NCBI GenBank assembly: GCA_011620345.1
Contig: WOZJ01000057.1
Location: 165,246-229,245, forward strand
Length of the DNA stretch: 64,000 bases
Direction of reading: 5' to 3'
Source: Nitrospirota bacterium
GTDB lineage: Bacteria; UBA2233
Below the pieces are notes generated by a model. It had not been told where the DNA came from and made no database searches. It was given only the letters and a program-made list of their open reading frames with translations. Below, piece by piece: positions 1-64,000 of the stretch. The number at the start of each line of letters is the position of its first letter. Within the stretch, counting starts at the first letter, position 1. A program made the translations under genes and the position numbers.

Positions 1-19
1 TCCATCAAAAATTCTTGTA

Positions 20-604
20 ATGGGTAGCGTAGCCTATCTCTTGGGCACAATTCCGTTCGGGATCTTGATATCGAGGGCGTTTGGTTCTGATGATCCCCGA
101 CAAAAAGGTTCTGGCAATATCGGGGCTACGAACGTAGCCAGGGTGGCCGGGGTGAAGGCGGGAATCCTCACGCTCGCCCTAGATGCCGGAAAGGCATCCT
201 TAGCCGTCTCGCTTCCTCTAGCCTTTGGGCTTGGGCGGGGGCTTGCGCTTGCTTGCGCGCTCCTTGTCGTCCTCGGCCATATGTTTCCTGTATGGACAGG
301 GCTTCGGGGAGGCAAGGGCATTGCCAGCATCCTAGGGGCGACACTCGTCCTCTCACCTGCTGTGGCGGCTGCTGGGCTCGTCGCGTTTGTGTTGGTTGTC
401 TGGCTTACGCGGTACGTTTCGTTGGGGTCGCTCTTGGCGCTCCTTTCGGGGTTTGCAGCCTCTTGGCTTATGGCACCATCGGATTCTGGCCTCAAGGTAA
501 TCCTTTTCGCTTTCTTCCTGCTGGGAGCCATAAAACACGCGCCAAACATTAGGAGGCTTGCCAATGGGTGCGAGCCCAAGTTTCGGACAGGTTCGAGGGC
601 CTAG
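20..604 (+). CDS. plsY: Glycerol-3-phosphate acyltransferase PlsY
   Basis: YLLGTIPFG, GSGNIGATN, GHMFPV and GGKGIA motifs; hydrophobic 194 aa. Confidence 0.95.
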   Translation: MGSVAYLLGTIPFGILISRAFGSDDPRQKGSGNIGATNVARVAGVKAGILTLALDAGKASLAVSLPLAFGLGRGLALACALLVVLGHMFPVWTGLRGGKGIASILGATLVLSPAVAAAGLVAFVLVVWLTRYVSLGSLLALLSGFAASWLMAPSDSGLKVILFAFFLLGAIKHAPNIRRLANGCEPKFRTGSRA

Positions 605-605
605 A

Positions 606-890
606 ATGCCCAGGGTATTCTTTGAGGGGCTAGAGCGTTGCATCGAGGTGGAGTCCGGCACGACACTCTTAGAGGCGGCAGAACGGGCGGGAGTTGCCCT
701 CCATCCCGATTGCCGCTTCGGCTGGTGTGGCTCGGATCCGGTAGTTCTTGTCGAAGGGGAGGGGCATGTAAGCCCCCAAGACGAGGACGAGGCAGAAAAC
801 ATCGCGTTCAACCACTTTCCAGAAAGCGTAAGGATGGCCTGCGTGACAAAAGTTTATGGCGATGTTCGAGTCCGCCTTTTTAACCTCTAG
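606..890 (+). CDS. 2Fe-2S ferredoxin-like protein
   Basis: GTTLLEAAERAGV, CRFGWCGSD and RMAC; ATG at 606 just after the plsY stop. Confidence 0.85.
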   Translation: MPRVFFEGLERCIEVESGTTLLEAAERAGVALHPDCRFGWCGSDPVVLVEGEGHVSPQDEDEAENIAFNHFPESVRMACVTKVYGDVRVRLFNL

Positions 891-893
891 TCC

Positions 894-1685
894 CTATTTG
901 CCCTTGAAGTCAGGCTTGCGCTTTTCCAAAAACGCCATAGGCCCCTCGATCGCATCCTCCGAAGCAAACACCCGAAAGCCGTACTCGAGTTCCTTGTCAA
1001 ACGCCTCCCGCAATTCTAACCCCAAGCACTCGTAAACAGACCGCTTGATCATCTGGACGGCGAACGGGCCGTTCGCCTTAATTCGCTCGAGGTAGTCCTC
1101 GGCCTCATCCATAAGGTTTTCATGCGTGACCACCTTGTTCACGAGCCCCATACGGCACGCCTCCTCTGCGCGGATCTTCCGGCCTGTAAGCAGGATGTCG
1201 AGTGCATGGCAAAGGGGGATTTGCCTAGGCAGCCTGACGGTCGAGCCGGCCAGTGGGAACAGCCCCCAGCGGGGCTCTTGAAGCGCGAACACGGCCCGCT
1301 CGGAAGCAATGCGGATATCCGTGGCGAGCAACATCTCAAGCCCGCCCGCGATGCAATAACCGTTGACCGCCGCGACGATCGGCTTGCTGAGCGTCCTGCC
1401 CCGTAAGAGCGCGTTGGGCATTGTTTCTGTAAGCTCCTTTGGAAGGGCGCTCTCTTTACGAACTGCCGAAGTGGCGAGGGGGATGAGCTCGCCAAGGTCC
1501 GCTCCCGAACAAAAGCTGTCTCCCACCCCTGTAACGAGTGCTACGCGAACAGCCTCGTCCGCCTCGATGTCGTCCCAAGCTTGAGCAAGTTCCGTTAGCA
1601 TTCCCGGGGTGAGCGCATTCTTGGCACTGGGACGGTTAAAAACGACCCTTGCGACCCCGTTCAGCTTGCTGTAGAGAATGTTCAC
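894..1685 (-). CDS. Enoyl-CoA hydratase/isomerase (crotonase family)
   Basis: NRPSAKNAL, FCSGADL, KPIVAAVNGYCIAGGLE and C-terminal FLEKRKPDF. Confidence 0.93.
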   Translation of the reverse strand: MNILYSKLNGVARVVFNRPSAKNALTPGMLTELAQAWDDIEADEAVRVALVTGVGDSFCSGADLGELIPLATSAVRKESALPKELTETMPNALLRGRTLSKPIVAAVNGYCIAGGLEMLLATDIRIASERAVFALQEPRWGLFPLAGSTVRLPRQIPLCHALDILLTGRKIRAEEACRMGLVNKVVTHENLMDEAEDYLERIKANGPFAVQMIKRSVYECLGLELREAFDKELEYGFRVFASEDAIEGPMAFLEKRKPDFKGK

Positions 1686-1688
1686 GGA

Positions 1689-2105
1689 TTATCCTCGGAT
1701 GATGAGCGTTGCCTTCGAGATGACGACCGGATCGTTCGTATGTTTGTCTCTAGCCTCTGTCTCAAGAACGATGAGCTTCATTGGCCCTGTTTTTCCCTCT
1801 TTTTCGGAGACATCCGCGATGCGCGAGGTGCAAACGAGCGTATCGCCGGCCTTGATCGGCTTGAAGTAAACATACTCCTGCTCTCCGTGCAGTAGCCTCA
1901 AGAAATCAATGTTCAACTCGGAAAGCAGGTCGATCGGGAATCCGAATGTGGTCGGAAACGTCGGAGGAGCGTAAAGGGTTCCGCCGGAATCATCGGAGAA
2001 TAGTGGGTTAGCGTCTTGCAAGGCTTTAGCAAAAGCCTTTATGCGGTCTGCTTCGATGGTCACTTCGTAAGGTTTGCCGGCCCTTCCGATGATGCTTGCA
2101 TCCAT
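1689..2105 (-). CDS. MaoC-like (hot-dog fold) dehydratase N-terminal domain protein
   Basis: FAKALQDANPL, APPTF, LLHGEQEYVYFKPIKAGD; start inferred at MDASIIG after GAGGAAGG. Confidence 0.85.
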   Translation of the reverse strand: MDASIIGRAGKPYEVTIEADRIKAFAKALQDANPLFSDDSGGTLYAPPTFPTTFGFPIDLLSELNIDFLRLLHGEQEYVYFKPIKAGDTLVCTSRIADVSEKEGKTGPMKLIVLETEARDKHTNDPVVISKATLIIRG

Positions 2106-2320
2106 TGTGTTTCCTTCCTCTTCTACTTGGTTTTTCCCATAAAAAAGCCCATTTTGCCCAAACATACCATAGAATATGGTTGCTTTGAAAGGGCATCTTT
2201 CAAAGCCATCCTCCGTTGCTTTCTGATCAAACACTTGATGGAATGGTATTTTGTTGTGTAGGATGGATGGCGAGGAGTTTTTCTATCCAGGGTCAGGTAG
2301 ATGCAAAAGGAGGTTGTCCG

Positions 2321-3184
2321 ATGAAGTGGTTCCGAGTGTGTACGGCGGGTATCCTTGTGGTTGGAATGGCAGGATGCGGATTTATAGAGCGAAAAGGCGT
2401 AGACACGGCCACGCCGCTGCTTTCTCGCACAGTAGACAACATGATGCGCCTAAAAAGCGCTAGGTTGGCAGAAAGTGGGCTACCTTCTCAAATTCTGCTC
2501 ATTTCGGCGCTCGTGGAGTTCACCCCAAACAATCCACGCCTCTTAACGATTGCCTCCCAGGCGTACGCCTCCTACGGACTCATGAAGGAAGATGCGGATC
2601 CAAATTACGCCTCCGAAATCTATCAGATCGGTAAAGAGTACGGGTTCCGGGCGCTCAAGCAAAACGGCAAGTTTGAAAAAGGCCTAAAGGAAGGCAAAAA
2701 ACCCCACGAAATGGTCTCGTATTTTGGCAAGAACGACGTGCCGACGCTGTTTTGGGCGGCCATGAACTGGGGGCAGTACATCAACATGCACAAGAGCGAC
2801 CCCAAAGCGTTGGTAGAAATCCCAGGCGTGATCGCATTCATGGGGCGATGTATCGAGCTAGATGAAACCTACTACTACGGCGGCCCGCACCTGTTCTTTG
2901 CCGCTTACTACGCTGGACTTCCGCCAATCATGGGAGGAGGAGCGAAGAAATCGATCGCAAGCTTCAAAAAATCCATTCAGGTTTCGAAGGGCAAGTTCCT
3001 GTTGCCTTACGTGTTCTACGCGCGATACTATACGACGCTCGTCAAGCGCGAAGACTTGTTCGAAAAGACGCTGCAAAAGGTTCTCGACACGCCTTCGAAC
3101 GTCTTACCGGAGGCCTACCTTGCCAACGAGATCTCGAAGAGCAAGGCAAGGTTCTACCTCGAGCACAAAGAGTTGTATTTCTAA
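2321..3184 (+). CDS. TRAP/TPAT transporter TatT component (TPR lipoprotein)
   Basis: Lipobox MAGC; LDETYYYGGPHLF and helical repeats typical of TatT; first gene of a dctQMP operon. Confidence 0.85.
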   Translation: MKWFRVCTAGILVVGMAGCGFIERKGVDTATPLLSRTVDNMMRLKSARLAESGLPSQILLISALVEFTPNNPRLLTIASQAYASYGLMKEDADPNYASEIYQIGKEYGFRALKQNGKFEKGLKEGKKPHEMVSYFGKNDVPTLFWAAMNWGQYINMHKSDPKALVEIPGVIAFMGRCIELDETYYYGGPHLFFAAYYAGLPPIMGGGAKKSIASFKKSIQVSKGKFLLPYVFYARYYTTLVKREDLFEKTLQKVLDTPSNVLPEAYLANEISKSKARFYLEHKELYF

Positions 3185-3195
3185 GGGAGCACCGG

Positions 3196-3732
3196 ATGCG
3201 CTGGATAGAGAAGCTAAACGGCATCGTTGCGCAGTTCGAGACGTTCATTTTAATCTTGCTGCTAAGCGTCATGGTGCTTCTAGGGTTTTTTCAGGTAATC
3301 CTGAGGGATTTCTTCTCTTACGGGTTTACCTGGACAGATGAGCTTTTAAGAAACCTCGTCCTTTGGAGCGCGCTCATGGGAGGCTCGCTCGCAACAAAGG
3401 CGGGAAGGCACATCAACATCGACATTATTACCCGGACCCTCCACGGCAGGAGTCGGGCCATGGCGGAGGTTCTGGTAGATTCGGCCTCGACTGTCGTGTG
3501 TCTCTTCTTGCTCAAGGCTTCGCTCGATTTTGTCCGGATGGAACGGGAATTCCCCCAGGCCTCGATGTTCTTCGGCATGCCTGTTTGGGCGTTCGAGGTG
3601 ATCTTTCCCGTCTTCTTTCTGCTTTCTGCGGCGCGCTTCCTCGTTCATGCGATGGATGGCCTTTCAGCGGTGGTTACAGGAAGAGAGCTCAAGGGAGGGG
3701 TTGTGGCCCACGATTTTAAGGTGGGAGGTTAG
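3196..3732 (+). CDS. dctQ: TRAP transporter small permease
   Basis: 4 TM segments; QVILR, WTDELLR, GRHINID motifs. Confidence 0.9.
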   Translation: MRWIEKLNGIVAQFETFILILLLSVMVLLGFFQVILRDFFSYGFTWTDELLRNLVLWSALMGGSLATKAGRHINIDIITRTLHGRSRAMAEVLVDSASTVVCLFLLKASLDFVRMEREFPQASMFFGMPVWAFEVIFPVFFLLSAARFLVHAMDGLSAVVTGRELKGGVVAHDFKVGG

Positions 3733-3735
3733 GCC

Positions 3736-5052
3736 ATGATTGAGGCCGTTGTCGGAATCGGAGCTCTCGTCCTCATCCTTATGGGGCTTCCTTTGTTCGT
3801 TGGGTTTGGACTGTTGTCCATCCTGTGCTACCACTACATCGCCCAGATCGAAATCGCCAGCATGATTGCGGAGTTTTACCGATTTGTTGGCGCCCCTGGG
3901 GTCATGGCTATCCCGTTGTTTACGTTTTCCGGCTACCTCCTTGCCGAATCGGGGGCGCCCAAAAGACTCGTCGAGGTCTCCCAGGCGTTCTTTGGATGGA
4001 TGCCGGCCGGGCTTGCGATGGTCTGCCTCATTTCTTGCTCTATCTTTACCGCGCTCACGGGTGCCTCCGGCGTGACGATCATCGCGATCGGCGGGCTTTT
4101 GTTCCCGGCGCTCATTGAGGCCGGCTACAAAGAAGAGTTCAATTTGGGGCTTCTCGTCTCGAACGGCTCGCTTGGGCTTTTGTTGCCGCCATCTTTGCCC
4201 GTGATCATCTACGCGCTTGTGGCAAAGGTTGACGTGGAGCAGTTGTTTGTCGCGGGGATTCTGCCCTGCCTCCTGTTAATCGCCCTTTTGTTTGCCTATG
4301 TATGGTTTCGTTCTGCAAAATGGAATATTCTTTCCCAGCCGTTTCACTTGAAGCATTGCTACGAATCGCTTTGGCGGGCCCGCTATGAAGTTCCACTGCC
4401 CTTCATCGTGATCGGCGGCATCTACTCGGGCTTGTTCACGGCTGCCGAGGCGGCCGCCATCACGGCCTTCTACGTCCTTGTCGTGGAGGTTTTGATTTTA
4501 CGGGATATTCCCCTCCGGAAGCTGTTTAGCATCATGCAGGATGCGATGATGATGGTCGGAGCGATCATCGCCATCCTTGGGTTGGCGCTGGCCTTAACGA
4601 ATTTCATTATTGACCAGCAGATTCCGATGAAGCTGTTCGATTACTTAAAAACGGTGCTTCCCAACCGCTACGCGTTCTTGATCGCGCTCAACGTGTTTTT
4701 GCTGATCGTGGGCTCCTTGATGGACGTCTTCTCCGCTATTGTCGTCACAGTGCCGCTGATCGTCCCGATCGCTCAGCAGTTCGGCGTGGATCCGATCCAT
4801 TTGGGGGTCATCTTTTTGGCAAACCTTGAAATCGGCTTCATTACCCCTCCCGTGGGGATCAACCTTTTTATATCAAGCTTTCGGTTCAACCGGCCTATTA
4901 CGGAGCTCTACCGTGCGAGCCTGCCGTTTCTGCTCGTTTTGATTGTTGGGCTCCTTATCATTACTTACTGGGAGAGCTTGAGCTTGTTTCTCCCGGAAAT
5001 TTCGGGCATGCGGGCCCATGACCTTCCCGCCTATTTGCGAGGCGTGAGGTAG
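3736..5052 (+). CDS. dctM: TRAP transporter large permease
   Basis: AIPLFTF, TGAS, LLPPS, DPIHLG, IGFITPPVGINLF motifs. Confidence 0.93.
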   Translation: MIEAVVGIGALVLILMGLPLFVGFGLLSILCYHYIAQIEIASMIAEFYRFVGAPGVMAIPLFTFSGYLLAESGAPKRLVEVSQAFFGWMPAGLAMVCLISCSIFTALTGASGVTIIAIGGLLFPALIEAGYKEEFNLGLLVSNGSLGLLLPPSLPVIIYALVAKVDVEQLFVAGILPCLLLIALLFAYVWFRSAKWNILSQPFHLKHCYESLWRARYEVPLPFIVIGGIYSGLFTAAEAAAITAFYVLVVEVLILRDIPLRKLFSIMQDAMMMVGAIIAILGLALALTNFIIDQQIPMKLFDYLKTVLPNRYAFLIALNVFLLIVGSLMDVFSAIVVTVPLIVPIAQQFGVDPIHLGVIFLANLEIGFITPPVGINLFISSFRFNRPITELYRASLPFLLVLIVGLLIITYWESLSLFLPEISGMRAHDLPAYLRGVR

Positions 5053-5097
5053 GCCATGCGACGTATAGGAACTAACCGTTCAAAAAAGGAGGGTGCG

Positions 5098-6114
5098 ATG
5101 AGACAGGTTTACAAAACTCTTGCCGTTTTGCTCACGTTTTTTGTCGGGTGTTTGGCGCTTTTTTCCCCAGGCCCAGCGCTAGCTCAAGAAGAAACCTACG
5201 AGATCAAGGTGGCCACGCTGGCCCCTGAGGGGACGGACTGGATCGACGTGGCCAACATGATCAAGCGCTACATGGAAGAAAAGAGTAGTGGAAGAGTAAA
5301 GGTATTGATCTATGCGGGCGGTGTCATGGGAGACGACCCGGACGTAATCCGGAAGATGAGGTTGGGGCAGGTTCAGCTTGCCGGGTTCTCTGGGCACGGC
5401 ACGCATCTGTGTGCGCCCGAAATGGCCTTAATGGAATTGCCCTACATAGTCGATACCGAGGCCAAAGTAGATGCGCTTTACAAGCAAATGAACCAGGAAT
5501 TTAAAGGGTTTTTTGCCAAGCACGGGTTTCGGCTGCTCTATCTCGTTCGTGAGGGCTACAACCAGCTCTACACTCAGATTCCGATCCGTACGCTGGAAGA
5601 CATGAAGAAGATCAAGCCCCATATGTGGACAGGAAAGGTCGAGGAACTAACCTTCAATGCCCTCGGCTCCAGGCCTCAGGCCATCGGTGCCGTAGAGAGC
5701 GTGCCCGCTATGCGCGCCGGCATCATCAACGCGCATTTTTCGCCCGCGCTTTGGGAGCTTGGCACGCAGCTTTTTACCATCGATAAGTATATTAACTTTC
5801 CCACCATGCGCTACCATCCAGCCTCGCTCGTCGTCGCCGAAAAGGCCTGGCAGCGCTATCCCAAATGGGTGCAGGACTTAGGCGTTGAGGCCTGCGAAAA
5901 GTACGGGCCCATCCTCTATCAAAAAGCGAAAGAGGGCGAGGTGAAATCGATCAAGGCGTTTGAAGAGTACGGGATGAAGCTCGTCAAGCTTAGCCCTGAA
6001 GAAGAACGGCCTTTTCGTGAGGCAACGAGGCCCATATGGGATAAGCTTGCTGGTGACGCCTACCCTAAAGATGCCCTCGGTAAGGCACTCGCTATTCTGA
6101 AAACGGTGAAATAG
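5098..6114 (+). CDS. dctP: TRAP transporter substrate-binding protein (TatP/DctP)
   Basis: Signal peptide; KVATLAPEGT, YAGGVMGDDPDVIRKMRLGQ; SD GGAGGG before ATG 5098. Confidence 0.9.
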   Translation: MRQVYKTLAVLLTFFVGCLALFSPGPALAQEETYEIKVATLAPEGTDWIDVANMIKRYMEEKSSGRVKVLIYAGGVMGDDPDVIRKMRLGQVQLAGFSGHGTHLCAPEMALMELPYIVDTEAKVDALYKQMNQEFKGFFAKHGFRLLYLVREGYNQLYTQIPIRTLEDMKKIKPHMWTGKVEELTFNALGSRPQAIGAVESVPAMRAGIINAHFSPALWELGTQLFTIDKYINFPTMRYHPASLVVAEKAWQRYPKWVQDLGVEACEKYGPILYQKAKEGEVKSIKAFEEYGMKLVKLSPEEERPFREATRPIWDKLAGDAYPKDALGKALAILKTVK

Positions 6115-6132
6115 GTTAAACTGAAAAAGAGC

Positions 6133-6209
6133 GCGCCCGTAGCTCAGGTGGATAGAGCACCGGATTCCGGTTCCGGGTGTCGGGGGTTCGAATCCTCTCG
6201 GGCGCGCCA
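6133..6209 (+). tRNA. tRNA-Arg(CCG)
   Basis: Cloverleaf GCGCCCG...CGGGCGC-GCCA; anticodon arm CCGGA-TTCCGGT-TCCGG; GTTCGAATC T-loop. Confidence 0.97.
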
Positions 6210-6671
6210 ACTTGCCATTAAGAAGGGTTTTCTCTTCTTTTTGCCCCCGCAAGGCCAAAACCTCGAGACGGTAGCCGCTAATGCATAACCGTGGGATGTG
6301 CAACGCGCCCTAGAGCCCTTTCATCCGCCAAAGAACGGCTACGCTGTGCGATATGCTGTCCTGTTGTCCATCTTAAGCGAACACCAAGGGCCTATTGAGC
6401 ATGGAAGAGGCTTGAGCGCGCCGTACCCTCCCATACGTCGTAGAAGCCTAGGTTTTTAATCAATGTCTTTTCTCCTGCCGGCCGGGAATCGGGCCCTAAG
6501 CTGACTTCGTCGCACCCTTCGCCCGCATGGAGAGGTTGGTAGGGCTTTTCCATGCAACGCCCGCCCGCGCTGAAGCTTTATCGCCTAGCGTGCGAAAGAC
6601 TTTTTTGGGGGCTCTAGGGAGCAAATAGGCTTCATTAGATGGACATCTTGGCGGGACGAAAAGATAAATGC

Positions 6672-6758
6672 TGGTGCCGGAGGCCGGGATCGAACCGGCA
6701 TGGAGTTACCCCCGCGGGTTTTTGAGACCCGTGCGTCTGCCTATTCCGCCACTCCGGC
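6672..6758 (-). tRNA. tRNA-Leu(CAA)
   Basis: Reverse complement GCCGGAG...CTCCGGC-ACCA; anticodon loop CT-CAA-AA; long variable arm. Confidence 0.96.
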
Positions 6759-6825
6759 TAGCATGGTCTATGGGGTAGTTAGGATACCATAACTTCTTAA
6801 GGCTTTGCTAATCCGCTATTGCACC

Positions 6826-8682
6826 TCATGCCCCATTAGGATTCGCAACGTGGAAGAGGGCTGTCTTTAAGGTTCCTCCAAAGGCATGGCATTGGTTGCA
6901 GAGTGCGGGGGCGTTGTGCTCCTTCTTGTCCACATGGCAGGCTAGGCACGTGTCCCTCGAGGACAGCTTCCAGTTATGGGGCTTGTGGCAATCGGTGCAA
7001 GCGGCGCTGGGATGGCCGCCAGCGGCATGGAGCCCTCCTAGGCCAGTATGACAACCTTTGCAGTCGTTCTGCGGTTGGCGAGCTCCTGCGAGCTGATGGC
7101 AAGTCCCGCAATCGCCGGACATCATGGGCGCGCGCTTATTCAGCTTGTGGCATTCTGCACAGTCGATCGGCGGCCGGTAGCCAGCAGCATGGCATTGGTT
7201 GCAGAGAATTTCTTTGTGACGACCTTCCAAGGGAATTGGGTGCCAGGACATGTCACTCTTGGGAAAGGTACCGGCCAAGGGGGTAAAAGGCCCACGTTCA
7301 GGCATGGTATGGCAAGCGGTGCATTCATTGGTTACAACCTTTCCTTCTGAGGAGACGTGCTTGCCGTCGTGGCAACGGAAGCATCCAGGCCAGTTCCTGT
7401 GGCCAATGTTCATGGCGTAGGTTTTCCAGTTGACGTTCATGGCTGGAAAGACAGAGCGGTCGTAAATCCCGGAAATGGCCCGGACGGAAGCATTTAGATC
7501 CGCCTTGCGGTATTGGAAGACGGTTGGATAGTTTTCTTTGTAAAACCCCTCGATCGCTCGAGCCATGCGAGTGTGTGCATCGCTGCGGTCCTTGTAGGAA
7601 GCTACGAGCGTGTCCACCGCAAGCTTTTTCATCCACGGAAGGTCTTTGGGGATGATGCCGCCGACCAGTGCCTCGTCTACAGCCTGGTCAGGGGCCAAGA
7701 AAATGTGCGTTGGGCGGTTGTGGCAATCCATGCAATCCATGGTGTGGCGTGGAACGGCCTCTAACTGCTCTTTGGAGAGTTTCGTGTTTTTATCGGTGTA
7801 TGTCGTGATTCTCCCTGTTCTGTTGTCCTTTACGCGGACCCAAGGGATTTTCTGAAAGTGACGGTCTTCTGCGGCAAAGGTAACCTGGTTCTCGATAACC
7901 ATGTGCCAATGAACCCCAGAGTTTATCCCGAGGTTTGGGCTTCCTCCGCCCGTTTTCACGAGCAGGCTGACCTGTTCGGCCGTATTCTTCTCGTCGTAGC
8001 GAAAATGTGGGATTTGGAGCATCCGTGCCCCGTAGAACTTTTGCGGCCAGTGGCATTCTTCGCATGTTTCGCGTGCCGGGCGCAGGTTGGCAACGGGAAC
8101 GGGAATTGGTCGCTCGTAGCTGTTGGTTAATACGGCCCATACTTGTCGCATTCCCGAAAGCTTCGAGCGAACGTACCAGGAAGCGCCAGCTCCCACATGG
8201 CAATCCACGCAGCGAACACGGGCGTGGGGCGAATAAAGGTATGCGGTGTGTTCGGGTTCCATGACAGTATGGCATACCTTGCCGCAAAAGGTAACGGACT
8301 CCGTAAAAAGGAAGGCGTTGTAGCCTGCAAAGGCTAAAAGAAGGAAGAGGATAGAGCTTGCGGCCAACGCAAGTGCGAATTTTCTCCTATGGCTAGGGTC
8401 ATTCAAATCGAGCCTGGGGAATGGGGGCGCTTCTGTGATTCCAAGCCTACGCCTTCGGAGGCTTTCAAGGGCCATGCCAAACAGGAAAAGGGCTAGGCCA
8501 AGCGTAAGGATGCCTGGGAACACCATGTACGTAAAGATGCCTATGTACGGGCTGGAAGGCGCTAACCCTATCCCCCACAGGGCGCTTCCTAGGATGAACA
8601 AGGCGCTGATAGCGATAATGAAAGCGCCAAAGTAGCTCACGGTGTTCTTATACAACCCTACGCTACTGGAGCGTTCCCCCAC
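6826..8682 (-). CDS. Membrane-anchored NapC/NirT-type multiheme cytochrome c (12 CxxCH + 1 CX3CH)
   Basis: Three N-terminal TM helices; FCGKVCH, SPHARVRCVDCH NapC-like core; extended C-terminal heme array. Confidence 0.9.
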   Translation of the reverse strand: MGERSSSVGLYKNTVSYFGAFIIAISALFILGSALWGIGLAPSSPYIGIFTYMVFPGILTLGLALFLFGMALESLRRRRLGITEAPPFPRLDLNDPSHRRKFALALAASSILFLLLAFAGYNAFLFTESVTFCGKVCHTVMEPEHTAYLYSPHARVRCVDCHVGAGASWYVRSKLSGMRQVWAVLTNSYERPIPVPVANLRPARETCEECHWPQKFYGARMLQIPHFRYDEKNTAEQVSLLVKTGGGSPNLGINSGVHWHMVIENQVTFAAEDRHFQKIPWVRVKDNRTGRITTYTDKNTKLSKEQLEAVPRHTMDCMDCHNRPTHIFLAPDQAVDEALVGGIIPKDLPWMKKLAVDTLVASYKDRSDAHTRMARAIEGFYKENYPTVFQYRKADLNASVRAISGIYDRSVFPAMNVNWKTYAMNIGHRNWPGCFRCHDGKHVSSEGKVVTNECTACHTMPERGPFTPLAGTFPKSDMSWHPIPLEGRHKEILCNQCHAAGYRPPIDCAECHKLNKRAPMMSGDCGTCHQLAGARQPQNDCKGCHTGLGGLHAAGGHPSAACTDCHKPHNWKLSSRDTCLACHVDKKEHNAPALCNQCHAFGGTLKTALFHVANPNGA

Positions 8683-8919
8683 TACTTCTCCCTTTAAGGG
8701 CTTTCAATGGTTTAACGTATACTGAACGGCTATTCTATTTTTTATTTCTGGATCCAAGCGGTACAGAAGGCCTAACATGCCGACCGCCTGGTGCATGGCA
8801 TGCCCTTCTTTGTTTGTTTCTGGACAAATTCTTGCGCTGGTTCCATACCATAGCGCACGAATTGCCCAAAAGTCAAAGGTGTAATCTTTAATAGACTAAA
8901 TAAAATACGGCAAAAAAAT

Positions 8920-8960
8920 CCCTTGAAAAACCCCCGATGGCATCGGGGGTTTTTCAAGGG
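8920..8960. terminator. Long hairpin, likely intrinsic terminator of the 9683->9010 unit
   Basis: CCCTTGAAAAACCCCCGATG-G-CATCGGGGGTTTTTCAAGGG, 20-bp perfect arms. Confidence 0.75.
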
Positions 8961-9009
8961 GCAGGTTCACCTTAAGGGCGATATTCCTGGAGGAAGGAGG
9001 GATACGAGG

Positions 9010-9435
9010 CTAAGGCCTTGCAGCTGCCGCCTGTGAGATCCCCTTGACAGTCATCGTCCCATCCGGCTGGACGCTGTGGCAATCCTGGCAGCGGCCGCCG
9101 TAGAACATGACAAAGTGGTTGTTTTCTCCCAAAAGGTGTCCTTGATGGAGAACTTTATAGAACTCTGGTGCGGCCGACCCGTTGTGACAAGCTTGCATGC
9201 ATTGGGTAGGGGTGTTGCCCATGTTGGAGTCTACCTGGGGGTGCCTACCTTCTCTTTGCATTAAAACCATCATTGCGGGCAAGGAAAAGAGCGATGTGAC
9301 CCCTTGTGGGGTATGGCAAGTCAGGCAGACAACGTCCTGATCGGCGGCCTTGGCTTTTGAAAGGCCGAAGCCAGGTACCGCTACCATGCCTATTAGGCCA
9401 AGCCCAAGAAAGGAAAGCGCCGTTTTCTTTTTCAT
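9010..9435 (-). CDS. Small periplasmic triheme-type cytochrome c
   Basis: Signal peptide; CLTCH, CMQACH (CX3CH), CQDCH plus extra His; strong SD AGGAGGGG. Confidence 0.85.
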   Translation of the reverse strand: MKKKTALSFLGLGLIGMVAVPGFGLSKAKAADQDVVCLTCHTPQGVTSLFSLPAMMVLMQREGRHPQVDSNMGNTPTQCMQACHNGSAAPEFYKVLHQGHLLGENNHFVMFYGGRCQDCHSVQPDGTMTVKGISQAAAARP

Positions 9436-9482
9436 TGTGTATTCCCCTCCTTTTTTATTTTATTTGTCGCAAGTTTGTAGCG

Positions 9483-9683
9483 TTAATGGATCAAGCTCGT
9501 GACTCCGGGCATGATGTCGAGGAAGATCGGCCCAAGGATTGGAATCTGAGCAATTGAGTTCACTATGGGGAAAATGACTCCCATGAGCGTTGCGGCGAGG
9601 TCGGCCGGAATCGTGATGGGTAGGTTGACAATTGGTTGAATTAGCGGGCCGACAACCGGCTTGATCGAGGCAGCCGTGTTCAT
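9483..9683 (-). CDS. Small hydrophobic Pro/Ile-rich protein, unknown function
   Basis: 66-aa ORF with SD GGGAGGG, co-oriented 47 bp upstream of the small cytochrome. Confidence 0.7.
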   Translation of the reverse strand: MNTAASIKPVVGPLIQPIVNLPITIPADLAATLMGVIFPIVNSIAQIPILGPIFLDIMPGVTSLIH

Positions 9684-9884
9684 GGAAAACCCTCCCTTTT
9701 TTGTTTAACTAGAACATTGGCGCAAAAGCAGAACATATGCATACATTCAGGAGGAATTTTAGTCTCGTAACTGATGCCTTGTCAAGCCCTCCATACCATA
9801 TGGTCCGTTTGACCATTTTGTGCATAATGTGCTAGGTTACAACCCAATATTGAGATTGAAAACTGGGCATCATTGAGGAGAACG

Positions 9885-11933
9885 ATGAAATTCATATTAA
9901 AGTGTAGTTGGGGTAGGATGAGCAGAATGTTGATGCCTTTAGGAAGAATCGGGCTCCTCGCTTTTTTTTGTTTAGGTCTTTCCGGGCCAACGGCATACGC
10001 GCTTACCAACGAAGATTGCCTGATGTGCCATGCCAACATGGAGCCAAGACTCGATGCATCCGTATTTTCTCAAAGTGCCCATGGCGGGCTGAACTGCCAA
10101 GACTGCCACGAGAACATCCAAGACGTTCCCCATCAAACGCAGCTCAAATTGGTTCGCTGCGGGAATTGTCATACGCAGGAATTCGCGGAATATCAGCTGG
10201 GGGTCCATGGCAAAGCTTTGGCCAATGGAACGAAAGACGTCCCTTCCTGCGCTTCTTGCCATGGAACTCATGATATTTTCCCTAAAAGTGATGTTCGCTC
10301 CAAAGTAAACCCCCTGAACCTCCCCGGGGTTTGTTCGGGATGCCATGCCAGCCAAGAGATCACTCGCCGCCATCCTCTGCCATCTCCGGAATTTATCGAA
10401 AGTTACCAGAAGAGCGTCCATGGGCAAGGTGTGTTGAAGAGTGGCCTGGTGGTCGCGGCCGTATGCTCGGACTGTCACGGTGGCCATAGAATCCTGCCCG
10501 CCTCGGACCCCGCGTCCTTGGTCAATCCAAAAAACATCCCTAAGACCTGTTCTAAGTGCCATGCAGGGATTTTTAGGGATTTTACCAGGAGTGCTCACGG
10601 AGAGGCCTGGAGGGCTGGCAAGAGTTACGGGCCTGTGTGTACCACTTGCCATACGGCGCACAGTATTTCCTCACCCCGTACGGCGGCGTTTCATGGGGGG
10701 ATTGCCGAAGAGTGCGGAGGGTGCCATGTCGACAGGACCCCTAGCTATAGAGATACCTTCCATGGTCAAGCCACTTCGCTCGGTCTTATTCGGGCGGCAA
10801 CCTGCCCGGACTGTCATACCGCGCATTTGAACCTTCCAAAAGAAAACCCTCACTCCAGCATCAACCCCAAAAATCTCCCCGGGACTTGCGGCAGGTGCCA
10901 TGGACAGGTGTCCAAAGGGTTTATTCAATACGACCCCCATCCTGATCCAAAGGACAAATCAAAGAACGCTGTCGTTTTCTACACGTACACGTTCATGAAT
11001 TGGCTGCTTTTGGGGGTGTTTGCCTTTTTTGGCCTTCATTCCGCACTTTGGATCCAGCGGAGCCTCGTTGCTTCGGTGCGTGGGGAGTTCCCTAGGCTTG
11101 ACAAAGAGGGGCCATGGGTCCGGCGCTTTAGCCAGACCAACCGGATGACCCACCTAGTCATCGTGATCAGCTTCTTGCTCCTTGCAGCTACGGGACTGCC
11201 CCTGAAGTTCCACTACACACCCTGGGCAAAGGTTGTAGAGGCCATATTTGGCGGGATCGAGGTGACTCGCTATCTCCACAAGCTTTTTGCCGTCGTGACG
11301 TTTGGATATGCGATTACGCATGTCAGCTATCTTGTCTACCGCATTTACAAAAAAGGCGAGCTAAACCTTCTGTACGGCCCTTTCAGCCTGACTCCGCGCC
11401 CCAAGGATGCGCTTGACCTTCTTGCAAACCTTCGCTGGTTCCTCTACATGGGGCCGAGGCCCAAGCTCGGACGCTGGACCTACTGGGAGAAGTTCGATTA
11501 CTTCGCCGTGTTTTGGGGAATTCCGATCATCGGAGGATCCGGACTCATGCTTTGGTTCCCGGGTTTTTTCACAAAATTCCTCCCCGGCTGGGTTCTGAAT
11601 GTGGCCATGATCGTCCACTCCGAAGAAGCGCTTATGGCTATCGGGTTTATCTTCCTGTTCCACTTCTTCCACACCCACTTAAGGCCGGAAAGTTTTCCTT
11701 TAGACACCGTCATCTTTACTGGAAGCATGCCCTTGGAGCGGCTCAAGGAAGAAAGGCCGGAGGAGTACGAGCTTTTGGTCAAGAAAGGCGAGCTTGAACG
11801 CCTGATTGTCCCGGCTCCATCGAATAGTTTGCTGCGTGCCTCTCGGATCTTTGGCTTTGTGGCGCTTACCGTGGGGCTTTGCCTGATTTGGGCGATCCTG
11901 ATCACGGCGGTACTCCATATGTTGGCTTTATAA
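9885..11933 (+). CDS. Fused multiheme cytochrome c (11 CxxCH) / FdnI-like cytochrome b, CbcL-like quinol oxidoreductase
   Basis: Signal peptide; 11 CxxCH; C-terminal TM domain with RMTH, LHK, WEKFDYFAVFWG, HSEEA, HFFH; exact start uncertain (9885/9918/9933). Confidence 0.9.
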   Translation: MKFILKCSWGRMSRMLMPLGRIGLLAFFCLGLSGPTAYALTNEDCLMCHANMEPRLDASVFSQSAHGGLNCQDCHENIQDVPHQTQLKLVRCGNCHTQEFAEYQLGVHGKALANGTKDVPSCASCHGTHDIFPKSDVRSKVNPLNLPGVCSGCHASQEITRRHPLPSPEFIESYQKSVHGQGVLKSGLVVAAVCSDCHGGHRILPASDPASLVNPKNIPKTCSKCHAGIFRDFTRSAHGEAWRAGKSYGPVCTTCHTAHSISSPRTAAFHGGIAEECGGCHVDRTPSYRDTFHGQATSLGLIRAATCPDCHTAHLNLPKENPHSSINPKNLPGTCGRCHGQVSKGFIQYDPHPDPKDKSKNAVVFYTYTFMNWLLLGVFAFFGLHSALWIQRSLVASVRGEFPRLDKEGPWVRRFSQTNRMTHLVIVISFLLLAATGLPLKFHYTPWAKVVEAIFGGIEVTRYLHKLFAVVTFGYAITHVSYLVYRIYKKGELNLLYGPFSLTPRPKDALDLLANLRWFLYMGPRPKLGRWTYWEKFDYFAVFWGIPIIGGSGLMLWFPGFFTKFLPGWVLNVAMIVHSEEALMAIGFIFLFHFFHTHLRPESFPLDTVIFTGSMPLERLKEERPEEYELLVKKGELERLIVPAPSNSLLRASRIFGFVALTVGLCLIWAILITAVLHMLAL

Positions 11934-11939
11934 GCATGG

Positions 11940-11979
11940 ACTCTGGAGGCCTCAGCCCTAGGGCTGAGGCCTCCAGAGT
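11940..11979. terminator. Perfect 40-bp palindrome just after the cytochrome c/b stop
   Basis: ACTCTGGAGGCCTCAGCCCT|AGGGCTGAGGCCTCCAGAGT; no U-tract. Confidence 0.6.
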
Positions 11980-12262
11980 GTCGCCTTGAGCGGGGGCCTT
12001 TCTAGGGTTCGTATTGAACGCTCCTGCCACCCTTGTTTGTCATCCTATTCGTTGCCGTAGGGTAAGTGCGTTTGCTTGCCTAAGCAATCCAATATCCTTG
12101 TTGTTTGTGTGTTTGGGCTAATTGTTCAGTAACGCCCGGAGCAGGGCCCGTTTTCAGCGTATACTTGCCATGCATTCATTTATCTTGGGAATGGGCAGAA
12201 ACAAGCAATACGGGTATACTTGTGTAGGTCAAGAGTTTATTCCGTGGTTTACATAAAAAAAC

Positions 12263-13246
12263 ATGAATGTTCTTTTTGAGTCTTTCTTGCACGCGATCGT
12301 GGATGCCGTCCTTGTAGGGGTCGGGCTTCGGGTATGGGGGATTGCCAAGGCAGAGCCCAGACAACGCTTCATGTCCCTTATTTTAATCCTTCCCGTCTCG
12401 ACGCCAATTCTTTTTTATGGGTGGAGTACGGAGGGGAGCTTGCCTGGTTTTTATCGTGGAGCCCTCTTTAATGGTGAGAGATGGCTCCACGTAGAGCTAT
12501 TAGGCATTCCTTTCTTTCGATGGGGGTTTTTCGTGTTAATGGGGGCTTGTGCGGCCGCCTTCTTGTTCCAAGAGCTTTTGCCTATCTACTGGCACTTCAG
12601 ACAATCGAAACGCATGCGAAGGTTGCTTAAGGACCATTGGGAGAAAATAATCCCCCTGGAAACGCTAGGCATCCCCCCTATAAAAGAGCTCGAGGGGTTG
12701 CGCATTCAAGTGTTGCCGGACCATTGGGGTGGCATTAGCTCTCTCTACGGAGGTTCGCCCAGAATTCTGATAGGGGAAGGGCTGCTTGAAGAGCTTGACC
12801 GAGAGGAGCTTCGTGCGGTTGTGGCGCACGAAATCGCCCATCTTGGCATAGGGCGCAGGCCTTTTATGCTCCTAATGTATGTGTTTCGAGCGATTGCTTT
12901 CTTAAACCCAGTCGCGCTTGGTGCGTTTCGGTTCATCGCTAACGAAGAAGAGTGCGTGTGCGATGACAGGGCGGTGTGGCTGACTTCTGTCAGCCCACTA
13001 GCCTTGGCAAGCGCCCTTAAAAAACTCTACCAGCCCGATCAAGAGCCCGAGCTTGCGGACTGTAGTAAACAGGAGGTGCCAGGACTGTTCCGGAACCTAT
13101 CTGCCGTGGGGCTAAGAGAGCAGCTTGACAAACGCATCGAAAGGCTTCGTTCCAGAACCTACTCCTCGGACGACACTGAGTATTGGTCAGAGCTGTTTAT
13201 CGTGACGCTTGGGTGCCTGGCGTTTTCTTTTGCCGTTGTGGGCTAA
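12263..13246 (+). CDS. Membrane zinc metalloprotease, M56 (BlaR1-like)/M48 family
   Basis: TM segments; ELRAVVAHEIAH (HExxH), FLNPV, EEECVCDDRAV, LASALKK. Confidence 0.85.
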   Translation: MNVLFESFLHAIVDAVLVGVGLRVWGIAKAEPRQRFMSLILILPVSTPILFYGWSTEGSLPGFYRGALFNGERWLHVELLGIPFFRWGFFVLMGACAAAFLFQELLPIYWHFRQSKRMRRLLKDHWEKIIPLETLGIPPIKELEGLRIQVLPDHWGGISSLYGGSPRILIGEGLLEELDREELRAVVAHEIAHLGIGRRPFMLLMYVFRAIAFLNPVALGAFRFIANEEECVCDDRAVWLTSVSPLALASALKKLYQPDQEPELADCSKQEVPGLFRNLSAVGLREQLDKRIERLRSRTYSSDDTEYWSELFIVTLGCLAFSFAVVG

Positions 13247-13249
13247 AAA

Positions 13250-13774
13250 ATGGGTCGATTGAAGGGTCTCCTTTGTTTTTGTATGTTCGGCGTCTTGTTT
13301 GCTGGAGCACTGTGGATCCTGAACGCTGTCCCTCTTTTGCTCAAGCAGGAAGGTTTCAGGTCCTTAAAAAACATTGGGGAAACGCAAGCCTACCTAGGCA
13401 CAAGGCTTTCACTTCCCCGTTATTTTTCTCCCGGGCTTGTTTGGCCACCGTGTGCAATCCTAGCCCAACGAAAGCCGTTTCCCGCCTACGTTGTCCAATT
13501 TCAAAAAAGGGGGAGGGACGGGGTTTCGTTGGTCCTTTCGATGTCACCCGCTAGACACCCGCTATCCGGGGTCCACATCGAGCCCGCCATGGGCTTGCGT
13601 CGCATGCGTGTCAAGCTTACAGACCAAAGCGCGGAGTTGATGATAGGTCGCCTTCGCTCTGGGGAGCGTTGTTGCCTGCTTTCTTGGGTGCAGGCTGCCA
13701 AGAGATGGACGTTAAGCGGGGTGTTGCCCCCTTCCGAGATCCTGAAGATGGCCGAGAGTATGGACTTGCCTTAA
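13250..13774 (+). CDS. Hypothetical membrane-anchored protein
   Basis: N-terminal TM helix; starts 3 bp after the protease stop. Confidence 0.65.
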   Translation: MGRLKGLLCFCMFGVLFAGALWILNAVPLLLKQEGFRSLKNIGETQAYLGTRLSLPRYFSPGLVWPPCAILAQRKPFPAYVVQFQKRGRDGVSLVLSMSPARHPLSGVHIEPAMGLRRMRVKLTDQSAELMIGRLRSGERCCLLSWVQAAKRWTLSGVLPPSEILKMAESMDLP

Positions 13775-13849
13775 AAAATACCTCATTGCATTGAATTCAA
13801 AATACCCTGTATACTCTCAAGGAGGTACAAACTGGAAAAGGGCGATACT

Positions 13850-15280
13850 GTGAGGCTAACGCAGGGGTTTGTAGGGTTAATTTTTGTTGGTCTAGGTCTG
13901 GCTCCTACAATGGCTTTGGCTGAGACGACGACCCAGCAAGAGCTCGGTCAATGCATGTCTTGCCATGCCAAGCCAGGGCTCGTGAAACGCTTGGGAAAGA
14001 ATGAGAAAGTCTCGCTAACCCTCGACCTTCAAGCCTACCGGGCCTCGGCCCACAGCTCGCTCGTTTGTCAGGATTGCCACACGCGGTATTCCACGAAGGC
14101 TCATCCGGTAGGTTCGTATACGAGCCGGGAGGAGCTCGCCAGGGAGCACTCCGGGGCATGCACGAGTTGTCATTCGCTCGATCAGCTAAGCGCGTTGCCC
14201 GTCCATGAAGATGTCCTGAAGCCAGGGCATCCGGTTGCATGCTCGAGTTGTCATGGGGCTCACGAGATCCAGCGGGTCGTGGGCGGCGGGGCTATGGTGA
14301 AGGAGCGTGCCTACTGCCTTTCGTGTCACGAGCAGCACATTGAGATGACCTTCGAAAATGGGGAGACCAAGGATATTTATGTCGAGCTTCGTTCGCTCCT
14401 TGCCTCTCCGCATGCGAGCCTTGCATGCTCGGACTGTCACGTGGGGTTTTCAAGAGATCACCACCCGGATCGCTCGTTTCAGGACGGGAGGTATTACACG
14501 CTTGTTTTATCCGAGAGCTGTAAGCGTTGCCATTTCGACAAGTATACCCGGACTCTAGACAGCATGCATTACCGAGTCCTCATGAAGGGAAATGCGAATG
14601 CGCCGGTATGTACCGACTGTCACGGCTCGCACGGTATCTTGCCTGTCGGCAAGGACCATTCCATAAGCGCGAAGCGCTGCATGCGATGTCATGAGACCAT
14701 TTATACGACCTATACAAAGAGTGTGCATGGAAAGGCCTTGTTAGGTGAACACAACATGGATGTGCCCGTATGTGCCGACTGCCACAAGGCACACGAGATT
14801 CAAGACCCAAGGACGCTAACCTTTCGTGACCGGATCCCGGAGATGTGCGGGAACTGCCATGCCAACAAAGAGCTCATGTCTCGCTATGGGCTTTCCCCAG
14901 CAGTAGTGAAAACATACCTCCAGGATTTTCACGGAGTTACGCTTTCGCTTTACAAAATGCAAAGGGAACTAGAGGGTACAAGCTCGGCCAATCCTATTGC
15001 TGTATGTTCAGACTGCCACGGGATCCATGACATCCAGAAGCTCTCGGAACAAGAAACGGGCCTTGTACGCCAAAACCTGCTCAAGCGCTGCCAGGCATGC
15101 CATCCTGGGGCCACCCAGCGGTTTCCCGATGCTTGGCTCTACCACTATGAGCCAAGCCTTGAAAAGGCCCCCTTGGTCTACGCAGTAAACCTTTTTTACA
15201 AAATTTTCATCCCGTTCATGGTCGTGGGATTGCTGTTGCAGGTTTTCTTACATGCCTGGCGCTACATCGTGAACCGTTAA
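13850..15280 (+). CDS. Multiheme cytochrome c (13 CxxCH) with C-terminal TM anchor, CbcA-like
   Basis: Signal peptide; 13 CxxCH counted; C-terminal hydrophobic helix. Confidence 0.92.
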   Translation: MRLTQGFVGLIFVGLGLAPTMALAETTTQQELGQCMSCHAKPGLVKRLGKNEKVSLTLDLQAYRASAHSSLVCQDCHTRYSTKAHPVGSYTSREELAREHSGACTSCHSLDQLSALPVHEDVLKPGHPVACSSCHGAHEIQRVVGGGAMVKERAYCLSCHEQHIEMTFENGETKDIYVELRSLLASPHASLACSDCHVGFSRDHHPDRSFQDGRYYTLVLSESCKRCHFDKYTRTLDSMHYRVLMKGNANAPVCTDCHGSHGILPVGKDHSISAKRCMRCHETIYTTYTKSVHGKALLGEHNMDVPVCADCHKAHEIQDPRTLTFRDRIPEMCGNCHANKELMSRYGLSPAVVKTYLQDFHGVTLSLYKMQRELEGTSSANPIAVCSDCHGIHDIQKLSEQETGLVRQNLLKRCQACHPGATQRFPDAWLYHYEPSLEKAPLVYAVNLFYKIFIPFMVVGLLLQVFLHAWRYIVNR

Positions 15281-15285
15281 AAAGG

Positions 15286-16050
15286 GTGGGAACCGTGACC
15301 GAACGAAAAATGGCCTTTGTGCAACGCTTGTCTTGGGTGCGAATCATCGAGCACTGGGTGAATGCTTCCGTGTTCATCCTTCTTGTCGTTACAGGGCTTT
15401 CCCAAAAGTTCTATACGTTCGAGCTGTCCCAGCGCTTGATCCTGTTTTTTGGCGGCATTGATTCGACGCGCTTGATTCATCGTGCCTGCGGGGTGCTGTT
15501 TGCCGCCGTTTTGGTTCTCCACATGACCGTCGCGGTTGTAGGGGTCGTGCTGAAGCGTTGGCAGCCGACGATGCTCATCAACAAAAAAGACTTCTTTGAC
15601 GCCATAGACAACCTAAGGTACTACTTTGGGCTTTCCGATCACCCGGCAGCTTGCGACCGTTATGATTACAAGCAGAAGTTCGAATACTGGGGAGTGGTCA
15701 TGGGAGGTATTGTCATGGTGGCTACGGGGTTTGTCCTTTGGTTTCCGACGGTGGCGACGTATCTGCTACCCGGAGAGCTAGTGGCCGTATCGAAGGCCAT
15801 CCACACGAACGAGGCTATGCTTGCCTTCCTGATCATCTCCATCTGGCATATCTACAACGCCGTCTTTTCCCCGGAGGTGTTTCCTTTAGATACGGTGATC
15901 TTTACGGGGAAGATTTCGAGGGAGCGCATGATGCACGAGCACCCTCTAGAGCTTGCAAGGCTCGAGGGAAAAAGCTTAGAAGAGCTCCTTCAAGAAAAAG
16001 AGGGCTTTTCTCATGCATCCAGCCCTTTAAAGCCCCCTCCGAACGACTAA
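15286..16050 (+). CDS. FdnI-like b-type cytochrome subunit, CbcB-like
   Basis: IIEHW, LIHR, YKQKFEYWG, IHTNEA, WHIY; 4 TM. Confidence 0.9.
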   Translation: MGTVTERKMAFVQRLSWVRIIEHWVNASVFILLVVTGLSQKFYTFELSQRLILFFGGIDSTRLIHRACGVLFAAVLVLHMTVAVVGVVLKRWQPTMLINKKDFFDAIDNLRYYFGLSDHPAACDRYDYKQKFEYWGVVMGGIVMVATGFVLWFPTVATYLLPGELVAVSKAIHTNEAMLAFLIISIWHIYNAVFSPEVFPLDTVIFTGKISRERMMHEHPLELARLEGKSLEELLQEKEGFSHASSPLKPPPND

Positions 16051-16066
16051 CCCAAACAGGCCACGC

Positions 16067-17854
16067 GTGCACCTCCCCCAATTAACTCGCCGCATCCTCC
16101 TGCTCGTTATCGCAAGCCTTCTGCCGCTCGTTCTGGGCTATGCCCTGATCCTTGCCGCTTCGGTCCGGTATGGCAATCAAGGTGCGCTACGATTTACGCA
16201 GACCAGGGCAAGGATTCTTTCCGAATCGGTTAAGCTCCATTTGGAGAAAAACCTCGTTTGGCTCTCGGACATCGCGCTCGGTCTTTCTTTTGGCGAGCCC
16301 GCCAAGGAGACCCTTAGACAGTCAAACCCCTACTCGTTGCTCCGTCATGGGTTGATCGTCACCGATCTAGAGGGGAACGTCAGGGCCTCATGGCCGGAAA
16401 CAAGCATTCGCAAGCTTGCCCCGGAAGTGCTGGCTAGGTTGAAGGAGGAAGGTTCCCCGAGCAGACCTTTCGTATCCGGCCTCGTGGCCAAAGAGCCCTC
16501 GGGCCGAACCACAGGCTTTATGCTCGCGCCGGTACGCGAGAGCGCCGGCAAGATTAAGGGTTGGGTGGGAGGAGAGTTGGACTTCCAAGACCCTGTTTTC
16601 GTTCGGCTTCTTGAAGCAGGCAGAGAGCCTTCAGACAACTTCGTCGCAATTTTAGACGATGCCGGTCGGGCTTTTGCGTTTATAGGAGACTCTAGGGCCT
16701 TTCTCGTTAAAGGGCATGCTGGACTGATTAACCAGGCCCGCTACGATGAGAGCCCTCGGACTGTTCGCTGCAAAGGGTGTCACAAGAAAGGCGCTCGTGG
16801 GGGCGTGTTGGCCGTTGCTTCCGTTACGCTCGCCCCTTGGTGCGTCGCGATCTTAACCGTACCGAATGGTCCATCGGGTTCTCCGCTTGGCCTGTGGAAG
16901 GCCTTTGGGCTTTTGGGATTGGGATTGTCGCTGGGTGGACTTATTCTTGGCGTGGGGATGTCCCGCTCGATTCTTCAGCCTATACGCTCACTGATCGAAG
17001 GGGCAAAAAGGATCGGGGACGGTGATCTCTCCATCCCCGTCCCCATCCAAGGAAGCGACGAGATTACGGTTTTGGCGGAAGGATTGGAGCAAACCCGGCT
17101 TAGGCTCCTCGAGTCGTTTCTAACGATCCAACGGGTTAATGAAGAGCTCGAGGCCAAGGTTCAAGAGAGGACCATGCAGGTGCAGTCGCTCTTAAGGAAG
17201 GTCATCGGCTCCCAAGAGGAGGAGCGGAAGCGAATTGCACGCGAGTTACACGACGTAGTCTTGCAGGACATCGCCGCATTTTTGATGAAGCTAGACGTGC
17301 TCGCGTTGAGCGAGCGCAAGGATCAAGGACGAATCGAGAAGATGCGCGGGCTTTTGACCAAAGCGATGGAGGATATTCGTGCCATCATTCAGGGCTTGCG
17401 TCCGAGTATTCTTGATGATTTGGGGTTGGATGAGGCCCTAAGGTGGGTTGTGGACCGAAGGTTTCAGGATCAGGAATGCGAGGTCTCGATTGAGGTCAAG
17501 GGCTATTCTAAGGGGCAGTTGGACTCAAACATAGAAACTGTTACGTTCCGGATTGCCCAAGAGGCCCTCACCAATGTCCTTAAGCATGCAAGAGCGAGCC
17601 GCGCTGTCCTCCGGCTGAGTTGTTCGAGTCGTAGGCTTACCCTTTTCGTTCATGATAACGGGGTAGGGTTCGCGGCCGCCGAGTACAAGAAAGAGGTCCG
17701 TACGACGGTCGGGTCGGGCATTGGGCTCCAGGGTATGGCAGAAAGGGCCTCGCTTGTCGGGGGGAGGCTCAAGATCCGGTCATCTCCGGGTAGAGGGTCC
17801 CATGTGCGGCTATTCATCCCTTTAGGGAGGTCAGTAGATGAAACAGCCGATTAG
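16067..17854 (+). CDS. Sensor histidine kinase (periplasmic Cache-like domain, HAMP, HisKA_3) with a CxxCH motif
   Basis: EEERKRIARELHD, QEALTNVLKHA, DNGVGF, GIGLQGMAER; CKGCH before TM2. Confidence 0.93.
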   Translation: MHLPQLTRRILLLVIASLLPLVLGYALILAASVRYGNQGALRFTQTRARILSESVKLHLEKNLVWLSDIALGLSFGEPAKETLRQSNPYSLLRHGLIVTDLEGNVRASWPETSIRKLAPEVLARLKEEGSPSRPFVSGLVAKEPSGRTTGFMLAPVRESAGKIKGWVGGELDFQDPVFVRLLEAGREPSDNFVAILDDAGRAFAFIGDSRAFLVKGHAGLINQARYDESPRTVRCKGCHKKGARGGVLAVASVTLAPWCVAILTVPNGPSGSPLGLWKAFGLLGLGLSLGGLILGVGMSRSILQPIRSLIEGAKRIGDGDLSIPVPIQGSDEITVLAEGLEQTRLRLLESFLTIQRVNEELEAKVQERTMQVQSLLRKVIGSQEEERKRIARELHDVVLQDIAAFLMKLDVLALSERKDQGRIEKMRGLLTKAMEDIRAIIQGLRPSILDDLGLDEALRWVVDRRFQDQECEVSIEVKGYSKGQLDSNIETVTFRIAQEALTNVLKHARASRAVLRLSCSSRRLTLFVHDNGVGFAAAEYKKEVRTTVGSGIGLQGMAERASLVGGRLKIRSSPGRGSHVRLFIPLGRSVDETAD

Positions 17855-18497
17855 GGTTTTAATCGTGGACGATCATGCACTCTTACGTGAGGGCATTGCG
17901 GCCATCCTTCAGACGGCCGAGGACATCCGAGTTGTGGGCGAGGCGGCTGACGGGCTTGAAGCGATTAAAAAGGTTGAAGTGTTGCACCCCTCGATCGTTC
18001 TTATGGACATAGCCATGCCCGGGCTTGGCGGGCTCGAGGCGACGCTAGAGATTAAAAAACTGTTCCCGGGGGTTCGGGTGCTCGTGCTTACCCAGTACGA
18101 CGACAAAGAGTACGTTGACAGGTTTCTCAAGGCAGGCGCTTCTGGTTTTATCCTTAAGCGTGCGCTGGGTAGGGAGCTCATCGATGCGGTTCGGTCCGTC
18201 GATAAGGATGAGGTTTATCTCCATCCAGCAATCGTCAAGGACGTAGTCGAAGGATATTTAACGAAGGACAAGCCCGCTGCTTCTCCCTATGACAGGCTTA
18301 CAGATAGGGAGAAACAAGTCCTCAAATTGCTTGCAGAGGGGCATACTCACAAAGAAGCGGCGAGCCTGCTGGGAATTGGCGTGAAAACCGTTATTACCCA
18401 CCAGGCTCACCTCCAAGAAAAGCTTGGGCTCTCTAGCCGTTCCGAACTGATCCGGTTCGCCATCCAGCAAAAAATCATCCGAATCGACACTCCGTAA
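17838..18497 (+). CDS. NarL/LuxR-family response regulator
   Basis: VLIVDDH, LMDIAMP, LTDREKQVLKLLAEG HTH. Confidence 0.95.
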   Translation: MKQPIRVLIVDDHALLREGIAAILQTAEDIRVVGEAADGLEAIKKVEVLHPSIVLMDIAMPGLGGLEATLEIKKLFPGVRVLVLTQYDDKEYVDRFLKAGASGFILKRALGRELIDAVRSVDKDEVYLHPAIVKDVVEGYLTKDKPAASPYDRLTDREKQVLKLLAEGHTHKEAASLLGIGVKTVITHQAHLQEKLGLSSRSELIRFAIQQKIIRIDTP

Positions 18498-18550
18498 TTA
18501 GCCTTCCGGGCACGAGCCCAAAGCCCTCACGTCTCTCGATCGCTCCTTCC

Positions 18551-18739
18551 TTACTGAACCTTCGGCGCTGTGGGAGCTCCGCTCTTGGGCGGACACTTGG
18601 CAATTTTGTCATCACCATGGCATTTCATCCCGCACCCGGGCTTGGCATTCCCACACATGTTGGGCTTTGCCAGAAGGGGAGCGCTAAGAATGCAGAGCGC
18701 CACGAATGCCGAGGATAAACAAAGGGCTGCGCGCTTCAT
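18551..18739 (-). CDS. Secreted Cys-rich mini-protein, paralog 1 (C-X6-C-X3-CH-X7-C)
   Basis: SD GGAGG; Sec-type signal ending LLA; mature KPNMCGNAKPGCGMKCHGDDKIAKCP... Confidence 0.85.
   Translation of the reverse strand: MKRAALCLSSAFVALCILSAPLLAKPNMCGNAKPGCGMKCHGDDKIAKCPPKSGAPTAPKVQ
18554..18625 (-). repeat. 72-bp direct repeat, copy 1 (69/72 identical to 20208-20279)
   Basis: Manual alignment; encodes the identical C-terminal 24 aa of paralogs 1 and 3. Confidence 0.9.
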
Positions 18740-18812
18740 GCAATACCTCCTTTTTTGGTTGTGTTGTTGACCTCCAAGAATAACTTCCACCGCCATTTCT
18801 CTTTTTTCAAGG

Positions 18813-18821
18813 AGTATACCA
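18813..18821 (-). promoter_or_regulatory. Extended -10 element TGGTATACT upstream of paralog 1
   Basis: Identical 9-mer lies 73 bp upstream of the ATG here and at paralog 3. Confidence 0.6.
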
Positions 18822-19012
18822 AGAATAGTCACAAAAGTGAAGGGCCTTTTATGCCATTAGGAAAGAAACCATGAAACTATACCATAAGGATCTAATGAGG
18901 ATATATTGTACATTCCATGCGAACAAATCATATTATTGCAGGGTTGCATTCTCGTTATTTTTGCTTTAAAATTCCATTGAGTTCAACATTCAACCCCAAA
19001 AGGAGGGAGCCT

Positions 19013-19246
19013 ATGAAAAAGCTCGCGTTTCTTACGGCTGCGGGGTATTTCGCCCTTGCATTTCTCTTTGCACCCGGTGTGTGGGCAAGGTCCAGCATGT
19101 GTGGGCAGGCAAAGCCCGGGTGTGGGGGGAGTTGCCACGGCGACGACAAGGTGCAGAAGTGCCCCAAAAAGAAATCTGGTGCTCTACAGCAATTCTTCGG
19201 CCTGGATGGCTTGGAGTCTGGCTTGAGTAAGAGCTTGCTTCAATAA
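19013..19246 (+). CDS. Secreted Cys-rich mini-protein, paralog 2, with Leu-rich tail
   Basis: SD AGGAGG; signal ending VWA; MCGQAKPGCGGSCHGDDKVQKCP. Confidence 0.85.
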   Translation: MKKLAFLTAAGYFALAFLFAPGVWARSSMCGQAKPGCGGSCHGDDKVQKCPKKKSGALQQFFGLDGLESGLSKSLLQ

Positions 19247-19269
19247 CCCAACAAAAGAAGGAGGTTGCG

Positions 19270-19461
19270 ATGAAACGCCTTCAGATTGGAATCCTAAGCA
19301 TTGCCGTACTCTGCGGCTTCGGGATGTTTTTGGGCTCGCAGGCCTTTGCTTCAGGCGGGCTGACGGTTACCGGGTGTCCTTGCCATGGGGCCATGAAAAC
19401 TCAGGTTCAGCAGCCGAGCATGGATGGCCTGCTCAAGGCTCTCCTTGGAAACGCCAAGTAG
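19270..19461 (+). CDS. Secreted mini-protein with CPCH (CxCH) motif
   Basis: SD AGGAGGT; signal ending AFA; GCPCHG; tail DGLLKALLGNAK. Confidence 0.8.
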   Translation: MKRLQIGILSIAVLCGFGMFLGSQAFASGGLTVTGCPCHGAMKTQVQQPSMDGLLKALLGNAK

Positions 19462-19492
19462 CGGGAAATAAACCATAAAGGGAGGAGACGGC

Positions 19493-19774
19493 ATGTCGAG
19501 CAAAAAGGCTATTGCAATAGGAGTAATGGCGGGCCTGATGGGGAGTGCGGCGTTAGCTAGCAACGCGTTTGCCATTGCGCAGACCGGGCTTCTGGGTACG
19601 CTCTCCGGTCCACTCATGCAACCTTTGGTTGCCTGGGGTTGTGCACACACTTGCCACGAGAGCGAGGTTTTCCCGGATGTCGTTGCCCATAACGCTGGCC
19701 TTTTGAAGGCCCCGGTCAGCGGCCAGGCCTCTCAAGAAGCTCTCCTAAAAGCGCTTCTTGGGCAAGCACAATAA
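19493..19774 (+). CDS. Secreted mini-protein with CAHTCH (CX3CH) motif
   Basis: SD GGAGGAG; signal ending AFA; tail EALLKALLGQAQ. Confidence 0.8.
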   Translation: MSSKKAIAIGVMAGLMGSAALASNAFAIAQTGLLGTLSGPLMQPLVAWGCAHTCHESEVFPDVVAHNAGLLKAPVSGQASQEALLKALLGQAQ

Positions 19775-19799
19775 ATACAAACCAAGAAGGGGTAGGAGC

Positions 19800-20084
19800 A
19801 TGAAAAAGCTTGGACGTTTATCCATTGCCGGTATTTTAGGAGTAGGGCTAATGGCCACTCCTTTGTGGGCTTCGGGAACGGTAAGGCCGTTGCAGTCCGT
19901 AGGTAACATCTGCGGGCTCTACATGTGTCATCCGATGATTGAATCCGTAACCTCATTGGGAGGAAACGTTTTGGGTTCTATGGGACTTTTCTCCATGCTC
20001 GAAAACTGGGAAACAGTCGGCATGGGCTCGCCCTACTACAAGGCAGACGTCCAGCGAACGTTGCGCTATAGCCCAGAGCGTTAG
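19800..20084 (+). CDS. Secreted mini-protein with CGLYMCH (CX4CH) motif
   Basis: Purine-rich SD; signal MKKLGR...PLWA; last gene before a palindromic terminator. Confidence 0.78.
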   Translation: MKKLGRLSIAGILGVGLMATPLWASGTVRPLQSVGNICGLYMCHPMIESVTSLGGNVLGSMGLFSMLENWETVGMGSPYYKADVQRTLRYSPER

Positions 20085-20118
20085 CCCTGTTTGAGCAAGG
20101 CGTTGTTTGCTCTAAGCC

Positions 20119-20154
20119 AATCAAGCCCTGGCCTTTAAAGGCCAGGGCTTGATT
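20119..20154 (+). terminator. Perfect 36-bp palindrome followed by a T-run; terminator of the mini-protein operon
   Basis: AATCAAGCCCTGGCCTTT|AAAGGCCAGGGCTTGATT then TTT. Confidence 0.8.
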
Positions 20155-20204
20155 TTTAAGGGGTAAAGCTCCGACAGGATAAATTACTTACCCTGTCGTC
20201 CTTA

Positions 20205-20393
20205 CTACTGAACCTTCGGCGCTGTGGGAGCTCCACTCTTGGGCGGGCACTTGGCAATTTTGTCATCACCGTGGCATTTCCCGGCGCATCCAGGCTTGGC
20301 TTGCGGACACATGGCAGGGCGGGCCATCAAGGGGGCGGTGAAAATCCCTAGCGCAACGAGCGCCGCGGACACCCCAAAAACTGTGCGCTTCAT
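20205..20393 (-). CDS. Secreted Cys-rich mini-protein, paralog 3
   Basis: SD AGGAGGAG; signal ending LMA; RPAMCPQAKPGCAGKCHGDDKIAKCP; tandem TAG TAA stops. Confidence 0.85.
   Translation of the reverse strand: MKRTVFGVSAALVALGIFTAPLMARPAMCPQAKPGCAGKCHGDDKIAKCPPKSGAPTAPKVQ
20208..20279 (-). repeat. 72-bp direct repeat, copy 2
   Basis: Matches 18554-18625 with 3 synonymous differences. Confidence 0.9.
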
Positions 20394-20466
20394 AAAGCTC
20401 CTCCTTTTCGTTTGTGTTGCCGGCTTTCATTGAAGCCTTGCATGCTAAGCGCAACATGCGCTCCAA

Positions 20467-20475
20467 AGTATACCA
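20467..20475 (-). promoter_or_regulatory. Extended -10 element TGGTATACT upstream of paralog 3
   Basis: Same 9-mer and same spacing to the ATG as at paralog 1. Confidence 0.6.
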
Positions 20476-20757
20476 AAAAAATTGAGAACATATACTCCAT
20501 CAACGGCGCCCTTGCGTGTCTCGGGCTATGCATCCATCAGGAAGCCGTACTGCACCTGTCGGCAGGAGTCTTGGTATCGAGCATGCCAGGTATAGGCTTT
20601 GATCGTAGAGTCAGCCCTTAATGGATGGTATCGAAAGCGTTCATGGTGTGCTTTTACTCAGAAACTATGGCCACCGGATGATCGTTTGCTGGGATTTTTT
20701 GGACGCTTCCCCTTCCCGTAGCCTTGGGATTGGACTATAGTAAAAGAAACAACTTGA

Positions 20758-22251
20758 GTGAGGCGTTTTGTGGAGGGAAACGAGAGGTATCCTGTAGCGC
20801 TTACCTTTGATGATATCTTGCTTCTGCCGGGAGAATCGGACTTTGTTCCTGCAGAAGCCGACGTGCGCACAAGGGTTTCCAGGGCTATTCCGCTCCATAT
20901 CCCCGTCCTTTCGGCCGCGATGGATACCGTGACCGAGGCGGCAACGGCTATTGCGATGGCCAAGGAGGGTGGGCTTGGCATTATCCACAGGAACATGCCG
21001 ATCGATAGGCAGGCCAAGGAGGTGGAGCGGGTCAAAAAGTCCGAATCGTGGATGATCGTCGACCCGGTTACGCTCAAGCCTGAAGCAACACTCTTAGAGG
21101 CGATCGAGATCATGGACCGCCACAAGATCTCGGGTGTACCAGTGACCCGCTCCGGGAAGTTAGTGGGGATTCTTACCCATAGAGACCTACGCTTTGTGCG
21201 CGACCTGGACCGTCCAGTCGATACAGCAATGACCAAGGATGTGGTTAGCGCCAACGAGGCTACCACGCTAGAGCAGGCGATGGATATTCTACAGGCGCAC
21301 AAAGTGGAAAAACTTCCCGTTGTAGACCCTCAGGGCAATTTAAAGGGCTTGATTACGGCCAAGGACATTCAAAAGGCGAAAGAGGCACCGTTTGCGCTAA
21401 AAGATGCATTCGGAAGGTTACGGGTGGGGGCGGCCGTAGGCGTGGGAGATATTGCCATCGAGAGGGCCCAGGCCGTGATTAAGGCAGGTTGCGACATGGT
21501 TGCGATCGATACGGCGCATGGCCACTCCAAGGCCGTTCGCGATACCCTCATGCAAATCAAGCGCTCTTTCCCGAAAGTTCCAGTTCTTGCGGGTAACGTA
21601 GCGACGTCCGAAGGGGCGAGGTTTTTGATCGAGGCTGGCGCGGATGCGATCAAGGTGGGCGTAGGCCCTGGTTCGATTTGCACAACCCGTGTCATTGCGG
21701 GCGTTGGCGTCCCGCAGTTGAGCGCAGTGCTCGCGTGCGCGAAGGTAACGCGGGATGCAGGGGTGCCGCTGATCGCGGACGGAGGGATCAAATACTCTGG
21801 CGATGTGATCAAGGCGTTGGCCGCGGGTGCAGACGCCGTAATGATTGGCAATTTGTTCGCCGGTACGGACGAAAGCCCCGGAGATTTAGTTCTTTATCGG
21901 GGAAGGGCCTACAAAGTCTACAGGGGAATGGGCTCGATCGAGGCCATGAAAGAAGGCTCGGCGGACAGGTATTTCCAGGCTTCAGGGCCATCCGATCAGG
22001 CCAAGTTTGTCCCAGAGGGGATTGAAGGGCGCGTTCCGCTTAGAGGGCCCCTCAAGTTTGTCCTTCAGCAGCTTGTGGGAGGGCTTAAATCTGGAATGGG
22101 CTACGTGGGGGCAAGGACGCTCGACGAGCTAAGGCGCAAAGCAAAAATGGTTCGTATTTCTCCCCAAGGGCTAAGGGAGAGCCACGTCCACGACGTGGTC
22201 GTCACGCGCGAGGCCCCGAACTACCCTCTTTCCGAATCAATGCTTGATTAG
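20758..22251 (+). CDS. guaB: IMP dehydrogenase
   Basis: [16 protein letters not shown] pair, [17 protein letters not shown]. Confidence 0.98.
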
Positions 22252-22254
22252 CCG

Positions 22255-23808
22255 ATGGAAAAAATTCTTATTGTAGACTTCGGGTCTCAGTATACCCAGT
22301 TGATCGCGCGTGCCGTTCGGGAAGTCGGAGTATTTTCCGAGATCATCCCCGTCTTGGCGCTTCAAGAATCAACTGTGGAGGCGCTCAAGAATCAAGGGGT
22401 CATCGGGGTGGTCCTCTCGGGAGGACCCTCGAGCGTGTACGAGAATAAGAACGAAGCGCTTGGCCGCCAGGTCACGCGCTTGGTCGGGGAAGTCCCCATC
22501 CTTGGCATCTGCTTTGGCTACCAGCTGCTCGTGAGTTTACTCGGTGGCGAGGTCAAACAGGGCTTGGTTCGTGAGTATGGACCTGCAAACGTGAAGGTGG
22601 ATGCCCCGAAAGGGCCATTTCGCACCTTTTTGCCCGGAGAAACCCTGCGAGTTTGGATGAGCCACGGAGACGTCATCGCTTCATTGCCCGATGGCTTCCA
22701 GCCCTTCGCCCACTCGGAGTTTGTCCCGTTTGCCGCTTCGGGAAACCCCATGCTCCATGCCTACGGCGTTCAATTTCACCCTGAGGTGTGGCACACCAAA
22801 GAGGGGTCAAAAATTCTCGAGAGTTTTCTTCTCGACATTTGCAATGCTTCGAGAGATTGGCAAACCGAACAAATCTTGGAGCTCCTTTCTAAAGACATTC
22901 AAGCCAGGACCAAAGGCCGAGAGATACTCCTTGCGCTTTCCGGCGGGGTGGATTCAAGCGTTATGGGGGTGCTCCTGAAGCGCATGGTCGGCGAACGCCT
23001 CCATAGTTTTCTCGTGGATACCGGGCTTTTGAGAGAGGGGGAGCCAGAAAGCACGCTCAAGCTGCTTGAACCGCTCGGGCTGAATGTCCATGTCGTGGAT
23101 GCCAAGGACAAGTTTATGGAAGCGCTCGAGGGCATAAGCGACCCGGAGCTCAAGCGCAAGCGTATCGGAGGCCTATTCATCGATCTTTTGAGAGAAGAAG
23201 CGCGTAACATAGGGTTCCCCGAGCTTCTTGCGCAAGGAACGCTCTACCCGGACGTGATCGAATCCATGCCCGTAGTTGGCCCTTCGGATACGATCAAATC
23301 CCACCATAACGTGGGCGGGTTGCCCAAAGACATGCCGTTCGAGCTCTTGGAGCCCTTCCGCATGCTCTTTAAAGACGAAGTTCGGCGAATCGGAGAGGCG
23401 CTAGGGATACCAGAAGAGGTCGTTTGGAAAGAGCCCTTCCCTGGTCCTGGGCTCGCTGTGCGTATCCTTGGACCGGTAGACGAGGCTAGCGTAAAAACCG
23501 TCAGGAAGGCGGACGCGATCGTCATGGAAGAGGTATCGAGGTCCGGGATTGGCCGGAGCCTATGGCAGGCCTTTGCCGTTTTGTTGCCAGTGAAGTCGGT
23601 CGGCGTTAAGGGCGACAAGCGCTCGTACGAGAACACCGTTGTCCTTCGTGCCGTCGAGAGCCGCGACGGGATGACTGCCGGCGTGGCCAAGCTTCCTTAC
23701 GAGTTGTTGGAGCGCATCGCCCACCGCATCGTGAACGAAGTGGAAGGTGTGAACAGGGTTGCTTACGACATTACCTCAAAGCCCCCTGCCACGATCGAGT
23801 GGGAGTAA
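22255..23808 (+). CDS. guaA: GMP synthase (glutamine-hydrolysing)
   Basis: DFGSQYTQLI, LGICFG, QFHPE, SGGVDS, IKSHHNVGG, KPPATIEWE. Confidence 0.98.
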   Translation: MEKILIVDFGSQYTQLIARAVREVGVFSEIIPVLALQESTVEALKNQGVIGVVLSGGPSSVYENKNEALGRQVTRLVGEVPILGICFGYQLLVSLLGGEVKQGLVREYGPANVKVDAPKGPFRTFLPGETLRVWMSHGDVIASLPDGFQPFAHSEFVPFAASGNPMLHAYGVQFHPEVWHTKEGSKILESFLLDICNASRDWQTEQILELLSKDIQARTKGREILLALSGGVDSSVMGVLLKRMVGERLHSFLVDTGLLREGEPESTLKLLEPLGLNVHVVDAKDKFMEALEGISDPELKRKRIGGLFIDLLREEARNIGFPELLAQGTLYPDVIESMPVVGPSDTIKSHHNVGGLPKDMPFELLEPFRMLFKDEVRRIGEALGIPEEVVWKEPFPGPGLAVRILGPVDEASVKTVRKADAIVMEEVSRSGIGRSLWQAFAVLLPVKSVGVKGDKRSYENTVVLRAVESRDGMTAGVAKLPYELLERIAHRIVNEVEGVNRVAYDITSKPPATIEWE

Positions 23809-23810
23809 GC

Positions 23811-24200
23811 ATGGAGCCCAATCAAGGCGGATGCCACTGTGCTGCCGTGCGGTTTGAGATGACGGCCGACATCGAGCCCATTGTAATGTGCAACTGCAGC
23901 ATTTGCACAAAAAAGGGCTATCTTCATCGTATTGTCCCTAAGAATGCGTTTGAGCTGCTTCGCGGGGAAGAATCGCTCGCTTGTTATACGTTTGGCACGA
24001 AGGTCGCAAGGCACATCTTCTGCAAGCACTGCGGCGTGGCGGCGTTCTACATTCCGCGTTCGCATCCGGACTGTATCGACGTGAACGTTCGGTGCCTGGA
24101 CCGTTTCGATCCGGCCGTTCATCTGCCGTCCGTTCACTTCGACGGCAAGCACTGGGAAGACGCCGTCCAGACATTCAAAGAAAAGCTCTATACGTCCTAA
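23811..24200 (+). CDS. GFA/CENP-V family zinc-binding protein
   Basis: GGCHC, CNCSIC, FCKHCG motifs. Confidence 0.9.
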   Translation: MEPNQGGCHCAAVRFEMTADIEPIVMCNCSICTKKGYLHRIVPKNAFELLRGEESLACYTFGTKVARHIFCKHCGVAAFYIPRSHPDCIDVNVRCLDRFDPAVHLPSVHFDGKHWEDAVQTFKEKLYTS

Positions 24201-24212
24201 CGGAGGAAGCGC

Positions 24213-27200
24213 GTGAATTTAAGCCCCCAAAAGCCCATCGCCCATTTGCACGTGCACACCCAATACAGCCTTTTGGATGGCGCGAGCAAGTTCGACAGGC
24301 TGTTCAACACGCTCAAGGCAAAAGGGGCGTCTGCATGCGCCATTACAGACCACGGCAACCTTTTTGGAGCGGTAGAATTTTTCGAGGCTGCGAACAAGGC
24401 TGGTGTCCAGCCCATCATCGGCTGCGAAGCCTACCTGGCCCCCCTTACGCGTTTTGATAAGACAAAAAGCCTGCCTGGGTTCGAGAAGGACTACCACCTG
24501 ATTCTTTTGGCCAAAGACGCAACGGGCTGGAAAAACCTTTGCAAAATGATTACCAAGGCTTATTTGGAAGGCTATTACGCCAAGCCGAGGATCGACAGAG
24601 AATTGCTTGGGCTCCACCACGAGGGGTTGGTGTGCCTTTCGGCTTGTATGCAAGGGGAGATCCCGTACCTCCTTCGAAACGGACGGGAGAAGGAAGCCCA
24701 CTCGGCCCTTGAATACTACGCCTCTCTTTTCAAAGAAGACTTTTTCGTCGAAATCCAGGCGAACGGCCTTCAGGAGCAGTACGCGCTCAACGAGCAACTC
24801 TACGGGCTTGCTAAGCGTTTTGGTGTAGGGCTTGTAGCCACGAACGACTGCCATTATGTCGCACCCGAGGATGCCAAGGCCCACGACGTCCTTCTGTGCA
24901 TTCAGACAAACCGGAAAGTCTGGGAAGAAGATCGCTTTAAATTCCCGACAGAGGGGCTGTACGTCAAATCGGCGGACGAAGTGCTCGAAGAGGTTGGGTC
25001 GCAGTTTGAAGAAGGGATAACCAACACGCTAGAGGTTGCCTCGCGCTGTCATTTTGACTTCGATTTTACGAAAAAACGCTTCCCCGTTTATAGGCCCAAA
25101 GTAGGCGAAGAGGGAACGGATGCAAAGGCTTTGTTGAGGGTAAAGGCAAAGAAGGGGCTTGAAGAGAAGCTATCAAATCTTGAGCCCCAGAAAAGGTGTG
25201 AGTACGAAAAAAGGCTCGAGCAGGAGCTCGATATTCTTATTGACAAGGGATTTGCGGATTATTTCCTGATCGTCCAAGACTTCACGAACCATGCAAGGTC
25301 CCAAGGGATCGTCGTTGGTCCGGGTAGGGGGTCGGCGGCAGGCTCGCTCGTGAGCTATGCCTTGGGAATCACAAAGATAGACCCAATCCAGCATGGGTTG
25401 CTGTTTGAAAGGTTCTTAAACCCGGAGCGTGTCTCGCTCCCCGATATTGACGTGGATTTTTGCTACGAGAATCGCGAACGTGTCCTCGACTACGTCAAGG
25501 AACGCTACGGCAAGGAGAATGTCTCCCAGATCATTACCTTTGGGACGCTCAAGGCCAAAGCGGCCATCCGTGACGTGGGGAGGGTGCTAGGCCTTAGTTT
25601 TGCCGAGACGGACAAGATCGCCAAGCTGATCCCCGCGCCAAGGCAAGGAAGGGAGTGGCCCCTTGAAGAGGCGCTCAAAATGGAGCCAAAGCTTTCTGAG
25701 CTCTCCGAAAAAGATCCGAGAATCAAGGAGCTTTTGAGTTATGCGCTCGTCTTGGAAGACCAGGTCAGGCATGCTTCGACTCATGCCGCAGGCGTAGTGA
25801 TCTCTGGCGAGCCTCTCGATGACTACGTCCCCTTGTTTAAGCTGCCAGACGGCAATATAACGACACAGTTCTCGATGAAGTACGTCGAAAAGCTGGGCTA
25901 TATCAAGTTTGACTTTTTGGGGCTCAAGACGCTTACGCTGCTGGACACGGCGAAAGGGTTAATCCAGAAAGCTCGAGGCATCACGCTCGATTTGGACCAT
26001 CTCCCTTTTGATTGTCCGGAGGTGTACGCACTTCTTGCCAAGGGGGATACGACGGGCGTGTTCCAGCTCGAAAGCCAAGGGATGCGGGATTTGCTCGTTC
26101 GTTTAAAGCCCGGTGTCTTCGAAGATCTTGTTGCCGTGTTGGCACTGTTTCGTCCAGGACCTTTGGGCTCTGGCATGGTTGACGATTTTATCGAACGCAA
26201 GCATGGGCTTAAGCAAGTGAGCTACCCCCTCCCCGAGCTGGAGGGCATACTAAAAGAGACGTATGGCGTGATTCTTTACCAAGAGCAGGTCATGCAGATC
26301 GCAAGCAGGCTTGCCGATTATAGCCTTGGCGAGGCAGATTTGCTCAGGCGGGCGATGGGGAAGAAAGACCCGAGGGAAATGGCCCGGCAAAAAGAGCGTT
26401 TCTTGTCCGGGGCGGCAAAAAAAGGGGTGGATCATTCAAAGGCACAGGATATTTTTGCGCTTATGGAGAAGTTTGCGGATTACGGGTTCAACAAATCTCA
26501 TAGCGCGGCCTATGCCTACATCTCCTACCAGTGTGCCTATGTGAAGGCCAATTTTCCAAAGGAATGGATGGCGGCAATTCTCTCGATCGACATGGGAGAT
26601 ATGGATAAAATTCTCAAAGATATCTACGCCTGCAAGGAAATGGAAATCGCCGTTTTGCCGCCGCACGTGAACTCAAGCGACACGTCGTTCACGGTCACGG
26701 AGGAAGGAATTCGTTTTGGCCTCCTGGCGATTAAGAACGTCGGCGAGAAGGCTGTGCAGCAAATTCTTCAAGAGCGCAAAGCAAACGGGCCCTTTAGGGA
26801 CATTGCCGAGTTTGTCTCAAGGGTTACGAGTCCGTTGGTCAACAAGCGAGTGATCGAGAGCCTGATTAAGTCTGGTGCGCTCGATGGCCTGGGGCCCTTT
26901 AGGAAGGCAATGTTTGAGCGTCTTGACGTGCTCCTGAGCAAGGCGAACAAGCGCGCAACTAAGCGCCAGTCCAGAGACTTGTTTGGAGGCTTGGGCGTAC
27001 CTGAACCGCACGCTTTTGATACAAATGTTGACGGAGACCCTTCTGAATGGCCGGACGAAGAAAGGCTTGCTTTCGAGAGGGAAACCACCGGGTTTTACTT
27101 GAGCGGCCATCCGCTCAAGCCCTATTGGGGAAAGCTTCTTAGGCTCTACGGGGGGAAAGTCGTTCAGATCGAAGCGATGGACGCCTCTGCCGAACCATGG

Positions 27201-27695
27201 GTTGGCGGAGTTGTAACCGCTTTGAGCGTCAAGACGACGAAAAAAGGGGAAAAGTACGCCAATCTAGTTTTGGAAGACTTGCTTACGACATACGCCGTGC
27301 TCGTGTGGCCCGACACATTCCGCCGCTACGACGGTCTTATCCAAAAAGGGGGAAAGCTGATTTTGCGAGGCCATCTCGACGCCCAAGGAGAGGGCTCAAG
27401 GAAGCTCGTGGCCAAGGAAGTTTATGACCTTGAAGTGCACCTAGAAGAGCTTGTTTCACGCTATGGCGTGACGTTGGTCCGGTTGAATGCCGAGCGTATC
27501 ACCAAAGGGGAGCTGTTGCGCTTAAGGGAGTTGTTTTTATCGACGCCCGGAAGCTCACCTGTTCTCTTGTTCTTTGAAAATGGAGAACTCAAAAGGACGC
27601 TCAAGCCTGAAGGCAGACTTCGTGTAGACCCTAGGGCTCTAAAAGCAAAGCTCTCGGACAGATTCGGGAGAACGATCCGGGTGTCGGAGGAGTAG
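24213..27695 (+). CDS. dnaE: DNA polymerase III alpha subunit
   Basis: HLHVHTQYSLLDG PHP domain, GPGRGSAAGS, PDIDVDF, KFDFLGL, YGFNKSH. Confidence 0.98.
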   Translation: MNLSPQKPIAHLHVHTQYSLLDGASKFDRLFNTLKAKGASACAITDHGNLFGAVEFFEAANKAGVQPIIGCEAYLAPLTRFDKTKSLPGFEKDYHLILLAKDATGWKNLCKMITKAYLEGYYAKPRIDRELLGLHHEGLVCLSACMQGEIPYLLRNGREKEAHSALEYYASLFKEDFFVEIQANGLQEQYALNEQLYGLAKRFGVGLVATNDCHYVAPEDAKAHDVLLCIQTNRKVWEEDRFKFPTEGLYVKSADEVLEEVGSQFEEGITNTLEVASRCHFDFDFTKKRFPVYRPKVGEEGTDAKALLRVKAKKGLEEKLSNLEPQKRCEYEKRLEQELDILIDKGFADYFLIVQDFTNHARSQGIVVGPGRGSAAGSLVSYALGITKIDPIQHGLLFERFLNPERVSLPDIDVDFCYENRERVLDYVKERYGKENVSQIITFGTLKAKAAIRDVGRVLGLSFAETDKIAKLIPAPRQGREWPLEEALKMEPKLSELSEKDPRIKELLSYALVLEDQVRHASTHAAGVVISGEPLDDYVPLFKLPDGNITTQFSMKYVEKLGYIKFDFLGLKTLTLLDTAKGLIQKARGITLDLDHLPFDCPEVYALLAKGDTTGVFQLESQGMRDLLVRLKPGVFEDLVAVLALFRPGPLGSGMVDDFIERKHGLKQVSYPLPELEGILKETYGVILYQEQVMQIASRLADYSLGEADLLRRAMGKKDPREMARQKERFLSGAAKKGVDHSKAQDIFALMEKFADYGFNKSHSAAYAYISYQCAYVKANFPKEWMAAILSIDMGDMDKILKDIYACKEMEIAVLPPHVNSSDTSFTVTEEGIRFGLLAIKNVGEKAVQQILQERKANGPFRDIAEFVSRVTSPLVNKRVIESLIKSGALDGLGPFRKAMFERLDVLLSKANKRATKRQSRDLFGGLGVPEPHAFDTNVDGDPSEWPDEERLAFERETTGFYLSGHPLKPYWGKLLRLYGGKVVQIEAMDASAEPWVGGVVTALSVKTTKKGEKYANLVLEDLLTTYAVLVWPDTFRRYDGLIQKGGKLILRGHLDAQGEGSRKLVAKEVYDLEVHLEELVSRYGVTLVRLNAERITKGELLRLRELFLSTPGSSPVLLFFENGELKRTLKPEGRLRVDPRALKAKLSDRFGRTIRVSEE

Positions 27696-27701
27696 GGCGA
27701 G

Positions 27702-28838
27702 GTGCATAAAGATTTAGATACGCCCGAAAAGGCTATCCTGGTATACCCAGTAGTGGGGAAGGCTTCCTTTGGCGACTGGCAAGCAGATTTTGACGAACTT
27801 AAGGAATTGGTACGCAGCGCCGATTTGGACCTTGTGGACGAAGAGGTGGTTTTTTTAAAAGAGGTCAACTCGAAGACATTGATCGGCAAAGGAAAGCTCG
27901 AAGAGCTTCGGGGAAGGGCTGATGCCTTGGGGGTAGACCTCGCCGTTTTGGGGGTGAACGCCAGCCCTAGCAAAGAGCGCAACCTTGAAGAAGCCCTTGG
28001 GGTGCCCGTCGTCGACCGGACTCAGCTGATTTTAGGGATTTTCGCCAAAAGGGCGCGTTCCAAAGAAGGAAAGGTTCAGGTTGAATTGGCGCAGCTACGC
28101 GACCTCTTGCCAAGGCTTTCAGGCAAGGGAGGACAGCTATCGAGGCTTGGCGGTGGCATTGGTACCCGTGGCCCCGGCGAGAAGAAGCTCGAGGTGGATA
28201 GGCGCAGAATAGGCACTCGTATCCACGTCCTCAAGCAAGACTTAAAGCAGGTCGAACGCCACCGGAGGCTGCAGCGTGGGTCTGGCAGGAGAGAGTCCTT
28301 TCCGATGCTTGCGCTCATCGGTTATACCAACGCGGGAAAATCCAGCCTATTCAACATGCTGACCCACGCGCATGTTGTGGCCGAAGACAAGCTCTTTGCC
28401 ACTCTCGACCCTACTGTACGTCGGGTGCGGCTGCCCTCTGCACAAGAGGCACTGCTTGTGGATACAGTAGGCATTATCCGAGACATGCCCGAAAATTTGC
28501 TTCAGGCGTTTAGGGCAACATTTGAGGATTTTGAACAGGCCGACGCTTACATCCATGTCGTTGATGGAAGCCAGCCCAACTACAGAGCTAAGATTGAGGA
28601 AGTAAACGACGTCCTTAGGAAACTCGAGCTTTTGGGGAAGCCGGTTTTGTACGCCTTAAACAAGTCGGATCTCATTCAACCCGAGAAGCTTTGTCTGGAG
28701 GAGGACCTAAGGAAGCAGGCCGTTGTCATAAGCACAAAAACAAGCGATGGTATTCCCAAACTTGTTGAGTCCATTGAAGGACTCCTTGAAGCGCTAGCCA
28801 AACTGCCCGCCCCTAAGGGCGGTGCGGTTGGTTCGTAG
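27702..28838 (+). CDS. hflX: GTPase HflX
   Basis: GGGIGTRGPGE, GYTNAGKS, LFATLDPT, DTVG, NKSD. Confidence 0.97.
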   Translation: MHKDLDTPEKAILVYPVVGKASFGDWQADFDELKELVRSADLDLVDEEVVFLKEVNSKTLIGKGKLEELRGRADALGVDLAVLGVNASPSKERNLEEALGVPVVDRTQLILGIFAKRARSKEGKVQVELAQLRDLLPRLSGKGGQLSRLGGGIGTRGPGEKKLEVDRRRIGTRIHVLKQDLKQVERHRRLQRGSGRRESFPMLALIGYTNAGKSSLFNMLTHAHVVAEDKLFATLDPTVRRVRLPSAQEALLVDTVGIIRDMPENLLQAFRATFEDFEQADAYIHVVDGSQPNYRAKIEEVNDVLRKLELLGKPVLYALNKSDLIQPEKLCLEEDLRKQAVVISTKTSDGIPKLVESIEGLLEALAKLPAPKGGAVGS

Positions 28839-28869
28839 GGGGGTTCGGGTGTCCTGGCCCGTTAGGCTG

Positions 28870-29229
28870 ATGGGGGGGCTTTTTGTGGGATTTTTTTTGA
28901 TTGGCAACGCCCGCGCCTATCCAGCCGTGGGGAGCAACCCATTGAATCCGCCAATGGTGAACGATGCCTCGTCTCTAGAGCTCGTTTTTTACGGGGTTGA
29001 TTACGATACGGTCCAGACGGTCTTGAGTGAGGCGTTGGGAGCGAACGCCACGCCAGAGACATATTTTGATCGTGCCTTCCATGCTGCGCTCGTCCTCAAA
29101 GTCCATTCTAGAGCCGATCTTGGCGCCATCAAGGCAAAGATCGAGCAGCTTTTTAGGCGAAGAGGAATATCGGGTGGGGTGTTCTTGTTCAACAGCCGCG
29201 GAGTTGTCGTTTATGGCGCTCATCCTTAG
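28870..29229 (+). CDS. Hypothetical exported protein
   Basis: Fills the gap between hflX and the next gene; hydrophobic N-terminus ending ARA; start uncertain. Confidence 0.55.
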   Translation: MGGLFVGFFLIGNARAYPAVGSNPLNPPMVNDASSLELVFYGVDYDTVQTVLSEALGANATPETYFDRAFHAALVLKVHSRADLGAIKAKIEQLFRRRGISGGVFLFNSRGVVVYGAHP

Positions 29230-29791
29230 AGGCGTGGCGACCTATCCGAACCTCGTGACCGGAGTAAGGCTTCTCCTTGTTCCGTTGTTTGGGCTGTTCC
29301 TAAAGCATGAACGCTGGGCTTTGGGCCTCTGGCTTTGTCTTCTACTGGTAGCCACAGACGCCCTGGACGGCTTTTTGGCCCGTAGGCTTGGCCAAAGAAG
29401 CGAGCTCGGTTCCTACCTGGACCCTTTGGCAGACAAGCTTTTGGTCTTGATGGGCTTTTCTATGTTGAGTACGAAAGGGTATGTTCCCGCATGGCTGCTC
29501 GCCCTTGTTCTTTCTAGGGATGGGCTGATTCTAATCGGCGTAGGGGTCTATTTGTTGGTCAAAGGGAAGCCGATGGAGGCAAGCCCGACAAGGCTCGGAA
29601 AGGCTACAGCCGTAACGCAGTTCTTTTTTATTCTGTACTGCCTATGGGTTCTCGAAGCGGATCTTTCTAGGAATGCCATGGATCCTCTTAGGTGGGTTGT
29701 TGCAGCCTTTACTGTTGGCTCGTTTGTGCAGTACGGCTGGATTTTTCTTCGTTTATTTTATGAGCGGCCCGAACCGGATGCGGTGCCGTAA
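29213..29791 (+). CDS. CDP-alcohol phosphatidyltransferase (PgsA-like)
   Basis: PNLVTGVR, TDALDGFLAR, GSYLDPLADK, SRD motifs. Confidence 0.92.
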   Translation: MALILRGVATYPNLVTGVRLLLVPLFGLFLKHERWALGLWLCLLLVATDALDGFLARRLGQRSELGSYLDPLADKLLVLMGFSMLSTKGYVPAWLLALVLSRDGLILIGVGVYLLVKGKPMEASPTRLGKATAVTQFFFILYCLWVLEADLSRNAMDPLRWVVAAFTVGSFVQYGWIFLRLFYERPEPDAVP

Positions 29792-29859
29792 AGGGCCTTC
29801 ATGGTGCTTTTCCTTCCAAAGGGATTGTGCTAAACTCCCCTGATGAAGGAATTCTTTTT

Positions 29860-29934
29860 AGGCGCGTAGCTCAGGGGTAGAGCGCTGCTCTGACGCAGCA
29901 GAGGTCGGCGGTTCGAAGCCGCCCGCGCCTACCA
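29860..29934 (+). tRNA. tRNA-Val(GAC)
   Basis: AGGCGCG...CGCGCCT-ACCA; anticodon arm CTGCT-CTGACGC-AGCAG. Confidence 0.96.
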
Positions 29935-30048
29935 AAGCTGTTAAAGGCATGCTCAAGCATCTATTGCTTATTCTATCCGCTATCGTTCGAAGCTTCAGGG
30001 GTAGAAAAGGCGAGGGCTAGGCTTGAAGCAGAGCTGTTTGGAAGGATC

Positions 30049-31983
30049 ATGGTTAGTATCGTATACAACGGTAAGTCCTACGAAATCCCGGCGGGACGGC
30101 GTTTTCAAGATGTCGTACGGGATGATTTCGAAGAAAACCTCGAGGACGTGATCGCCGTGAGTCTCGATGGTATTCTTTTGGACCTTACCTCTTCCGTAGA
30201 GCACGGCGGGGAAGCGAAGATCGTCTGGAAGGACGATCCGGAAGCCGTTGGCATTGTTCGGCATTCGTCGGCCCACTTGATGGCCCAGGCCATCAAGCGG
30301 CTGTTCAAGGGGGTAAGGCTTGCGATTGGTCCGGCGACGGACACCGGTTTTTACTACGATGTCGACCTTGATGTTTCTTTAGGGCAAGAAGACCTTGCCA
30401 GGATCGAAGAAGAGATGGCCCATATTAGGGAGGAGAACCTGCCGATCGAGCGGATAGAGATGCCGAGAGAGGAGGCGATCAAGCTGTTCGATGGGATGGG
30501 CGAGCGCTACAAGGTCGAGCTCTTAAAAGAGATCAAAGACGACACGGTCAGCCTCTACAGGCAAGGAGAATTCATTGACCTCTGCAGGGGGCCTCATGTT
30601 TCCTCGACCGGAATGTTGCGCGCATTTAAGCTCGAAAGCCTGGCCGGGGCGTACTGGAGGGGGAATGAGCATAACCCTATGCTTCAGCGAATCTATGGGC
30701 TTGCCTTTCCAAAAGAAGAGCAATTGCAAGAACAGCTTGCTTTCTTGGAGGAGGTCAAGCGTAGGGATCACAGAAGACTTGGGGCTCAGCTTGAGCTGTT
30801 TGCCGTTTCCGATAAGGTAGGGGGCGGCCTGATCCTCTGGTTGCCTAACGGAGCCATCCTGCGAGAGCTGATCGAATCAGACCTCAAAGCCCGCCAAAAA
30901 CGTGCCGGTTACCAGTTTGTCAATACGCCCCACGTTGCGCTCTCCGAGCTTTGGCGTACGAGTGGCCACCTGGACTTCTACGAACAAAGCATGTTTCCGG
31001 CGATGGAGCTCGAGGGGTCAAGCTACCGTGTGAAGCCCATGAATTGCCCGTTTCATACCCAGATTTACGAACAAAAGGTTCGAAGCTACCGCGACCTTCC
31101 GCTTCGCCTGGCAGAGTTTGGGACGGTCTACAGGTTCGAAAGGTCCGGAACGTTGCATGGGCTGCTCCGTGTGCGGGGTTTCACGCAGGACGATGCTCAC
31201 GTCTTTTGCAAACCATCGGACTTAAGCGCGGAAATTGAGGCGATTCTCGGCCTTATGGACGAGATCTACAGACAGTACCACTTCGATCGTTACGAAGTGT
31301 TTTTAAGCACGCGCCCCGAGAGGTACGTAGGCGATGAAAAAAGCTGGGATATGGCTACTCAAGCGCTCGAATCGGCGCTCAAGGCCAAAGGAATTGCCTA
31401 CGAAATAGACCCAGGAGAGGGCGTTTTCTACGGACCGAAGATCGACGTCAAGGTGCTAGATAGCATCGGAAGGCTTTGGCAGTGTACGACCATCCAAGTA
31501 GACTTCAACCTGCCAGAGCGTTTTGGCTTGTCCTATACGGACGGGGACGGAGTGAGAAAGCCCCCAATCATGGTGCATAGGGCTCTGTTGGGTTCGTTGG
31601 AACGTTTTGTCGGTATCCTAACCGAGCACTACGCGGGGTATTTCCCGTTTTGGTTGGCGCCCGTTCAAGCGTTGATCGTGCCTGTTTCTCAATCGCAGCT
31701 ATCTTACGCCAGGGAACTCGCGTCTTTCTTTGCCGAGAAGGACCTGCGCATTCAGGTGGACGAAACAGACGAACGTCTAGGGTTAAAAATTAGGCGTTCA
31801 GAGCTCAAGAAAATACCCGCCATTTTGGTGGTTGGCAAAAAAGAAGAGGCATCAGGGACGATAAGCCTTCGTTTGACCGGTTCAGGCCAAACGCAAACGA
31901 TGAGCCGAGAACAACTCTTGACTATCCTTTGGACCGCCGTTGCGAGCAGGACGAAGGAGCTGTCCGCGCTGAGTGTTGGATAA
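30049..31983 (+). CDS. thrS: Threonyl-tRNA synthetase
   Basis: RHSSAHLMAQA, DLCRGPH, KPMNCP, RVRGFTQDD, FYGPKID. Confidence 0.98.
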   Translation: MVSIVYNGKSYEIPAGRRFQDVVRDDFEENLEDVIAVSLDGILLDLTSSVEHGGEAKIVWKDDPEAVGIVRHSSAHLMAQAIKRLFKGVRLAIGPATDTGFYYDVDLDVSLGQEDLARIEEEMAHIREENLPIERIEMPREEAIKLFDGMGERYKVELLKEIKDDTVSLYRQGEFIDLCRGPHVSSTGMLRAFKLESLAGAYWRGNEHNPMLQRIYGLAFPKEEQLQEQLAFLEEVKRRDHRRLGAQLELFAVSDKVGGGLILWLPNGAILRELIESDLKARQKRAGYQFVNTPHVALSELWRTSGHLDFYEQSMFPAMELEGSSYRVKPMNCPFHTQIYEQKVRSYRDLPLRLAEFGTVYRFERSGTLHGLLRVRGFTQDDAHVFCKPSDLSAEIEAILGLMDEIYRQYHFDRYEVFLSTRPERYVGDEKSWDMATQALESALKAKGIAYEIDPGEGVFYGPKIDVKVLDSIGRLWQCTTIQVDFNLPERFGLSYTDGDGVRKPPIMVHRALLGSLERFVGILTEHYAGYFPFWLAPVQALIVPVSQSQLSYARELASFFAEKDLRIQVDETDERLGLKIRRSELKKIPAILVVGKKEEASGTISLRLTGSGQTQTMSREQLLTILWTAVASRTKELSALSVG

Positions 31984-31999
31984 AAAAAGGGGGGGAAAG

Positions 32000-32539
32000 A
32001 TTACACAGCGAGACGTTACCCAGGAACCTCGAACAGGACCGGAAGAGCCGCTTCCCGATGTGCTTCGCCTCGTTGACGAGGAAGGGGGGCAGTTGGGGGT
32101 TCTTTCTTCAAAAGACGCACTCGTGATCGCCCAGGAAAGAGGGCTGGATCTTGTGGTTGTTTCTCCTAAGGCCGATCCACCCGTGTATCGGCTGATGGAT
32201 TACGGCAAGTATAAGTATCTCCAGCGCAAGAAGCAGCAAGAAAGCAAGCGCAAGCAAGTCTCCATAGAAATGAAGGAGATTAAGCTGAGCCCAAGGACGG
32301 ATACCCATGACATCGAAGTCAAAGTAAAGCATATCCTTAGGTTCCTAGAAGAGGGCAATAAGGCCAAGGTAAACGTTGTCTTTAAAGGAAGAGAACTTGC
32401 AAGGCCGGCCTTAGGGCTTGAAATCTTCGAACAGATCAAGCAAAGGCTGGAGGACGGCGCCCTTATTGAATCTGAGCCCAAGATGGAGGGGAAGGTCATG
32501 AGCATGGTCCTTGCCCCAAAGGCCAAGAAAAAAACGTAG
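32000..32539 (+). CDS. infC: Translation initiation factor IF-3 (likely ATT start)
   Basis: PPVYRLMDYGKY, KEIKLSP; in-frame ATT at 32000 after a G-rich SD. Confidence 0.95.
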   Translation: MTQRDVTQEPRTGPEEPLPDVLRLVDEEGGQLGVLSSKDALVIAQERGLDLVVVSPKADPPVYRLMDYGKYKYLQRKKQQESKRKQVSIEMKEIKLSPRTDTHDIEVKVKHILRFLEEGNKAKVNVVFKGRELARPALGLEIFEQIKQRLEDGALIESEPKMEGKVMSMVLAPKAKKKT

Positions 32540-32549
32540 AGGAGCAACC

Positions 32550-32753
32550 ATGGCAAAAAACAAGATCAAAACCTGCCGGTCTCTTGCAAAGAGGCTGAAG
32601 ATAACGGGTGGGGGGAAGATCAAAAGGATGAAGTCGGGCAAGAGTCACCTCCTTACCTGCAAGTCAAGAAAGCGCAAGAGGGGCCTTCGGCATGCCGCGC
32701 TGGTCGATACAACGCTGGTATGGGCGGTCAACCGTATGGCGCCATACCTTTAA
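32550..32753 (+). CDS. rpmI: 50S ribosomal protein L35
   Basis: KIKT..AKRLKITGGGKIKR..H; lies between infC and rplT. Confidence 0.95.
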   Translation: MAKNKIKTCRSLAKRLKITGGGKIKRMKSGKSHLLTCKSRKRKRGLRHAALVDTTLVWAVNRMAPYL

Positions 32754-32771
32754 GGAAAAGGAGACGGATCG

Positions 32772-33131
32772 ATGGCACGCGCAAAAGGTGGCCCGACTCG
32801 GGCAAGGCGTAGGAAGCGCATTCTCAATAGGGCGGAAGGATACTACGGGGCAAGGAGTAGGCTACATCGAATTGCCTCTCAGTCTGTAGACAAAGCGCTC
32901 CAATATGCCTACGCAGACAGAAAGAAAAGAAAACGCGAGTTTCGCAAGCTTTGGATCGTTCGGATCAACGCAATGGTCAGGGAGCTTGGGCTTACCTACA
33001 GCGCGTTCATGGGCATGCTCGCAAAGCGAGGGGTAGCCCTGAATAGAAAAATGCTCGCTAAAATGGCCTACGAAGACGCCGCTTGGTTCAAGGCGCTCGT
33101 TGAGGAGCTGCGCTCGGCGAATGCAGCCTGA
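32772..33131 (+). CDS. rplT: 50S ribosomal protein L20
   Basis: GYYGARS, RKREFRKLWIVRINA, LNRKMLA. Confidence 0.97.
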   Translation: MARAKGGPTRARRRKRILNRAEGYYGARSRLHRIASQSVDKALQYAYADRKKRKREFRKLWIVRINAMVRELGLTYSAFMGMLAKRGVALNRKMLAKMAYEDAAWFKALVEELRSANAA

Positions 33132-34152
33132 AGCACCAGAACGCCTCGAAGAGCTCGTAGCACGCGCGCTCGAGGATTTAGAAAGCGTCAAGACGATTGA
33201 AGCGCTTGATTCGCTCAAGACCAGGCTCTTGGGTAGGAAGGGCCTTCTTGCCGACGCGTTCGCGGGCATGCGAATGCTTCCAGAGGATCGGCGTGGCCGC
33301 TTTGGCAAGCAGCTAAATGAAGCCAAAGCATCCATGCTGGAGAGGTTTGAGGCAAAAAAGCGCCAGCTCGAGACAGGGCAAAAGGCTAACCCCTCCTCTT
33401 CTGTGCTGGATGTCTCCTTGCCAGGGCCTTTGCCGCAAGTAGGAAAGCTCCACCCCATAAGCCAGGTGCAAGACGAGATCCTTGCCATCTTCATGCAAAT
33501 GGGCTACAGCGTCGCCAAAGGGCCGGAGTTGGAAGACGACTACCATAATTTTGAAGCGCTCAATATCCCCAAGCACCATCCGGCGAGGGATATGCAAGAC
33601 ACCTTCTTCGTCCAGGATACGGGTGGTTTTTTGCTGCGGACTCATACCTCTCCGGTCCAGATCCGGGTAATGGAGCGTCTAGGCGTTCCCGCTCAGGTCG
33701 TGGCTCCTGGAAGAGTTTACAGAAGAGACCTCGACCCTACCCACTCTCCTATGTTTCACCAGGTTGAGGGGCTGATGATCGACAAGGACGTCTCGTTTGC
33801 AGACCTAATCGGTACGCTTGATTTCTTCTCCAAGCGATTCTTCGGCCCGGACGCCGCCGTTCGTTTTAGGCCTAGCTACTTCCCCTTTACAGAGCCCAGC
33901 GCCGAGGTTGACGTACGCTGTATTTTTTGCAAAGGGGAAGGCTGCCGGGTATGCAAGAATTCCGGCTACCTCGAGGTCTTGGGTTGCGGGATGGTTCATC
34001 CTGCCGTCCTTGAAGCCTGCAGGGTCGACCCGGATGCGTGGCAAGGCTTTGCTTTTGGCCTGGGAGTCGAGCGGTTGGCCATGCTCAAGCTTGGCATCGA
34101 CGACATTCGGCTGTTCTACGAAAACCACCCGAGCTTTCTTGCGCAGTTCTAG
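33121..34152 (+). CDS. pheS: Phenylalanyl-tRNA synthetase alpha subunit
   Basis: HPARDMQDTF, LRTHTSPVQ, FHQVEG, FPFTEPS, FGLGVER. Confidence 0.98.
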   Translation: MQPEAPERLEELVARALEDLESVKTIEALDSLKTRLLGRKGLLADAFAGMRMLPEDRRGRFGKQLNEAKASMLERFEAKKRQLETGQKANPSSSVLDVSLPGPLPQVGKLHPISQVQDEILAIFMQMGYSVAKGPELEDDYHNFEALNIPKHHPARDMQDTFFVQDTGGFLLRTHTSPVQIRVMERLGVPAQVVAPGRVYRRDLDPTHSPMFHQVEGLMIDKDVSFADLIGTLDFFSKRFFGPDAAVRFRPSYFPFTEPSAEVDVRCIFCKGEGCRVCKNSGYLEVLGCGMVHPAVLEACRVDPDAWQGFAFGLGVERLAMLKLGIDDIRLFYENHPSFLAQF

Positions 34153-34154
34153 GT

Positions 34155-36557
34155 ATGCTGGCTTCAAAGGGATTGCTGGAAAGGCTTGCAGGTTTTTCTA
34201 TTCCGCTCGATAGGCTCGAGGCAACGCTCATGCAGGCCGGGTTTGAGCTCGAGAATATCCAGAACTTCGTACCCGAGTTTCAAGGCGTTGTCACGGCCTC
34301 GATCGAGGAAATTCGCAAACACCCCAATGCCGACCGGCTGAGCCTTTGTCGGCTTCGCTCGAATGGGCGAACATTCGACGTCGTCTGCGGGGCGACGAAC
34401 ATCCACGAGGGGGTTGTCGTCCCTTTAGCCTTAGAAGGCGCTACGCTTCAAGGGAGGACGATTTCTGCCGCCAAGATCCGTGGGATCGCCTCGGAGGGAA
34501 TGCTTTGCTCCCAAAAAGAGCTCGGCGTCTCCCAGGAGCACGAGGGAATCTGGCTGCTTCCTAAAGGAACACCCGTTGGCGTGCCCCTGGAGGAAGCCTT
34601 AGGGCTTCCTGACGTGGTTTTCGATGTCAGCATTCCTCCAAATCGGGGAGATGCCCTGTCCCATTTCGGCCTCCTTCGAGAGCTTCTTATGATTTTGGGC
34701 GAGCCTTCACCGCGGCTTCCCGTGCAGGAATCACTCCCGTTTGTTGGAGAAACGCCGGTTGAAATAGATCTGGCCGAGGATTGCGGCTGCACAGGATATG
34801 TCGGAACCTTGCTCGAGAACTTAGAGGAAATTCAAACCCCCCTTTGGCTATCTAGGCTTCTTTTGAGGCTTGGCAAGCGTTCCGTAGACTTTTGGGTCGA
34901 TCTTGCCAATTACGTGCTTCTGGAGGTTGGCCAGCCCTTGCATACATTCGATGCCGATCTCCTGAAGGGCGCGAAAATTCACGTGCGCTCGGACATAGGG
35001 GAAAGAGAGTTCCGTGCGCTCGATTCCAGGGCCTACAAAATACCGAAAGGGGCCGTTTGGATCCTCGATGAAGAAGGGCCGGTTGCCCTGGCAGGCATCA
35101 TCGGCGGTGCCGACTCGATGGTAACGTCATCTACCCGGCGGGTCCTTCTTGAAGCCGCCCGTTTCGACCCTATACGCATACGAAAGACCGCGAGAGAGCT
35201 GCGACTCACTACGGATGCGTCTTTCCGGTTTGAGCGCGGTGTAGAAAAAGAACTTGCCCCGTTGGCAACCATGCGCTTCCTTGGACTGACGCTGGAGGAG
35301 TGTCCCGGAGTTCAGCTTTACCGCCCCAGCGTTGCTGGGGATTTTCAAAGCCCTCGGACGACAGTGCATATCGTTCTCCCCAAGGTTGAAAAGCTTCTAG
35401 GCTTTCCCCTGTCCAATGAAAAGGCGTTTGATATGCTTGGGCGTTTGGGTGAAATCATCGAAGGCCCCGAAAGCGGGTTTGACCTGCGGGTTGCTTCTTA
35501 TCGGCAAGACATCCAAAGGCCGTGCGATGTTGCCGAGGAAATCGCAAGGTTCGTGGGCTATGGATCGTTCCTGCAAACCATGCCAAAGCCGGTATATTCG
35601 GTAGCGATGGAAGCCACGCTTGCCGAGCTTCCCGTGGTGGTTGAGACAAAGGCCTATCTTAGGGCTTATGGGTTCTGCGAGGTGGTGACTTACCCGTTTT
35701 CGAGCCGGAATATGCTCGAGGCGCTAGAGGGCTTTGACCCGTTTGACATGGGGAGCTCTTTAATGCTTGAAAACCCCCTCCAGGCAACAGACCCCTACCT
35801 CAGAAACACCCTTGCCTTAAGCTTGATGAAGGTATTAAGGACGCATACGGGCGCCGCAAAGGATGTCGTACGGTGCTTTGAGGTTGCACGTATTTTTGGA
35901 CGTTCAAAGGAAGGCAAGCCATCCGAGCGAGAGACGCTTGGAATCCTTCTCAAGGGCGGCCTCGCCAGGGCAGTTTGGGAAAGAGCTGTCCCTTTAAGCC
36001 CTTTGCAGGCCTTAAAGGGTATTGCCGAGAATGTCTTGAGTTTTTTGTGCCTTTCTCGTAGCGTCGTTCGGCCGGAAAGCGGCCTTTTCTGGGAGGCCAA
36101 CAGGGGTTTTCGTATCGAGGAGGCGGCCTCGGGCTCTCCTGTCGCCGTGTTCGGAGAGGTATCCCAAAAGGCGCTCCGAGCGTTCGATGTGAAGACGAAA
36201 GGGGTTTATTTTTTGGAAGTTCTTTTTCCTCAGGTCCAAAAGGCCAGGACAACGGCTTACCGGCCTTTTGGGCGCTTTCCGGCTGTATTGCGGGATATCT
36301 CGTTTGTCGCTCCCGAACAGTTGGCCTACCAAGAGCTTGAGGATGCCATCGAACGTTGCCGCCCTGAACTCTTGGCAGCTTACGAACTTTTCGACGTGTA
36401 CCAAGGAGGGGCTATCCCTCCCGGGTTTAAAGTGTATAATGTGAGGTGTACGTACCAGAGTATGGAGCGAACGCTTACCGATGAAGAGGCGAATGGCGTA
36501 CACTTTGGGTTCATCGAACAGCTCACCCAAAAGCTTCCCATCAAATTACGGACCTAA
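34155..36557 (+). CDS. pheT: Phenylalanyl-tRNA synthetase beta subunit
   Basis: [38 protein letters not shown]. Confidence 0.97.
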
Positions 36558-36563
36558 GAAAGG

Positions 36564-36641
<78 letters not shown>

Positions 36642-36683
36642 TCTTCCTCCTAATACCTACGAACCAATCAGACGGGTAGGATC

Positions 36684-37493
36684 ATGCAGGAAACGCGGCC
36701 TCTCGTTCTCGTGACGAACGATGACGGCGTCGATTCTGACGGCATTGAGGCGCTGGCCGCTGCCGCTGGCGCATTTGGTGAAGTATGGGTTGTTGCCCCC
36801 AGTTCCGAACAGAGCGGAGTAGGGCATGGTATCACGCTTCACCGGCCATTAAAAGTTGAGCAGTGCTCCGAAAGAACGTACTGCGTCAACGGAACCCCAT
36901 CCGATTGCGTATGGCTTGCGATTCGAAGCCTATTGCCAAGAAAACCGAGACTTGTCCTTTCTGGGATCAACAGGGGTGCAAATCTTGGTGAAGACGTGAC
37001 CTATTCAGGCACGGTGGCGGGCGCAATGGAAGGCGCGCTGCGTGGAGTACCTTCTATTGCCTTTTCGCTTGTCGGCAGGGATGTGTTCGATTTTTCTTGG
37101 ACAAAAGATTGGGTGTACAAGGTCATCGAAGGGATGGAGGCGCTGCAAGACGAAGGGGATCTCTTGCTGTCCGTCAACCTTCCTCCTTTTGGAAACGGGT
37201 GGATACGCGGGATTCAGGTCACGCGAATGGCCAGGGGGCTTTGCAGGGTTGACGGCCATGTGGTTGCGACCACCGACCCGGAGGGCAACAAGATATACAG
37301 CTTTGCCAAAAAAGACATTCTTAGCGACCTTGAGCCGGGTACGGATGTGTACGCCGTCTTGAACGGATATGTATCTGTTACGCCTCTTGTTCTTGACTGG
37401 ACAAGATACAGCATGTCTGGGGCGCTAGAGCAAGCTTACGCCTTAAAGGCGCAGAACCCGAAACAGAGCACGGTGGCAAGGGAGGTCCTTTAA
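36684..37493 (+). CDS. surE: 5'/3'-nucleotidase SurE
   Basis: LVTNDDG, GTPSDCV, SGINRGANLG, YSGTV. Confidence 0.96.
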   Translation: MQETRPLVLVTNDDGVDSDGIEALAAAAGAFGEVWVVAPSSEQSGVGHGITLHRPLKVEQCSERTYCVNGTPSDCVWLAIRSLLPRKPRLVLSGINRGANLGEDVTYSGTVAGAMEGALRGVPSIAFSLVGRDVFDFSWTKDWVYKVIEGMEALQDEGDLLLSVNLPPFGNGWIRGIQVTRMARGLCRVDGHVVATTDPEGNKIYSFAKKDILSDLEPGTDVYAVLNGYVSVTPLVLDWTRYSMSGALEQAYALKAQNPKQSTVAREVL

Positions 37494-37517
37494 ATTTTTT
37501 GGTTCGATCGACGCGTT

Positions 37518-38342
37518 GTGCAGGTTTGCCTGTGGATTTTTCTACTCTTGCCTTCAGCAGAAGGGCGTGCGCATGGGCTTTGGGTCCAGGAGGAGAAGGC
37601 ATGGGTGAGCTACCTGTGGTTTACAAGGGTCGATGGCGAGCGCCCCTACCTTAAAATCCTTGGGCAAGCTTTGAACGAACAAGAACTTGAGCTCATCGAG
37701 AGAATTGCCCTGAAAGAAGTAGAGATGCTTAACGAGATATCCAAAATGAGGAACTCGAACCGTCAGAAGCCTGTCAAGATGTTCAAAGAGCTCCACGCGA
37801 TCCTCCCAGAACGAATCGCAGAATTATTAGGGGTTGCCGTGGAGCAGGCCAGGGAGGATTGGCTGAGGATGAGGGATCGGGCAAGAATTACCTTTCCCCA
37901 AAACATAGCGCTCGTGTACGCTACGCAGTATCACGGAGATACCGCTCTCGAGGCGGCGTTGCCGGATAAGTTTGTCAAGTTTGCCAACAGAGGGTGGAGG
38001 GTTCAGCCCGGTTACGAAAGCCCCCCCTTCTTTGCGTTTCTTCGCCTTCAAGCGGGAAGCGGCCAATTCATCGGATTTCCTGTCTGGGACGTTGGACCCT
38101 GGAACGAGGATGACGACTACTGGCACGATGGGGGCCGAAGGCGCATGTTTGGAGACCTTCCAAGAGGCCTTCCCGAGGCCGAGGCCGCTTTTTTTGACGG
38201 CTACAACGGGGGGAAGGACCAGTTTGGTAGACCCATCCTAAACCCGGCCGGTGTAGACCTGACTACAGAGGCTGCGGCACGTTTGGGCCTTGATCCGCTT
38301 GAAAATGCCTGGGTCGAACTCGATATGGGGGAACTTTCGTGA
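37518..38342 (+). CDS. Hypothetical exported protein with a possible RlpA-like (DPBB) C-terminal domain
   Basis: AALP...WDVGPW...AGVDL pattern resembles double-psi beta-barrel proteins. Confidence 0.6.
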   Translation: MQVCLWIFLLLPSAEGRAHGLWVQEEKAWVSYLWFTRVDGERPYLKILGQALNEQELELIERIALKEVEMLNEISKMRNSNRQKPVKMFKELHAILPERIAELLGVAVEQAREDWLRMRDRARITFPQNIALVYATQYHGDTALEAALPDKFVKFANRGWRVQPGYESPPFFAFLRLQAGSGQFIGFPVWDVGPWNEDDDYWHDGGRRRMFGDLPRGLPEAEAAFFDGYNGGKDQFGRPILNPAGVDLTTEAAARLGLDPLENAWVELDMGELS

Positions 38343-38764
38343 AGATCAAATGGCAGGTTGGGTTGACCCTATGTTTCTCGCTGCTCCTTGGCTGCGGCAA
38401 CAAGGAGGCATACTACAAAAGCGTTGCGCACGACTTAAACGCCACCATCCGGCTTCAAGAAGAGGTTGATTCGGGGCATAATACGGGCAACCTAGACCCT
38501 AAAGATACGGCCATGCGCTTTCTGAATGAATCCTTAAACGACCCCGGTCCGTTCGAAGATGTTCGCGTCGGGAAGGAAAAAAAGGGGCGCGTTCGGGTAT
38601 GGGTGCGTTCTTTACGGTCCGGCTATGAGCTTGAGCTATTTCGGCCAATCCGCCCTGACTCCAGCGGAATTTTTGTGGTGAGCGGCTACCGGACGCTTTC
38701 CCCAGAAGAGGTAGCCAAAAGCTTCCCTAAGGAAAAACCCAAGGATCCTTCGGAAACGAACTAA
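38339..38764 (+). CDS. Hypothetical lipoprotein
   Basis: Lipobox LLGC; overlaps the upstream stop (GTGA). Confidence 0.75.
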   Translation: MKIKWQVGLTLCFSLLLGCGNKEAYYKSVAHDLNATIRLQEEVDSGHNTGNLDPKDTAMRFLNESLNDPGPFEDVRVGKEKKGRVRVWVRSLRSGYELELFRPIRPDSSGIFVVSGYRTLSPEEVAKSFPKEKPKDPSETN

Positions 38765-39863
38765 GCACTTCGAGCCCGTCTTTTGTGAGGACGACGTCGT
38801 CTTCGATCCGCACCCCGCCTAGATCAGGGTAGTAAAGGCCCGGCTCAACCGTTACTACCGCGCCTTCGGGCAAGGGGATATCCTCGTTTCCTATTCTTGG
38901 GGGCTCGTGGATATCCAGCCCAAGGCCGTGGCCCGTGGTATGGATGAACCCGAAGGGCAACTCGGCCGTCATGTCCGTTGAAAAACCGCTGGCCTCGAAG
39001 TGTGCTACAACAGCCCGGTGGACGCTCGAGGCGTTCACTCCGGCCCTTAAGCGCTCAATGGCGATTCCTTGTGCCTTAAGCACGGCACGGTACATCCGCT
39101 CGAGCCTTTCGGGCGGCCTGCCTTTGACGAACGTACGCGTGATGTCGGCAAAGTATCTTGTCTGTAGGCTCCTTGGGAACACATCGACCACGATGGGAGT
39201 GTGGGCCAGGATGGGGCCGTGTCCCTCTTCGTGAGGCAGCGCAGAGAGCGGGCCTGAGGCCACGATCGTGTGTTGCGCAAGCAGCCCGTTCTCAAACAGG
39301 GTGCGCTCCAACGCGTTGCGAAGCCGCTCGCTTGTAAGCGGCTCTCCTTCAAGGACCACGCGACCCTCTTTCACTCTTGCCCGCTTTAGGATGTCCACGA
39401 CAACCTGAAGGGCATGTTCGGTTGCCTCAATCGCAACCTTGATCCACCCCACCTCCTGAGGGGATTTTTGCAGCCGTTCTGGAAAGAAGGGCAGCTCTTG
39501 CTGGACATCAACTATAAGGCCCATCTCAGAAAGGCCGACATAGAACCGTGCCGGGAAATCGGGCGGGACGAGGAGCGATTCGATTTGATTCGTTAGAAGG
39601 AAGCGGCCGAGAAGCTCTGGAAGCTTTAGCGTTTCGCCTGGGCTTTGTAGCGCCCTCCGGAGGCTCTCCAAAGAAAGCACCTCCGTAACTCTTGCCGTCG
39701 CCTGCGCCCTGGCAAACTCGAGAGGGCTGACAAGAAGGGATGTTTTGGCGTCTTGCTCCAAGAACACGACGGGATCCGGGGCAAGAAAGCCCGTCTTGTA
39801 GAAAAGGTCGGAGGAATGCTCCGGGCTGGCAACAATCAGCCGTGCAGGAGGATGGCTACCCAT
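38727..39863 (-). CDS. Xaa-Pro peptidase, M24 family
   Basis: ADITRT, HTTGHGLGLDIHE, VTVEPGLY, GVRIED. Confidence 0.93.
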   Translation of the reverse strand: MGSHPPARLIVASPEHSSDLFYKTGFLAPDPVVFLEQDAKTSLLVSPLEFARAQATARVTEVLSLESLRRALQSPGETLKLPELLGRFLLTNQIESLLVPPDFPARFYVGLSEMGLIVDVQQELPFFPERLQKSPQEVGWIKVAIEATEHALQVVVDILKRARVKEGRVVLEGEPLTSERLRNALERTLFENGLLAQHTIVASGPLSALPHEEGHGPILAHTPIVVDVFPRSLQTRYFADITRTFVKGRPPERLERMYRAVLKAQGIAIERLRAGVNASSVHRAVVAHFEASGFSTDMTAELPFGFIHTTGHGLGLDIHEPPRIGNEDIPLPEGAVVTVEPGLYYPDLGGVRIEDDVVLTKDGLEVLSSFPKDPWVFP

Positions 39864-40372
39864 TTTGGCCCGTGTACTCCCTTGATTAATTTTTTTTCGA
39901 TGTCAGAGGTCTGGCTTGGCCCCGTGACAAGGCTAAGAATGGCAGGGAGAGGGGAGGTAAGCTCTAAAAAGAGTTCTTTGTAGGCTGGGAGAATTTTTTT
40001 TGCATCGAGCACCACAAGAAGCCCTGCCGGCACGAGCGTTACAAGCGGGTTGGTCTTGATGAAGGCTAACGACCCGGAATAGGCAAGCCCAAAATCTGCC
40101 CTTGCCACGCCGAGCGCCACGTTGGGGGAGGAGTCAATCTCCCGGGGCTCCAACGGAAAAGCGCTTTGAAACCCGGACTCGGATAGGGCTTCTTCGAGGA
40201 AGGGGGGAGAGTTTTCCATGGCTGGGTCCACCCAGGCCTCTTGAAAGCCGGTAGCCGTTCGGATTTTGTCGAGCCATTCCTTTAGTGCCGGGGTTGGGCC
40301 GTGTGGAAAGACGGCAACGTCGAGTCTTTCGGCCTGCTTCAGGAATTGCTCAAGCAGCGTCTGTGTGGTCAC
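39836..40372 (-). CDS. lutC: LUD-domain protein LutC
   Basis: VTGPSQTSDIE, GVHGP; GTG start inferred. Confidence 0.85.
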   Translation of the reverse strand: MTTQTLLEQFLKQAERLDVAVFPHGPTPALKEWLDKIRTATGFQEAWVDPAMENSPPFLEEALSESGFQSAFPLEPREIDSSPNVALGVARADFGLAYSGSLAFIKTNPLVTLVPAGLLVVLDAKKILPAYKELFLELTSPLPAILSLVTGPSQTSDIEKKLIKGVHGPKWVAILLHG

Positions 40373-41738
40373 CCCAAAACCTTTCCTGAAAGGAGCGGGA
40401 TGCCGGAACCGGCAGGTCTCTAGCTTTTCCCCAGCCAAGGACATGTTCGATGTAGGGAATGGCAAGCATCGGTCGTACGAGGCGCCTTGCCAAAGAAACA
40501 ACCCTTGGATGCCTGCCGATATGGGATGCCAACAAGAAGGCCAGGTAGCGAACCCCCTTGGCTGGTGAGCGCGCGGCGTGGTGGAAGAACTGTTCTCTTA
40601 CGGCTAGAAGCTGGCCAGGAATGTCGATCCCTACAGGACATATTTCCCTACAGGCGCCGCAGAGCGTCGAGAAAAACCCGAGCCGTTCCGTTCCTTTAGG
40701 ATGAATACCGGGCATAAGAATGGCTCCTATAGGCCCCATGTAGGGTGCTTGGTAGGCGTGCCCCCCTATGTGGCGGTACACGACGCAAGCGTTCAGACAG
40801 GCACCGCACCGGATACAAGCGAGCGTCTCACGCCTTTTGGGGTCAGAAAGGAGCCCGGATCGTCCGTTGTCGACGAGGATCAAATAGAAGAAACGGTCTT
40901 GTTCGGGTGCCTTGCGCCCAAACTCTGGCGGCGATAGGAGCGTTGTATAAGCGCCTGCGCGCTGGCCTGTGCCCGCAAGCGTCAGCACGGTCAGAAGCGT
41001 ACCTAGGCTTTCCATGTCTGGAGCGATCCGTTCTATCCCCATGAGGGCCACGTGAACCCTAGGGAGGAGAGCGCAGTACCTTAGGTTCCCCTCGTTTTCG
41101 ACAAATGCCAACGTACCCGTCTCGGCTACCCCAAAGTTGACTCCGGTGATCCCCATGTCGGCCGAGAAAAACTTCTCCCGCAAGAACACGCGGGCGAGCT
41201 CGGCGATGGCCGATTCTTCGTCCGGAACGTCTCTTTGGAAGACCCGGCTAAAAAGCTCTGCAATCTCGCGCTGGCTTTTGTGGATACAAGGCGTAAGGAT
41301 ATGCGAAGGCTTTTCTTTGGCCAGCTGGACAATAAGCTCGCCCAAGTCGGTCTCGACGACCTCGATCCCTGATTCCTCGAGGAACTCGTTGAGGCAAACC
41401 TCTTCCGAAAGCATCGATTTGGACTTGACCGCCCGCTTAACATCGTGACGCTTGGCAATGTCAAAGACAGCCCTGCGGGCCTCCTCGGCCGATTTAGCCT
41501 CGATTACACGAACCCCAGCGCCTTCGAGTACGCCGCGAAAGCGCTTGAGGTGCGAAGGAAGGCCGTTCAAGGTGTCCAGGCGGATCTTTCTTGCGCGCTG
41601 GACCAAATCTTGATACTCGGGAATTTCGGCCAGTGTAAGCGCGCGTTTCTGAAAGTAGTGCGCGATGGCGTTATCTAGGTTGGCTTCTAGCTGGAGGTTG
41701 GGCGAGGGAGTGTCGAGTAGCGAAAAGCGCGTCCTCAT
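40350..41738 (-). CDS. lutB: Lactate utilization Fe-S protein LutB
   Basis: KSKSM, ETDLGE, ENEGN, CIRCGACLNAC, CGACREICP. Confidence 0.93.
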   Translation of the reverse strand: MRTRFSLLDTPSPNLQLEANLDNAIAHYFQKRALTLAEIPEYQDLVQRARKIRLDTLNGLPSHLKRFRGVLEGAGVRVIEAKSAEEARRAVFDIAKRHDVKRAVKSKSMLSEEVCLNEFLEESGIEVVETDLGELIVQLAKEKPSHILTPCIHKSQREIAELFSRVFQRDVPDEESAIAELARVFLREKFFSADMGITGVNFGVAETGTLAFVENEGNLRYCALLPRVHVALMGIERIAPDMESLGTLLTVLTLAGTGQRAGAYTTLLSPPEFGRKAPEQDRFFYLILVDNGRSGLLSDPKRRETLACIRCGACLNACVVYRHIGGHAYQAPYMGPIGAILMPGIHPKGTERLGFFSTLCGACREICPVGIDIPGQLLAVREQFFHHAARSPAKGVRYLAFLLASHIGRHPRVVSLARRLVRPMLAIPYIEHVLGWGKARDLPVPASRSFQERFWGDHTDAA

Positions 41739-42478
41739 GGCTTAGGGAGTGCCTCATAAAGGAAACTTGCCAAATGGACGAAGCGAACGTTGCTTGGACG
41801 CTTCTTGGCGATGCTCGATAGGTGCATCAGACAGCCGGAATCTGCGCTGATTACCACTTCCGCCCCGGTTTTGGCGATCTCTTCGAGCTTGCGCTCGCCT
41901 ATTCTGTACGAGAGGAACGGAAGAAGCGTACTGAACGCACCCCCGAACCCGCAGCATGGCAAAGGCAGGGGGATTTCTTCCCTTTTGACTCCCCCCGTTT
42001 GATCAATCAGCGCAAGCGGGGGCTCTAGAACCCCGAGCTCTCGGCTCATATGGCAGGAGTTATGGTAGAACACTCTTGTTGGCCTCGGCATTGCCAAGGG
42101 GACGTCCTTGAGTTTACCGTAGGCAAGGTCGCTGAACTCTCTGATTTTGGCCGAGAGTTCTTTTATCTTTTTGTAAAGCCCGGGTTTTCTTTTGGCCGTT
42201 TCCGGTGCGTGTTTTGCAAGAAAGCTTGCACAAGACCCGGAAGGGACGACGACCGCATCCAGCTCTAGCCCGCCAAAACGGTCTACGAACCTCTCGATAT
42301 ACGGCAGCGCAAGCTTGGGAAGGCCTACGTTGAACCAGGGTTGACCACAACAGGTCTGGTTTTTTGGGACAACCACCACAAACCCGGCGAATTTCAAGAC
42401 TTCGATGGCGTGGATTGCGACGTCGGGCTCGAAATGGTCGATCAAGCAAGGGACAAAAAACCCAATCCGTTCAGCCAT
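41735..42478 (-). CDS. lutA: CCG-domain Fe-S protein LutA
   Basis: PCLID, QTCCGQP, PSGSC, HNSCH, CCGFGG, DSGCLMH. Confidence 0.9.
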   Translation of the reverse strand: MAERIGFFVPCLIDHFEPDVAIHAIEVLKFAGFVVVVPKNQTCCGQPWFNVGLPKLALPYIERFVDRFGGLELDAVVVPSGSCASFLAKHAPETAKRKPGLYKKIKELSAKIREFSDLAYGKLKDVPLAMPRPTRVFYHNSCHMSRELGVLEPPLALIDQTGGVKREEIPLPLPCCGFGGAFSTLLPFLSYRIGERKLEEIAKTGAEVVISADSGCLMHLSSIAKKRPSNVRFVHLASFLYEALPKP

Positions 42479-44135
42479 CCAAGAGGGCCCCTTCGGAAGC
42501 GTCCCCCACCAAGGACGCATACCGGGAAAGGTAGCCTTTAAGAGGCTTTTGTCGTATTGGAGTTCTTTCTTTCCTTGTCTCGAGCTCGGTTTGGTCGATT
42601 TCAAGCCGGACTTCTTTAGATGCCAGGTCGATTACGATGGGATCGCCGTCTTCGATGTAGGCGATGGGCCCTCCCTTTGCCGCTTCGGGGCATACGTGGC
42701 CCACGCAGATTCCACGGGTGCCTCCAGAGAACCGGCCGTCGGTGATGAGCGCGACTTCTTTGTCCATGCCTCTTCCCATCAACGCAGAGGTCGGGGAGAG
42801 CATTTCTGGCATGCCTGGCCCGCCTTTCGGGCCTTCGTAGCGAATCACGACGACGCTGCCTGGCTGGATTTGCCCGTTCAAAATGGCCGTCATCGCCTCT
42901 TTCTCTTCGTTGAACACCCGTGCTCGTCCACGGAACGTCTTTAGCCCGGGGTCGATTCCCCCTGTTTTAATCACGCAGCCTTTTGGAGCAAGGTTGCCGA
43001 AAAGAACGCTCAGTCCGCCGTCCTGCCTGAAAGGCGCCTCAAGCGGACGAATGACATCCCCGTCAGGCTCCGGCGCTTGATCGATAAAGTCCCCAATAGG
43101 GTTCCCAAACAACGTCCGCGCCTCGGAGGCGATGAGCCCTGGTTTTTTTTGTAGCGCCTTCAAAACGGCCATAACCCCTCCCACACGCTGGAGGTCTTCC
43201 ATGTGAACCCTCGATGCGGGAGCAATTTTTACGATCTGGGGCACATCTTTGGCAAGCGCTCCGATCGTTTCCAGCGATATCGGCACCTGGGCCGTTTTGG
43301 CCAGCGCAAGGCCATGGAGAATGGTGTTGGTCGAACCGCCGATGGCCGTATCTAAGACGAAGGCGTTGCGGAAGCTCTTTGCGGACAGGACCGTAGAAGG
43401 CCTCCTGTCGTTCAAGACGGCCTCCACGATTCGCCTGCCCGTCTCAAAGGCCAGGTTCCTGCGGAGCTCGGAAACGGCAAGCGCCGTACCGTTCCCAGGA
43501 AGGCTTAAGCCCATGGCTTCGAGCAGGCAACCCATCGAGTTGGCAGTGAAAAGGCCCGAACAAGAGCCGCAGGTTGGGCACGCGGCCTGTTCAATGGCCT
43601 TTAGCTTGGCATCGTCGATCTTTCCCGCGCTCCTGGCGCCCACGGCCTCAAACACGCTGATCAGATCAAGGGGCTTGCCTTCTCCATCAAACCCCTTGGC
43701 CATCGGGCCTCCGCTTAAAAAAATTGCAGGGATGTCTACCCTCAGGGCTCCGATAGCCATACCGGGAACGATCTTATCGCAGCTTGCCAGGCATACGACA
43801 CCGTCAAAGGCGTGAGCCATGAGTGCGACCTCTAGGCTGTCCGCAATGAGGTCCCTCGATGGTAGTGAATAGCGCATGCCTTCGTGCCCCATGGCTATGC
43901 CGTCGTCTACGCCGATCGTGTTGAACTCAAACGCGACCCCACCGGCCTTTCGTATGCCCCGCTTGACCCAGCCGGCAAGCTCTCTTAGGTGCGTATGCCC
44001 GGGGATAATCTCGTTGTAGGCGTTGGCAACGGCGATGAACGGCTTGGAGAAGTCTTCTTCTTTGAGGCCGCAGGCATAAAGCAGCGCCCTGTGGCCAGCC
44101 CGCTCGATCCCGCGCTTGATCATGTCGCTGCGCAT
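42471..44135 (-). CDS. ilvD: Dihydroxy-acid dehydratase
   Basis: PGHTHL, DDGIAMGH, CDKIVPG, CPTCGSCSG, TDGRFSGG. Confidence 0.97.
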   Translation of the reverse strand: MRSDMIKRGIERAGHRALLYACGLKEEDFSKPFIAVANAYNEIIPGHTHLRELAGWVKRGIRKAGGVAFEFNTIGVDDGIAMGHEGMRYSLPSRDLIADSLEVALMAHAFDGVVCLASCDKIVPGMAIGALRVDIPAIFLSGGPMAKGFDGEGKPLDLISVFEAVGARSAGKIDDAKLKAIEQAACPTCGSCSGLFTANSMGCLLEAMGLSLPGNGTALAVSELRRNLAFETGRRIVEAVLNDRRPSTVLSAKSFRNAFVLDTAIGGSTNTILHGLALAKTAQVPISLETIGALAKDVPQIVKIAPASRVHMEDLQRVGGVMAVLKALQKKPGLIASEARTLFGNPIGDFIDQAPEPDGDVIRPLEAPFRQDGGLSVLFGNLAPKGCVIKTGGIDPGLKTFRGRARVFNEEKEAMTAILNGQIQPGSVVVIRYEGPKGGPGMPEMLSPTSALMGRGMDKEVALITDGRFSGGTRGICVGHVCPEAAKGGPIAYIEDGDPIVIDLASKEVRLEIDQTELETRKERTPIRQKPLKGYLSRYASLVGDASEGALLDG

Positions 44136-44381
44136 AGTTTTTTCCCTTCTTTCTGTAGTACCTTCATTCAATGTAGCACCTTCTTGAGAACGATTGAAGG
44201 AAGGAGGCTTCCTAAAAGGTTTATGTGCCAAGCCGATCTCCCAGGCTTTGATGCCCTATCTGGTAGTTTTTTTAGGGGGCGCTGCGTGTCGGTTGTCCAT
44301 CGGAATCGCTTTTGTTTAGAATAGCGTAAGTGGAAACAAGCCGTGCTAATTCCATAAAATTGGGAAGAACGAAGAACAAGG

Positions 44382-44996
44382 ATGAGTGTAAAAACCTTCA
44401 AGGAACTGGCCCAGGGTTACGATGAGGACCCTAGCCGTCAGCAAAGAGCCGAAGCGATTTTCCAGGCAATTCTTCGATTGGTCCCCCTGTCCAAGGAGAT
44501 GGAGGTTCTTGAGTGCGGGGCGGGCACCGGGCTACTTACCGTTCTCCTTGCCCCGAAGGTAAAGCACATCCTTGCTACCGATGCTTCGGAGGGGATGCTC
44601 TTAGTTCTACGGGAAAAACGCTCCCGCCTTGGGTTGTGCAACGTGGATACAGACCTTTATGATCCCACGGGCCAGTCAATGGAATCCTCGTTTGGCCTGC
44701 TCGTGGCCTCCATGCTCTTACACCATATTCCCGACACGGAAGGGGTGCTTCGGCGTTTTTATGGCACGCTCACCCTAAATGGATGGGTGGCGATCGCCGA
44801 TCTCGAAGAAGAAGACGGCAGTTTTCACTCCCCCGAGATGCCAAAGCCAGCTCATTACGGGTTTAACCGGTCCAATGTTGTCAAGAGTTTAGAAGCGGCA
44901 GGCTTCTGCAATGTTTACATCGAAACCGTCCATGTGGTCGTAAAAAACGAGCGGCAATACCCGATTTTTCTTGCGGTGGCCAAGAGGGGGCAATGA
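44382..44996 (+). CDS. Class I SAM-dependent methyltransferase
   Basis: VLECGAGTG, DASEGML, MLLHHI. Confidence 0.9.
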   Translation: MSVKTFKELAQGYDEDPSRQQRAEAIFQAILRLVPLSKEMEVLECGAGTGLLTVLLAPKVKHILATDASEGMLLVLREKRSRLGLCNVDTDLYDPTGQSMESSFGLLVASMLLHHIPDTEGVLRRFYGTLTLNGWVAIADLEEEDGSFHSPEMPKPAHYGFNRSNVVKSLEAAGFCNVYIETVHVVVKNERQYPIFLAVAKRGQ

Positions 44997-45111
44997 CAGG
45001 AAAAAGCCTTTAGGATCCCAGGCGTACAAGGTCGTTCGTTCTCTTTAAGCAGCTCGCAAGCTGTGATAGAATACATCCTTTAAAAACAAGGGCGCCTGGG
45101 AGGTTATCTGG

Positions 45112-45384
45112 ATGGGTAAGAAGGACAAAGAAGAGTTTTCGATCGACACGACAGCATCGCTCAGTCAGGTAATCGAAATGCTCGAGGGTCTCGTCGAAGG
45201 GTTTAAGAATGGACGGATTTTTCTAAGCTCCGGGCCGTCTAGCATCGTACTCAACCCGGCAGAGATTATCAAGCTCGAGATCGAAGCGAAGAAAAAAGAG
45301 AACGAAGCCAAGATTGAGATCGAGCTCAAATGGAAGTCGTTTCCGCCTGAACCTAAGGGCCTTGTCGTAGGCTCTAGCCTTTAG
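45112..45384 (+). CDS. Amphi-Trp domain protein
   Basis: 90 aa; alternating acidic/hydrophobic strands ending IEIELKW; SD GGAGGT. Confidence 0.75.
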   Translation: MGKKDKEEFSIDTTASLSQVIEMLEGLVEGFKNGRIFLSSGPSSIVLNPAEIIKLEIEAKKKENEAKIEIELKWKSFPPEPKGLVVGSSL

Positions 45385-45403
45385 ACGCGCGTCCGGAGGT
45401 CAA

Positions 45404-46822
45404 GTGGATAACTATAGCTTTTATACGAAGCATCCCCGCAGGCGGGTAAAGTGGCTGATTGCCCTCGGGGTGTTTTGCGGTGGAGTTCTATTGCTTGGGA
45501 GGTGGGGCTTGGAGATTTATCGCTCGGGTACTCAAGGCGAGGGCGTGTACGCTATCGAGGGGGAAAAGGTCACGTTCTCCTCGCTGAAAAATGGCCTCGG
45601 TGTGGTTATTCGAGAAGATCACCGGCTTCCTGTGGCTAGCGTCCAGGTTTGGTATAAAGTAGGATCCGTTGACGAGACGGATCAGATTGCCGGCATATCG
45701 CATTTGCTCGAGCACATGATGTTCAAGGGAACGCGAAAGGTTGGCCCTGAGGAGTACCCTAAGATCGTTCAACGAATGGGCGGCCAGGTCAACGCTGGCA
45801 CTTCGAAGGATTTTACGTTCTACTATGCCGACGTGCCGAAGCAGGGAATCGAAAGGGTACTCGAGCTCGAAGCCGATAGAATGAAAAACCTTGTCATCAC
45901 GGAGCAAACGCTTGCTCCCGAGCGGGAGGTCGTGAAAGAGGAGCGCCGATTGCGGGTCGAGAACGACGTGGACGGGCTGTTGATCGAAAACCTTTACAAA
46001 GAGGCGTTTTTGTCGAGCCCTTACCGTATAGATACGACAGGAACGATGGAGGCGCTCGATCAAATTACGCCGGAGAAGCTTCTTGATTACTACCGGCGGT
46101 TTTACTCTCCAAGCAACGCCCTTGTCGTAATTGCGGGAGATGTGGAATCTAAGCAGGCCATTATGCTCGTGGAGCGCCACTTTGGAGCCTTAGAGCCTTC
46201 CGCCCCTTCGAGGGGTTCGATTCCAGAAGAGCCTGCCCAAGAAAAGGAGCGCGTCAAAGAGGTTGTTCGGAGCGATGTGCAGTATCGTTCCACGGTTGGG
46301 GGGTTTAAGGTGCCCTCTTTCAAGCATGAGGATGCCCTGGCCCTTATGGCGCTCGAGAAGATTCTGGGGAACTCAAGCCTGAAAAGCTCGAGGCTTTATC
46401 GGGACCTTGTTGTGAACAAGCCCGTAGCGACAGAGGTACAAGCGATCGATTCAAGGGGTCGCTATCCAGGGCTGTTCATCGTGTACCTACAGCTCAGGGA
46501 GGGCGTGGATGCCCCGAAGGCCAGAGAAGAGCTGTTTGCAACGCTCGGGCAGATTTCCTTAAATGGCCCCACCCAAGAAGAGCTCGAAATGGCAAAGAGC
46601 CAGCTCACCCTTGAAAGGGGCAAGGCGCTCGAGATGGTGAACGGGCTTGCGTTTGAGGTCGGGCTTTCTTATGTCAATGCGGACGATCCGTCCTATTTGT
46701 CTTCTTTGTACGAAAAGCTATCCCAGCTTGGGTCTAAGGATATTCAACGGGTGGTTGATACCTACTTTAAGCCGGAGCACGCGACGTTTGTTGACCTCGT
46801 CTCCAAGGCGGAAGGTTCCTAG
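45404..46822 (+). CDS. M16 (pitrilysin) family peptidase, catalytic subunit
   Basis: GISHLLEHMMFKGT (HxxEH), NAGT, EREVVKEER. Confidence 0.93.
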   Translation: MDNYSFYTKHPRRRVKWLIALGVFCGGVLLLGRWGLEIYRSGTQGEGVYAIEGEKVTFSSLKNGLGVVIREDHRLPVASVQVWYKVGSVDETDQIAGISHLLEHMMFKGTRKVGPEEYPKIVQRMGGQVNAGTSKDFTFYYADVPKQGIERVLELEADRMKNLVITEQTLAPEREVVKEERRLRVENDVDGLLIENLYKEAFLSSPYRIDTTGTMEALDQITPEKLLDYYRRFYSPSNALVVIAGDVESKQAIMLVERHFGALEPSAPSRGSIPEEPAQEKERVKEVVRSDVQYRSTVGGFKVPSFKHEDALALMALEKILGNSSLKSSRLYRDLVVNKPVATEVQAIDSRGRYPGLFIVYLQLREGVDAPKAREELFATLGQISLNGPTQEELEMAKSQLTLERGKALEMVNGLAFEVGLSYVNADDPSYLSSLYEKLSQLGSKDIQRVVDTYFKPEHATFVDLVSKAEGS

Positions 46823-46826
46823 GCTT

Positions 46827-48206
46827 ATGAAGGCCAAATGTGTCCTAGCTTGCTTGACCGTCTTTACCGCATTCGTTTTTGGATTGGCAACGGCCGAGGA
46901 GGGGAGTGTGCAGTTCAAAAAAGTTTCTTTCCCGGAGCATCGAGTGGGCAGCCTGGAAAACGGCGTACAGACCTTTGTCATGCGTTGGGGTAGCGGGAAT
47001 TTAGCCTCTCTCGAGCTCGTATTCCCGGCTGGAAGTGCGAGAGACCCCAAAGGTAGGGAAGGGCTCGCATACTTTGCATCCAAGCTGCTTTCGGGAAATT
47101 TGGAGCTTGCAAAAGAACTCGAAACGCTCGGAGCCACCTTCGATGCGAGCGTTACCCGGGATGGCCTCTATATCGAGCTGACCTGCATCGCCCCTTCTTT
47201 GCAAAAAGCGCTCGGCCTGATCGGGGGCTTGTTGAACCGTCCGACGTTTTCTACGGAAGATTTTCAGCGGCAAAAGCAGCTCCAGCTTGGCGAGCTCGCA
47301 TACAACCGAGCCAACCCCTCATGGGTAGCCCAGGCGAGCTTCTACGAAGCCTATTTTCGCGACCACCCCTACGCCCATCCTCCCTTGGGTACTCAGGAAG
47401 GAGTTGCGGCCATCGCGCCGGAGGATGTCCGTTCTTATTATACGGAAGGGCTAAAGGCTTTTAGGGGAACTGTTGTCGCGTTGGTTTCGCCGCTTCCCTT
47501 GTCGGATCAAGAGAAGCTTCTGCAAAACACTCTGGCGGCGCTTCAAAGAGCCGACGAGGAGAAACCCTTTGCCAACCCGGCTCAAGCCCCCAAGGCCGGC
47601 GTGTTTATCGTGCCATTTCCAGAGGCCAACCAGGCGCAAATTGTCATGGGGCACGAAGGCGTTGCAGCAGGGAACCCGGATCGTTTCCGTGTCTTGCTGA
47701 TGAACTCCATCTTGGGAGGGAACGCCTTCTCGTCCCGCTTGTTTGAGAAGGCTCGGGTTCAAGGAGGGCTGACGTACTCAATCAGGTCGAGTTTTGACTC
47801 GTACAAGAATTCTGGGTTATTCCTCGTCCGGACGTTTACCAGAACCTCCGAAGCGGCACAAATGCTGTCCTTGGTTGGAAGTATTGCCGGACAAATGAAG
47901 GCAGAACCCCCCTCTAATGAGGAGCTTTCGGATGCTAAATCTAGCCTTGTGCTCGGGTATCCTCTAAAGTTTCAAACTGCAAGCAGCGTAGTAGACCGGT
48001 TTGCAGGCTCCCTTTTTTACGGGCTTCCGCTTAACGATATCCTTGATTACCAAGACTATTTAAATGCGGTAACCAAAGAAGACGTTCTTCAGGCTGCCAA
48101 TGCGTATTTATTTCCGGAGGAGCTGCTGAGTGTCGTTGTCGGACAGCCCGAGCCGCTACAGCAAGCGCTGGAGCAGTATAAGCCTACCTTGCTGCCCTCC
48201 AAATGA
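46827..48206 (+). CDS. M16 family peptidase, non-catalytic partner
   Basis: AGSARDP..GLA, HPYAHP, ILGG..SSRLF; lacks HxxEH. Confidence 0.9.
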   Translation: MKAKCVLACLTVFTAFVFGLATAEEGSVQFKKVSFPEHRVGSLENGVQTFVMRWGSGNLASLELVFPAGSARDPKGREGLAYFASKLLSGNLELAKELETLGATFDASVTRDGLYIELTCIAPSLQKALGLIGGLLNRPTFSTEDFQRQKQLQLGELAYNRANPSWVAQASFYEAYFRDHPYAHPPLGTQEGVAAIAPEDVRSYYTEGLKAFRGTVVALVSPLPLSDQEKLLQNTLAALQRADEEKPFANPAQAPKAGVFIVPFPEANQAQIVMGHEGVAAGNPDRFRVLLMNSILGGNAFSSRLFEKARVQGGLTYSIRSSFDSYKNSGLFLVRTFTRTSEAAQMLSLVGSIAGQMKAEPPSNEELSDAKSSLVLGYPLKFQTASSVVDRFAGSLFYGLPLNDILDYQDYLNAVTKEDVLQAANAYLFPEELLSVVVGQPEPLQQALEQYKPTLLPSK

Positions 48207-48240
48207 TTACATCCGTAACGGGCAAGAAGGAGACGCGTTG

Positions 48241-48963
48241 ATGGCAAGACAAGGACGGGCAGCAGACAAATTTCGAGAAATAACCATTTCCACAAATGTA
48301 CTCAAATACGCCGAAGGCTCCGCGCTTATCCGGATGGGGGATACGCATGTCTTGTGCGCCGCGAGCGTCGAGGAAAAAGTCCCGCCGTTTTTGAAGGGTA
48401 CGGGGCAGGGGTGGGTTACGGCGGAGTACGCCATGTTGCCCCGTTCGAGCGCAGTAAGAAAGCCCAGAGAAATCTCCTCACTCAGAAAAGACAGCCGTGC
48501 GGTAGAGATTCAGCGTCAGATTGGAAGAGCCTTAAGGAGCATTGTAGACCTAGGAAGGCTGGGTGGAGAGCGGACGCTATGGATCGATTGCGATGTCATT
48601 CAGGCGGATGGCGGAACGCGGACTGCGAGCATCACAGGAGGGTTCGTGGCCATGTTCCTAGCGCTTAAACGGATGCAGGAGATAGGGCTCGTTCAGACGA
48701 TCCCTCTCGGCGATTTCCTCGCTGCCGTAAGCGTAGGGCTCGTAGACGGAGAGATCCTTCTAGACCTAGACTATCCGGAGGATTCAAGGGCCGATGTCGA
48801 CATGAACGTCGTGATGACTTCAAAAGGAGAAATCGTAGAGATCCTATCTACGTCCGAGCGCAAACCCCTTCCGGAGGCCATGCTCCATGAGATGCTTGGA
48901 ATGGCAAAGAAGGCCATCTTCGAGCTGATCGAAGTCCAAAAGAATGCGCTAAGCCTGCTGTGA
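48241..48963 (+). CDS. rph: Ribonuclease PH
   Basis: AEGS, GWVTAEYAMLPR, EIQRQIGRALR, QADGGTRTASITG. Confidence 0.97.
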   Translation: MARQGRAADKFREITISTNVLKYAEGSALIRMGDTHVLCAASVEEKVPPFLKGTGQGWVTAEYAMLPRSSAVRKPREISSLRKDSRAVEIQRQIGRALRSIVDLGRLGGERTLWIDCDVIQADGGTRTASITGGFVAMFLALKRMQEIGLVQTIPLGDFLAAVSVGLVDGEILLDLDYPEDSRADVDMNVVMTSKGEIVEILSTSERKPLPEAMLHEMLGMAKKAIFELIEVQKNALSLL

Positions 48964-49583
48964 CTTCGTCTTGTAAGGTCCAAACGAGCCAAATTGTACT
49001 AGCCACAAAAAATTTAGGTAAATTGGCCGAGTTTACGGCTCTATTCCGAGATCATGGCCTGGATATAAAAATAGAAGGTACTCCACGGGGGCTTGAGCTT
49101 CCCAACGAAACAGGGATGAGTTACCGCGAGAACGCGAGCCTGAAGGCGGAGTGGGTAGGGCAAAGGCTACAAGCAACCAGCCTTGCAGACGATTCCGGCT
49201 TAGAAGTACAAGCACTCTCCGGCGCTCCAGGGCTGCATTCGGCCAGGTTTGGGGGGCCAAAGCTCTCGGATCCTGAAAGGGTTCAGCTACTCCTTGAGGC
49301 ATTAAGGGGGGTTCATGCCGAACGGCGGAGGGCGAGGTTTGTTTGCTGTCTGGCACTATTCCTCCCCTCTACTGGAAGCACGATCACATCCGAAGGGTTT
49401 ATCGAGGGGCGGATTCTTGAAGAGTCGAGGGGGCAGGGGGGTTTCGGTTACGACCCTGTTTTTTTTGTTCCTTTGTTGGGCAAAACGCTCGCCGAAATCT
49501 GCCCTGAAGAAAAAAACAAGTTTTCTCACCGTGCCAAAGCCTTAGAGCGCCTGCTTGCAGGCCTAAAGGGGCCGGGTGAATGA
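48960..49583 (+). CDS. rdgB: Non-canonical purine NTP pyrophosphatase
   Basis: ATKNLGK, ADDSGL, PGLHSAR, GFGYDP, SHR. Confidence 0.95.
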   Translation: MTSSCKVQTSQIVLATKNLGKLAEFTALFRDHGLDIKIEGTPRGLELPNETGMSYRENASLKAEWVGQRLQATSLADDSGLEVQALSGAPGLHSARFGGPKLSDPERVQLLLEALRGVHAERRRARFVCCLALFLPSTGSTITSEGFIEGRILEESRGQGGFGYDPVFFVPLLGKTLAEICPEEKNKFSHRAKALERLLAGLKGPGE

Positions 49584-49594
49584 GCGTCTAATCG

Positions 49595-49671
49595 CGGGGC
49601 GTAGCGCAGCCTGGTAGCGCACCTGCCTTGGGAGCAGGAGGCCGGAGGTTCGAATCCTCTCGCCCCGACCA
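49595..49671 (+). tRNA. tRNA-Pro(TGG)
   Basis: CGGGGCG...CGCCCCG-ACCA; anticodon arm CCTGC-CTTGGGA-GCAGG. Confidence 0.97.
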
Positions 49672-49860
49672 GTTCTTCTGAATATGCATTGCATATAATC
49701 AAACAGCATCCATTCTCATTTTACCTTCCGCCTTGTAGTCGATCTTGGTATACTTAACATCTGGGCTACGAAAGAGGCCGCATCCTTAAGGATGCGGCGA
49801 TTTACGGGCGATTTCTCAACGCGAACCCAAGAGACTGACCCCTACCGAGGAGGAAGCGCT

Positions 49861-52098
49861 ATGCGACTTTTGGTTGCCTCCAACAGGCTGCCCGTAACCG
49901 TAGAACGTACCAGAGACGCCTTTCATTTTAAGGAAAGCATGGGTGGGCTCGTATCGGGCCTAAGTGCTTACCTCGACTCGCTCAAGGGCAGGTTAAAGGA
50001 TGGGGAGGCGGCCGATTACACGTGGGTGGGTTGGCCTGGGACGAGCATTCCAGAGGCGCTCGAGAGCGACGTCAAATCGAAGCTGCTTCAGAATTGCCGC
50101 GCATGGCCCGTCTTTTTGCCGGAAGACCTCATGGATTCGTTCTACCACGGGTTTTGCAACAAGACAATTTGGCCTCTTTTCCATTATTTTACGCAGCATG
50201 TCTCCCTGGAGGAAGCCTGCTGGAACTCCTATCTCGAGGTCAATCGAAGGTTTTTAAGGGCCATCCTTGAGGTATATCAAGAAGGGGACATGATTTGGGT
50301 GCAGGATTACCACCTCATGCTTCTTCCGAAGCTTCTGCGCGAACAGCTAAAAACCGCGCAGATCGGCTTTTTTCTCCACATTCCCTTCCCTTCGTTTGAA
50401 ACCTTTCGTATTTTGCCGAGGAAGTGGTCGGCCCGTATTCTTGAAGGACTTTTAGGTGCCGACTTGATCGGTTTTCATACCTATAGCTACAGCCGTTATT
50501 TCTTACGGTGTGTCCTGCGCATCTTAGGCCATGAGCATCATATGGGACGCTTCATTCTCGATGACCACATCGCGGAAGTCAGGGCCTTTCCGATGGGGAT
50601 CGACTTTCGCAAATACCACGAGGCCTCCAAAAGCCCTCTTGTCGTGGAAGAAGCAACGCGCATTAAGGAAGCGATCGGAGATTACCGTATTATTCTTTCG
50701 ATCGACAGGCTTGATTACACGAAAGGCATTGCGAACCGGCTTCAAGCCTTCGAGATGTTCCTTGAGCGACACCCAAAATGGCAAAAACGGGTCGTGCTTG
50801 CAATCGTTGTGGTTCCCTCGAGGGTTGCGGTGGAACAATATTCGGACATGAAATGTAAAATCGACGAGCTCGTCGGCCGGATAAACGGCCGGTTCGGGTC
50901 GATTGGTTGGACGCCAGTGATCTACCAGTACCGCTTCCTCCCTTTTTGCCCGCTGGTTGCGCTCTACAGTGCCTCCGACGTGGCGCTCATTACGCCCTTA
51001 AGGGATGGGATGAACCTGATTGCCAAGGAGTATGTCGCTTCAAGGTCGGACAAAGAAGGCGTTTTGATCTTATCTGAAATGGCTGGAGCCTACAAAGAGC
51101 TGGCGGAGGCCTTAATTGTCAACCCAAACTCCAAGGAAGAGATCGTGGAGGCCCTACGCGAGGCCCTGGAGATGCCAAAGGCGGAGCAGCGGCGCAGAAG
51201 CGCGTTAATGCAGAATCGACTCATGCGCTACGACGTCGTCCGCTGGGCCAAAGAGTTCATCGAGAAAATCCAATCGGTCAAAGTGCTCGAGAGAAGGTTT
51301 AACTCGAGGCTTCTTTCCCCGCAGATTCAAGAAGAGCTTTTCTGCAGATACCACCAAGCAGGGAAGCGCGTGATATTTTTGGATTATGACGGCACGTTGG
51401 TTCCGTTTGCTCCGACACCCGAGGCGGCGAGGCCTACCGATGAGCTGCTTCAGCTCCTTTACCGGCTTGGGATGAACACAAAGAATGATGTTGTGATCAT
51501 TTCAGGAAGAGACAAACAAACGCTTCTTTCATGGTTTGGAAGCCTTCCTATCGGACTTGTGGCCGAGCACGGCGTATGGATTCGGGAGAAGGAGGGAGAG
51601 TTTCGTTTGATAAAGCCTCTAAACAACGCATGGAAAGCAGAAATACGCGACATTCTTGAAAAATTTGCCGATAGCTTGCCTGGTTCGTTCATCGAAGAAA
51701 AGGAATATTCTTTGGTTTGGCATTACAGGCAGGTTACAGACCTCGAGGCTGTATCCATGCTGGTTTCGGAGTTTCGAGATACGATACAAGGGTTTGCGGC
51801 AAACATGGACCTTCAGGTTTTGCCTGGAAACAAGGTGACGGAGATTCGGAATGCTGGGGTGGACAAGGGGGCTGCCGGGCTTGCGTGGATGGCCAACCAT
51901 CCCTACGATTTTACCCTTGCCATGGGAGACGACTGGACAGACGAAGACCTCTTCTCTGTGCTGCCCTCAACCGCCTTCTCGATCAAGGTAGGACTCTCCA
52001 GGGCTTACGGCTCTAGGGCGCTCTACTGCACCCAAAGCTACAAAGAGGCGCTTGAGCTTTTGCGTGGGTTGACCGAGTCCGAACTCGAAGCCCGCTGA
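49861..52098 (+). CDS. otsAB: Bifunctional trehalose-6-phosphate synthase/phosphatase (OtsA-OtsB fusion)
   Basis: SNRLP, QDYHL, FLHIPFP, DRLDYTKG, DGMNL; HAD motif FLDYDGTL and GDDWTDED. Confidence 0.95.
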   Translation: MRLLVASNRLPVTVERTRDAFHFKESMGGLVSGLSAYLDSLKGRLKDGEAADYTWVGWPGTSIPEALESDVKSKLLQNCRAWPVFLPEDLMDSFYHGFCNKTIWPLFHYFTQHVSLEEACWNSYLEVNRRFLRAILEVYQEGDMIWVQDYHLMLLPKLLREQLKTAQIGFFLHIPFPSFETFRILPRKWSARILEGLLGADLIGFHTYSYSRYFLRCVLRILGHEHHMGRFILDDHIAEVRAFPMGIDFRKYHEASKSPLVVEEATRIKEAIGDYRIILSIDRLDYTKGIANRLQAFEMFLERHPKWQKRVVLAIVVVPSRVAVEQYSDMKCKIDELVGRINGRFGSIGWTPVIYQYRFLPFCPLVALYSASDVALITPLRDGMNLIAKEYVASRSDKEGVLILSEMAGAYKELAEALIVNPNSKEEIVEALREALEMPKAEQRRRSALMQNRLMRYDVVRWAKEFIEKIQSVKVLERRFNSRLLSPQIQEELFCRYHQAGKRVIFLDYDGTLVPFAPTPEAARPTDELLQLLYRLGMNTKNDVVIISGRDKQTLLSWFGSLPIGLVAEHGVWIREKEGEFRLIKPLNNAWKAEIRDILEKFADSLPGSFIEEKEYSLVWHYRQVTDLEAVSMLVSEFRDTIQGFAANMDLQVLPGNKVTEIRNAGVDKGAAGLAWMANHPYDFTLAMGDDWTDEDLFSVLPSTAFSIKVGLSRAYGSRALYCTQSYKEALELLRGLTESELEAR

Positions 52099-52147
52099 CT
52101 TGTTTCCCCTCCTTCCGTTAAGTAAGCGCCTTTGTGTTTTTGAAAAA

Positions 52148-52178
52148 ATACTTGACTCATGAGTAATGATTTGATAAT
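52148..52178 (+). promoter_or_regulatory. Putative suf promoter (TTGACT-N17-GATAAT-like) overlapping an Rrf2/IscR-like half-site
   Basis: ATACTTGACT and palindrome ACTCATGAGT upstream of the Rrf2 gene. Confidence 0.5.
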
Positions 52179-52216
52179 CTTAAATTCAAGGGTTTTTAAG
52201 GAACAAGAGGCGTACG

Positions 52217-52708
52217 ATGAAAATTGCTCCGACATGGGAGTACGGATTGCGATGCCTTCTCCAGATTGCCAGGGCGCAAGAGGAAAAGTCCCTTAGTATT
52301 CCGCAGGTTGCTAGGGAGGAAGGCCTTAGCGTCGCTTACGTGGGCAAGTTGTTGAACAGGTTGGGCAAGGCAGGGATCATTCAAGGCCGTCGCGGAAGAC
52401 GAGGAGGGTATGTGCTGGCCAAGGATGCCGCGGCCATTTCTTTGTACGAAGTCTTCCAAGCGTTGGCGGACCCGTTATCGCGCTTTGAAGACTGCCAAAG
52501 CTACCCTGGAGCCCTACAAGAATGCATCCATATGGTTCAGAATACTTGTTCCATCCTTCCTGTCTGGAGGCGCTTGGATTTGCTTGTAAAAAGAACGCTT
52601 TCGTCCGTCACCCTCCAAGAAGTGCTCAAGGAAGGTACTGCATACGAACAAAATAGAGAATGGGTTAACGGGCAGAACTCTGCCGCCTTGTTGGTTAAGC
52701 AAGCTTAA
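52217..52708 (+). CDS. Rrf2-family transcriptional regulator (Fe-S sensing)
   Basis: EYGLRCL, RGRRGGYVLA, three C-terminal Cys; heads the suf operon. Confidence 0.92.
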   Translation: MKIAPTWEYGLRCLLQIARAQEEKSLSIPQVAREEGLSVAYVGKLLNRLGKAGIIQGRRGRRGGYVLAKDAAAISLYEVFQALADPLSRFEDCQSYPGALQECIHMVQNTCSILPVWRRLDLLVKRTLSSVTLQEVLKEGTAYEQNREWVNGQNSAALLVKQA

Positions 52709-52719
52709 AGGAGCTGAGA

Positions 52720-53481
52720 ATGGAAAATAAAAATATTAGTCCCCTGCTTGAAGTGCGCGACCTGCACGTAGAGGTGGAGGGAAAAGAAGTAATCAAGGGG
52801 ATAGATCTTGCCCTTTACGGGGGAGCAAAACTTGCCCTAATGGGACCGAATGGTTCAGGAAAAAGTTCACTCTCGATGGCGCTGATGGGTCATCCGGGCT
52901 ACAAAGTTAAGAGTGGATCCATCATTTTGGACGGGAATGACATTACGGGACTTTCTCCTGACAAGCGCGCCAAGGTCGGGCTATTTTTGGCGATGCAGAA
53001 TCCTGTCTCAGTCCCAGGGGTTAGCGTTGCTAACTTCTTACGGGCGATAATGAAAGCGAAACGCGGGGAAGAAGTCCCCATTCGTGAGTTTCGGGAGATG
53101 CTTGTTAAGGCTATGGGTCTTCTGGAAATGGAGCGCTCGTTCGCTAATCGCTACGTGAATGACGGGTTTTCCGGAGGGGAGAAGAAAAAATTAGAGCTGC
53201 TGCAGATGGTTCTGCTTAATCCCAAGGTAGCCGTTGTTGATGAGATAGACTCAGGCCTGGACGTTGACGCGCTAAAGATAGTGGCAGACGGGGTTAACCG
53301 GATTACAGGCGAAAATAACGCGTTCCTTCTTATCACCCATTACCGGCGAATATTGGACTACATCCGCCCGGATGGGGTGGTAGTGCTCATGGAGGGCCGC
53401 ATCGTTGCAAGCGGTGGTCCAGAGCTTATCAACCAGATCGATCGGCAGGGATACGACTGGCTATCGGCAAAAACCGCCTAA
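52720..53481 (+). CDS. sufC: Fe-S assembly ATPase SufC
   Basis: GPNGSGKS, NDGFSGGEKK, DEIDSGLDVDAL, ITHY. Confidence 0.97.
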   Translation: MENKNISPLLEVRDLHVEVEGKEVIKGIDLALYGGAKLALMGPNGSGKSSLSMALMGHPGYKVKSGSIILDGNDITGLSPDKRAKVGLFLAMQNPVSVPGVSVANFLRAIMKAKRGEEVPIREFREMLVKAMGLLEMERSFANRYVNDGFSGGEKKKLELLQMVLLNPKVAVVDEIDSGLDVDALKIVADGVNRITGENNAFLLITHYRRILDYIRPDGVVVLMEGRIVASGGPELINQIDRQGYDWLSAKTA

Positions 53482-53505
53482 CGAACGAAAACCAAGGAGC
53501 TTGCC

Positions 53506-54927
53506 ATGAGGCAGCCTGTTAAAGATATTATGGTTGGCGATGATTACGCGTCGAAATTCGGGTTTTCTTCGCCCGAAGAGTATTATTTTAGGGCCCCGAA
53601 AAAGGGCTTAAGTCACGAGCTCGTCGAGATGATGAGCAAAATGAAAAAAGAGCCGGACTGGATGCGGGAGTTCCGTCATAAGGCGTTGGATACGTTTTGG
53701 GCAAAGCCCATGCCTACCTGGGGCAATCAGGAGGCTTTAGGCAGGATCGACTTTGACGACATTTATTACTACATCAAGCCTATCGAGCAAATGGGGCAGA
53801 CCTGGGATGATGTACCCGAAGACATCAAGCACACGTTCGAACGGCTCGGGATTCCGGAAGCGGAGCGCAAGTTTTTGTCCGGAGTATCTGCTCAGTACGA
53901 GAGCGAGACGGTGTACCACTCGATTCGCGACGAAATTTCTAAACTGGGCGTCATCTTTCTCGGAATGGATTCCGGCCTCATGGAGCACGAAGACATCGTC
54001 AGAAGATTCTTTGGTACGCTAATTCCGCCGACGGACAACAAGTTTGCCGCCCTAAATAGCGCGGTATGGTCAGGGGGGTCGTTCATCTACGTGCCGCCCG
54101 GTGTGCACGTAGATATCCCTCTCCAGGCCTACTTCCGGATCAACGCTAAAAATATGGGCCAGTTCGAACGTACGTTGATCATCGCCGACAAGGGAGCACG
54201 CGTCCATTATATCGAAGGCTGTACCGCTCCCGTATACAGCTCGAGCTCGCTGCACTCCGCCGTGGTCGAACTGATTGCGCTCGAAGACGCCTACATTCGG
54301 TACACGACGATCCAGAACTGGTCCAACAACATCTACAACTTGGTGACAAAAAGGGCTATTGCTTACAAGAACGCCACGGTCGAGTGGGTGGACGGAAATA
54401 TAGGCAGCATGCTCACGATGAAATATCCTTGCGTGGTCTTGGCCGGTGAGAATGCGAGGGGAGAAATCCTTTCGGTGGCGTTCGGCGGAACCGGCCAACA
54501 TCAAGACGCTGGTGCCAAGGTCTTCCACATGGCCCCAAGGACGAGCTCGACCATTACGAGTAAGTCTATTTCGAAAGGAGGGGGGCGAACGACGTACCGT
54601 GGCTGGGTTAAAACGACGGCGAATGCCGAAGACGTCCGCGTTTCTGTCAAGTGCGATGCTTTGATTCTCGACCCGACGTCCCGCTCTGATACATACCCTA
54701 CGATGGAGATCGGCAACCCAAAGGTTCGAATTGAGCATGAAGCCTCTGTTAGCAAGCTAAGCGACGACCAGTTATTCTACTTGATGAGCCGTGGGCTTTC
54801 GGAAAACGAGTCGCGTGTTCTGATCGTGAACGGGTTTATTGAGCAGTTTGTAAAGGAGTTGCCGATGGAGTATGCCGTCGAGTTGAACCGCTTGATCGAG
54901 CTGGAGATGGAAGGGTCGGTTGGATGA
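53506..54927 (+). CDS. sufB: Fe-S assembly protein SufB
   Basis: [34 protein letters not shown]. Confidence 0.98.
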
Positions 54928-56126
54928 ACGTTTCAATATCGCCCTTTGAGGTTGCTCAAGAGCCCGAAGGGCTAAAAAACCTTCGCTCCAAGGCCTGGAA
55001 TGTTTATACGCAGGCCCAGTTCCCAGATAGGGCAAGTACTCTTTGGCGCTTTAGCAACCCTGAGGCATTCTGGGTCATTCCCGAGAATATAAGCTCTATA
55101 CTCGAAAAGGGAAAGATTGCATACAGGCTGGAAGCTCCGAATGAGTTGCGGTTATCGGACCTCCAGGAGGCCGTCTCTAACGAATCCGTACCGGTTGGGG
55201 CGCTGGTTGGGCCTGAGTTCGGCAAGTTTGAGGCGCTCAATCTGGCCCTTTGGAAAAAAGGGGCGTACCTTCGGGTTCCAGAGGGTGTAAGGCTAGACCA
55301 GCCCGTTGTTTTAAGGAAGCACATATCAGGCGAAGGGTTGATACTGGACAGGTCTTTGATTCATGTATCCAAGGGGGCTTCTTTGACCATCGTCGAAGTT
55401 CTCGAAGGAGAGCTTGCAGGGAATGGGAATGGCTACCTGAATGCCGTGGAAGAGGTGCTTATCGAAGAAGGCGCGGCCCTTACTCTCGTTGGGATTGACC
55501 TTACTCAGGGGAAGACACGCGCATTCGTGACCGTTCGGCATTCAATAGGATCAAACGCCGAACTAAAATGGGTGCTGGCCCGCTTTGGCGAGGGGTCCAG
55601 CAAGGCAAACCTCGGGGCTCGCCTTGCTGGACGAGGGGCAAAGAGCGGAATTTACGGCGCTGTGTTTGGGTTCGGTCAGGGTAAGAGCGACATCCATACG
55701 TTTCACGATCATGCCGTGAAGCGTACGTTTAGCAACATCGACCTACGGGTGGTCTTGCAAGATCAAGCGCACAGCGCCTACACCGGCCTTATCCGTATCG
55801 ATACGGACGCTGGTTGTTCCGAAGCGTTCCAGGAAAATCGGAACTTGCTGCTCTCTGGAGGTGTGCGTGCCGAATCGATCCCGGAGCTCGAAATCTTGAC
55901 CGACGAAGTGCAATGCAAACACGGTGTAACGGTTGGGCCCGTAGAAGAAGAGCCTCTGTTTTATTTGATGAGCCGCGGAGTTCCGAGGGAGGATGCTGTT
56001 CGGCTTCTTGTTGTAGGGTTCCTTGAGCCAGTCTTAGGGCACATCCCAGGTGACTTCCGAAAGCCGCTCGATGGACTCGTAGCGAACCTCATTAATCCAG
56101 CTAGCGAGATTGAAAGCCCATTATGA
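54924..56126 (+). CDS. sufD: Fe-S assembly protein SufD
   Basis: [27 protein letters not shown]. Confidence 0.93.
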
Positions 56127-57355
56127 CGACTGCCATACAAACCCTTGGGGCTTCCCTTAGGAAAGATTTTCCTATCTTTTCGAGAAAGGTGCACGGTAAG
56201 AGGGTCGTATATCTTGATAACGCGGCGACAACTCAAAAGCCTTTGTCCGTAATCGAGGCTCTTAGCCGCTACTACAGCACGATGAACGCCAACGTGCACC
56301 GTGGGATCCATACGCTCGCCGAGGAGGCAACGGGAGCCTATGAGGGGGCCAGGAAAGCTGTAGCCCGCTTTCTTGGGGCAAGACCAGAAGAAGTGGTGTT
56401 TACGAAGAACGCAACGGAAGCGATCAATTTTGTTGCGCTTGGTTGGGCAAGGCATCGCCTCAAGAGAGGAGATGCCATTGTCCTCACAGAAATGGAGCAC
56501 CACGCCAACCTGGTTCCTTGGATTCTTCTTGCCAGGGAAATAGGGCTTGAGTTGCGCTATATCCCGATTGATGCCGAGGGAAAACTTAGGTTAGAAACGC
56601 TTGCCAAGCTCATCGATCACAAAGTACGGCTGGTCGCCCTTGTCCACGCGTCCAACGTTCTCGGTACTATCAACCCGGTTGAGGCCGTTATCGAGGAGGC
56701 AAAAAAGGTCGGGGCGAAAGTTTTGGTCGATGCGGCCCAGTCGCTTCCGCATTTACGGGTGAATGTCCGGGCGTTGGATTGTGATTTTCTCGCCTTTTCG
56801 GCCCACAAGATGCTAGGGCCCACGGGCGTGGGTGTTCTATACGGCAAGATGGATGCCCTAGAGGAGACGGTGCCCGTCCTTGGTGGGGGGGAAATGATCG
56901 AACGGGTAACGTACGATTCTGTAACCTTCAACCAGATTCCGTGGAGGTTTGAAGCGGGAACTCCCAATATCGCGGATGTCATCGCCTTCTTGCCCGCGCT
57001 CGCCTACCTCGAATCGCTCGATTCAAAGACGTCGATACAGCACGAACAGAACCTTTCCCAAGCAGCGATCGAGGCGCTCGAGCGGATGGGGTTTCGGGTA
57101 TTGGGTCCGAAAGCGCCAAACGAGCGGGTAGGGGTGGTATCATGGACTTCGGAGTTTGCGCATCCGCATGATACGGCAACCATCCTCGATCAATTCGGCG
57201 TAGCCGTTCGTGCCGGACACCATTGCGCACAGCCGCTGATGCACAAGCTTGGCCTTGCGGCGACCACGCGGGCAAGCTTTTATATATATAACGATATGGA
57301 CGACGTGGAAATGTTGATCGAAGCCCTAAAGGAGGTAAGGAGCTATTTTGGATAA
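56123..57355 (+). CDS. sufS: Cysteine desulfurase SufS
   Basis: YLDNAATTQKP, ANVHRG, FSAHKM, RAGHHCAQP. Confidence 0.97.
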   Translation: MTTAIQTLGASLRKDFPIFSRKVHGKRVVYLDNAATTQKPLSVIEALSRYYSTMNANVHRGIHTLAEEATGAYEGARKAVARFLGARPEEVVFTKNATEAINFVALGWARHRLKRGDAIVLTEMEHHANLVPWILLAREIGLELRYIPIDAEGKLRLETLAKLIDHKVRLVALVHASNVLGTINPVEAVIEEAKKVGAKVLVDAAQSLPHLRVNVRALDCDFLAFSAHKMLGPTGVGVLYGKMDALEETVPVLGGGEMIERVTYDSVTFNQIPWRFEAGTPNIADVIAFLPALAYLESLDSKTSIQHEQNLSQAAIEALERMGFRVLGPKAPNERVGVVSWTSEFAHPHDTATILDQFGVAVRAGHHCAQPLMHKLGLAATTRASFYIYNDMDDVEMLIEALKEVRSYFG

Positions 57356-57896
57356 CAAGAGCATGGCCGAGCTGAATTCCCTTTACAGGGAGGTTATCCT
57401 GGACCACTTTAAATGTCCTCGCGGCAAAAAGATGATCGAGTGTCCTGACGTAACGTTCGAAGGGTACAACCCCGTCTGCGGAGACGAGGTGAAGATCGCG
57501 ATCAAGATTCAAGATGGCTTCATTCAAGACGTTGCAGTCAACTCGATAGGGTGCGCCATTTCCGTTGCGGCTGGATCCATGCTGGCAGAACTTTTGCCCG
57601 GGAAAAGCCTTGCGGAAGCGGAGGAGCTAGGGAAAGCCTTCGAGGGTCTCCTCAAAGGAGAGATCGAGGGACTTCCGGAAGATATTGGCGATCTGGAGTC
57701 TTTAGAGGGGGTTAGCCGCTTTCCCGTTCGTGTCAAGTGTGCGATGTTGGCCTGGAAAACGATCCAGCATGCCGTTGGGCTCTTAAAAGAAGGCACACCA
57801 TCCAAAGAGCGCATATCGACCGAAGACGCAACGACGGAAGCTTCGCGCAGCGAAGCCGGGGCGGAGAAACACAACGGAGCAAACCACGTATGCTAA
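57348..57896 (+). CDS. sufU: SufU sulfur-transfer/scaffold protein
   Basis: LYREVILDH, NPVCGD, GCAIS, RVKCA; start 57348 (TTG) or 57363 (ATG). Confidence 0.93.
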   Translation: MDNKSMAELNSLYREVILDHFKCPRGKKMIECPDVTFEGYNPVCGDEVKIAIKIQDGFIQDVAVNSIGCAISVAAGSMLAELLPGKSLAEAEELGKAFEGLLKGEIEGLPEDIGDLESLEGVSRFPVRVKCAMLAWKTIQHAVGLLKEGTPSKERISTEDATTEASRSEAGAEKHNGANHVC

Positions 57897-58219
57897 CTCC
57901 TGATGCCGTCAAGGAGGCTTTGAGGCCGGTTGTTGACCCTGAAATTGGGTTCTCGATCGTTGATTTGGGCCTGGTTTACGGTGTTAACGTGAGCGATGAC
58001 GGGCTCGTGAGCGTCGATTTGACCCTCACGAGCCCGATGTGTCCGCTCGGTCCTCAACTGATGCAAGCGGTTGAAGCGGTCGTTTCGAGCCTAGAAGGGG
58101 TAAAAGAGGCGCAGGTCCGGCTTGTTTGGAATCCCCCGTGGGATCCTAAGAAGCATGCGAGTGAGGACGTGAAGGCTATGCTGGGCATCTGGGATCTCGA
58201 TGAAGAGGACGGCTTTTAG
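57890..58219 (+). CDS. DUF59/SufT-like Fe-S assembly protein
   Basis: VDPEI..SIVDLGLVY, TLTSPMCP, WNPPW. Confidence 0.92.
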   Translation: MLTPDAVKEALRPVVDPEIGFSIVDLGLVYGVNVSDDGLVSVDLTLTSPMCPLGPQLMQAVEAVVSSLEGVKEAQVRLVWNPPWDPKKHASEDVKAMLGIWDLDEEDGF

Positions 58220-58224
58220 GTTTC

Positions 58225-60537
58225 TTACTTCGCCTTCTGGATGAGCTCTTGGAGTTTTGGAAGAATGCTCTCCTGAACAAACTGGCGGTTTTGCGCCTTG
58301 TCCTTGTACATCCGCTCATCGGCTATACGAAGAGCCTCTTTGAGCGTGCTTTCCGGCTTTTTTGCAACCGCGTATCCCGTTGCGATGCTAAGTGGCAAGG
58401 AAGGCTGCCCGGCGTTATAATCCTGGATGGCCTTTCTTAAGCGAGCCACGGCCTGTTTCGTCGTCTCCTCCGTTGCATTAGACAGGAGAATGATGAACTC
58501 GTCCCCCCCAACCCTGGCTAAGATGTCCTCTGCCCGGAAAGAGCTTCGGATAAGTGAGGCTGCTTCTACAATTAGCAAGTCCCCAGCTTCGTGGCCTAGG
58601 TTGTCGTTTACAAACTTAAGCGAGTCGAGATCGCACACGATAATGCCCGTTAGTTTTGGGAGCCTCGTAAGCTCGAGCCTTCTTAGCTCTTCTTCGAAGA
58701 AGGTGCGGTTGTAAAGACCCGTAAGCGCATCGTGCATACTCAGGTAGCTAAGGCGTTCTTCCATCTGTTTGCGCTCCGTGATCTCTTGGCCGATCGAGAA
58801 TACTACCTGCCTCCCTTGGATTTTAATGGGGACAATGTTCATAAGAAGTGTGCGCTCGGCGTTATTTGCCTTGTCTGGCCCGTTGCTCTTGTAGGCGGAT
58901 TCCACGCTGAAGGGGGAAAAGTCTTTTTTGCGGAGAACCTCTAAAATTTGGCTATCCCAGAGTGCCCGCTTGAGAAGTTCCTCTCGATTTATTCCCAAAA
59001 ACTGGATTGCGGCCTGGTTTGCATCGATGTAACTCCCATGCTCGTCGATCAAAAAAATAGGGTTGATTGTATTTTCAAAAAGGGCTCTGTAGCGTTGTTC
59101 GCTTTCTTTAAGCGCCTCTTCGGCTTTTTTGCGGTCCGTGATGTCGAGCAAAAACCCATGGATTTGCTTCAGCTTCGCTTCCGCCGACTCGATGTGCCGA
59201 ACATCTTCTCCCTCGTCGAACACTCCTAGCAGGTTTGCGAGGATGCTGAGCCTTTCACCTTGAATATTCTTGAAAGAAAGCTCAAGAAACTGGACTTTCC
59301 TTTCGTCCTTTATCCTCTTGAGGAGTTGGTCGTATGCACTCGGGTTCTCAAGGAGCTCGGGCAAGGACGTTTGGATGGCCTCAGGGGCTGAGGAGAACCC
59401 GAATAAAGCGGCGAACTGATGGTTGCAAAGTATGAGTGATCCATCGGGGTTTGCCAGGAAGTTGGCTGTAAGGGCATTAAAAAAGAGTTGTCGGAACCGC
59501 TCTTCGCTTTCTTGGATTTGCTTTGCATGCTCGAGCCCGGAGAGCATCATGTTGACCGCGGAGGCAAGCCTGGCAATTTCACCGCTCCCCTCCACGGGCA
59601 ACCGTTTGGTTAAATCCTGGCTAAACCCGATCGTCACCACGTTGGCCGCAAGCTGCTCAACCTCGTCCACGAGCTGCGTCTTGAGCAGCCAAAACAGAAG
59701 CACGAGGAATGCCAGACCGGAAACCACGAGCCCAATGCCGAAGTAGCGCATGCTCAAGAGACCCTGCTTAAAGACTGCACGATCTTGACTCGTCTGGATC
59801 ACAAAGGCGGGTTTTCCGTGGATGTCCCGGACAAGTCCGAACCCTGCGATCTGGTCTGCAGAAATCGCCTCTACCCAGGTATCGGCACCGCCTGACCGCG
59901 CTTCCTCGAAGGGCCTGACAAACAAGGGTAGACGAACTATGGCGGAGAGCCGTTTGATCTCTTTACGGTCGAGGTACCGCCCCATGATCAGCGTGCCCGT
60001 GATGCGGGGCGGGCTGGCCGAAGGGTCGAAAATCGGCCTTGAGGTGACAAGAACGGGGTTATTCTGAACCATGAGAACGCCGGACGGGCTGCTTTGAACG
60101 CTCTTGTGGTTTTGGAGGGCCTGATCGTGGACGATGGCGTTCCAAACGAGATCCGGAAAGGGAGTTCTTATTGCACGGTCCAAATCAAAATGGTCTGCCC
60201 GGACAACACTTCCGGAAGCATTCAGGAACACCATAAAATGAACCCGCATCTCGAGAAACGGCGTGATTACGAGGTTCTTCCGGACAAAGTCTGGATTCTG
60301 CCCAGCCACAAATCGGTCAGCCTCCTCCCAGCCGGCCCAGTCACCCGCTTTCGCGCTTAGGGAGGTGTACTCTTGTTCTAACGCACCGAGGACACGCCGG
60401 ACGTTTTGCCTGACGTTTTGGGATTCAATTTTTCGAAACCCTTCGAGCAGGGTAAGGTGAGATGTGGCGTACATCGCCAAAAACAAGACGCCTAGCGCAG
60501 CAAAGGCAATTATGAAGGCTTTTCTTCGAAGCGACAT
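58225..60537 (-). CDS. Diguanylate cyclase (CHASE4-HAMP-PAS-PAS-GGDEF)
   Basis: DWAGW periplasmic motif, two PAS domains, HDALTGLYNR, RAED I-site, GGDEF. Confidence 0.93.
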   Translation of the reverse strand: MSLRRKAFIIAFAALGVLFLAMYATSHLTLLEGFRKIESQNVRQNVRRVLGALEQEYTSLSAKAGDWAGWEEADRFVAGQNPDFVRKNLVITPFLEMRVHFMVFLNASGSVVRADHFDLDRAIRTPFPDLVWNAIVHDQALQNHKSVQSSPSGVLMVQNNPVLVTSRPIFDPSASPPRITGTLIMGRYLDRKEIKRLSAIVRLPLFVRPFEEARSGGADTWVEAISADQIAGFGLVRDIHGKPAFVIQTSQDRAVFKQGLLSMRYFGIGLVVSGLAFLVLLFWLLKTQLVDEVEQLAANVVTIGFSQDLTKRLPVEGSGEIARLASAVNMMLSGLEHAKQIQESEERFRQLFFNALTANFLANPDGSLILCNHQFAALFGFSSAPEAIQTSLPELLENPSAYDQLLKRIKDERKVQFLELSFKNIQGERLSILANLLGVFDEGEDVRHIESAEAKLKQIHGFLLDITDRKKAEEALKESEQRYRALFENTINPIFLIDEHGSYIDANQAAIQFLGINREELLKRALWDSQILEVLRKKDFSPFSVESAYKSNGPDKANNAERTLLMNIVPIKIQGRQVVFSIGQEITERKQMEERLSYLSMHDALTGLYNRTFFEEELRRLELTRLPKLTGIIVCDLDSLKFVNDNLGHEAGDLLIVEAASLIRSSFRAEDILARVGGDEFIILLSNATEETTKQAVARLRKAIQDYNAGQPSLPLSIATGYAVAKKPESTLKEALRIADERMYKDKAQNRQFVQESILPKLQELIQKAK

Positions 60538-60679
60538 TCGGAGTGCTCTTTATTAATTACAGAGACGTATTGTAGCATAGCTTTAAGGCCAAAGGGGGCC
60601 TATTGACATCAAGGGACATCCTATCCCGCCACATCCTTGTTATTTTGTGAGGTTTTACGGACATTGCGAAGGAAAGCTC

Positions 60680-61438
60680 ATGGGTGATAATTTTGCAAAA
60701 GAGTTTCAGCATGAAATGGTCTTTATCCACGGGCTCTACGGCCAAAATGGTCAATACCGAGGGTTGATCAAGGCATTGGAAAAAAAAGGTGTACGCCTCC
60801 ATACCCCTTCCTTGCGAGGCTATTCTGCCGAACGATTATTTGTTCGGTTCTCGGCATCCGAGGTGTTAGGGGCAGCCAGGAAGGCCGTCGTTCAGGTTTA
60901 TAAAGACACGCAAAAAAAACCCTGGCTGTTCGGCTCATCGCTAGGAAGTATCTTTGCCGTAAGGTATGCCATAGAACACCCGGAGACGATCAAAGGGCTT
61001 ATCTTGCACACGATTGTAGACCCAGCCGTCCTACCGCTTACAAACGGGACTCAGCGGGCTTTCCATAGACTTGGGAGTTGGCTGCTTTGGGCTTCTCCGA
61101 TTCTCGGCCTCATTCCTTTCCCCTTCCCATGGTTTGCGGGAACGTACCCAAAGAAGCGCATTTTTTATTCCGTCAATGGCCTTATGGAGCTCTTTTATGA
61201 TCAAAGGTTTCGCTTGGGACTAGAGCAGATCTCCTTGCCTTCGTTTTTGATCGTCGGGAGTAAAGACCGCCTCCTTCCTCCTGATTATTGCCTTTCGGTT
61301 TTTAGGCGTCTCGGGGATGCTAGAGGGGATTGTCAGATAGAGAATGCGGGCCATGGGGTTTTGATGACCCATCCCTACAGAGTGGGACAACAAATCGCGG
61401 CCTGGCTGGCTGCAGAGCAACAGGCCTGCTTGACCTAA
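60680..61438 (+). CDS. Alpha/beta hydrolase
   Basis: FIHG, GSSLG nucleophile elbow, GSKD, AGH. Confidence 0.85.
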   Translation: MGDNFAKEFQHEMVFIHGLYGQNGQYRGLIKALEKKGVRLHTPSLRGYSAERLFVRFSASEVLGAARKAVVQVYKDTQKKPWLFGSSLGSIFAVRYAIEHPETIKGLILHTIVDPAVLPLTNGTQRAFHRLGSWLLWASPILGLIPFPFPWFAGTYPKKRIFYSVNGLMELFYDQRFRLGLEQISLPSFLIVGSKDRLLPPDYCLSVFRRLGDARGDCQIENAGHGVLMTHPYRVGQQIAAWLAAEQQACLT

Positions 61439-61449
61439 GGAGGCGAGGA

Positions 61450-62640
61450 ATGCGATTGGCCAATTTTCTTGGGGGGTTCCAAGAGGACGCCTCTTGGATC
61501 CGGGCGATGTTCGAAAAAGGCAGGGACCTGAAGGCGTCCCTTGGCGCAGAACACGTTGCCGATTTAAGCCTTGGAAACCCCCTGCAGGCACCAGACCAAA
61601 GGGTATTGAACGAACTTGTCCGCGTGGTTGCAGACCCCACCGCCCATGGTTACACCTCCAACCTTGGGCTTGACGAGACAAGGGATGCGATTTCGGCTTA
61701 CCTAAAAGGAAAGTCGGGCATCCCCTTCCAGAGGGCGCACGTGGCCGTTGTGGCCGGGGCCGCCGGAGGCCTTGTCGTAGCCCTTCGTGCGCTTGCAGAC
61801 CAAGGCGAAACAGTGGGGGTATTTTCTCCGTACTTCACGGAGTACCCTTTCTATGCCAAAGCGCTTGGGTTGCATTTCGAATCCCAAGCGCTCGCTCCCC
61901 CCTTCATCCCGACGCTTGAAGATGCCCGTCGGCTGATGAAAAAAAAGCCCAGGGTCGTGTTGATTAACTCCCCGAATAACCCTACTGGCCAGGTATGGGG
62001 AAATGAGGCCTACGCGGCAATCCGACAAGCGATAGACGAACTTGGGCCTAAGGATAGGCCTGACGTGGTCTTTGACGACCCCTATGCAGAGATTGTGTAC
62101 GACGGACTTACGCCCCCGTTCCCCCTTTCGGAAATCCCACAGGCCCTGTATATATCTTCTTTTTCCAAGACATGGGCGATCCCTGGCGCAAGGGTTGGGT
62201 TTTTGGCCGTTCATCCCGACAATCCGCTTGCCGTGCAGGCGATGGACGCCGTCGCTTTTTTGATGCGTGCACTCGGCTTCGTGAGTGCGAACGCCTCCGC
62301 TCAAAGGATGCTCGCACGGGTCGGAGTGGGCAACGTACACCCTGAGCTTGCGCTCTACGAAAAACACCGCGATATGCTCGTCCATGGCCTCCTGTCTCTA
62401 GGGTTCCGCTTCGTTGTCCCTCGTGGAGGGTTTTACGTTTTTCCGGATGTACCCGAGGCCTTTCAAGATGACATTTGTTTTGTTTCTCGTGCACTCGCAG
62501 ACGGGCTGATCGTTGTCCCAGGGAGAGGGTTCGGGGATGCCTCCAGGTTCCGAGTGGTCTTTTCCGTGAGTCAAGAGACGATCTGCAGAGCCATTGAAAA
62601 GCTTCAGAACGTCTTGCACAACCCGGGTCCAAAAAGATGA
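61450..62640 (+). CDS. PLP-dependent class I/II aminotransferase (aspartate aminotransferase-like)
   Basis: SWIRAMFE, LSLGNP, NSPNNPTG, SFSKT..PGARVG. Confidence 0.92.
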   Translation: MRLANFLGGFQEDASWIRAMFEKGRDLKASLGAEHVADLSLGNPLQAPDQRVLNELVRVVADPTAHGYTSNLGLDETRDAISAYLKGKSGIPFQRAHVAVVAGAAGGLVVALRALADQGETVGVFSPYFTEYPFYAKALGLHFESQALAPPFIPTLEDARRLMKKKPRVVLINSPNNPTGQVWGNEAYAAIRQAIDELGPKDRPDVVFDDPYAEIVYDGLTPPFPLSEIPQALYISSFSKTWAIPGARVGFLAVHPDNPLAVQAMDAVAFLMRALGFVSANASAQRMLARVGVGNVHPELALYEKHRDMLVHGLLSLGFRFVVPRGGFYVFPDVPEAFQDDICFVSRALADGLIVVPGRGFGDASRFRVVFSVSQETICRAIEKLQNVLHNPGPKR

Positions 62641-63692
62641 ACGAATACTCCGAGTTGGTCCGCCCCGTTCTTCGTAAGGTGCAAGGTTACGAGCCAGGCG
62701 AACAACCCAAGGAAGGCCCTATTCTTAAGTTGAACACCAACGAAAACCCTTATGGGCCATCCCCAAAGGTGGGGGCGGCAATTCGCAGGGCGATACCAAG
62801 GCTCAAGCGCTACCCGGACCCTGATTGCAGCAGGTTGCGCGCCAAGATCGCCGAAGTATACGGTATCCCAGAGTCTTGCACGCTAGTAACGAACGGGTCT
62901 GACGAGGCCATACGCCTGGTCTTCGAGGGATTACTGGATCCGGGCGAGCGCTTGATCCTTCCCGTTCCGACGTACACCCTATACGATGTACTGGCGACGT
63001 TTCGCTCTGCCGAGGTTGTGCGGGCCCAATTTGGAGACGATTTTGAGCTACCCCCCCTGCCGACTGCAGGGAAGCTCTTGGTCCTTCCCAATCCGCACGT
63101 CCCTTCTGGAGTGGCGTTTGCTGTAGAACGGCTTGCAGCACTGGCCCGAGATTTCCAAGGGCTTTTGCTCCTCGATGAAGCTTACGTCGATTTTGGGGCA
63201 GAGAGCGCAATCGGTCTTGTGGGGCAATTAGAAAACGTGGCCGTCCTTAGGACGTTTTCGAAGTCTTTTTCGCTAGCTGGGCTAAGGGTTGGTTTTTTGG
63301 CTGGGCCTCCTTGGCTTATCGAGACGCTTTTTAAGCTGAAAGATTCCTACAACGTAAGCCATGTGGCTCAGGCTGGCGCGTTGGCTGCCCTCGAAGACAT
63401 CGGCTGGATGGAGCTCAATGCCAAAAGAATCATGGAGGCGCGGGATTTTACCCGCTACCATTTGTTAAGCCTTGGGTTTTCCGTCCCCATCTCGAGCGCA
63501 AATTTTTTACTGGCCCAAAAGCCTGGCGTGGACTTGTACCCTTTGTACCTCGAGTTGAAGCGAAGGAACCTTCTCGTGCGGTACTTTGCCACGCCAGGCC
63601 TTTTTGACCGGATTCGCATCTCGATTGGCAAGGCATCCGAGATGGAGTTCTTTCTGGAAACCCTCCAAAAGGCCCTCGTGTCGCTAGCCTAA
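62637..63692 (+). CDS. hisC: Histidinol-phosphate aminotransferase
   Basis: YEPGEQP, KLNTNENPY, NGSDE, DEAYVDF, RTFSKSFSLAGLRVG. Confidence 0.95.
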   Translation: MNEYSELVRPVLRKVQGYEPGEQPKEGPILKLNTNENPYGPSPKVGAAIRRAIPRLKRYPDPDCSRLRAKIAEVYGIPESCTLVTNGSDEAIRLVFEGLLDPGERLILPVPTYTLYDVLATFRSAEVVRAQFGDDFELPPLPTAGKLLVLPNPHVPSGVAFAVERLAALARDFQGLLLLDEAYVDFGAESAIGLVGQLENVAVLRTFSKSFSLAGLRVGFLAGPPWLIETLFKLKDSYNVSHVAQAGALAALEDIGWMELNAKRIMEARDFTRYHLLSLGFSVPISSANFLLAQKPGVDLYPLYLELKRRNLLVRYFATPGLFDRIRISIGKASEMEFFLETLQKALVSLA

Positions 63693-64000
63693 GCCTGTCT
63701 AGGTTTATTATGGGCGTCAAGGAGCTTTCTTAGGACGAAAGGAAGAATTCCGCCGTGTCGTAGGTATTCTACGTCGATAGCATTGTCCACCCTTGCAATC
63801 GCTTCAAACGTCGTAGTTTCACCCCCAGGCCGTGTGGCACGCACCGTGAGATGTTTGTGAGGGACCAAGTCTGTAATTCCCTCTATGTCGTAGGTTTCAT
63901 GGCCCGTAAGCCCGATTGTCGACCGGTTCTCGCCGGGTAAAAACTCCATCGGCAGGACACCCATGCCCACAAGGTTGCTTCGGTGAATCCGCTCGAAGCT
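63689..64000 (-). CDS. acnA: Aconitate hydratase AcnA, C-terminal part (runs off the window)
   Basis: SFERIHRSNLVGMGVLP...LTGHET...YLRHGGILPFVLR. Confidence 0.93.
   Translation of the reverse strand, partial: SFERIHRSNLVGMGVLPMEFLPGENRSTIGLTGHETYDIEGITDLVPHKHLTVRATRPGGETTTFEAIARVDNAIDVEYLRHGGILPFVLRKLLDAHNKPRQA

What the first reader, a model, noticed from the sequence alone, without database searches (positions are those of the whole stretch)
18551..20393. Array of six secreted mini-proteins, each with one non-canonical heme-type motif (candidate new micro-cytochrome/heme-peptide system)
Seen: six ORFs of 62-94 aa, all with purine-rich SD sites, A/C-rich leaders and Sec-type signal peptides. 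Each mature part has exactly one Cys-Xn-Cys-His: CGMKCH, CGGSCH, CPCH, CAHTCH, CGLYMCH, CAGKCH. So n = 1, 3 or 4 and never the canonical 2. A four-gene operon is bracketed by two opposite-strand paralogs, next to a heme-motif kinase and large cytochromes. Established: CX3CH and CX4CH can carry heme c, and CxxCH-based annotation would miss all six. Inference: ~36-70-aa heme peptides resembling natural microperoxidases, acting as shuttles, ligand scavengers or polymer subunits. An alternative is secreted Cys-based metal-binding peptides or RiPPs modified in trans.
Basis: partly seen in the sequence, partly recalled or inferred. Interest (0 to 1): 0.9.

Follow-up and report, generated by a model that had tools for sequence, protein, structure and literature searches.

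The report
Seven secreted mini-proteins, probable heme peptides
A bacterium of an almost unstudied phylum carries a cluster of real, conserved genes for tiny secreted proteins whose only shared feature is a cysteine-cysteine-histidine motif of the kind that holds heme, so they may be the smallest natural cytochromes, though no experiment has shown heme yet.

Summary
Six short genes (62-94 aa) lie at 18551-20393. Each has a strong ribosome-binding site and a Sec-type signal peptide, and each mature part has one Cys-Xn-Cys-His (n = 1, 3 or 4). I found a seventh paralog on another contig, downstream of a TolC-like gene.

The genes are real. Relatives keep frame and length, metagenome variants are mostly synonymous, and the four-gene operon ends in a 16-bp terminator hairpin.

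No Pfam, NCBIfam or PDB family covers them. A profile search of 1.84 billion representative proteins gave 13 hits, 11 of them true.

The His after the second Cys is kept in every relative seen. ORFs 1, 2, 6 and the seventh copy share C-x4-PGC-x3-CH-x7-CP. One relative adds a canonical CXXCH and another adds a second CX3CH.

The genome has a System I* heme-attachment machinery with a Cys-type CcmE. It also uses CX3CH at the first-heme position of its NapC/NirT-type cytochrome. It has no MNIO enzyme and no extra heme lyase.

Best reading (about 0.5): minimal periplasmic c-type heme peptides, possibly controlled by the adjacent heme-motif sensor kinase. Covalent heme is unproven. Metal-binding or signalling peptides remain live rivals. 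This is a new variant of a known kind.

The parts
18551..18739 (-). O1, 62 aa, family A mini-protein (signal peptide, then C-x5-C-x3-CH-x7-CP; motif CGMKCH)
   Evidence: cluster P0004 seen on 7 contigs
18813..18841 (-). promoter-like site upstream of O1 (TTCACT-17-TG-TATACT); its box is duplicated upstream of O6 at 20467-20488
   Evidence: a consensus match only
18907..18936 (+). promoter-like site upstream of the O2-O5 operon
   Evidence: a consensus match only
19013..19246 (+). O2, 77 aa, family A mini-protein with a C-terminal FFGLDGLESGL tail (motif CGGSCH)
   Evidence: P0014, P0005
19270..19461 (+). O3, 63 aa, mini-protein with the contracted CPCH motif and a C-terminal LLKALLG tail
   Evidence: 7 variants; changes lie only in the signal peptide and the first mature residues
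19493..19774 (+). O4, 93 aa, mini-protein with CAHTCH and a C-terminal LLKALLG tail
19800..20084 (+). O5, 94 aa, mini-protein with CGLYMCH
20119..20159 (+). intrinsic terminator of the O2-O5 operon (16-bp perfect stem, 4-nt loop, U-run)
20205..20393 (-). O6, 62 aa, family A mini-protein (CAGKCH), duplicate of O1
16067..17854 (+). sensor histidine kinase (HAMP, HisKA_3, HATPase_c) with CKGCH in its periplasmic part; candidate regulator, link inferred from adjacency only
17838..18497 (+). NarL/LuxR-type response regulator, overlaps the kinase gene

Best explanation
The seven genes encode one divergent family of minimal periplasmic c-type heme proteins. The proposed steps are these. (1) The Sec system exports the precursor and signal peptidase I cleaves it, leaving chains of about 36-70 residues (38 for O1 and O6). 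This is inferred from the sequence. (2) The genome's System I* machinery (CcmABC, Cys-type CcmE, CcmF) links the two heme vinyls to the two Cys of G-C-Xn-C-H, and the His becomes the proximal iron ligand. This is inferred. (3) In family A (O1, O2, O6 and the C34 copy) the invariant Cys-Pro eight residues after the His may supply a thiolate distal ligand, giving a low-potential His/Cys heme. In the two-motif relatives each heme motif is followed by its own Cys-Pro. This step is speculative. (4) The C-terminal amphipathic tails (LLKALLG, GLxGLxxL) may cover the exposed heme face or dock the peptide. This is also speculative. Function: small diffusible periplasmic electron carriers, redox buffers or ligand/peroxide scavengers that serve the adjacent multiheme-cytochrome/cytochrome-b complexes. 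They are probably expressed under the neighbouring heme-motif sensor kinase and NarL-type regulator. Both the function and the regulation are inferred from adjacency only.
For: The genes are real. They have strong SD sites and signal peptides. Frame and length are conserved in relatives down to 34-64% identity. Of the 40 variant sites shown out of 122, 22 lie in the six ORFs: 14 are synonymous and 8 are not, and two of those 8 share one codon. The seven O3 variants change only the signal peptide and the first mature residues. The only feature shared by all subfamilies is G-C-Xn-C-H. In family A, C, PGC, CH and CP are invariant in 14 of 14 sequences. GC[AS]H[ST]CHESE is kept in 5 of 5 O4 relatives, and ICGxYMCHPM in 4 of 4 O5 relatives. 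hhalign puts the O4 motif on the family-A motif over 21 columns (E 6.6e-4, but probability only 27%). Relative P0024/P0036 carries a canonical CGNCH right after the family core, and P0021 carries a second CX3CH. The genome has CcmC, CcmF and a CcmE with CPSRY. It has 19 ORFs with two or more CXXCH motifs, 98 motifs in all. Its NapC/NirT-type cytochrome has CGKVCH right after its membrane helix, where the family's first heme motif sits by my recall. A small neighbouring cytochrome has CMQACH between two CXXCH. From the literature, passages only: CKCH binds heme in a Kuenenia tetraheme protein (PMC7096707). CX3CH and CX4CH are listed as heme motifs (PMC11492766). [quoted passage not shown] System I* works without CcmG/H (PMC3601427). 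The context is redox: multiheme cytochromes, cytochrome b and a kinase with CKGCH lie directly upstream. The only distant homolog whose context I could read sits beside a ferredoxin-like protein and a di-heme C_GCAxxG_C_C protein.
Against: There is no direct evidence of heme. There is no match to any cytochrome family or solved structure. AlphaFold gave no fold (pLDDT 55.8 and 42.8). No conserved distal His or Met is evident: the Met before Cys1 varies (Y, F, L, D) and the second His of O4 is R in P0009. Four conserved Cys plus His in family A would also suit a metal site. The precedent for the CX1CH motif comes from an organism that, by my recall, uses System II, not System I. The homology of O3-O5 to family A rests on a weak profile match. 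All O3 homologs are at least 90% identical, so conservation of CPCH is weakly tested. One metagenome homolog has an in-frame TAA at the first heme Cys.
Confidence: 0.5

Rival explanations
1. Periplasmic Cys/His metal-binding mini-proteins (chaperones, buffers or metallothionein-like sinks for Cu, Zn, Hg or another thiophilic metal). The two to four Cys and the His chelate the metal directly.
For: Family A has four invariant Cys plus one His within 22 residues. Variable Cys spacing is easily tolerated by a flexible chelating loop. The seventh copy lies directly downstream of a TolC-like outer-membrane channel gene in two genomes, a setting seen for efflux systems. There is a sub-threshold MerE hit on the CPC region of O3 (12.6 bits against a cut-off of 80).
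Against: No metal-resistance genes (P-type ATPase, RND/MFP, MerR/CsoR-type regulator) were seen in the flanks examined. O3-O5 keep only Cys-Xn-Cys-His. That His sits immediately after the second Cys in all four subfamilies, which is the heme c signature rather than a usual metal site. Relatives add a canonical CXXCH. In a cell with an active Ccm system, exported CXnCH peptides are expected to receive heme (passages in PMC3884852 and PMC4158909).
Confidence: 0.2
2. Secreted disulfide-stabilised signalling or antimicrobial peptides, sensed by or co-regulated with the adjacent two-component system.
For: A small-peptide array beside a kinase/regulator pair resembles peptide-pheromone and bacteriocin loci. 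The paralog array appears to rearrange. O1 and O6 are a duplication, there is an O2/O5 chimera P0020, and one contig carries a joint across the repeat. Paralog pairs seem to recur in other organisms, judged only from equal contig lengths (P0027+P0033 at 2402 nt; P0021+P0036 at 1752 nt).
Against: There is no immunity, ABC-exporter or processing gene in the cluster. O3-O5 have only two Cys, separated by 1-4 residues, which are poor disulfide rings. The invariant His is not explained. The kinase and regulator look like the tail of the cytochrome operon rather than a peptide-sensing module (gene order).
Confidence: 0.1
3. Non-covalent heme-binding peptides (periplasmic heme buffer or chaperone) that use Cys-Pro heme-regulatory-type motifs plus His.
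For: Cys-Pro is invariant at the fourth Cys, frequent at the first Cys, and present inside the CPCH of O3. That Cys-Pro is a transient heme ligand motif is my recall, not a call.
Against: O4 and O5 have no Cys-Pro. With CcmF present, a Cys-Xn-Cys-His segment is more likely to be thioether-linked. None of the genes examined in the flanks was a heme-uptake gene.
Confidence: 0.07
4. Precursors of ribosomally made, post-translationally modified peptides with Sec leaders (bufferin-like), in which enzymes encoded elsewhere modify the Cys residues.
For: Sec signal plus conserved Cys is the bufferin layout (recalled). The peptides have no predicted fold.
Against: The 96.8%-complete genome has no MbnB/TglH/ChrH (MNIO, PF05114) gene, and the control genome did ring. 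There is no match to bufferin or HvfA-type models in Pfam or NCBIfam. No maturase lies within about 10 kb on either side.
Confidence: 0.03

Closest known systems
c-type cytochromes with non-canonical heme motifs: CX3CH and CX4CH (for example in Desulfovibrio-type c3, recalled) and the contracted CKCH of the Kuenenia stuttgartiensis tetraheme protein (Ferousi et al. 2019; seen only as cited in passages of PMC7096707 and PMC11492766)
   Same: Exported proteins with Cys-Xn-Cys-His, n = 1, 3 or 4. The host has a cytochrome c maturation system. The same genome uses CX3CH in a NapC/NirT-type cytochrome.
   Different: Those motifs sit as single sites inside larger multiheme folds. Here they are the only motif of 36-70-residue chains with no detectable cytochrome domain. 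No canonical CXXCH occurs in any of the seven copies.
Microperoxidases (proteolytic heme peptides of cytochrome c) and the biosynthetic microperoxidases made in E. coli by Sec export plus Ccm (Braun and Thony-Meyer 2004; seen only as cited in a passage of PMC3884852)
   Same: A short exported peptide whose only required feature is the heme-attachment motif. Size is in the range of tens of residues.
   Different: Those are artificial or degradation products. These would be genome-encoded, conserved and multiplied to seven copies, with extra conserved residues (PG before Cys2, Cys-Pro after His) and C-terminal tails.
Small monoheme and oligoheme periplasmic carriers (class I c-type cytochromes of about 70-110 aa, c7/c3 of about 70-110 aa; sizes recalled). 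This genome has class-I-like ones on contig C51.
   Same: Sec-exported soluble periplasmic proteins, encoded beside respiratory complexes.
   Different: No sequence or profile similarity. About half the size. Non-canonical motif only.
Bufferins and other MNIO-modified Sec-exported Cys peptides (recalled)
   Same: Sec signal peptide, small size, conserved Cys.
   Different: No MNIO gene in the genome, no family match, and the invariant His directly after Cys is not a bufferin feature.

Membership tests
c-type cytochrome (covalent heme c protein) | Export to the periplasm as an unfolded precursor (Sec signal peptide) | tested here: met
   All seven copies pass a heuristic n-region/h-region/AxA filter. 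SignalP was not available.
c-type cytochrome (covalent heme c protein) | Cys-Xn-Cys-His attachment motif, conserved among homologs | tested here: met
   Conserved in 14 of 14, 5 of 5, 4 of 4 and 7 of 7. n = 1, 3 or 4, never 2.
c-type cytochrome (covalent heme c protein) | Host encodes a cytochrome c maturation system able to handle the motif | tested here: met
   CcmC, CcmF and a CxxxY CcmE are present. CX3CH and CX4CH occur inside the genome's multiheme cytochromes. Handling of CX1CH by System I* is not shown.
c-type cytochrome (covalent heme c protein) | Two thioether bonds to heme (heme stain, +616 Da, pyridine hemochrome) | not testable with these tools
   Needs expression and spectroscopy or mass spectrometry.
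c-type cytochrome (covalent heme c protein) | Similarity to a known cytochrome c domain or fold | tested here: not met
   Pfam: 0 of 6 with any hit at E<=10. NCBIfam: only two sub-threshold chance hits. PDB profile search: 0 hits at E<=10. AF2 models have pLDDT 55.8 and 42.8.
Bufferin / MNIO-modified RiPP | MNIO (DUF692, PF05114) enzyme gene beside the precursor or elsewhere in the genome | tested here: not met
   0 matches in the 96.8%-complete genome; the control Caulobacter genome rang.
Bufferin / MNIO-modified RiPP | Precursor matches the bufferin or HvfA precursor families | tested here: not met
   No Pfam or NCBIfam hit.
Periplasmic metal chaperone or metallothionein-like peptide | Stoichiometric metal binding; metal-resistance gene context | tested here: inconclusive
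   No metal-resistance genes in the flanks examined. One copy lies next to a TolC-like gene. Binding itself is not testable here.

The most novel reading that the evidence does not exclude
These are natural, genome-encoded microperoxidase-like heme peptides. They would be the smallest c-type cytochromes known (mature chains of about 36-38 residues for O1, O3 and O6). They would use only non-canonical CX1CH, CX3CH and CX4CH attachment sites. Family A would have His/Cys(-Pro) ligation. They are multiplied to seven copies and switched by a heme-sensing two-component system, acting as a tunable set of periplasmic redox shuttles or ligand/peroxide scavengers.
Probability: 0.4. Interest if true: 0.8.

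Novelty: new variant of a known kind. Interest (0 to 1): 0.62.

Why it matters
If heme is attached, these peptides set a new lower size limit for natural cytochromes. They would also show that System I* matures CX1CH, CX3CH and CX4CH sites on free peptides. They would give ready-made minimal scaffolds for heme-peptide catalysts. And they would show that CXXCH-based cytochrome counting misses a whole class of redox proteins in uncultured anaerobes. Even if they bind a metal instead, this is an unannotated, conserved, multiplied family of secreted mini-proteins in a phylum (UBA2233) that the paper library mentions in only two papers.

Tried and rejected
- **Structure prediction.** The family-A alignment (14 rows) gave pLDDT 55.8 with only the signal-peptide helix. 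O5 (4 rows) gave 42.8. No fold search was worth running.
- **Complex prediction.** The mature O2+O3+O5+O4 job returned no answer (score 0.02). It says nothing either way.
- **ESM Atlas (O2).** The best feature score was 0.79 to unnamed clusters, and the structure rows were all under the bar. No lead.
- **Rfam on 18300-20800.** 0 matches at E<=1.
- **Expression.** No RNA holder is listed among 22 runs, so expression is untested.
- **Metagenome scan with the O4 alignment.** 48 pattern matches, 0 confirmed.
- **Metagenome scan with the family-A alignment.** 2 loci. One is the same species as the window (L031). The other is a distant homolog with an internal TAA (L032).
- **Species-representative genome scan.** Only the UBA2233 congener was found.
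- **Search of 40 other genomes with O6.** Nothing better than E 0.0089, apart from the congener G001.
- **G001 synteny.** G001 could not serve as a synteny check. It lacks the kinase and guaB as well, so the region is unassembled there.
- **Spurious own-genome hit.** The weak hit on C15 overlaps an rnc-like gene in another frame and is spurious.
- **False positives in the representative search.** P0022 (an LRR repeat protein) and P0023 (a low-complexity repeat) are false positives.
- **Selenocysteine idea for L032.** Rejected, because the stop is TAA, not TGA.
- **Extra heme lyase.** Rejected. The third PF01578 gene is the CcsA-like gene beside hemA.
- **Shared regulator sites.** An alignment of the upstream regions showed only the duplicated -10 box and A/C-rich leaders.
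- **Papers not held.** The primary papers of Ferousi 2019 and Braun & Thony-Meyer 2004 are not held, so I cite them only through passages in other papers. No supplements were consulted.
Full report
**What is there.** The interval 18551-20393 holds six short genes:

| ORF | Coordinates | Strand | Length |
|---|---|---|---|
| O1 | 18551-18739 | - | 62 aa |
| O2 | 19013-19246 | + | 77 aa |
| O3 | 19270-19461 | + | 63 aa |
| O4 | 19493-19774 | + | 93 aa |
| O5 | 19800-20084 | + | 94 aa |
| O6 | 20205-20393 | - | 62 aa |

Each ATG follows an AGGAGG-type site by 4-6 nt. Each product begins with a basic N-terminus, a hydrophobic core and an A-x-A-like cleavage site. O2-O5 are separated by 23-31 nt. 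They are followed by a perfect 16-bp hairpin with a U-run (-35.4 kcal/mol, z -5.4, 0 of 200 shuffles as stable), so they form one operon.

O1 and O6 are both on the minus strand. They are a 203-nt direct duplication (77% identical) whose promoter-like box is duplicated too. No Rfam family matches the region, and base composition is ordinary apart from the AT-rich divergent promoter region.

**Is it more than chance?** I scanned the whole 1.80-Mb genome for small ORFs with signal-peptide-like starts and found 428 distinct ORFs. Sixteen carry C-x0-6-CH in the mature part. Eight of these are canonical CXXCH, one is a doubtful CX6CH ORF, and seven are this family. The seventh member lies on contig C34 (L004:1453-1680, minus strand, 75 aa), 100 nt downstream of a TolC-like gene. 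The same pair is found in the congeneric genome G001 and in a metagenome contig of the same species.

**Are they genes?** Three lines of evidence say yes.
- Relatives keep frame and length. There are five for O6, five for O4 and three for O5.
- I laid contigs of four metagenome runs from four studies on the region. The output listed 40 of 122 variant sites. Of those 40, 22 lie in the six ORFs, with 14 synonymous and 8 not (two of the 8 share one codon). One is a synonymous site in the regulator gene and 17 are intergenic.
- The seven members of the O3 cluster differ only in the signal peptide and the first mature residues. The stretch from TGCPCH to the end is identical in 7 of 7.

No RNA run was listed, so expression itself is untested.

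**Family structure.** O1, O2, O6 and the C34 copy form family A. A profile of their mature parts was searched against 1,835,955,588 representative proteins. It gave 13 hits at E<=0.001. Two are false and 11 are family members or fragments.

In a 14-sequence alignment the invariant residues are Cys1, Pro-Gly-Cys2, Cys3-His and Cys4-Pro, which gives C-x4-PGC-x3-CH-x7-CP. Most members end in a GLxGLxxL-like tail, and O3 and O4 end in LLKALLG.

O4 relatives keep GC[AS]H[ST]CHESE in 5 of 5, down to 64% identity. O5 relatives keep ICGxYMCHPM in 4 of 4, down to 72%. hhalign places the O4 motif on the family-A motif over 21 columns (E 6.6e-4, probability 27%). That is suggestive of one superfamily whose only common core is G-C-Xn-C-H, but it is not proof.

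**No known family.**
- Pfam gave nothing for 6 of 6 at E<=10.
- NCBIfam gave only two sub-threshold chance hits.
- A profile search of PDB sequences gave 0 hits at E<=10.
- The ESM Atlas gave no usable lead.
- Earlier notes of this scan hold no look-alike.
- Among species-representative genomes, only the UBA2233 congener has a homolog.
- Among 40 other genomes nothing scored better than E 0.0089, apart from G001.

**Why heme c is the best reading.**
1. The Cys-Xn-Cys-His triad is the one thing conserved while everything else diverges, including the Cys spacing. This is how heme c sites behave.
2. Relatives multiply the motif the way multiheme cytochromes do. P0021 has two CX3CH. P0024/P0036 has CX3CH followed by a canonical CGNCH.
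3. The genome is a cytochrome-rich System I* organism. Nineteen ORFs have two or more CXXCH, 98 motifs in all.
4. This organism already uses the extended motif in bona fide cytochromes. The NapC/NirT-type protein at 6826-8682 has CGKVCH directly after its membrane helix. The 141-aa cytochrome at 9010-9435 has CMQACH between two CXXCH.
5. Literature, read as passages only. CKCH is a functional contracted motif (PMC7096707). CX3CH and CX4CH are listed as heme motifs (PMC11492766). System I attaches heme to short microperoxidase-like peptides and essentially recognises only the motif (PMC3884852, PMC4158909). System I* works without CcmG/H (PMC3601427). That E. coli Ccm matures CX3CH and CX4CH variants is my recall of Allen et al. 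2009, not a call.
6. The context is redox. A 13-heme protein, a cytochrome b, a kinase with CKGCH and a NarL-type regulator lie directly upstream on the same strand. The one distant homolog with readable context sits beside a ferredoxin-like protein and a di-heme C_GCAxxG_C_C protein.

**A further inference.** In the two-motif relatives each heme-type motif is followed by its own Cys-Pro. In family A the Cys-Pro lies eight residues after the His. This fits a thiolate distal ligand (His/Cys heme) better than an obligatory Cys1-Cys4 disulfide. It rests on two sequences and on recalled knowledge of Cys-Pro heme ligation.

**What argues against.**
- There is no direct evidence of heme.
- No cytochrome fold or domain is detectable. 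AlphaFold models are unconfident.
- No conserved distal His or Met is evident.
- Four Cys plus His would also suit a metal site.
- The TolC adjacency of the seventh copy hints at efflux or metal handling.
- CPCH conservation is tested only among sequences at least 90% identical.
- The link to the two-component system is adjacency alone.
- The RiPP rival is weak. There is no MNIO gene in the genome and no extra lyase or maturase. The third PF01578 gene is the hemA-linked CcsA-like gene. The flanks are cytochromes on one side and guaB, guaA, dnaE and hflX on the other.

**Verdict.** The heme-peptide interpretation is the best-supported one (about 0.5) but is unproven. Metal-binding peptides (0.2) and secreted signalling peptides (0.1) remain live. 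If they carry heme, this is a new variant of a known kind: c-type cytochromes reduced to a bare, non-canonical attachment motif. A simple heterologous maturation experiment would settle it.

Noticed in passing
L032:152-330 (metagenome contig, + strand): A distant family-A homolog (63% identity over the core) has an in-frame TAA exactly where the first heme-motif Cys (PG-C) should be. The rest of the frame and motif (GGKCHGDENIQKCP) is intact. It may be a recent pseudogene or an assembly error. It is not selenocysteine, because the codon is TAA. It sits upstream of a 4Fe-4S protein and a Tat-signal C_GCAxxG_C_C di-heme protein.
   Followed up: partly
window 18618 / 20271 (run X8) and protein P0020: One low-depth contig joins 20271 back to 18618, across the O1/O6 direct repeat (1654-nt spacing). 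A 47-aa database protein looks like an O2 N-part fused to the O5 C-end. The array may rearrange by recombination between paralogs, or these may be assembly artefacts.
   Followed up: no
window 18551-18640 vs 20205-20295: The 3' halves of O1 and O6 encode identical last 21 residues, while their 5' halves have diverged. This suggests recent gene conversion within the duplication.
   Followed up: no
window 6826-8682 (-) and 9010-9435 (-): The NapC/NirT-type 12-CXXCH cytochrome has CGKVCH (CX3CH) directly after its membrane helix, where by my recall the family's first heme motif sits. A 141-aa signal-peptide cytochrome upstream has CLTCH, CMQACH and CQDCH. CXXCH-only counting underestimates hemes in this genome.
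   Followed up: partly
window 16067-17854 (+): The histidine kinase (HAMP, HisKA_3, HATPase_c) has a CKGCH motif in its predicted periplasmic sensor part. It is the last-but-one gene of a cytochrome c / cytochrome b operon, so it is a candidate heme c redox or gas sensor.
   Followed up: no
window 12263-13774 (+): An M48/M56 (BlaR1-like) peptidase gene is followed by a 174-aa ORF with no Pfam match, lying between the two multiheme-cytochrome/cytochrome-b units.
   Followed up: no
L004:546-1172 (+) = G000 contig C34: A 208-aa ORF, extremely proline-rich and with no Pfam match, lies next to the seventh family member. It is conserved in G001 (L006:1946-2569).
   Followed up: no
G001 (congeneric genome): The congener lacks not only the peptide array but also the kinase and guaB by protein and DNA search. 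So a large part of this contig is missing from that 93%-complete assembly, and its absences are uninformative.
   Followed up: yes
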